From NCBI RefSeq assembly GCF_965641715.1, contig NZ_OZ282458.1: a stretch of DNA of 7,176 nucleotides; one strand, 5' to 3'. Positions within the stretch are counted from its first letter, which is position 1. The number at the start of each line of letters is the position of its first letter. A program made the translations under genes and the position numbers. The notes under the pieces were generated by a model, which saw only the letters and a program-made list of their open reading frames with translations, searched no databases and had not been told where the DNA came from. The DNA is from Escherichia coli. GTDB taxonomy: Bacteria > Pseudomonadota > Gammaproteobacteria > Enterobacterales > Enterobacteriaceae. Positions 1-7,176 of this stretch are shown one piece after another.

Positions 1-285
1 TTACTTGAACGCTGTGAGGGTAAACAACTGGCGGTATGGATGCGGCGGGTCTGCCTGGGGGAGCCGGTTGCCCGTTCCGGGAAGCTGCCGACACTGGCAC
101 CGCCGTTACTGCGTCAGCTGGCCGCCATCGGGAATAACCTGAATCAGACGGCGAGGAAGGTGAACAGCGAGCAGTGGTCTTCCGGTGACCGGGTTCAGGT
201 GGTGGCCGCACTGATGGCCATCGAGAGAGAGTTGCGCAGCTTACGGCAGGTCGTCAGGGAACATGGAGCGCGGGATGATAGTTAA
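1..285 (+). CDS. mobC: Relaxosome accessory protein MobC/MbeC, C-terminal 94 codons plus stop. The frame is open from base 1, and the N-terminal 13 codons lie at 7138..7176 across the circular join.
   Basis: Frame 1 has no stop from nt 1 (LLERCEGKQLAVWMRRVCLGEPVARSGKLP..). It contains the MobC-family signature LAAIGNNLNQTARKVN. The TAA stop at 283-285 overlaps the mobA ATG (275) by 11 nt. The sequence closely matches my recollection of ColE1 MbeC. Confidence 0.85.
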   Translation, partial: LLERCEGKQLAVWMRRVCLGEPVARSGKLPTLAPPLLRQLAAIGNNLNQTARKVNSEQWSSGDRVQVVAALMAIERELRSLRQVVREHGARDDS

Positions 286-1828
286 GTTTCATGCCAGGGG
301 AAAAGGCGGTGGCAGTGGTCCGGTTGATTACCTGCTGGGAAGGGAGCGTAACCGGGAAGGGGCAACGGTGCTTCAGGGTGATCCGGAAGAAGTCCGGGAA
401 CTCATCGATGCCACGCCATTTGCGAAGAAATACACGTCAGGTGTTCTGTCGTTCGCGGAGAAGGAGCTGCCGCCGGGAGGACGTGAAAAGGTGATGGCGA
501 GCTTTGAGCGTGTACTGATGCCCGGTCTCGAAAAGAATCAGTACAGCATCCTGTGGGTAGAGCACCAGGACAAGGGACGGCTTGAGCTGAATTTTGTCAT
601 TCCGAACATGGAGCTACAGACCGGAAAACGCCTCCAGCCGTACTACGACCGGGCAGACAGGCCGAGAATTGATGCCTGGCAGACGCTGGTGAATCACCAT
701 TACGGGCTGCATGACCCCAACGCCCCGGAGAACCGCCGGACGCTGACCCTTCCTGATAACCTGCCGGAAACGAAACAGGCGCTTGCAGAGAGCGTCACAC
801 GCGGGATAGACGCTCTTTATCATGTCGGGGAGATAAAAGGCCGTCAGGATGTGATTCAGGCGCTCACAGAGGCAGGGCTTGAAGTGGTCAGGGTGACGCG
901 AAGCAGTATCAGCATTGCAGACCCGAACGGTGGGAAGAATATCAGGCTGAAAGGAGCATTTTATGAGCAATCTTTTACAGACGGGCGCGGAGTTCGAGAA
1001 AAAGCTGAAAGAGAGAGCCGAATCTACAGAGACAATGCTGAACGACGAGTTCAGCAAGCTCGAAAAATCTGTAAGCAAGGCTGTGACATCAAACGAGACG
1101 AAAATCAAAGACGCTATAGCCCTGTTCACAGCTTCGACAGAGGAATCACTGAAAAAACACCGGGAAGGGGTGAAAGAGGCGATGATGCAGCACAGGAAGG
1201 ACGTGTTAAAGCTGGCAGGGAATACGGGCATGATGTTACTGGGGATGGTCATTTTCCTGTTTACCGTGAGTGGCGGGACGCTCTGGTATCTTGGCGGGAT
1301 GATACAGGCGAACCTGGAAGAAATCAGGATACAGGAAGAAACATTGCAGAAACTGAACGCGAAGACATGGGGCGTGGAGTTTGTGCAGGACGGGAGAAGG
1401 AAATTTCTGGTCATCCCGCAGGGGAAATCGGCAACGGTGATTCCCTATCAGGGGAAGGACTGGGTACAACTGACGGAGTGACACAGAGTGACGGAGCTGG
1501 AAAGACATTTGCTGAACGCCTTAGAGCAACTGCAACAGGACTATATGCAGCGGCTGAACGAATGGGAGAGCGCCTTCGTGGAATTGCAGAAAATGTTTTC
1601 GCTTACGCAACAGGACAACGCGATGCTGAACGAGCAGGTCATGCAGTTGAGTCAGCAGGTGCAGCACTTGAGCGAGCGGACAGAACGCTTGAGCCAGTTA
1701 TACAGCGAGAACAGGAGATAAGGGACGAACGGCTGATACAGGAGCGCGAACATGAGTTATCCCTGGAGCGTGAGCGCCAGCTGGAAATACAGGAACGGAC
1801 ACTGGATGGCCCTTCGCTGGGATGGTAA
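275..1828 (+). CDS. mobA: MOB(HEN)-family relaxase MobA/MbeA, 517 aa
   Basis: Starting at ATG 275 (MIVKFHARGKGGGSGPVDYLL) puts the catalytic Tyr at residue 19. It also puts the H97/E104/N106 HEN motif (WVEHQDKGRLELNFVIPN) at the positions described for ColE1 MbeA. GGAG at 265-268 lies 6 nt upstream. The ORF-track start at 263 adds 4 codons and is less likely. The C-terminal half is Arg/Glu/Gly-rich and hosts the nested mobB/mobD frames. Confidence 0.9.
   Translation: MIVKFHARGKGGGSGPVDYLLGRERNREGATVLQGDPEEVRELIDATPFAKKYTSGVLSFAEKELPPGGREKVMASFERVLMPGLEKNQYSILWVEHQDKGRLELNFVIPNMELQTGKRLQPYYDRADRPRIDAWQTLVNHHYGLHDPNAPENRRTLTLPDNLPETKQALAESVTRGIDALYHVGEIKGRQDVIQALTEAGLEVVRVTRSSISIADPNGGKNIRLKGAFYEQSFTDGRGVREKAERESRIYRDNAERRVQQARKICKQGCDIKRDENQRRYSPVHSFDRGITEKTPGRGERGDDAAQEGRVKAGREYGHDVTGDGHFPVYREWRDALVSWRDDTGEPGRNQDTGRNIAETEREDMGRGVCAGREKEISGHPAGEIGNGDSLSGEGLGTTDGVTQSDGAGKTFAERLRATATGLYAAAERMGERLRGIAENVFAYATGQRDAERAGHAVESAGAALERADRTLEPVIQREQEIRDERLIQEREHELSLERERQLEIQERTLDGPSLGW
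963..1481 (+). CDS. mobB: Mobilization protein MobB/MbeB, 172 aa, entirely nested inside mobA in another frame
   Basis: AGGAG at 952-956 lies 6 nt before ATG 963. There is one hydrophobic segment (MMLLGMVIFLFTVSGGTLWYLGGM). Size, position and sequence fit the ColE1 mbeB arrangement. Confidence 0.8.
   Translation: MSNLLQTGAEFEKKLKERAESTETMLNDEFSKLEKSVSKAVTSNETKIKDAIALFTASTEESLKKHREGVKEAMMQHRKDVLKLAGNTGMMLLGMVIFLFTVSGGTLWYLGGMIQANLEEIRIQEETLQKLNAKTWGVEFVQDGRRKFLVIPQGKSATVIPYQGKDWVQLTE
1488..1721 (+). CDS. mobD: Mobilization protein MobD/MbeD, 77 aa, nested in the mobA 3' half, same frame as mobB
   Basis: The GTG start at 1488 is 9 nt after GGAG (1475-1478) and 6 nt after the mobB stop. The protein is coiled-coil-like and Gln/Leu-rich (MTELERHLLNALEQLQQDYMQRLNEWE..), as in ColE1 MbeD. 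Confidence 0.7.
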   Translation: MTELERHLLNALEQLQQDYMQRLNEWESAFVELQKMFSLTQQDNAMLNEQVMQLSQQVQHLSERTERLSQLYSENRR

Positions 1829-2079
1829 TCAGAGACAGGCTAAAATGTTGTCAGCGCGTTTCCGGTGCATTTTTTGGGATAATGGTTGGTTCGGGGGCAC
1901 CGGGAACGCGCTTCAGTCAGACCTTGCTGAAAACACAGGAACGCGTTAAAACGCATACGGGCGCGATTCTGGTGTGTCTTTTGTTGCTGTGTTTTGCCTC
2001 TATTGCCAGATCGCGCTCATTCCCCTGAACTTCTGTTTTCCCGCTCCGGTCCCCGTCTTCTTCGCTTCCGAAAGCATGA

Positions 2080-2275
2080 AAAAAATCCGTTTCAGCAGTC
2101 TCTGGCTGGCAATTCCTGCGTGATTCACATGGCTGCATAGCTATGCATGTGGTTAAAATTTACCGGGTGCGATCGCGGCAGTTTTTCGGGTGGTTTGTTG
2201 CCATTTTTACCTGTCTGCTGCCGTGATCGCACCGAACGCGTTTCTGCGGTGCGGGCAACGGATGTTATGGTAAAT
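2080..2275 (+). other. cer: cer-type multimer-resolution site: accessory (ArgR/PepA) sequences plus XerC/XerD core
   Basis: Bases 2133-2247 align almost base for base with my recollection of ColE1 cer (..tgcatagNtatNcatNNggttaaaattta..gcgatcgcggcagtttttcgggtggtttgttgccatttttacctgtctgctgccgtgatcgc..gaacgcgttt..). The ARG-box-like palindrome ctgcatagctatgcatgt at 2133-2150 lies about 115 bp upstream of the crossover core. The left boundary is approximate. In ColE1 this region also holds the Pcer/Rcd promoter, which I have not mapped here. Confidence 0.85.
2248..2275 (+). other. Xer crossover core: XerC arm GGTGCGGGCAA, 6-bp central region CGGATG, XerD arm TTATGGTAAAT
   Basis: The XerD arm is identical to the ColE1 cer arm. 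The XerC arm differs at 2 positions from GGTGCGTACAA. The central region is 6 bp, against 8 bp (TTAAGGGA) in ColE1 cer. Confidence 0.8.
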
Positions 2276-2300
2276 ACAATATGCAGCCAGTCTTAGAGAC

Positions 2301-2329
2301 GAAAAGTCCGCCCAGAAGACTGACTTTTC
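2301..2329 (-). terminator. Hairpin 4 nt downstream of the 68-aa gene stop; possible terminator of the small-gene operon
   Basis: gaaaagtc (2301-2308) pairs with gacttttc (2322-2329), giving an 8-bp perfect stem and a 13-nt loop. The U-run lies inside the 3' arm rather than trailing it. A competing 7-bp stem exists (2288-2294 with 2317-2323). Confidence 0.3.
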
Positions 2330-2332
2330 AGA

Positions 2333-2539
2333 TCAACCTTCAGCATCTAACTTGTCTATCGCTTTTTTATTGCGCCGATAGGTAGCCATTAGTTCACCAT
2401 CGCCTGATTGTAAGTCACGACCTGCTTGCTCAGCATAGGTATCGTTTACAGTCTTAGCGCCTTTTTTATAGGCCTTTTTAACATCATCAAATCCGGCTTG
2501 GATGACTTCTTTCGGCTTTTCTTGAGGTAATTTAGCCAT
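2333..2539 (-). CDS. Hypothetical small protein, 68 aa, Lys/Ala/Asp-rich, predicted helical, no recognisable family
   Basis: The ATG at 2539 overlaps the stop of the upstream 127-aa gene by 8 nt (ATGGCTAA), which indicates translational coupling. No signal peptide, TM segment or HTH is obvious. Confidence 0.55.
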   Translation of the reverse strand: MAKLPQEKPKEVIQAGFDDVKKAYKKGAKTVNDTYAEQAGRDLQSGDGELMATYRRNKKAIDKLDAEG

Positions 2540-2915
2540 GCTGTGAATCCTCTATAAGGTTGATTATTTTTCCAACAGATAAGACGGCATCTTCTGTGTC
2601 GCTGATTTTATGATTTATCCAACCGTCCTCTATCTTTAATTTGTTCACTACTCCTAATGTAAAAACAACCTTTTTTTCAGGAAAGAAAATTGCAAAGGTT
2701 CTACTTTTCTCTTTCCAATCAGAGGGCGGCGTCGAACGGAACGCTACATTCCTCGATTTAAGTATCGCTTTGATTTTACTAATTAATTCTTTTTTTTGTT
2801 TATTGCTGAGATTTTTGACGAACCCTTTGCTGAGATTGTCTGTGTAATCATCAAAAGAAATATCAACTGGTTTGTTTTTTTGTTTTTTATCAGATAGATG
2901 AACAATGTTTGACAC
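2532..2915 (-). CDS. Hypothetical protein, 127 aa, Lys-rich N-terminal half, no recognisable family
   Basis: The GTG start at 2915 has AGGA 6 nt upstream (complement of about 2922-2925). The gene is very AT-rich, yet its ORF is the only long one in the interval. It is followed by the overlapping 68-aa gene. Confidence 0.55.
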   Translation of the reverse strand: MSNIVHLSDKKQKNKPVDISFDDYTDNLSKGFVKNLSNKQKKELISKIKAILKSRNVAFRSTPPSDWKEKSRTFAIFFPEKKVVFTLGVVNKLKIEDGWINHKISDTEDAVLSVGKIINLIEDSQHG

Positions 2916-3054
2916 TGGATATCCTGCTTTTTGATGAATGAATACTCAGAAGAGTAGCGGAACTGTCTTGTTAGTCACAGAGGTAGAGTATCAATTCTAC
3001 GATAGATGGGTTCGAAGATCCGGCTGAGACCGTTCAGTACGCGGTCGAGATGTT

Positions 3055-3059
3055 ATGTT
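3055..3059. repeat. Left copy of the 5-bp target-site duplication ATGTT
   Basis: Identical pentamers directly abut both outer ends of the element (3055-3059 and 3269-3273). A 5-bp duplication is the Tn3-family hallmark. Confidence 0.85.
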
Positions 3060-3097
3060 GGGGTCTGAAGTCCAATGGAACGAAAACGTACGTTAGT
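3060..3097 (+). repeat. Left 38-bp terminal inverted repeat
   Basis: ggggtctgaagtccaatggaacgaaaacgtacgttagt matches about 33/38 against my recollection of the gamma-delta (Tn1000) IR GGGGTTTGAGGGCCAATGGAACGAAAACGTACGTTAAG. It matches about 30/38 against the Tn3 IR. Confidence 0.85.
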
Positions 3098-3140
3098 GAA
3101 GTAACTGTATGATATATCAAGACATAATAGACATAGAAAA

Positions 3141-3164
3141 ACGCCATCAAAACGGTGTCTTTTT
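3141..3164 (+). terminator. Weak terminator-like hairpin plus T-run inside the miniature element
   Basis: acgcc (3141-3145) pairs with ggtgt (3154-3158) including one G-U pair, followed by cttttt. On the minus strand the same stem has an A-C mismatch followed by ttttt. The stem is only 5 bp, so it is marginal on either strand. Confidence 0.25.
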
Positions 3165-3230
3165 AATCGAAAATTGGCACTTAACGGACGGCATTGTCTA
3201 CTAATCGATTTTTAAGACGATAATTTTCCT

Positions 3231-3268
3231 CTTACCGTACATTTTCGTACGGTTGGCCCTCAAACCCC
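3231..3268 (-). repeat. Right 38-bp terminal inverted repeat
   Basis: The reverse complement ggggtttgagggccaaccgtacgaaaatgtacggtaag matches about 33/38 against the recalled gamma-delta IR and 28/38 against the left IR of this element. Confidence 0.85.
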
Positions 3269-3273
3269 ATGTT
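3269..3273. repeat. Right copy of the 5-bp target-site duplication ATGTT
   Basis: See the left copy at 3055-3059. Confidence 0.85.
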
Positions 3274-3519
3274 CAATGTAATGACCGTCGAAATTGCCTT
3301 TACGGGCATGAAGCAACCAGGAGCAATCATTGGCAAAGGTAACTAGAGTTCAATGCATGGTAATCATTTTTGAGCTTGTGATGCATAGAGTTGGTTGCTG
3401 TTCCATTGCGTCTCAAACTCCGTCAAGATGCTCGCCGTAAAAGCGAGCATGTCTAGTATGCCTGTTCCGCTACTGATTTTTGATGGGCGAATTCAGGGCT
3501 GGCTAGCCACCAAGAAAAA

Positions 3520-4581
3520 TTACTTTATTTCATCAAACAGGTGAGATGCAGTATAATAAACGCTTTGATCAAAGCGTCTCTCTGGGCTTAATTTATTTTG
3601 CCCGCCATTTAAAATTATTTCTTTTAATACTGATGGTGGAAGGATGGGTTTTGTTCTTCTTGGGTGATCCATATAAGCTTTTGTTATTTTTCCGTTTAGC
3701 GAGAACTCTTTATCACTTTGATATCCAAAGTTCATCTCAGTATAAATTCTATTGATGTTTGTCTTGTTTTTGCTCGCAATTTCATACACCATTCTGGCGA
3801 GTCTGGCTGATGATCTCATTAGTCTGCTGGCAGATGAATTGTTATATGAGGATCTATCAATAAAGGTTCGACACAAAGCAAAATCACTCCAGATGAATAT
3901 GTCAAAGGCATTTTGATCTAATATTGGGCTCTTGCCTTTTGTTTTCCATAATGGTTGCATTAAAAAAGGTTTCTGGTAATCAAGAAAATTTTCTTGGAAA
4001 GTGTTTAGGCAATTTAATATATTTTCTTTCTTTGAAAGAACTTCAGTTTCATTCCCCCAGTGCTGTATGCTTTCGCATGTGGATTCAAATATTTTTCTTA
4101 TTTCATGGAATTTATCGCTGCAAGAGTGCATTATGCCAAGGGCACAATAAGAAGTGCTTGCAGGTCTTATTACAATCTCTGAACTCCATTCGCTCTCGTT
4201 TTCTTTATATGTCGTGCTATCTGGGAGTACGGTTAATTTTATTTCTAGTGCTTTTAAAAAACTATTGTTTCCTTTTATAACTAGATCTATTCCTTTTATG
4301 TCATCATAAGCATACTGTTGGTATGGTTCATATTTTTTCTCAAATTGAAATTCAAGATCACTATTTTTTAATGTTGTGTTAAAAACGAAGTCAAAAGATA
4401 CTTCTTTGGCATGCACTTTTAAATCCTTATCTAAATAAAGATAAATCGGATTCATTTTGTTGTCTCTCATATAACATGCTAGAGAGGTGGGAAAAGAACT
4501 GTTAAATTGGTTCTTTCCCCACAGATCGCTCTCTTTCCTGTTGGTGTTTTTTAAACCATAAAGAGATTCTATTTTGCTCAC
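3520..4581 (-). CDS. Candidate Type II restriction endonuclease, 353 aa, PD-(D/E)xK fold; specificity unknown
   Basis: It is divergent from, and 87 bp away from, a C5 methyltransferase gene. A candidate catalytic motif is GID(99)LV..x13..ALE(113)IK(115)LT. The GTG start at 4581 follows a strong SD AGGAG (complement of 4588-4592) with a 6-nt spacer. Base composition is AT-rich, as for the methylase. Confidence 0.7.
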   Translation of the reverse strand: MSKIESLYGLKNTNRKESDLWGKNQFNSSFPTSLACYMRDNKMNPIYLYLDKDLKVHAKEVSFDFVFNTTLKNSDLEFQFEKKYEPYQQYAYDDIKGIDLVIKGNNSFLKALEIKLTVLPDSTTYKENESEWSSEIVIRPASTSYCALGIMHSCSDKFHEIRKIFESTCESIQHWGNETEVLSKKENILNCLNTFQENFLDYQKPFLMQPLWKTKGKSPILDQNAFDIFIWSDFALCRTFIDRSSYNNSSASRLMRSSARLARMVYEIASKNKTNINRIYTEMNFGYQSDKEFSLNGKITKAYMDHPRRTKPILPPSVLKEIILNGGQNKLSPERRFDQSVYYTASHLFDEIK

Positions 4582-4592
4582 TTTTTGCTCCT

Positions 4593-4612
4593 GACGTCAA
4601 TTTATTGACGTC
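4593..4612. promoter_or_regulatory. Perfect palindromic operator candidate GACGTCAAT-tt-ATTGACGTC in the R/M divergent intergenic region
   Basis: It has 9-bp perfect inverted arms (4593-4601 and 4604-4612) with a 2-bp centre. It overlaps the -35 of the methylase promoter and abuts the endonuclease SD. It contains two GACGTC hexamers. Confidence 0.6.
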
Positions 4613-4633
4613 TATGGTGTGTTTCTATATCAT
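4605..4633 (+). promoter_or_regulatory. Sigma70-type promoter candidate for the methyltransferase gene
   Basis: -35 TTGACG (4605-4610, 5/6), a 17-bp spacer, then -10 TATCAT (4628-4633, 5/6). The predicted start is near 4640, about 29 nt before ATG 4669. Confidence 0.5.
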
Positions 4634-4646
4634 GATGTGGAGTGAT

Positions 4647-4675
4647 ATGATAATGAGTTTTTTATGTTATGAGAA
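4647..4675 (-). promoter_or_regulatory. Weaker sigma70-type promoter candidate for the endonuclease gene, facing the methylase promoter
   Basis: On the minus strand: -35 TTCTCA (complement of 4670-4675, 4/6), a 17-bp spacer, then -10 TATCAT (complement of 4647-4652, 5/6). The predicted start near 4640 would place the palindrome in the 5' leader of the R mRNA. Confidence 0.3.
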
Positions 4676-5826
4676 TAATTGATCTTTTTAGTGGGTGTGG
4701 GGGGTTATCCCTAGGCTTTTTGAAGGGGGGGTTTGATGTTGTAGGTGCTTATGATTTCTGGGATCCTGCTATTGAATGTTACAGAGATAATTTTAGCCAT
4801 CCGATAAAAAAACTAGATTTGAGCAATGTTGATGATGTGGTGAGGGAGCTTAAAGATATAGACTTCGATATGATTATTGGAGGGCCTCCTTGCCAAGACT
4901 TCAGTCATGCAGGTTTAAGAATTGAAGGTGCTAGAGCTAACTTAACTCGCTCATTTTCAGAAATTATAAAAAGAATAAAGCCAAAGTGGTTTGTGATGGA
5001 AAATGTAGATCGGGCATTAAGAAGTGGTGCCTATTTAGAAGCTCGAGGAATCTTTAAAGAATCAGGGTATGGGTTAACAGAAATTGTTTTGGATGCCAGT
5101 AAGTGTGGTGTTCCGCAAAAAAGAAAAAGATTATTTGTAATTGGAAAGCTTGACGTGAGGGATGGTTTTATCCTTAACGAAGTGATGTGCGGGATATCGA
5201 AAGATAGTATGACAGTTAGAAATTATCTTGGTGATTCATTGGGGATTGAGTATTATTACAGACATCCGAGAAATTATAACAGAAGGGCTATTTTCTCTAT
5301 TGATGAACCTGCGCCAACAGTAAGAGGGGTTAATAGACCGATACCTGATGGATATTTAGGGCATGCAGGCGATCCTGTCAGTATTTCTGAGAATGTAAGG
5401 CCATTAACAACCTTTGAAAGAGCAAGATTGCAAACATTTCCTGAAGACTTTAAATTTAAAGGTGCAAAAACAAATTTGGAGCAAATGATAGGTAATGCTG
5501 TTCCGGTTGAGTTAGCAAAATATGTTGCGGTGACAATCATGGAGTATGAAAAAAAACAAGTAAAAGGTATTTATGATAAAGAAGGCTTTAGGGCGTGGTT
5601 GCTGAATGAAAAGAAACTAACAAAAAGAACCTCTAGCGATATTATATCTAGATGTTGCAGAGGTGTTTCATTTTTTGATTCAGAGGGGGTGGATTTTTAT
5701 AACTGTGAAATAGATGAAATTATTATGAAACTGGAAAGGCTTGAATCGTTTGTCAGGCTTGGGGTTAGCCTGAAGTCTCAGTTAAGAAGGGCTTTTAAAT
5801 TATATTACGAATATTGTCGAAGGTAA
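4669..5826 (+). CDS. DNA (cytosine-5)-methyltransferase, 385 aa, Dcm family, with a C-terminal extension of about 95 aa
   Basis: All canonical motifs are present in order: I DLFSGCGG (aa 5-12), IV GGPPCQDFS (catalytic Cys74), VI ENV (111-113), VIII QKRKR (150-154), IX RPLTTFERARLQTFPEDF, X GNAVPV (275-280). The variable/target-recognition region is short (about aa 160-245). Residues from about 292 to 385 lie beyond motif X. Confidence 0.9.
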   Translation: MRIIDLFSGCGGLSLGFLKGGFDVVGAYDFWDPAIECYRDNFSHPIKKLDLSNVDDVVRELKDIDFDMIIGGPPCQDFSHAGLRIEGARANLTRSFSEIIKRIKPKWFVMENVDRALRSGAYLEARGIFKESGYGLTEIVLDASKCGVPQKRKRLFVIGKLDVRDGFILNEVMCGISKDSMTVRNYLGDSLGIEYYYRHPRNYNRRAIFSIDEPAPTVRGVNRPIPDGYLGHAGDPVSISENVRPLTTFERARLQTFPEDFKFKGAKTNLEQMIGNAVPVELAKYVAVTIMEYEKKQVKGIYDKEGFRAWLLNEKKLTKRTSSDIISRCCRGVSFFDSEGVDFYNCEIDEIIMKLERLESFVRLGVSLKSQLRRAFKLYYEYCRR

Positions 5827-5886
5827 TAAATACGAATTTATGTCTCTCAGGGGAGGGGGAGGGGATAAAAAGATCAAAGGATCCTC

Positions 5887-5915
5887 TTGTGATCCTTTTT
5901 TTCTGCGCGTAATCT
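5887..5915 (+). promoter_or_regulatory. RNAII (replication primer) promoter
   Basis: -35 TTGTGA (5887-5892), a 17-bp spacer, then -10 TAATCT (5910-5915). It is collinear with the pMB1/pBR322 promoter ttgagatcctttttttctgcgcgtaatct. Confidence 0.8.
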
Positions 5916-5926
5916 GCTGCCTGTAA

Positions 5927-6034
5927 ACAAAAAAACCACCGCTACCAACGGTGGTTTGTTTGCCGGAATCTAGAGCTACCAACTCTTTCTTCCGAAGGTA
6001 ACTGGCTTGGTGGAGCACAGATACCAAATACTGT
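5927..6034 (-). ncRNA. RNAI: RNAI antisense copy-number regulator (about 108 nt)
   Basis: The reverse complement reads acagtatttggtatctgtgctccaccaagccagttaccttcggaagaaagagttggtagctctagattccggcaaacaaaccaccgttggtagcggtggtttttttgt. It has a three-stem-loop architecture collinear with pMB1 RNAI. Confidence 0.85.
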
Positions 6035-6040
6035 CCTTCT

Positions 6041-6070
6041 AGTGTAGCCGCAGTTAGGCCACCACTTCAA
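6041..6070 (-). promoter_or_regulatory. RNAI promoter
   Basis: The minus strand reads ttgaagtggtggcctaactgcggctacact. The -35 TTGAAG is the complement of 6065-6070 and the -10 TACACT is the complement of 6041-6046. It differs at one base from the recalled pBR322 sequence. Confidence 0.75.
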
Positions 6071-6459
6071 GAACTCTTAATATCTCAATCCACCTTGTCC
6101 AGTTACCAGTGGCTGCTGCCAGTGGCGCTTTGTCGTGTCTTACCGGGTTGGACTCAAGACGATAGTTACCGGATAAGGCGCAGCGGTCGGGCTGAACGGG
6201 GGGTTCGTGCACACAGCCCAGCTTGGAGCGAACGACCTACACCGAACTGAGATACCAACAGCGTGAGCTATGAGAAAGCGCCACGCTTCCCGAAGGGAGA
6301 AAGGCGGACAGGTATCCGGTAAGCGGCAGGGTCGGAACAGGAGAGCGCACGAGGGAGCTTCCAGGGGGAAACGCCTGGTATCTTTAAGTCCTGTCGGGTT
6401 TCGCCACCTCTGACTTGAGCGTCGATTTTTGTGATGCTCGTCAGGGGGGCGGAGCCTAT

Positions 6460-6485
6460 GGAAAAACGCCAGCGGCGTGGCCTTC
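6460..6485 (+). other. oriV: oriV: RNA-to-DNA transition region of ColE1-type replication (approximate)
   Basis: ggaaaaacgccagcggcgtggcc corresponds to pBR322 GGAAAAACGCCAGCAACGCGGCC, where leading-strand synthesis starts. Confidence 0.6.
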
Positions 6486-6689
6486 TCTGGGTTCTTGTTT
6501 TTTGCTCACATGTTTCTTTTGGTGTTATCCCCTGATTCTGTGGATAACCGCATTACCGTCTTTGAGTGAGCTGATACCGCTCGCCGCAGCCGAACGACCG
6601 AGCGTAGCGAGTCAGTGAGCGAGGAAGCGGAAGAGCGTCGGAAGTTGCATTTTCTCCTTACACATCTGTGCGGCATTTCACACCCGGCA

Positions 6690-6780
6690 TGGCGCACTTT
6701 TCATACAATCTGCACTGATGCCGCATGGTTAAGCCAGTATACACTCCGCTATCGCTACGTGACTGGGTCAGGGCTTCGCC
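6690..6780 (-). other. oriT: bom/oriT region with predicted nic on the minus strand between 6734 and 6733 (..gtatactgg|cttaac..)
   Basis: ccgcatggttaagccagtatacactccgctatcgctacgtgactgggtca is collinear with the pBR322 bom region (..CCGCATAGTTAAGCCAGTATACACTCCGCTATCGCTACGTGACTGGGTCA..). The ColE1 nick is recalled as CTGG/CTTA next to GTATAC. Confidence 0.7.
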
Positions 6781-6882
6781 CCGACACCCGCAAGGTCAAC
6801 GGCCTGACGCGCCCTGACGGGCTTGTCTGCTCCCGGCATCCGCTCACAGACAAGCTGTGACCGTCTCCGGGAGCTGTATGTG

Positions 6883-7074
6883 TCAGAGGTTTTCACCGTC
6901 ATCCCCGAAGCGTGCGAGGCAGCTGCGGTAAAGCTCATCGGCGTGGTCGTGAAGCGATTCACAGATGTCTGCCTGTTCATCCGCGTCCAGTTCGTTGAGC
7001 TTTTCCAGCAGCGTTAATGTCTGGCTTCTGATAAAGCGCGCCATGTTAAGGGCTGTTTTTTCCTGTTTAGTCAC
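6883..7074 (-). CDS. rop: Rop/Rom, RNAI-RNAII kissing-complex stabiliser, 63 aa
   Basis: From GTG 7074 the product is MTKQEKTALNMARFIRSQTLTLLEKLNELDADEQADICESLHDHADELYRSCLARFGDDGENL, identical as far as I recall to pBR322 Rop. The 95-aa ORF-track version (to 7170) is an upstream in-frame extension. Confidence 0.9.
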   Translation of the reverse strand: MTKQEKTALNMARFIRSQTLTLLEKLNELDADEQADICESLHDHADELYRSCLARFGDDGENL

Positions 7075-7137
7075 TGATGCCTCCGTGTAAGGGGGATTTC
7101 TGTTCATGGGGTAATGATACCGATGAAACGCGAGAGG

Positions 7138-7176
7138 ATGCTCACGATACGGGTTACTGATGATGAACATGCACGG
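7138..7176 (+). CDS. mobC: MobC/MbeC N-terminal 13 codons (MLTIRVTDDEHAR), continuing at base 1 across the circular join; 107 aa in total
   Basis: The frame is contiguous with frame 1 of the window start. An upstream in-frame stop lies at 7075-7077. In-frame ATGs occur at 7114, 7123 and 7138. ATG 7138 gives the MLT..RVT.DEH..LLERC N-terminus recalled for MbeC, a ribbon-helix-helix beta-strand region. Confidence 0.6.
   Translation, partial: MLTIRVTDDEHAR

Follow-up and report, generated by a model that had tools for sequence, protein, structure and literature searches.

A ColE1-type mobilizable plasmid as a two-junction recombinant with one junction at a cer-like Xer core

The window, by which we mean the whole 7,176-bp stretch of DNA analyzed, is a complete circular ColE1-type mobilizable plasmid in circularly permuted form, since its two ends are contiguous in the relative L001. 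It is a two-junction recombinant, because informative sites switch from the type of L001 to that of a second relative, L003, and back again; one junction lies at the core of a cer-like Xer site and the other in the conserved 3' stretch of RNA II. The swapped unit is therefore ~4.1 kb (2257–6360) and comprises an AT-rich cargo together with the RNA II promoter and RNA I, the incompatibility determinant. Near-identical complete plasmids from independent isolates are present in PLSDB (CP061256.1, 7,178 bp; NZ_AP025744.1, 7,166 bp). The relatives compared here are L001 (CP016039.1, 5,775 bp), L002 (NZ_CP080231.1), L003 (NZ_AP027174.1, 6,715 bp), pEC34B (L246, NC_019078.1, 6,952 bp), L249 (NZ_OW967970.1, 5,593 bp) and L207, a metagenome contig.

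The cer-like Xer site

The GC content is 0.542 in 1–2275, 0.371 in 2276–5857 and 0.541 in 5858–7176. Blastn against ColE1 (NC_001371.1) aligned 1–1826 at 93.4%, 2130–2278 at 84.8% and 5868–7176 at 92.2%, with no match between these segments. An earlier reading, made from the sequence only, had stated that similarity to cer ends at the XerD arm and that AT-rich DNA follows; the extent of the match (2130–2278) and the fall in GC from ~0.54 to 0.37 bear this out. The site is organized as follows.

2130–2247, plus strand: cer accessory sequence on the XerC side, with an ArgR-box-like palindrome; within the 84.8% match to ColE1 cer 3792–3941
2248–2258, plus strand: predicted XerC-binding arm, GGTGCGGGCAA; the same in L001 and L002
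2259–2264, plus strand: central region CGGATG, 6 bp, the place of Xer strand exchange; the same spacer in ColA and pIGRW12
2265–2275, plus strand: predicted XerD-binding arm, TTATGGTAAAT; identical to the ColE1 arm, with divergence of all backbone relatives immediately past it

The core at 2248–2275 reads GGTGCGGGCAA-CGGATG-TTATGGTAAAT, and that of ColE1, at 3909–3938 of NC_001371.1, reads GGTGCGTACAA-TTAAGGGA-TTATGGTAAAT. The ColE1 reference used by the sequence-only reading was correct: two changes in the XerC arm, a central region of 6 rather than 8 bp, and an identical XerD arm. Against the Xer-arm consensus the core has 0 mismatches, and the best of 200 composition-preserving shuffles had at least 4. 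The palindrome, TGCATAGCTATGCAT at 2134–2148, lies 99 nt from the XerC arm, compared with 98 nt in ColE1 and 100 nt in ColA (PMC11724359 supplement). Cer-type sites have a spacer of 6–8 bp and an accessory sequence of ~180 bp on the XerC side (PMC2699498, PMC5357621, PMC11724359); in the window only ~118 bp (2130–2247) are ColE1-like, and the distal part of the ~180-bp region is not. Its arms match the consensus, its spacer is 6 bp long and the ArgR box lies 99 nt upstream; the site fits the cer type and, judged by these features, would have what a functional site needs.

Both strands were scanned for a second Xer site, including the boundaries at 3352/3353 and 5857, and none rose above shuffle background; the next-best candidate in the window has 6 mismatches, equal to that background. 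The cer type is also marked by an internal promoter, Pcer, and the Rcd checkpoint RNA; an Rfam search of the window matched RNA I and nothing else.

The 6-bp spacer, together with the two XerC-arm changes, had been read as the mark of a hybrid core. This part of the earlier claim was not supported, since CGGATG is also the spacer of ColA, whose Xer site is GGTGCCGACAA-CGGATG-TTATGGTAAAT, and a spacer of 6 bp is found in six of the eight characterised sites, namely dif and five of the seven from plasmids, the NTP16 and ColE1 spacers being 7 and 8 bp long, respectively (PMC11724359). Moreover, this exact 28-mer is catalogued as the Xer site of pIGRW12, where it is accompanied by an ArgR-type accessory sequence (Fournes et al., NAR 2025, PMC11724359). 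Natural cer-like cores with 6-, 7- and 8-bp spacers also occur in species genomes, as found by a degenerate pattern scan whose matches, mostly chance ones in unrelated phyla, were kept where the upstream sequence was cer-like.

Two junctions and the unit between them

The transitions between the two parental types were narrowed to two short intervals.

2257–2276, unstranded: crossover interval 1, the only stretch common to both parental types; L001 identity ends at 2276, and L003/pEC34B identity starts at 2257
6361–6385, unstranded: crossover interval 2, in the conserved RNA II 3' stretch; last L001/L249 mismatches at 6359–6360, first L003/pEC34B-specific mismatch at 6386

Megablast of 1850–2700 against PLSDB returned 1,275 records, of which only six read across the junction. 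Matches at 99.8–100% that cover 1850–2276 and end there come from many plasmids of 5,128 and 5,775 bp, and the 6,715-bp plasmids match 2130–2700. L001 and L002 share the 28-bp core of the window, with different DNA behind it in each, and in L003 the downstream DNA of the window follows GGTGTGCGTAA-CGGATG-TTATGGTAAAT. The sequence-only reading had named related backbones with the same DNA past 2275 as the finding that would speak against it; L001 and L002 carry unrelated DNA there instead. It had also proposed a search for the same cargo beside a different cer, and such sequences were found, with another XerC arm in L003 and pEC34B and another accessory sequence in L207.

Mismatch maps displayed the same mosaic along the whole circle. 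L001 has 1 mismatch in 1–2276 and 6 in 6361–7176, is strongly divergent in 6023–6360, and carries an unrelated cargo. L003, the MITE aside, has 12 differences in 2257–6386, with ~5% of positions differing in the mbe genes and ~9% after 6478. When the window was compared with both, it was L001-type at 102 of 103 informative sites in 6–2256, L003-type at 71 of 74 in 6039–6360, and again L001-type at 56 of 58 in 6429–7173. The 6,715- and 6,952-bp plasmids share 2257 to ~6385 with the window at ~99.7% and have a more divergent backbone; the latter, pEC34B, is a third backbone variant that also shows both transitions.

The first crossover lies within 2257–2276, because L001 matches the window up to 2276 and L003 and pEC34B match it from 2257. 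This interval takes in the last two XerC-arm bases, the whole spacer, the whole XerD arm and a single base beyond it, and it is identical in all sequences, which hides the exact exchange point. L003 and pEC34B differ from the window within the XerC arm, at 2252, 2254 and 2256. In pEC34B these three are the sole mismatches within ~140 bp: its accessory sequence at 2111–2251 is that of the window and its arm is GGTGTGCGTAA, a 3-nt patch confined to the arm, which could have gone with the cargo side through a short conversion patch or branch migration of a Holliday junction. L207 has 39 mismatches in 2139–2245, where its accessory sequence is of the pIGRW12 type, and none from 2246 to 3352. Switch points thus fall between 2256 and 2257 (L003, pEC34B) and between 2245 and 2246 (L207), and at least eight further metagenome pairs behave alike among the matches listed.

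These comparisons (L001, L002, L003, pEC34B and L207) uphold the earlier proposal of a junction made by recombination at the cer core; the hybrid look of the core, which is that of a catalogued site, is not supported. A hybrid signature could not show in the core, because CGGATG-TTATGGTAAAT is common to the two inferred parents; the XerC arm goes with the backbone parent, and the whole core is present unchanged in many other plasmids.

A different picture was obtained with L249, an EcoRI restriction-modification plasmid. It is identical to the window in 1–2050, has 1 mismatch in 6361–7176, and differs from 2051/2097 on, accessory sequence and core included. Its core, GGTGCGTACAA-TAAGGGA-TTATGGTAAAT, is that of ColE1 with a spacer one base shorter (7 bp). 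Some exchanges in this plasmid network so took the whole cer along. One backbone block is accordingly found with at least three unrelated cargos.

The second interval, 6361–6385, is identical in all parents and lies upstream of the transfer-origin region; a second junction at oriT, the relaxase nick site, was considered and rejected on the mismatch maps. As this junction falls in the RNA II 3' stretch, the replication-control region moved with the cargo. An exchanged downstream segment, as first proposed, is therefore retained, and its extent is corrected from the AT-rich island alone to a unit from 2257 to ~6360 that includes RNA I and RNA II sequences. The backbone and the exchanged unit contain the following features.

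6361–7176, unstranded: backbone block, first part (replication origin, transfer-origin region, rom, start of mobC; continues at window position 1); 1 mismatch to L249, 6 to L001
6883–7074, minus strand: rom
1–2129, plus strand: backbone block, continued (mobC 3' end, mbe genes, spacer), from ORFs and the annotations of relatives
263–1828, plus strand: mbeA
963–1481, plus strand: mbeB
1488–1721, plus strand: mbeD
1827–2129, plus strand: spacer of ~300 bp separating mbeA from cer; no ColE1 counterpart
2277–3352, minus strand: cargo module A, two overlapping ORFs, MITE-interrupted
2333–2539, minus strand: ORF, 68 aa
2532–2915, minus strand: ORF, 127 aa
3060–3268: non-autonomous Tn3-family MITE/TIME, 209 bp, with imperfect 38-bp terminal inverted repeats starting GGGG
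3353–5857, unstranded: restriction-modification part of the cargo; Pfam PF09519 (E = 6.8e-102) and PF00145 (E = 7.4e-63), in agreement with the annotations of relatives
3520–4581, minus strand: HindVP-family endonuclease
4669–5826, divergent from the restriction gene: C5 methyltransferase
5858–6360, unstranded: RNA II promoter and 5' part, plus RNA I; inherited with the cargo (71 of 74 informative sites in 6039–6360 L003-type)
5927–6032, minus strand: RNA I (Rfam RF00106, 65.9 bits)

The spacer at 1827–2129 is common to L001, L002, pEC34B and L249 and absent from ColE1 and the 6,715-bp plasmids, which have ~73 bp there; it stands in for the distal ColE1 accessory region. On the far side of the cargo, homology to other replicons of the ColE1 type sets in at 5857/5858.

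The cargo itself is composite. Module A moves as a unit beside the XerD arm on at least four backbones, namely the window, the 6,715-bp plasmids, L207 and Cronobacter pA84-3; in the last it is 87.6% identical and adjoins a cer-like site with the spacer GAGATG. L207 carries the module without the restriction-modification genes, and Morganella plasmids carry the restriction-modification genes only (77–78%). The 127- and 68-aa ORFs had no match in Pfam, NCBIfam, PADLOC or PHROGs, nor to any family resembling Xer activation factors.

Two features within the cargo deserve description in their own right. The methyltransferase fits the Pfam C5 methylase model over residues 1–290 of 385, leaving a C-terminal extension of ~95 aa. 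The restriction and methylase genes diverge from an 87-bp gap that holds a perfect inverted repeat, GACGTCAAT-tt-ATTGACGTC at 4593–4612, with two GRCGYC-type sites; GRCGYC is the reported specificity of the HindVP/BsaHI family (PMC2413257). The repeat could be an operator or a methylation-sensitive switch.

The MITE has terminal repeats matching the Tn3 repeat at 30 of 38 and 26 of 38 positions and is flanked by a 5-bp target duplication, ATGTT (3055–3059 and 3269–3273), with the empty site preserved in L003 and pEC34B. It also occurs at 99–100% identity in many large E. coli plasmids, several of them from ETEC strains.

Origin of the mosaic

We consider it probable that the mosaic is best explained by a heterodimer formed through homologous recombination and resolved by XerCD at cer; Xer catalysis and the order of events are what we infer from the junction positions. 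Two blocks would have been brought together. Block A would run from 6361 through 7176/1 to ~2258 (origin, transfer-origin region, rom, mbe genes, accessory sequence and XerC arm); its source would be a lineage typified by CP016039.1 (L001) and NZ_OW967970.1 (L249). Block B would run from ~2259 to 6360 (central region, XerD arm, two-ORF module, HindVP-type genes, RNA II promoter and RNA I) and stem from a lineage of which the 6,715-bp plasmids and pEC34B are representatives. First, two compatible ColE1-type plasmids would have met in one cell, compatibility being probable because of the strong divergence between their RNA I regions. A heterodimer with two directly repeated cer sites sharing the CGGATG spacer would then have arisen by RecA-dependent recombination within the conserved RNA II 3' stretch, and XerCD with ArgR and PepA would have resolved it at the cores into monomers with reassorted left and right halves. 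The 209-bp MITE would have inserted later.

The biochemistry of cer is consistent with this explanation: ArgR and PepA act as a filter that admits intramolecular resolution only, and XerC exchanges the first strands to give a Holliday junction that is resolved by other cell functions (PMC2699498, PMC5357621, PMC11724359). It counts against the explanation that cer recombination is reported to be strictly intramolecular, so that an extra step is needed to form the heterodimer. Two observations also stand against it, namely the junction of L249, which lies outside the core, and the XerC arm of pEC34B, which accompanies the cargo side, contrary to a simple crossover in the spacer.

No heterodimer of the parental plasmids was found among the relatives. 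The 10,981-bp relative L248 (NZ_CP148343.1) was examined as a candidate cointegrate and rejected, being a window-type plasmid with a Tn3-family transposon. This 3.8-kb element (resolvase and transposase; 5780–9565) lies in mbeA with a ~7-bp duplication, and its ends are unrelated to those of the MITE. In PLSDB, NZ_CP148429.1 (13,431 bp) has roughly double the length of the 6,715-bp plasmid, with two or three matching places, and probably represents a head-to-tail dimer or the assembly of such a dimer.

The behavior of the core in other plasmids was then assessed by an exact-match scan of metagenome contigs, in which the core occurs at no fewer than 120 loci; among the matches listed, 123 identical-core copies with usable flanks, nearly all metagenomic, were compared. 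These matches fall into at least 31 left-flank and at least 62 right-flank types, and at least 56 mutually unrelated right flanks adjoin the identical core in metagenome contigs. Among the matches listed, one left type occurs with at least 19 right types, and at least 11 right types are each found with two or three left types. The same matches provide at least 416 pairs with the same left and an unrelated right flank. Among listed pairs of this kind the first mismatch past the XerD arm falls at +1 in 194, +2 in 60, +3 in 7 and +4 in 4, a geometric decay such as junctions placed exactly at the end of the arm would be expected to give. Conversely, in listed pairs that share a right flank (at least 99.5% over 355–400 nt) but have different left flanks, the first mismatch falls 3–9 nt left of the XerC arm. 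The invariant core is thus, among these copies, a recurrent point of flank reassortment.

These data bear directly on a rival account, in which cer is simply the edge of a constrained element and cargo is swapped by homologous or illegitimate recombination without Xer catalysis. Such an account has points in its favor: the colicin and exclusion genes of ColE1 itself occupy the stretch that follows the XerD arm (3938) and precedes the start of RNA II (~586), the conserved/variable boundary has been put at ColE1 position 3940 (Ares-Arroyo 2018), the second junction resembles plain homologous recombination, and the L249 comparison places a junction outside the core, in 2051–2245. Nevertheless, four independent comparisons (L001, L003, pEC34B and L207) place the switch within 2246–2276, the parents' common interval spans only 20 bp at the extreme end of homology, and identical stretches of 75–141 bp just to its left would be far better RecA substrates. 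Double homologous recombination is disfavored because of this 20-bp edge interval and the recurrence of the switch at the core. Selection alone would permit variable distances, whereas unrelated right flanks start at +1 in hundreds of pairs. We therefore regard the edge account as unlikely.

Alternatively, Xer recombination may have come first and acted between molecules, the core escaping the topological filter and fusing two plasmids; homologous recombination near the origin would then have separated the cointegrate. The identical core beside at least 56 unrelated right flanks agrees with this order, as does the resemblance of the core, with its 6-bp spacer and near-consensus XerC arm, to the type II cer x parB hybrid of Summers. 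That hybrid reportedly reads GGTGCGTACAA-GGGATG-TTATGGTAAAT and is reported to escape the topological filter. FtsK-dependent, accessory-independent recombination has been shown only for 28-bp Xer sites, the length of the core here, yet the surveyed Xer sites of small plasmids all have accessory sequences and are taken as PepA-dependent (PMC11724359). The window likewise keeps its accessory sequence and ArgR box at normal spacing; the sequence-only reading had suggested that a 6-bp spacer may alter the dependence on FtsK and accessory factors. Since the end product equals that of heterodimer resolution, sequence cannot separate the two orders of events, and we think the Xer-first order rather improbable on the retained accessory architecture.

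A broader possibility, which we hold to be speculative and doubtful, is that the 28-bp core of the ColA/pIGRW12 type, with its 6-bp spacer and strong XerC arm, serves as a general swapping hub in small enterobacterial plasmids, through intermolecular or FtsK-type Xer recombination despite the accessory sequence. If true, it would explain why one invariant core stands beside dozens of unrelated cargos and many accessory sequences, and it would constitute a single-site counterpart of the Acinetobacter pdif module system.

Finally, arrival of the island by transposition or IS-mediated insertion, for which the Tn3-type MITE inside it might speak, or a junction that is an assembly chimera, is extremely improbable and effectively refuted: the MITE is bounded by a separate 5-bp duplication and is missing from cargo that is identical apart from the empty site, inverted repeats and target duplications are lacking at 2276 and 5857, and CP061256.1 and NZ_AP025744.1 come from independent isolates.

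Relation to known Xer-bounded plasmids

The site resembles ColE1 cer in its XerD arm, its ArgR spacing (99 versus 98 nt) and its place between the mbe genes and the cargo slot, where a conserved/variable boundary at the mbeE/cer end of ColE1 has been described (Ares-Arroyo 2018). It differs at two XerC-arm positions, in having CGGATG for the 8-bp TTAAGGGA, and in the region upstream of 2130, which is not homologous. ColA shares the central region and XerD arm. The pIGRW12 core is identical over all 28 bp, whereas its accessory sequence is 72.8% identical over 2130–2275 and its DNA past the XerD arm is unrelated.

In the Acinetobacter pdif system Xer sites likewise bound movable cargo, but there is one at each end, and the window plasmid has one. 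A pdif-type module was rejected here, the runner-up Xer candidate having 6 mismatches, as in shuffled sequence.

In the laboratory, experimental cer x ckr and cer x parB hybrids (Summers 1985, 1989) reportedly arose by heterodimer resolution, with crossover in the core and reassorted flanks, as observed here in a natural plasmid. Their cores were, reportedly, visibly mixed, whereas in the window the exchange can be read only from the flanks and the XerC arm.

Natural precedents are the reports that Xer sites act as junctions in small-plasmid evolution: Zakharova et al. 2002 on the pECL18/pKPN2 restriction-modification plasmids and Tran et al. 2012 on qnrB19 plasmids (both as cited in PMC8683028 and PMC6764390). 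The model so cited concerns ColE1-type plasmids whose variable cargo, restriction-modification genes included, is bounded by an Xer site and reassorts through a cointegrate and its resolution, as proposed here. The window fits the pattern so described, with near-identical backbones that carry unrelated DNA from the core onward and the same cargo joined to other XerC sides. It departs from the Tran model in its second junction, which lies in the RNA II 3' stretch (6361–6385) and not at oriT.

The plasmid is thus a well-resolved new example of a known evolutionary route, and the mechanism is not new. It offers a base-by-base view of how a phage-defence module and its linked replication control may shift between mobilizable backbones via the host dimer-resolution system, a route by which resistance genes, qnrB19 among them, are also believed to spread on plasmids of the ColE1 type. 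The survey of metagenome contigs leaves the published idea unchanged and puts a number on it: at least 56 unrelated right flanks, with junctions at the arm ends.

Follow-up and report, generated by a model that had tools for sequence, protein, structure and literature searches.

ORF127 and ORF68 are overlapping genes that together make up an autonomous two-gene operon, which is horizontally mobile and belongs to a family not described before. The operon was analysed in a DNA stretch of 7,176 nucleotides, here called the window, which is a ColE1-type mobilisable plasmid near-identical to the E. coli pEC34B family (plasmids of 6.7-7.2 kb), for which the literature mentions only the replicon and the mob genes. 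In the window the pair lies beside a restriction-modification (R-M) module (Table 1), named Eco034I (also written EcoO34I) in the pEC34B family; HindVP/BsaHI-type enzymes recognise GRCGYC. The pair is a rare self-contained module; it is mobile between plasmids and genomic islands and mostly comes to lie beside anti-phage genes, and it is very probably independent of R-M and bounded by Xer sites. Its protein families are new, and its organisation as a module is of a known kind.

Table 1. Features of the window, with positions counted from its first nucleotide.
Feature	Position	Strand	Details
MobC/A/B/D	40-1828		
Site A, cer crossover core	2248-2275	plus	GGTGCGGGCAA-CGGATG-TTATGGTAAAT (XerC arm, 6-nt centre, XerD arm)
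Candidate terminator	2285-2325	minus	Long hairpin, then U-rich stretch; directly after the ORF68 stop, between cassette and cer
ORF68	2333-2539	minus	68 aa, ATG start
8-nt overlap	2532-2539	minus	ATGGCTAA; ORF68 ATG (2539-2537) and ORF127 TAA (2534-2532)
ORF127	2532-2915	minus	127 aa, GTG start
Shine-Dalgarno-like element for ORF68	2548-2552	minus	GAGGA; inside the ORF127 3' end, 8 nt before the ATG
Shine-Dalgarno-like element for ORF127	2922-2925	minus	AGGA; 6 nt 5' of the GTG
Palindrome	2943-2956		TACTC-N4-GAGTA; overlaps the putative -10
Putative weak promoter-like element	2951-2978	minus	-35 GTGACT (2973-2978), 16-nt spacer, -10 TACTCT (2951-2956)
Site B, Xer-type core	3036-3059	plus	AGTACGCGGTC-GAGATG-TTATGTT(CAAT); last 4 nt at 3274-3277
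Tn3-family miniature inverted-repeat element	3060-3268		209 bp; 38-nt terminal repeats; 5-bp target duplication ATGTT
HindVP-family endonuclease (R)	3520-4581	minus	
C5 cytosine methyltransferase (M)	4669-5826	plus	
RNAI	5927-6032		Rfam
Rop	6883-7170		

Both genes lie on the minus strand, and the 8-nt overlap that the initial annotation reported between them was confirmed. The Shine-Dalgarno-like element of ORF68 lies within the upstream gene, and a GAGG/GGAG-type element was found at the equivalent position, again within the upstream gene, in distant homologues. ORF127 and ORF68 occurred together and overlapping in all 12 contexts read, over an identity range of 25-98%. At every readable locus the small gene was directly downstream, with an overlap of 8, 14, 35 or 53 nt, in keeping with the translational coupling that had been proposed for the pair. 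No partner swapping between the two families was seen; they always co-occurred. The GTG start was retained in most homologues.

Purifying selection acts on both genes. Lack of conservation in related plasmids had been named as what would speak against the cassette; the pair is conserved there, with dN/dS across the E. coli, Cronobacter and metagenomic plasmid variants of 0.08-0.32 for ORF127 and 0.10-0.21 for ORF68. These values, well below 1, argue against the ORFs being non-functional or chance reading frames, as do the presence of the exact proteins on ~900 contigs and the persistence of length, gene order, overlap and motifs in homologues down to 25-43% protein identity. What can be said for chance frames is that the families are tiny and that every public name for their members is 'hypothetical protein'. 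The conservation data refute this idea, and its probability is negligible. Frameshifted or truncated variants (P0006, P0007 and P0012-P0015) were considered as evidence on which partner is dispensable and were rejected, because their breaks, which fall within homopolymer runs, resemble sequencing errors.

Neither protein could be placed in a characterised family, as had been the case when the genes were first read from the sequence. Searches of Pfam, NCBIfam, PHROGs and PADLOC brought neither protein to a curated threshold and returned no homology above threshold to known toxin or antitoxin superfamilies. The defence-system models of PADLOC-DB v2 gave no match to the cassette even at E-values up to 10, and no significant match was found between PDB sequences and profiles of the whole ORF127 family, its C-terminal domain or the ORF68 family. 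No HTH, RHH or AbrB domain was found in either protein. A word-indexed search of 5.8 billion proteins returned close relatives only. An ORF127 family of 16 proteins with 25-43% identity came out of a full HMM search over 1.84 billion cluster representatives, and a profile search defined an ORF68 family of 17 clusters. The RefSeq protein accessions of the pair retrieved nothing from the literature. The cassette was present in 22 of 72,556 plasmid records, in 2 of 185,579 species-representative genomes (searched with a closer ORF68 alignment) and in 39 of 5,426 complete E. coli genomes (~0.7%), on small plasmids every time and with O111:H8 STEC strains among the carriers. None of 50,697 phage records was matched by tblastn with the window ORF127, a query able to detect close relatives only.

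ORF127 is a basic protein (pI 9.6). Its N-terminal peptide, MSN(I/V)(I/V)xF, is conserved throughout the family and is followed by a Lys-rich segment predicted to be disordered and, in the AF2 model, by an alpha/beta domain at about residues 35-125 with a helix-strand-strand-strand-helix arrangement. The model was built from 6 sequences only and had a mean pLDDT of 61.5, with ~75 over residues 35-105; with modest confidence, the domain is predicted to have a Vsr/DUF559-like endonuclease fold. A Foldseek search of ORF127 against viral models gave no match at E <0.05. The resulting list was dominated by DUF559, Vsr and homing endonucleases, none of them significant.

Only K49 and W99 are invariant in the ORF127 family, with L52 and F85 nearly so. 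The window protein carries a PPSD...EKK pattern reminiscent of PD-(D/E)xK; this PPxD...ExK-like pattern is shared by some relatives and lost in others, and no catalytic residues, whether Asp plus (D/E)xK or the Asp/His of Vsr, are conserved across the family. The Pfam Vsr model matched one of the 16 members, at an E-value of 0.078. Because the catalytic-like positions vary and the sequence links to Vsr are not significant, ORF127 is probably a degenerate nuclease fold, a binding domain rather than an enzyme. An hhalign comparison of the family with E. coli Vsr aligned the expected helix-strand region at a probability of 1.5% and was rejected as evidence. The initial annotation had seen neither an HTH nor a nuclease motif; the first part holds, whereas the predicted ORF127 fold does resemble small endonuclease-like proteins, with catalytic residues that are not conserved. 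ORF68 is predicted to be a helical hairpin (helices 8-45 and 49-66, pLDDT 74) and its fold matches were generic. Its invariant residues are G27, N32, A39, G40, L43, G46, M51 and Y54. ORF68 is mildly basic, and the majority of its family is basic.

The R-M module and the cassette each occurred without the other. Three ColE1-like plasmids, one from Citrobacter and two from Morganella, carry the R-M module without the cassette; their R is 81% identical, the methyltransferase is present, and nucleotide homology to the window extends at most from 3519/3527 to 5829, ending at the R stop codon. The cassette in turn was found without this R-M module in at least six other settings. In Cronobacter plasmids it lies beside an NsnA-like DUF262 gene or is divergent from an uncharacterised 273+242-aa pair, in Salmonella it lies between a P4-type integrase and Hachiman, and in Pectobacterium it adjoins PDC-M25A/B. 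It adjoins an IS3 element in Enterobacter and an integrase remnant in Erwinia. In Aeromonas it stands alone between trkH and a topoisomerase gene (two species) or at the tail end of a prophage, and on a 144-kb element it lies beside kfrA, ending a run of 23 small same-strand ORFs of unassigned function. HamA/HamB, NsnA and PDC-M25A/B were the PADLOC matches among these neighbours. The islands share only a 1.6-kb block consisting of the pair and its flanks, in which Rfam gave no match; RNAI was its sole match in the window. Of the two associations that the initial annotation had put forward for checking, homologues do travel with defence genes and are not tied to this R-M family.

Since the R-M module and the cassette are separable both ways, the earlier model in which R, ORF127 and ORF68 form one read-through unit is not supported, and neither is the suggestion of an R-M accessory or regulator pair. 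On the latter view the cassette would be co-transcribed with R and would act, for example, as a controller or as a repair nuclease of the Vsr kind that accompanies the C5-methyltransferase. Such a role would agree with the co-directional placement of cassette and R, with the lack of a canonical terminator after R and of a strong promoter before the GTG, with third-position GC equally low in R, M and cassette, and with the appearance of Vsr in the ORF127 fold list and in the single Pfam match. It is largely refuted by the distribution described above, in which homology of the R-M module stops at its own boundary. In addition, an Xer-type site and the 209-bp transposon stand between R and the cassette, the Vsr catalytic positions are not conserved, the hhalign probability is 1.5%, and there is no HTH. 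Collectively, these results make a function tied to R-M very unlikely.

Base composition likewise bears on the history of the genes. The two ORFs had been thought to differ in composition by eye, and their total GC does differ (34.1% for ORF127 and 42.0% for ORF68). The difference in origin that this might imply was wrong, as third-position GC is 0.336 in ORF127 and 0.319 in ORF68, compared with 0.308 in R, 0.293 in M and 0.48-0.61 in mobA and rop. Because third-position GC is equal in the two ORFs, the gap in total GC reflects amino-acid content, and ORF127 and ORF68 share an origin.

A scan 3' of R found no canonical terminator, only a 9-bp hairpin lacking a U tract at 3428-3450, and a consensus scan of the minus strand over 2916-3058 found no sigma-70 site; on both points the initial annotation was right. 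The putative weak promoter-like element upstream of the GTG scores below the threshold of that scan and is proposed from its positional conservation only: it is kept in position in the Cronobacter plasmids, and TTGAAT-18-TACTCT stands at the matching place in chromosomal-island homologues, whose proteins are only 35% identical. The pair has a single candidate operator, the 5+5-bp palindrome across the putative -10. About 100-145 bp 5' of the GTG are conserved together with the genes in settings that lack R-M, which argues for expression signals of the cassette's own and against dependence on R. At the other end, the hairpin of the candidate terminator was taken from a centroid structure, and the z-score over the full 106-nt stretch was not significant.

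The boundaries of the cassette coincide with two Xer-type cores, both identified by sequence only. Between the E. coli and Cronobacter plasmids an 810-bp block (2248-3057; 1280-2081 in L002) is 88-91% identical, compared with 73-75% for the replicon. No other part of the window is strongly similar to the Cronobacter plasmids, and the ends of the block coincide with the outer ends of both cores. ColE1-type plasmids have passed the pair among themselves as this block. Site A, the downstream boundary of this common block, has a perfect XerD arm, and the accessory region of cer lies on its XerC side; the XerC and XerD arms were assigned from what is established about cer and dif sites. Site B, the upstream boundary, is in direct repeat with site A. 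In the window its XerD-like arm is split by the Tn3-family miniature element, which lies outside the cassette, between it and R, and is missing from the 6715-bp sister plasmids. Site B is intact in pEC34B (AGTACGCGGTC-GAGATG-TTATGTTCAAT), 120-145 bp upstream of the GTG, and equivalents were found in every plasmid lineage, their XerD-like arms having 0-2 mismatches across 6 lineages.

Related cores occur elsewhere. In the Citrobacter plasmid a cer-like core lies 145 bp after R with its XerD arm proximal, and so has the polarity of site B. A 42%-identical homologue, carried on a metagenomic contig of 1.6 kb, is likewise followed by a cer-like core, whose orientation relative to the genes matches that in the window. 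No Xer-like cores were found around the chromosomal copies of the cassette, which makes the Xer association specific to plasmids. The order M-R-site B-cassette-site A (cer) would be the product expected from a small circle integrating at cer, and the block may thus have entered the plasmid by XerCD recombination at that site. Tran and colleagues are said to have described, in 2012, Xer-site-mediated rearrangement in small ColE1-like qnrB19 plasmids.

This arrangement raises the question of whether the pair itself serves mobility, aiding either Xer recombination at sites of the cer type or, in islands, the tyrosine integrases, with the nuclease-fold protein binding DNA and the small partner modulating it. 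XafT of TLC-phi and XisH/XisI are factors with a comparable recombination-accessory logic. The cassette is the sole content between two directly repeated Xer-type cores in ColE1-type plasmids, the distant homologue on the metagenomic contig is also beside such a core, and a P4-type integrase gene or its remnant lies 0.3-1.7 kb upstream in Salmonella, Pectobacterium and Erwinia. Two basic proteins, one of them with a predicted DNA-enzyme-like fold that lacks catalytic residues, would suit such a task. However, the chromosomal copies have no flanking Xer-like cores, the 1.6-kb island block excludes the integrase gene, and in Enterobacter and Aeromonas there is either a different integrase or none at all. 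Proximity to cer on a small plasmid is weak evidence, and in Pfam neither protein resembled a known directionality or Xer-activation factor. We therefore consider a mobility function unlikely. It is similarly doubtful that the cassette is a minimal Xer-mobilised 'mini-IMEX' of ~0.8 kb at cer carrying a new class of protein pair. Were this so, the pair would either act through a new toxin-antitoxin or abortive-infection mechanism based on a nuclease fold that has lost catalysis, or supply factors that promote recombination of the element itself.

Leaving the route of entry aside, the two basic proteins may act as a complex, kept in fixed proportion by translational coupling. ORF127 would bind nucleic acid through its degenerate nuclease-fold domain, which is probably non-catalytic, its conserved N-terminal peptide would be an interaction peptide, and ORF68 would be the helical-hairpin partner. 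As to what such a complex does, we rank first, and tentatively, a selfish addiction or abortive-infection-type module, similar to toxin-antitoxin systems, that would stabilise its carrier DNA or kill infected cells; this is plausible but falls short of probable. The ranking follows from the bicistronic coupling, the predicted weak autonomous expression, the sporadic distribution and the recurring anti-phage neighbours. The settings that we counted towards it are integrase-associated islands, a prophage end, a solitary insertion and neighbours of the Hachiman, NsnA-like, PDC-M25 and HindVP R-M kinds; a patchy distribution over prophage ends and solitary insertions is typical of toxin-antitoxin loci. 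The initial suggestion of a toxin-antitoxin-like pair or a small anti-phage module is compatible with the data. Several points weigh against the addiction or abortive-infection reading. The proteins resemble none of the known families of toxins, antitoxins or defence genes, the residues conserved in ORF127 do not form an enzyme-like set, and an antitoxin domain able to bind DNA was recognised in neither protein. Classic antitoxins are usually acidic, but here both members of the pair are basic. The defence-gene neighbourhood could equally well reflect a role of the cassette in the backbone or the mobility of its carrier elements.

On another reading, the pair would serve in anti-defence, establishment or regulation, protecting incoming mobile DNA or tuning low-GC neighbouring cargo by binding nucleic acid or a host factor and leaving the cell unharmed. 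The pair is found only on mobile elements and always beside accessory cargo, and the 23-ORF run next to kfrA on the 144-kb element recalls plasmid leading regions. Small basic proteins with no enzymatic signature, a GTG start and the putative weak promoter also fit. However, orientation and distance relative to defence genes vary, from divergent in Cronobacter to co-directional in the window and alone in Aeromonas; there is no HTH or other regulator domain, and the tblastn search of phage records with its reach to close relatives came back empty. Known anti-restriction proteins are typically acidic DNA mimics, unlike the basic proteins encoded here. Taken together, these points make an anti-defence or regulatory function improbable. 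Whatever probability these readings leave falls to an explanation not yet conceived.

Should the cassette prove to serve addiction or abortive infection, the genes of plasmid stability and phage defence would gain a family that has no detectable relatives, and this would help to explain the persistence of the small R-M plasmid in complete E. coli genomes. If its role is instead in recombination, it would stand out among Xer-dependent cassettes as self-contained and unusually small. For cloning, its boundaries are 2248-3059 plus 3274-3277 of the window, with the transposon excluded. The strict pairing, the tiny families and the repeated Hachiman, PDC-M25, NsnA-like and R-M neighbours make the cassette a reasonable candidate for defence-island screens.

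Among known systems, type II toxin-antitoxin operons likewise consist of two small overlapping genes under their own weak promoter, which is putative in the cassette, and are likewise patchy on plasmids, islands, prophage ends and solitary chromosomal insertions, frequently with defence neighbours. ORF127 and ORF68 are adjacent, co-oriented, co-translated small genes on mobile DNA, as looked for in toxin-antitoxin loci. The cassette differs from type II families in having no sequence relation to them and no antitoxin domain that binds DNA; its two proteins are both basic, catalytic residues are not conserved and partners have not been seen to swap. Compared with the small endonuclease-like proteins of the Vsr/DUF559/VRR-NUC kind (PDB 3hrl, 4qbl and 1cw0), ORF127 has no significant sequence similarity, and the acidic, histidine and lysine positions used in catalysis are not conserved in its family. 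It also has an extra conserved N-terminal peptide and an obligate small partner.

The EcoO34I/HindVP-type (GRCGYC) R-M module of the pEC34B family adjoins the cassette physically and has equally low third-position GC. Unlike a partner of the cassette, it is separable from it in evolution in both directions, with its module boundary at the R stop codon. The closest parallel in architecture is with Xer-bounded modules, such as those of qnrB19 ColE1-like plasmids, the pdif modules of Acinetobacter plasmids and IMEX elements. In these, too, XerC/XerD-type cores enclose a short cargo and mark the points where the homology shared by otherwise unrelated backbones ends. The cores of pdif modules are inverted, in contrast to those of the cassette, which are direct repeats, as would be left after integration of a circle. 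The cargo here is an uncharacterised gene pair rather than a resistance gene, carried between sites whose recombination is predicted from their sequence.

The cassette (the overlapping minus-strand pair ORF127 and ORF68) is transcribed towards a ColE1-type cer site, with 58 bp between the cassette end and the XerD arm. The upstream accessory sequence of cer contains the palindromic TGCATAGCTATGCA. The R-M module, comprising the HindVP-type endonuclease R and the C5 methyltransferase (window 3519-5829), is common to Citrobacter and Morganella ColE1-like plasmids at 75-78% nucleotide identity, with the stop codon of R as the exact boundary of this common module. On the Citrobacter plasmid, a cer-like core lies 145 bp beyond R. 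This arrangement suggests that the R-M module is itself a cer-adjacent cargo module.

In Cronobacter ColE1-like plasmids (L002-L007; e.g. L003 2357-3906), two overlapping genes of 273 aa and 242 aa are oriented divergently to the cassette, and searches of Pfam and PADLOC gave no match for them. This is a further unexplained cargo pair, located in the slot filled by defence genes in sister plasmids. Near the cassettes of Enterobacter and Erwinia are 151-161-aa ORFs related to the 151-aa protein of the Salmonella island. The Aeromonas cassette copies are preceded by a (ACATATAC)n / (CA)n microsatellite (L016 about 6330-6400; L028 about 9440-9520).

Features of the window plasmid and related loci
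Feature	Location	Strand	Description
68-aa ORF	window 1822-2028	plus	directly after mobA
ColE1-type cer site	window 2040-2275		crossover core 2248-2275; accessory sequence upstream of core
Tn3-family miniature inverted-repeat element	window 3060-3268		209 bp; 38-nt terminal repeats; 5-bp target duplication ATGTT
151-aa protein	L017 9217-9672		Salmonella island, between cassette and Hachiman; uncharacterised; 'IEFK' motif
Third ORF, 31 aa	L012 6592-6687		hydrophobic; overlaps end of ORF68 homologue; one environmental lineage

The XerD-like arm of the second Xer-type core, upstream of the cassette, is the insertion point of the miniature element, which the 6715-bp sister plasmids lack. Its terminal repeats were identical at 30/38 and 26/38 positions to the Tn3 repeat. 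A 1.4-kb query matched 1,597 PLSDB records, most of which owe their match to the miniature-element segment; among the matches listed, seven records carry the element at 99-100% identity. Separately, a 10,981-bp variant of the window plasmid (L010, NZ_CP148343.1) has a Tn3-family transposon encoding a resolvase and a transposase in its mobA region (5963-9533).

The 11-mer GTTCCGCTACT occurs at 2953-2963 (minus), where it extends from the spacer into the first positions of the -10 in the putative promoter-like element of the cassette, and as an inverted copy at 3464-3474 (plus), shortly after the stop codon of R. The segments 2924-2943 and 3473-3492 form a 20-nt direct repeat with 80% identity. 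Judged from sequence, these recurrences may reflect either chance or a shared operator.

Two additional small ORFs were noted. The hydrophobic third ORF of L012 has no counterpart in the window. The 68-aa ORF that follows mobA may be the counterpart of the 'mobE' annotated in the near-identical plasmid pEC34B (PMC9282650).

What the first reader, a model, noticed from the sequence alone, without database searches (positions are those of the whole stretch)
3055..3273. IS101-like 209-bp Tn3-family miniature element with intact 5-bp target duplication
38-bp ends related to the gamma-delta/Tn3 inverted repeats bracket a 209-bp ORF-less element, and ATGTT is duplicated on both sides. This is a clean, probably recent transposition footprint. 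The element cannot move by itself. It needs a Tn3-family transposase of gamma-delta type supplied in trans, for example from Tn1000 on F-like plasmids. It therefore records co-residence with such an element and provides a route for cointegrate formation (conduction) in addition to Mob-dependent transfer. It splits the spacer between the endonuclease gene and the small-gene cassette and may be polar on read-through transcription.
Basis: partly seen in the sequence, partly recalled or inferred. Interest (0 to 1): 0.6.

Follow-up and report, generated by a model that had tools for sequence, protein, structure and literature searches.

The report
IS101-type miniature transposon insertion
A 209-bp gene-less copy of the long-known miniature Tn3-family element IS101 has hopped into a small E. 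coli restriction-modification plasmid, leaving a textbook 5-bp footprint; it is real and cleanly documented but ordinary.

Summary
Window 3060-3268 is a 209-bp element (GGGG...CCCC) with 38-bp imperfect terminal inverted repeats. It is flanked by ATGTT on both sides. Sibling plasmids carry exactly the predicted empty site (...GAGATGTTATGTTCAATG...).

The element is 193/209 identical, without gaps, to IS101 of pSC101. Each end matches the Tn1000 (gamma-delta) inverted repeat at 33/38. Its interior is a 114-bp res site. The six resolvase half-sites have the same geometry as gamma-delta res (score 37/42 against 38/42 for gamma-delta itself; 0 of 2000 shuffles come near).

It encodes nothing, so it must rely on a Tn1000-type transposase and resolvase supplied in trans, as published for IS101.

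Identical copies sit in 37 other public plasmids, mostly ETEC IncF. There the copy abuts a Tn1000 remnant, which shows past co-residence. Only 2 of 12 insertion contexts I inspected keep a target duplication, so this copy is one of the clean ones.

The suggested polarity on neighbouring genes has no support. The only terminator-like hairpin is on the opposite strand.

Interest is low.

The parts
3055..3059 (.). Left copy of the 5-bp target-site duplication, ATGTT
   Evidence: Sequence. The empty site in L001, L003 and L027 has one ATGTT fewer.
3060..3268 (+). Whole 209-bp IS101-type TIME (non-autonomous Tn3-family miniature element), with IRL at the left as in the published IS101 orientation
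   Evidence: 193/209 identical, no gaps, to pSC101 2232-2024. That stretch equals the IS101 reference sequence in Table S2 of PMC13367494. The element is absent from sibling plasmids.
3060..3097 (+). IRL, 38 bp: GGGGTCTGAAGTCCAATGGAACGAAAACGTACGTTAGT
   Evidence: 33/38 to both Tn1000 inverted repeats of plasmid F, and 36/38 to the IS101 IRL.
3106..3133 (+). res subsite I (28 bp), TGTATGATA...TAATAGACA. This is the presumed crossover site; the central dinucleotide is AA.
   Evidence: Half-sites score 6/7 and 7/7 at the gamma-delta spacing. 5 of the 16 differences from pSC101 IS101 fall here.
3141..3168 (+). Weak terminator-like hairpin plus T-run between res subsites I and II, overlapping the first bases of subsite II (3156-3190). 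It is on the + strand only.
   Evidence: 5-pair stem, 3 GC pairs. Nothing was predicted on the - strand, where the flanking genes lie.
3156..3190 (+). res subsite II (35 bp; 34 bp in gamma-delta)
   Evidence: Half-sites TGTCTTTTT and CGTCCGTTA (reverse complement). The start lies 50 bp after the start of site I, as in gamma-delta.
3195..3219 (+). res subsite III (25 bp)
   Evidence: Half-sites TGTCTACTA and CGTCTTAAA (reverse complement). The start lies 39 bp after the start of site II, as in gamma-delta. TGTCTACTAATCGATTTTT matches gamma-delta res at 18/20.
3231..3268 (-). IRR, 38 bp. Read inward on the - strand: GGGGTTTGAGGGCCAACCGTACGAAAATGTACGGTAAG
   Evidence: 33/38 to the gamma-end IR of Tn1000, and 36/38 to the IS101 IRR.
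3269..3273 (.). Right copy of the 5-bp target-site duplication, ATGTT
   Evidence: Sequence; empty-site comparison.

Best explanation
Window 3060-3268 is a sequence variant of IS101, a Tn3-derived inverted-repeat miniature element (TIME).

Layout: the element consists only of cis-acting sites. These are two 38-bp ends of the Tn1000/gamma-delta type and, between them, a complete 114-bp three-subsite res site. An 8-bp linker and a 10-bp linker join them.

How it arrived (inferred): a Tn1000-type TnpA made by another element in the same cell bound the two ends. It carried out replicative transposition into the AT-rich target ATGTT of a ColE1-type, Mob+, HindVP restriction-modification plasmid, duplicating those 5 bp. 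The donor-target cointegrate was then resolved at the element's own res by a Tn3/Tn1000-type resolvase also supplied in trans, or by homologous recombination.

Present state: in the plasmid the element is inert cargo. It lies in the 604-bp spacer between the endonuclease gene (3520-4581, -) and two small unknown ORFs (2532-2915 and 2333-2539, -). Given a helper, it could fuse this plasmid to other replicons.

Shown here: the anatomy, the duplication, the empty site, the identity to IS101, the res geometry, and association of the identical variant with a Tn1000 remnant elsewhere.

Inferred from published work on IS101: which proteins act on it, and that this variant is still competent.
For: - Exact empty site in three sibling plasmids, with the alignment break at 3059/3269.
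- 193/209 ungapped identity to IS101 of pSC101. That sequence equals the published reference.
- Ends 33/38 to the Tn1000 inverted repeats, the same distance as the experimentally mobilised pSC101 IS101.
- Six resolvase half-sites at 47>, 66<, 97>, 123<, 136>, 152<. Subsites are 28/35/25 bp with start spacings of 50 and 39, against 28/34/25 bp and 50/39 in gamma-delta. Template score is 37/42 against 38/42 for gamma-delta. For 2000 dinucleotide shuffles the mean is 19.9 and the maximum 27.
- Homology to stand-alone res-like loci stops exactly at the outer half-sites.
- No ORF longer than 38 aa.
- 37 public plasmids carry a 100% identical copy and 431 carry at least 80% of it. This fits recent spread.
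- In ETEC pEB2 the identical copy abuts the last 443 bp of a Tn1000-like tnpA plus its IR, 95.3% identical to Tn1000.
- Literature: IS101 is trans-mobilised by Tn1000 transposase, and its res works, poorly, with Tn3 and Tn1000 resolvases (PMC4133298; PMC13367494).
Against: - No helper transposase is in the window.
- The 78-kb plasmid that co-resides with a 99.94% identical sibling plasmid (strain 2009C-3675) has no Tn3-family tnpA. The element may therefore be stranded at present.
- The variant differs from the tested IS101 at 16 positions. Two lie in each IR and five in res site I. One is C to A in the TGTC core of a half-site, and the presumed crossover dinucleotide changes from GA to AA. 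Competence is therefore not guaranteed.
- Sequence similarity of its res to gamma-delta res is low, about 15/28 in site I by my own count on the sequences printed. The argument rests on geometry.
- Ten of 12 insertion contexts inspected lack a target duplication. Simple insertion is therefore not the commonest fate of this family.
Confidence: 0.85

Rival explanations
1. The element is a dead relic. It arrived by transposition, but its variant ends or res are no longer recognised by any extant transposase or resolvase, so it is only a scar.
For: It has 16 substitutions relative to the tested IS101, including the IRs and site I. No helper is present on the sibling host's large plasmid. Tn1000-type tnpA at 80% length or more is present in only 170 of 5426 complete E. 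coli genomes, many of them laboratory strains.
Against: 37 plasmids carry 100% identical copies in several different flank contexts. The target duplication here is perfect. Distance to the gamma-delta IR (33/38) is no greater than for the functional IS101.
Confidence: 0.12
2. The 209 bp are ancestral to this plasmid family, and the 'empty' plasmids arose by precise deletion between the ATGTT repeats.
For: Short direct repeats can in principle mediate precise deletion. The target region carries tandem ATGTT copies.
Against: Empty-site plasmids are more numerous and more diverse: 17 records of 6715-6968 bp, 96.9-98.7% identical to the window. Filled ones are few and nearly identical in the cargo region. 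The same 209 bp occurs in unrelated plasmids. Tn3-family elements transpose replicatively and do not excise (established knowledge).
Confidence: 0.03
3. The element has been co-opted by the plasmid, either as a portable multimer-resolution site or as a transcriptional insulator or regulator between the endonuclease gene and the small ORFs.
For: It has a complete res architecture. Transcribed on the - strand it would fold into a -66.6 kcal/mol hairpin, z = -5.6. A weak terminator-like hairpin lies at 3141-3158.
Against: No resolvase gene is in the window. Most siblings do without the element. The terminator-like hairpin is on the + strand, while both flanking gene sets are on the - strand. No sigma-70-like promoter is predicted in 2850-3600. 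The stable fold is simply the terminal inverted repeats pairing.
Confidence: 0.05

Closest known systems
IS101 of pSC101 (also called TIME-IS101)
   Same: Length is 209 bp, with 193/209 ungapped identity. The layout is the same: IRL, 8 bp, 114-bp res, 10 bp, IRR, with identical half-site positions. It has no ORF.
   Different: There are 16 substitutions. Two lie in each IR and five in res site I. The strong and weak half-sites of site I are swapped (TGTATGATA/TGTCTATTA here, TGTCTGATA/TGTACATTA in pSC101). The central dinucleotide is AA here and GA in pSC101. Four lie in the II-III spacer. The copy here has an intact 5-bp duplication, whereas pSC101's own copy has none (GATAT/TTTGA).
Tn1000 (gamma-delta) of plasmid F, the presumed helper
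   Same: The ends match the Tn1000 inverted repeats at 33/38. The res has three subsites with the same sizes and spacings. The target duplication is 5 bp and AT-rich.
   Different: Tn1000 is 5981 bp and encodes TnpA and TnpR; this element encodes nothing. The res sequence is only weakly similar, and its crossover dinucleotide is not the AT of gamma-delta. The res sits a few bp from both ends instead of between tnpR and tnpA.
Other enterobacterial TIMEs (MITESen1 256 bp, TIME244 244 bp, IMU 288 bp)
   Same: All are short, gene-less, have GGGG...CCCC ends of the Tn3 family and make 5-bp duplications (PMC13367494). TIME244 also carries a putative res.
   Different: Their sequences are unrelated. 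MITESen1, TIME244 and IMU from Table S2 do not resemble the window element. TIME244 and IMU derive from the Tn21 subgroup, not the Tn3/Tn1000 subgroup.

Membership tests
[quoted passage not shown] | Terminal inverted repeats of about 38 bp of Tn3-family type, beginning GGGG | tested here: met
   Both ends are 33/38 to the Tn1000 inverted repeats and 36/38 to the IS101 inverted repeats. The arms are found as a 37-nt inverted repeat.
[quoted passage not shown] | Miniature size (50-500 bp) and no transposase gene | tested here: met
   The element is 209 bp and the longest overlapping ORF is 38 aa.
[quoted passage not shown] | 5-bp (rarely 6-bp) target-site duplication, with an empty site in relatives | tested here: met
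   ATGTT lies on both sides. The exact empty site is present in L001, L003 and L027.
IS101 specifically | Sequence identity to the pSC101 reference over the full length | tested here: met
   193/209 (92.3%) with no gaps. This is below the 95% cut-off used for the TIME-COMP screen in PMC13367494, so it is a variant rather than an isoform by that criterion.
IS101 specifically | Internal resolution (res) site | tested here: met
   The architecture test scores 37/42 against 38/42 for gamma-delta, and 0 of 2000 shuffles reach it. The subsite sizes and spacings agree. Whether the site functions with a resolvase cannot be tested here.
IS101 specifically | Trans-mobilisation (cointegrate formation) by Tn1000 transposase | not testable with these tools
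   This is reported only for the pSC101 copy (PMC4133298; PMC13367494). The indirect support is that the identical variant abuts a Tn1000 remnant in ETEC plasmids.
MITESen1 | Sequence identity to the 256-bp ISfinder entry | tested here: not met
   The MITESen1 sequence from Table S2 has a different length, different inverted repeats (GGGGTCAGTTTGGATATAG...) and a different interior.

The most novel reading that the evidence does not exclude
This variant, found in ETEC IncF plasmids and in this small plasmid, may form its own recombination-specificity group. Its presumed site I crossover dinucleotide is AA, against GA in pSC101 IS101 and AT in gamma-delta. The strong and weak half-sites of site I are swapped. 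It might therefore be served by a resolvase, and perhaps a parent transposon, other than Tn1000. It might also act mainly as a portable res hotspot that exchanges plasmid flanks, which would explain why 10 of 12 inspected contexts lack target duplications.
Probability: 0.12. Interest if true: 0.4.

Novelty: new member of a known kind. Interest (0 to 1): 0.15.

Why it matters
The practical value is modest.

- The finding documents a clean filled-site/empty-site pair for an IS101-type element on a small mobilisable restriction-modification plasmid.
- It shows that a 92%-identical IS101 sub-lineage is widespread but unannotated. 37 PLSDB plasmids carry identical copies. In RefSeq records the element lies under 'hypothetical protein' or 'Tn3 family transposase' calls, or under no annotation at all.
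- Surveys that use a 95% identity cut-off to the pSC101 reference would miss this sub-lineage.
- Such elements can fuse plasmids into cointegrates when a Tn1000-type helper is present. In pairs they can mobilise resistance genes (PMC13367494).

Nothing here changes what is known about how these elements work.

Tried and rejected
1. MITESen1, TIME244 and IMU as the identity. Rejected, because the sequences differ.
2. The 3.8-kb Tn3-family transposon in the 10,981-bp sibling plasmid as the helper. Its IR (GGGGTTCCGTGGGCATTTCTGCGATAACACACGCTAAG) shares only the GGGG and ...CTAAG motifs with the element's ends. It is an independent insertion in mbeA and is absent from the window.
3. Polarity or a terminator. 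The scan of 2850-3600 gave one weak hairpin on the + strand only and no promoter-like sites. The large RNA fold is just the inverted repeats pairing.
4. The GTDB species-representative scan with a 39-nt internal probe. It found only four pSC101-type copies, three of them with the pSC101 right junction (two of these also share the left flank of an Edwardsiella IncQ2 plasmid), so probably vector-derived or part of the same mobile segment. It found no copy of this variant.
5. A search for an autonomous parent with both IS101-like inverted repeats and IS101-like res. Partial hits were a Klebsiella ars transposon (IR only, 87%), orphan res-like sites in Y. pestis pMT and Klebsiella IncF plasmids with no adjacent resolvase gene, and a degenerate remnant in Enterobacter. 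No parent was identified.
6. Current co-residence with a helper. The large plasmid of the sibling's host has no Tn3-family tnpA by blastn or tblastn. The chromosome could not be checked.
7. Pfam on the two small downstream ORFs gave no hits.

Full report
**Observation**

The window reads ...gtcgagATGTTATGTT | GGGGTCTGAAGTCC...GGCCCTCAAACCCC | ATGTTcaatgtaatg.... The element occupies 3060-3268 (209 bp), flanked by ATGTT at 3055-3059 and at 3269-3273.

The repeat finder returns the ends as its longest inverted repeat: 37-nt arms, 78% complementary, 137 nt apart. Counted over 38 nt, the two ends agree at 28/38. No ORF longer than 38 aa touches the element.

**What the window is**

The window is a whole ColE1-type plasmid. 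Its features are:
- RNAI at 5927-6032 on the - strand
- an MbeA-type relaxase at 263-1828
- a HindVP-family endonuclease at 3520-4581 (-)
- a C5 cytosine methyltransferase at 4669-5826 (+)
- two small ORFs with no Pfam match, at 2532-2915 and 2333-2539 (-)

It is 99.94% identical to p2009C_3675-2 of E. coli O111:H8.

**Empty site**

PLSDB holds sibling plasmids of 6715-6968 bp that cover 93-97% of the window. In three that I fetched (NZ_AP025757, pEC34B NC_019078, CP063714) the site reads ...GGTCGAGATGTTATGTTCAATGTAATGACC.... This is exactly the sequence predicted by removing the 209 bp and one ATGTT.

BLAST of the window against NZ_AP025757 breaks at 3059/3269, with a 5-bp overlap in the subject. 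In the cargo region (2000-6000) the siblings differ from the window by 0-6 substitutions per 500 bp, mostly 0-2. Differences cluster in the ori/RNAI region and in mob.

The same filled site, identical over 411 bp spanning both junctions, is found in 4 of 5426 complete E. coli genomes. It is also in CP061256 and NZ_AP025744 in PLSDB. The insertion is therefore a single event inherited by a small plasmid lineage. It is recent relative to the family but not private to this cell.

**Identity**

The element aligns to pSC101 positions 2232-2024 at 193/209 with no gaps. That stretch is the IS101 reference sequence given in Table S2 of PMC13367494.

MITESen1, TIME244 and IMU from the same table are unrelated.

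Against Tn1000 of plasmid F (NC_002483 4191-10171), each end matches the inverted repeat at 33/38. That is the same distance as the pSC101 IS101 ends.

**Interior**

I used the gamma-delta tnpR-tnpA intergenic region as a control, with the resolvase half-site consensus TGTCYNNTA (from established knowledge). Gamma-delta gives half-sites that define subsites of 28, 34 and 25 bp, with start-to-start spacings of 50 and 39 bp.

The element gives half-sites at positions 47>, 66<, 97>, 123<, 136> and 152<. These define subsites of 28, 35 and 25 bp with the same 50 and 39 spacings. Together they span 114 bp, the published size of Tn3 res (PMC9943657).

Scored against the gamma-delta template:

| Sequence | Score |
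|---|---|
| This element | 37/42 |
| pSC101 IS101 | 37/42 |
| Gamma-delta | 38/42 |
| 2000 dinucleotide shuffles of the interior | mean 19.9, maximum 27 |

Stand-alone res-like loci in Yersinia pestis pMT and Klebsiella IncF plasmids are 76-80% similar. That similarity begins and ends at the outer half-sites. This independently marks the module's limits.

The element is thus IRL (38 bp), 8 bp, res (114 bp), 10 bp, IRR (38 bp). It holds nothing but cis sites.

**Mechanism**

The literature reports three things for IS101 (PMC4133298; PMC13367494; both citing Ishizaki & Ohtsubo 1985 and Fischhoff et al. 1980):
- It forms cointegrates.
- It is mobilised in trans by Tn1000 transposase.
- It contains a res that works, poorly, with Tn3 and Tn1000 resolvases.

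By homology, this copy was inserted by replicative transposition driven by a Tn1000-type TnpA from a co-resident element. The cointegrate was then resolved at its own res or by homologous recombination.

There is direct support for a past association. In ETEC plasmid pEB2, and in four further ETEC IncF plasmids I fetched that share the same right-flank sequence, a 100% identical copy abuts the last 443 bp of a Tn1000-like tnpA plus its IR. The fragment matches Pfam DDE_Tnp_Tn3 positions 286-389 and is 95.3% identical to Tn1000 positions 5548-5981.

**Caveats**

- No helper is in the window.
- The 78-kb plasmid that co-resides with the near-identical sibling has no Tn3-family tnpA.
- Tn1000-type tnpA at 80% length or more occurs in only 170 of 5426 E. 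coli genomes, many of them laboratory strains. The element is probably stranded at present.
- The 16 differences from pSC101 IS101 include two in each IR and five in site I. The presumed crossover dinucleotide changes from GA to AA. Competence of this variant is inferred, not shown.

**Other copies**

The 209 bp has 100% identical copies in 37 PLSDB plasmids, and 431 plasmids hold at least 80% of it.

I inspected 12 distinct flank contexts. Only two keep a 5-bp duplication: this lineage (ATGTT) and Vibrio mytili (TTAAC). pSC101's own copy has GATAT/TTTGA.

This fits secondary rearrangements at these elements, such as adjacent deletions, intramolecular transposition or exchange between copies. 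It makes the window copy one of the clean simple insertions.

**Claims not supported**

For polarity, both flanking gene sets are on the - strand. The only terminator-like hairpin (3141-3158 plus a T-run) is on the + strand and weak. No promoter-like site is predicted in 2850-3600. The -66.6 kcal/mol fold of the - strand transcript is the terminal repeats pairing. The small ORFs are intact in filled and empty plasmids.

**Comparison and verdict**

This is a member of the IS101/TIME family, and all sequence-testable defining features are met. At 92.3% identity it is a sequence variant. It falls below the 95% cut-off used in the 2026 TIME-COMP screen and is unannotated in public records.

It does not depart from the known kind in layout or in presumed mechanism. 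Interest is low.

Noticed in passing
window 3400-3421 (- strand): GGAGTTTGAGACGCAATGGAAC matches the outer 22 bp of the gamma-delta IR at 18/22 (26/38 overall). It lies 131 bp from the element, in the plasmid backbone of both filled and empty siblings. It may be a solo relic of an older Tn3-family end, but significance is marginal: 4 of 200 shuffles reach 17/22, and BLAST gives E = 0.17.
   Followed up: partly
L002 (NZ_CP148354.1) 5978-9760: A sibling plasmid of 10,981 bp carries the same IS101-type insertion. It also has a 3.8-kb Tn3-family transposon (tnpA plus resolvase) inserted in mbeA, with target duplication ATTAC. Its inverted repeats (GGGGTTCCGTGGGCATTTCTGCGATAACACACGCTAAG) are unrelated to the IS101 ends.
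   Followed up: partly
L013 (CP006000.1 pEB2) 2768-3420; also L010, L011, L012, L014: In ETEC IncF plasmids the 100% identical 209-bp copy directly abuts the last 443 bp of a Tn1000-like tnpA and its terminal IR (95.3% to Tn1000). It has no target duplication, and left flanks differ between plasmids. This looks like an insertion into Tn1000 followed by an adjacent deletion.
   Followed up: partly
L016 (Y. pestis pMT) 2501-2610; L019 (K. pneumoniae pGR-1870) 2501-2610: Stand-alone sequences are 76-80% similar to the element's res module and end exactly at its outer half-sites. They have no Tn3-type inverted repeats and no adjacent resolvase gene. They may be orphan res sites or stripped IS101-like relics on IncF-type plasmids.
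   Followed up: partly
L004 (pSC101) 2024-2232; L006, L007, L009, L023: pSC101's own IS101 has no target duplication (GATAT / TTTGA). The same right junction, TTTGAGCGTGGCAAG, appears in contigs assigned to Advenella, a Limnohabitans MAG, a Peptococcaceae MAG and an Edwardsiella IncQ2 plasmid. This suggests vector-derived contamination or spread of the same tet-linked segment.
   Followed up: no
window 6000-7000 and 1-1500: Substitutions between the window and its sibling plasmids cluster in the RNAI/ori region (30-49 per 500 bp in 6500-7000) and in mob. The restriction-modification cargo is almost invariant. This fits incompatibility-driven divergence or recombination of the replicon.
   Followed up: no
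window 2333-2915 (- strand): Two overlapping small ORFs (127 aa and 68 aa) downstream of the endonuclease gene have no Pfam match. They are conserved in all sibling plasmids and their function is unknown.
   Followed up: no

What the first reader, a model, noticed from the sequence alone, without database searches (positions are those of the whole stretch)
4582..4682. R-M control region without a C protein: perfect palindrome with two GACGTC sites overlapping the methylase -35 and abutting the endonuclease SD
The 87-bp divergent intergenic region holds GACGTCAAT-tt-ATTGACGTC (4593-4612). Its right arm overlaps a near-consensus promoter for the methylase (TTGACG, 17 bp, TATCAT). Its left arm touches the endonuclease SD (AGGAG), so in the R mRNA leader it would fold into an 8-bp hairpin with a 4-nt loop directly 5' of the SD. 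No controller-protein ORF is present anywhere in the module. By eye, the only two GACGTC hexamers in the whole 7.2 kb are these two. The degenerate GRCGYC pattern adds only one more site, at 2728-2733. There are two testable ideas. (a) The methylase itself is the repressor, as established for the C5 methylases M.SsoII, M.EcoRII and M.MspI. (b) The palindrome contains the system's own recognition sequence, so methylation state sets the R:M ratio, as described for CfrBI. The two candidate promoters also face each other, with start sites both near 4640, which would give mutual interference.
Basis: partly seen in the sequence, partly recalled or inferred. Interest (0 to 1): 0.65.

Follow-up and report, generated by a model that had tools for sequence, protein, structure and literature searches.

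The report
Methylation-site operator with fused methylase controller
The palindrome between the restriction and methylase genes of this small E. coli plasmid is a deeply conserved operator built from two copies of the system's own cutting site. It always travels with a previously unnamed 80-residue DNA-binding-type domain, here fused to the end of the methylase, so the system most likely senses its own methylation before it lets the nuclease be made.

Summary
In detail: GACGTCAAT-TT-ATTGACGTC lies at 4593-4612, these are the only two GACGTC sites in the window, and the palindrome overlaps a TTGACG-17-TATCAT methylase promoter.

The nuclease belongs to the HindVP/BsaHI/HgiDI family, which recognises GRCGYC, so both arms are the system's own sites. 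Among 80 homologous loci from many phyla, 40 carry the same frame, GRCGTCAA-N4-TTGACGYC, and it always sits at the methylase promoter. GRCGYC density is 14.9 per kb in the divergent intergenic regions and 0.30 per kb elsewhere.

The "no controller" claim needs correcting. Methylase residues 296-385 form a separate domain, called X here. X accompanies the operator in 39 of 39 loci with enough sequence, either fused or as a small ORF after the methylase. No operator-less locus has an intact copy.

X matches no Pfam, NCBIfam, PHROGs or PADLOC model. Its predicted fold is the DNA-binding core-binding domain of tyrosine recombinases. It is homologous to the N-terminus of M1.LlaJI, an experimentally shown autorepressor whose promoter has the same operator.

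The most likely mechanism is methylation-coupled autorepression of the methylase promoter, which frees an overlapping, opposed nuclease promoter. Verdict: a new variant of the LlaJI and CfrBI kinds of control.

The parts
4593..4612 (.). Operator: GACGTCAA-TTTA-TTGACGTC, two GRCGYC sites (4593-4598 and 4607-4612) 14 bp apart centre to centre
   Evidence: Sequence. The same frame, GRCGTCAA-N4-TTGACGYC, occurs in 40 homologous loci plus the window. An unbiased search for the core finds 39 of 40 hits flanked by GR..YC.
4605..4633 (+). Methylase promoter PM: -35 TTGACG (4605-4610, the right operator arm), 17-bp spacer, -10 TATCAT (4628-4633); predicted start near 4640
   Evidence: 10 of 12. In 41 aligned operators the -10 lies 17 bp from TTGACG in 31 cases, and 16 of them are exact TATAAT.
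4647..4675 (-). Candidate nuclease promoter PR: -35 TTCTCA (4675-4670), 17-bp spacer, -10 TATCAT (4652-4647); predicted start near 4640, opposed to PM
   Evidence: 9 of 12. TATCAT is conserved in the Providencia homologue L002. 23 of 35 divergent loci have a TG-extended -10 pointing toward the nuclease gene, between the operator and the methylase start.
4579..4592 (-). Nuclease ribosome-binding site AGGAG (4592-4588) and GTG start codon (4581-4579), directly next to the left operator arm
   Evidence: The RefSeq CDS has the same start.
3520..4581 (-). Restriction endonuclease gene (353 aa), HindVP/BsaHI/HgiDI family, predicted specificity GRCGYC
   Evidence: Pfam RE_HindVP, E = 7e-102. Motifs WGKNQF (aa 21), EIK (aa 113) and SPERRFD (aa 332) are present (PMC2413257). 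There are 3220 homologues.
4669..5553 (+). C5 cytosine methyltransferase catalytic part of the methylase (aa 1-295)
   Evidence: Pfam DNA_methylase covers aa 1-290, E = 7e-63. NCBIfam dcm. Motifs FSGCGG, PPCQ, ENV and GNAVP are present.
5554..5823 (+). Domain X (methylase aa 296-385): candidate operator-binding controller domain fused to the methylase C-terminus

Best explanation
**What it is.** The 20-bp palindrome at 4593-4612 is the operator of the methylase promoter in a Type IIP restriction-modification system that recognises GRCGYC. It carries two signals at once:
- two substrate sites for the system's own C5 methylase;
- an inverted repeat of the half-site TTGACG, for an approximately 80-residue DNA-binding-type domain (X) fused to the methylase C-terminus (aa 296-385).

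**Proposed sequence of events.**
1. On entry into a naive cell the operator is unmethylated. The near-consensus PM fires and excludes or collides with RNA polymerase at the weaker, opposed PR. Both start sites lie near 4640, so methylase is made first. The promoter geometry is shown; the interference is inferred.
2. The methylase modifies the central C of GRCGYC on the chromosome and at both operator arms. This is inferred from the enzyme family.
3. Two X domains bind the operator across -47 to -28 and shut PM. By homology with M1.LlaJI, binding is probably triggered by methylation of the CpG in CGTCAA/TTGACG. m5C in the -35 hexamer may also weaken sigma-70 contact, as in CfrBI. All of this is inferred.
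4. With PM silenced, PR gains access and the nuclease is made. This is inferred by analogy with CfrBI and Ecl18kI. The sign of the effect on the nuclease is the least certain step, because PR transcripts must read through the occupied operator.
For: **Own sites.**
- The nuclease matches RE_HindVP, a family whose characterised members act on GRCGYC with the central C methylated (PMC2413257; PMC2615612; PMC8565308).

**Conservation.**
- 35 of 39 divergent loci carry exactly two GRCGYC sites in the intergenic region: 70 sites in 4698 nt, against 68 in 228,347 nt elsewhere.
- The logo is invariant at positions not imposed by the search (T5, A8, T13, T14 and A16 in 41 of 41; A7 in 40 of 41). The outer R/Y positions vary 30:11.
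- An unbiased core search gives GR..YC flanks in 39 of 40 hits. Among chance matches to the core in metagenomes, only 9 of 120 have G..C flanks.

**The operator follows the methylase gene.**
- It lies upstream of the methylase gene in convergent loci and in tandem loci with an intergenic gap, and is absent from tight operons.
- The promoter TTGACG-17-TATAAT is conserved.

**Domain X.**
- X co-occurs with the operator, fused or as a separate ORF.
- Operator and X change state together on the methylase tree, with a minimum of 7 changes.
- Loci that lost X show operators decayed by CpG to TpG/CpA changes, the m5C deamination signature.
- X has a recombinase core-binding fold.
- X is homologous to the N-terminus of M1.LlaJI, and the pNP40 promoter reads GGCGTCAA-attc-TTGACGCC, 17 bp, TAGAAT.
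- M1.LlaJI is listed among the six C5 methylases with experimentally shown autoregulation.

**Opposed promoters:**
Against: - Nothing here is experimental for this plasmid. Specificity, methylated base, transcription starts and X-DNA binding are all inferred.
- Which part of M1.LlaJI binds its promoter is, to my knowledge, not mapped. The methylation-triggered binding in LlaJI is recalled from the abstract of O'Driscoll et al. 2005, which is not in the held library.
- Most operator-bearing methylases form one broad clade, so part of the co-occurrence is shared ancestry.
- In X-led operons of other systems the half-sites are direct repeats (TTGACGTTGACG) that are not GRCGYC sites. X may therefore simply recognise TTGACG whatever the methylation state.
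- A protein bound at 4593-4612 lies at +28 to +47 of the PR transcript and could block nuclease transcription rather than promote it.
Confidence: 0.68

Rival explanations
1. A pure CfrBI-type epigenetic switch. Methylation of the two GRCGYC sites, one of them in the -35 hexamer, directly lowers sigma-70 binding at PM and so favours PR. No protein acts as a repressor, and domain X has another role, for example general DNA affinity or dimerisation of the methylase.
For: - The own site lies in the -35 hexamer of PM, and the two promoters are opposed and mutually exclusive. This is the CfrBI geometry described.
- Complete recognition sites are conserved.
Against: - This model does not explain why a second site at a fixed 14-bp distance, and the symmetric AA/TT flanks, are invariant.
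- It does not explain why X and the operator are gained and lost together.
- In L031 and L036 the same operator brackets the -10 and start site instead of the -35.
- The homologous LlaJI promoter is reported to be controlled by M1.LlaJI binding.
Confidence: 0.12
2. A classical autorepressor of the SsoII/Ecl18kI type. X binds the operator regardless of methylation, or only when it is unmethylated. The overlap with GRCGYC sites then follows from X's half-site TTGACG resembling the recognition sequence and the -35 consensus. Alternatively, the overlap lets the catalytic domain compete with X for the same DNA.
For: - X-led operons of other restriction-modification systems use TTGACG half-sites that are not GRCGYC sites.
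- TTGACG is also a near-consensus -35 hexamer.
- The regulatory logic of M.SsoII and M.Ecl18kI needs no methylation.
Against: - The positions beyond TTGACG (Y, C) complete GRCGYC in 39 of 40 operators, and their variation matches the R/Y degeneracy.
- The half-site always contains the methylatable CpG.
- The LlaJI precedent, recalled from memory, has methylation-dependent binding.
Confidence: 0.14
3. The palindrome acts mainly as RNA. An 8-bp hairpin in the nuclease leader, directly 5' of the ribosome-binding site, would set the translation, stability or termination of the nuclease mRNA.
For: - The predicted hairpin has -11.2 kcal/mol and z = -2.99.
- It abuts AGGAG.
- In several Firmicutes loci a T-rich run follows the stem.
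- A similar untested idea exists for the CfrBI inverted repeats.
Against: - In six loci where the nuclease gene is not adjacent (L007, L009, L013, L031, L032, L036) the complete palindrome is kept upstream of the methylase gene.
- Arm combinations that break pairing, GACGTC with GACGCC, occur in 4 of 41 operators.
- The stem cannot be separated from the two recognition sites, so there is no independent covariation.
Confidence: 0.05

Closest known systems
LlaJI system of Lactococcus lactis plasmid pNP40 (M1.LlaJI autorepression; O'Driscoll et al. 2005, Mol Microbiol 57:1532)
   Same: - It has the same operator core and frame, CGTCAA-N4-TTGACG, made of two inverted own recognition sites.
- The methylase-proximal arm is the -35 hexamer and the -10 follows after 17 bp.
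- The methylase carries a homologous X domain (37% identity, E = 7e-14; hhalign 99.5%).
- M1.LlaJI is experimentally listed as an autoregulating C5 methylase.
   Different: - LlaJI recognises the asymmetric site GACGC, needs two methylases, and uses McrBC-like R1/R2 subunits. All its genes form one operon, so repression lowers nuclease as well (PMC1459862).
- Here there is one methylase for the palindromic site GRCGYC and a PD-(D/E)xK homodimer-type nuclease.
- Here X is C-terminal rather than N-terminal.
- Here the nuclease gene is divergent, with its own opposed promoter.
CfrBI system (promoter methylation switch)
   Same: - The two genes are divergent with overlapping, mutually exclusive promoters.
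- The system's own recognition site lies in the -35 hexamer of the methylase promoter.
- There is no separate C gene.
   Different: - CfrBI has one site, uses m4C, and has no known DNA-binding regulatory domain.
- Here there are two sites in a fixed palindrome, the predicted modification is m5C, and a fused controller-like domain is present.
SsoII/Ecl18kI-type regulatory C5 methyltransferases
   Same: - The methylase is fused to a DNA-binding domain that represses its own promoter.
- Repression relieves transcriptional interference on a divergent nuclease promoter.
   Different: - There the domain is an N-terminal helix-turn-helix, and the 15-bp regulatory site differs from the methylation site.
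- Here the domain is C-terminal with a recombinase core-binding fold, no helix-turn-helix family matches, and the operator contains the methylation sites.
Controller (C) proteins with C-boxes
   Same: A small DNA-binding regulator that is often a separate ORF in the module and autoregulates through a palindromic operator. About half of the X domains are stand-alone ORFs of 77-119 aa.
   Different: - C proteins are Xre-type helix-turn-helix proteins, usually co-transcribed with and activating the nuclease gene.
- X has a different fold, sits with the methylase gene, and its operator embeds recognition sites.
- One X-led system (L087) carries a classical C protein in addition.
BsaHI / HgiDI / HgiGI / HindV restriction-modification enzymes (GRCGYC)
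   Same: The nuclease and the methylase catalytic domain are homologous to these enzymes, and the conserved nuclease motifs are present.
   Different: BsaHI is a tight methylase-then-nuclease tandem with a 323-aa methylase. Tight tandem relatives in my sample lack both operator and X. I found no description of regulation for this enzyme family in the held literature.
Core-binding (SAM-like) N-terminal domain of tyrosine recombinases, and recombinase-derived repressors (SPbeta MrpR, phi3T SroF)
   Same: - These domains bind inverted half-sites in the major groove.
   Different: - There is no detectable sequence similarity: the PDB profile search is empty and there is no Pfam Phage_int_SAM match.
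- There is no catalytic domain.
- The domain is used for transcription control of restriction-modification genes.

Membership tests
HindVP/BsaHI/HgiDI Type IIP restriction-modification family (GRCGYC) | Nuclease matches the RE_HindVP profile over its full length | tested here: met
   E = 6.8e-102, aa 21-344 against profile positions 1-328 of 332
HindVP/BsaHI/HgiDI Type IIP restriction-modification family (GRCGYC) | WGKNQF, catalytic ExK and SPERRFD motifs, which inactive members such as HindVP partly lack | tested here: met
   WGKNQF at aa 21, EIK at aa 113, SPERRFD at aa 332. Criteria from PMC2413257.
HindVP/BsaHI/HgiDI Type IIP restriction-modification family (GRCGYC) | Adjacent C5 methyltransferase homologous to M.BsaHI/M.HgiDI | tested here: met
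   Pfam DNA_methylase, E = 7e-63. 49-73% identity to the methylases next to HindVP-family nucleases in 73 loci.
HindVP/BsaHI/HgiDI Type IIP restriction-modification family (GRCGYC) | Cleaves and methylates GRCGYC, with the central C as m5C | not testable with these tools
   Inferred from the family. Indirect support: complete GRCGYC sites are conserved in operators, and decayed operators show CpG to TpG/CpA changes.
LlaJI-type epigenetic/repressor control | Methylase carries the domain found at the N-terminus of M1.LlaJI | tested here: met
   The HMM built from HindVP-family X domains hits M1.LlaJI aa 4-75 with E = 1.9e-26. BLASTP 37% identity, E = 7e-14. hhalign 99.5%. The position differs: C-terminal here.
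LlaJI-type epigenetic/repressor control | Two own recognition sites in inverted orientation inside the methylase promoter | tested here: met
   Window GACGTCAA-TTTA-TTGACGTC compared with pNP40 GGCGTCAA-ATTC-TTGACGCC. Both are followed by 17 bp and a -10 element.
LlaJI-type epigenetic/repressor control | Methylation of the operator triggers high-affinity methylase binding and repression | not testable with these tools
   Needs gel-shift and reporter assays. The LlaJI primary paper is not held, so the mechanism is recalled from its abstract.
LlaJI-type epigenetic/repressor control | Asymmetric site, two methylases and McrBC-like R1/R2 subunits in one operon | tested here: not met
   The window has one methylase and a HindVP-family nuclease gene, divergently transcribed. 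It therefore works like LlaJI control but is not a LlaJI system.
CfrBI-type promoter-methylation switch | Own site in the -35 hexamer of the methylase promoter, with overlapping divergent promoters | tested here: met
   GACGTC at 4607-4612 lies inside and next to TTGACG at 4605-4610. PM and PR are opposed, with start sites near 4640. The promoters are predicted, not mapped.
CfrBI-type promoter-methylation switch | Regulation by DNA modification alone, without a DNA-binding regulator | tested here: inconclusive
   A candidate regulator domain (X) is present and tightly linked to the operator, but its binding is untested.
SsoII/Ecl18kI-type regulatory methyltransferase | N-terminal helix-turn-helix regulatory domain | tested here: not met
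   The methylase starts directly with motif I (FSGCGG at aa 7). No helix-turn-helix family matches. The extra domain is C-terminal.
SsoII/Ecl18kI-type regulatory methyltransferase | Regulatory site distinct from the methylation site | tested here: not met
   The operator arms are themselves GRCGYC sites.
C-protein (Xre-type helix-turn-helix) controlled restriction-modification system | Separate small helix-turn-helix C gene with a C-box upstream | tested here: not met
   No such ORF lies in the cargo region 2276-5867. ORFs 2333-2539 and 2532-2915 have no significant match in Pfam (only sub-threshold hits for the 127-aa ORF), PHROGs or PADLOC.

The most novel reading that the evidence does not exclude
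Domain X is an undescribed, widespread family of restriction-modification controllers. It has 748 clusters at 50% identity and is absent from Pfam, NCBIfam, PHROGs and PADLOC.

X would be a stand-alone derivative of the tyrosine-recombinase core-binding domain that reads the methylation state of a CpG inside its TTGACG half-site. That would make it a bacterial 5-methylcytosine-dependent transcription repressor.

It moves as a module: N-terminal fusion, C-terminal fusion or separate ORF. It is found with at least four architectures of C5-methylase systems, giving each a direct check that its own methylase works before the methylase promoter is shut and, in divergent systems, the nuclease promoter is released.
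Probability: 0.4. Interest if true: 0.8.

Novelty: new variant of a known kind. Interest (0 to 1): 0.66.

Why it matters
A 2025 review calls control of restriction-modification genes by methylation of their own promoter "apparently rarely used", with CfrBI, AhdI and LlaDII as the cited cases. Only six C5 methylases have experimentally shown regulatory function.

The evidence here points to three changes in that picture:
- One such scheme, so far known from the single LlaJI case, is an ancient and phylogenetically broad module.
- It can be recognised from sequence alone: a CGTCAA-N4-TTGACG operator together with an approximately 80-residue domain.
- It links the LlaJI, CfrBI and SsoII modes of control in one system.

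The finding names a concrete candidate for a prokaryotic 5mC-sensitive DNA-binding domain. It also offers a tractable test system: a 7-kb E. coli plasmid, commercially available isoschizomers (BsaHI, AatII), and a 90-residue domain.

In practice it improves annotation of "DNA cytosine methyltransferase, partial" fragments and of hypothetical 80-aa ORFs next to methylase genes. It also explains how this plasmid-borne system, found in 39 of 5426 complete E. coli genomes, can establish itself without a classical C protein.

Tried and rejected
- **Site counts in the window alone.** They are not significant, so the case rests on comparison with other loci.
- **The nuclease-proximal arm as a -35 for the nuclease gene.** The scan finds TTGACG-18-CAAAAT, but that -10 overlaps the GTG start and the conserved N-terminus. 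Rejected.
- **A word-index homology search with X alone.** It returned only 3 near-identical proteins. A profile of X domains taken from the loci was needed.
- **Family libraries.** Pfam, NCBIfam, PHROGs and PADLOC scans, and a PDB sequence search, with X: no family.
- **Metagenome scan for GCGTCAANNNNTTGACGC.** It was meant to test whether LlaJI-type operators leave the outermost position free. Of 123 sites, 120 were chance matches with no methylase or X nearby, and 3 were close pNP40 relatives. The test was uninformative and serves only as a background control.
- **The afdb50 fold library** was unavailable.
- **Primary papers not held.** The LlaJI 2004 and 2005 papers and the HgiDI 1991 paper.
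- **Recognition sequences of the X-led two-methylase operons (L087, L092, L094).** They could not be assigned, so I could not test whether their operators also embed own sites.
- **Search for longer inverted repeats in the cargo region.** None with arms of 14 bp or more.
Full report
**1. What the window is**

The 7176 bases are essentially a whole small ColE1-type mobilisable E. coli plasmid.
- They are 98.6-98.7% identical over 100% of their length to the best-matching small E. coli plasmids, for example the 7178-bp CP061256.1 and the 7166-bp NZ_AP025744.1.
- RNAI lies at 5927-6032.
- The backbone (1-2275 and 5868-7176) is shared with a plasmid that carries EcoRI in the same slot.
- The cargo is 2276-5867. 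It holds the nuclease gene 3520-4581 on the minus strand, the 87-bp intergenic region 4582-4668, and the methylase gene 4669-5826 on the plus strand.
- The restriction-modification module occurs in 39 of 5426 complete E. coli genomes. It is always on plasmids and always at least 99% identical.

**2. Checking the observation**

Every factual element of the finding is in the sequence.
- The palindrome GACGTCAAT-TT-ATTGACGTC lies at 4593-4612.
- These are the only two GACGTC sites, and there is one further GRCGYC site at 2728.
- The methylase promoter (PM below) is TTGACG-17-TATCAT at 4605-4633, scoring 10 of 12. An opposed promoter for the nuclease gene (PR below), TTCTCA-17-TATCAT, lies at 4675-4647 and scores 9 of 12.
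- AGGAG sits directly beside the left arm.
- The nuclease leader forms an 8-bp hairpin with a 4-nt loop (-11.2 kcal/mol, z = -2.99).

The site counts alone are not significant. Perfect inverted repeats with arms of at least 9 bp are rare: 2 observed against 0.13 expected. The second one, at 3560-3577, is coding sequence.

**3. The arms are the system's own recognition sites**

- The nuclease matches Pfam RE_HindVP over its full length (E = 7e-102).
- It has the WGKNQF, ExK (EIK) and SPERRFD motifs. Neely and Roberts showed SPERRFD to be required for BsaHI activity and noted that ExK is missing from inactive members such as HindVP.
- BsaHI, HgiDI and HgiGI cut GRCGYC.
- M.BsaHI methylates the central C.
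- M.HindV protects against BsaHI and gives a GRCGYC motif in RIMS-seq.
- GACGTC is a GRCGYC site, so both arms are predicted substrates. The methylated C would be position 5 of the -35 hexamer TTGACG, with its partner on the other strand at position 6.

**4. Comparative test**

A scan of one genome per species returned 80 loci whose nucleases are 42-81% identical to the window's.

*Divergent loci.*
- 39 loci have the window's divergent arrangement.
- In 35 of these the short intergenic region holds exactly two GRCGYC sites in one fixed frame. That is 70 sites in 4698 nt, against 68 in the remaining 228,347 nt, a 50-fold enrichment.

*The aligned operators.*
- The 41 operators, window included, read G-R-C-G-T-C-A-A-N4-T-T-G-A-C-G-Y-C.
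- Positions that my search did not fix are nevertheless invariant: T5, A8, T13, T14 and A16 in 41 of 41, and A7 in 40 of 41.
- The outer degenerate positions vary as A/G 30:11 and T/C 30:11. These are exactly the letters that GRCGYC allows.
- A search for the core CGTCAA-N3-5-TTGACG alone finds 40 sites, and 39 are flanked by GR..YC. Chance matches to the core in metagenomes show G..C flanks in only 9 of 120 cases.

*Host range.* The hosts span Proteobacteria, Bacteroidota, Spirochaetes, Firmicutes, Lentisphaerota, Verrucomicrobiota and others.

**5. The operator belongs to the methylase promoter, not to the nuclease gene**

- The arm nearest the methylase gene is a -35 hexamer. A -10 element follows after 17 bp in 31 of 41 cases, and it is exactly TATAAT in 16.
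- In convergent loci (L007, L009, L036) and spaced tandem loci (L013, L031, L032) the complete palindrome lies upstream of the methylase gene, far from the nuclease start.
- The 30 tandem operons without an operator, nearly all with the two genes only a few bases apart, do not have it.
- This argues against the nuclease-leader hairpin as the reason the palindrome exists.
- In divergent loci a second promoter points at the nuclease gene from near the methylase start codon. 23 of 35 loci have a TG-extended -10 there, so the two promoters face each other.
- In the window the two -10 elements are only 13 bp apart (4628-4633 and 4647-4652). Both start sites fall near 4640, so one RNA polymerase excludes the other.

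**6. The missing controller is fused to the methylase**

*Discovery.*
- Pfam covers methylase residues 1-290 only.
- The remaining 90 or so residues, called domain X here, were found by tblastn in 26 loci.
- An HMM built from those hits found X in 39 of the 39 operator-bearing loci with enough sequence; L016 and L061 are cut off by contig ends.
- The only operator-less locus with any trace is L023, which has a 48-aa remnant next to a half-decayed operator.

*Arrangement.*
- In about half of the loci X is fused to the methylase C-terminus, giving proteins of 378-415 aa.
- In the other half the methylase is about 300 aa, and X is a separate ORF of 81-119 aa directly after or overlapping the methylase stop codon.

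*Linked gain and loss.*
- On a neighbour-joining tree of the methylase catalytic domain, operator and X change state together, with a minimum of 7 changes.
- Loci that lost X keep recognisable operator relics whose differences are CpG to TpG or CpA: L005 GATGTCAGTATTTTGATGTC, L048 AACATCAAATATTTGATGCC, L023 GCCATCAA....
- That is the decay expected of 5-methylcytosine once selection is lifted.

**7. What X is**

- X matches nothing in Pfam, NCBIfam, PHROGs or PADLOC, and nothing in PDB by sequence.
- A profile search of 1.84 billion cluster representatives finds 748 clusters with E of at most 1e-3. The 150 best listed are almost all stand-alone proteins of 75-90 aa.
- AlphaFold2 with a 48-sequence alignment gives a confident helical bundle (pLDDT 90.6, pTM 0.81).
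- The recombinase-like repressors phi3T SroF and SPbeta MrpR also match.
- Such domains bind inverted half-sites through the major groove, which fits a dimer on CGTCAA-N4-TTGACG.
- The best-conserved X residues are polar or basic, in the motifs D-x-x-S-R-x-x-R and S-Q-x-K/R-R/K-A.

**8. The link to a characterised system**

Stand-alone X proteins also head operons of other restriction-modification systems, in the order X, methylase 1, methylase 2.
- Their upstream regions again contain TTGACG half-sites at the promoter:
  - L087 and L094 have direct repeats, TTGACGTTGACG.
  - L092 has CGTCAACGTCAA.
  - L095 has the inverted pair aGCGTCAA-ttta-TTGACGCt.
- The L095 methylase is 55% identical to a methylase of Lactococcus plasmid pNP40. 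That locus is the LlaJI system, which recognises GACGC (PMC1459862).
- M1.LlaJI (466 aa) carries X at its N-terminus: HMM E = 1.9e-26, 37% identity to the window's X with E = 7e-14, and hhalign probability 99.5%.
- The LlaJI promoter reads GGCGTCAA-attc-TTGACGCC, then 17 bp, then TAGAAT. That is the window's operator frame, with two inverted LlaJI sites.
- M1.LlaJI is one of only six C5 methylases with experimentally confirmed regulatory function.

From my recollection of the abstract of O'Driscoll et al. 2005, methylation of two promoter cytosines by M2.LlaJI triggers specific high-affinity binding of M1.LlaJI, which represses the operon. That paper is not in the held library.

M2.LlaJI acts on the GCGTC strand. 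The 2006 paper knocked out each promoter site by replacing the internal C of GCGTC. That C is the CpG cytosine in CGTCAA, which is also a target of a GR(m5C)GYC methylase.

**9. Most likely mechanism in the window**

- *Shown by sequence and comparison:*
  - a strong PM whose -35 hexamer is an operator arm;
  - an opposed, weaker PR;
  - two own sites in the operator;
  - a DNA-binding-type domain on the methylase that is evolutionarily tied to the operator.
- *Inferred:*
  - After entry, the unmethylated PM dominates and methylase accumulates.
  - The methylase modifies the genome and the operator.
  - X domains then occupy the operator across -47 to -28 and shut PM. This is probably methylation-dependent, as in LlaJI, and m5C in the -35 hexamer may add a CfrBI-like effect.
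  - PR then gains access and the nuclease appears. This matches the relief of interference shown for Ecl18kI and CfrBI.
- *Least certain:* the sign of the effect on the nuclease, because PR transcripts must cross the occupied operator at +28 to +47.

**10. Rivals**

| Rival | Probability | Main objection |
|---|---|---|
| Pure methylation switch without protein binding | 0.12 | Does not explain the second site, the fixed spacing, the symmetric AA/TT flanks, or the link with X |
| Methylation-independent autorepressor | 0.14 | Must explain why the operator always completes GRCGYC |
| RNA hairpin | 0.05 | Fails in loci where the nuclease gene is not adjacent |

For the second rival, X-led operons with TTGACG repeats that are not GRCGYC sites show that X's half-site is TTGACG in its own right.

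**11. Novelty**

- The logic is known from LlaJI, CfrBI and SsoII/Ecl18kI.
- What I did not find in the domain libraries or the held literature:
  - the existence of domain X as a family, or its recombinase core-binding fold;
  - its modular use, N-terminal, C-terminal or free;
  - the presence of this control in the GRCGYC (HindVP/HgiDI/BsaHI) family across phyla;
  - its combination with opposed promoters.
- For this window the verdict is therefore a new variant of a known kind.
- If X proves to be a 5mC-dependent repressor, that would be of general interest.

Noticed in passing
L087:3940-4000, L094 (upstream of 3501), L092/L093 (upstream of 3501/771): Stand-alone X proteins head operons of other restriction-modification systems in the order X, methylase 1, methylase 2 (two C5 methylases). 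Their promoters carry direct repeats of the same half-site. L087 and L094 have TTGACGTTGACG, with the first repeat as the -35, followed by 17 bp and TATACT or TATATT. L092 has CGTCAACGTCAA directly upstream of TATAAT. L087 also has a classical helix-turn-helix C protein and a 275-aa candidate nuclease in convergent orientation. The specificities of these systems are unknown.
   Followed up: partly
L097 (pNP40, NC_010901.1): 3234-3460 and promoter around 3150-3233: M1.LlaJI has the X domain as its first 75 residues. The LlaJI promoter GGCGTCAA-attc-TTGACGCC, 17 bp, TAGAAT has the same frame as the window's operator. The N-terminal domain may be the part responsible for the published promoter binding of M1.LlaJI.
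   Followed up: yes
L005, L048, L023 (upstream of their methylase genes): Loci that lack domain X retain operator relics in which the CpG of each arm has become TpG or CpA, for example GATGTCAGTATTTTGATGTC. This pattern is expected from deamination of 5-methylcytosine at the central C of GRCGYC.
   Followed up: partly
L031 and L036 (upstream of their methylase genes): In two proteobacterial loci the same operator is placed differently. A TTGACA -35 lies upstream, and the -10 (TATATT) is the operator's own centre, AATATATT, so the two sites bracket the -10 and the start site instead of forming the -35. In L031 the palindrome extends to 38 bp.
   Followed up: no
window 2276-5867 compared with 1-2275 and 5868-7176: The plasmid backbone (mob genes, ori, rop) is 99-100% identical to that of a 5.6-kb E. 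coli plasmid carrying EcoRI in the same slot. Restriction-modification cargo is therefore exchanged on one ColE1-type backbone.
   Followed up: partly
window 2333-2539 (-), 2532-2915 (-), 2916-3519: Two overlapping hypothetical ORFs (68 and 127 aa) and a 600-nt stretch without an ORF of at least 50 aa lie downstream of the nuclease gene inside the cargo. They have no significant match in Pfam (the 127-aa ORF has only sub-threshold hits), PHROGs or PADLOC. The only other GRCGYC site in the plasmid (2728-2733) lies inside the 127-aa ORF.
   Followed up: partly
window 3560-3577: The only other perfect palindrome with 9-bp arms is ACGCTTTGATCAAAGCGT, with no spacer and a GATC at its centre. It lies inside the nuclease gene and encodes RRFDQS of the essential SPERRFD motif. 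It is probably a coding coincidence.
   Followed up: partly
L082-L086: 1495-1920: In a gut-metagenome relative, a Vsr (very-short-patch repair) gene sits next to the nuclease gene, as is often seen with C5 methylases. The window's cargo has no vsr gene.
   Followed up: no
window 4669-5826 (methylase) and its hosts: GR(m5C)GYC methylation creates purine-m5C dinucleotides, which are the target of E. coli McrBC according to established knowledge. The plasmid should therefore establish only in hosts lacking active McrBC. The 39 carrier genomes, including O111:H8 and O26:H11 strains, could be checked for mcrBC status.
   Followed up: no
P0121, P0122 (E. coli, NCBI 'DNA cytosine methyltransferase, partial'): Some E. 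coli plasmid records annotate 91-135-aa 'partial' methylases that consist mostly of domain X. In at least one 6715-bp plasmid no methylase gene is listed. Some copies may therefore carry a disrupted methylase gene.
   Followed up: no
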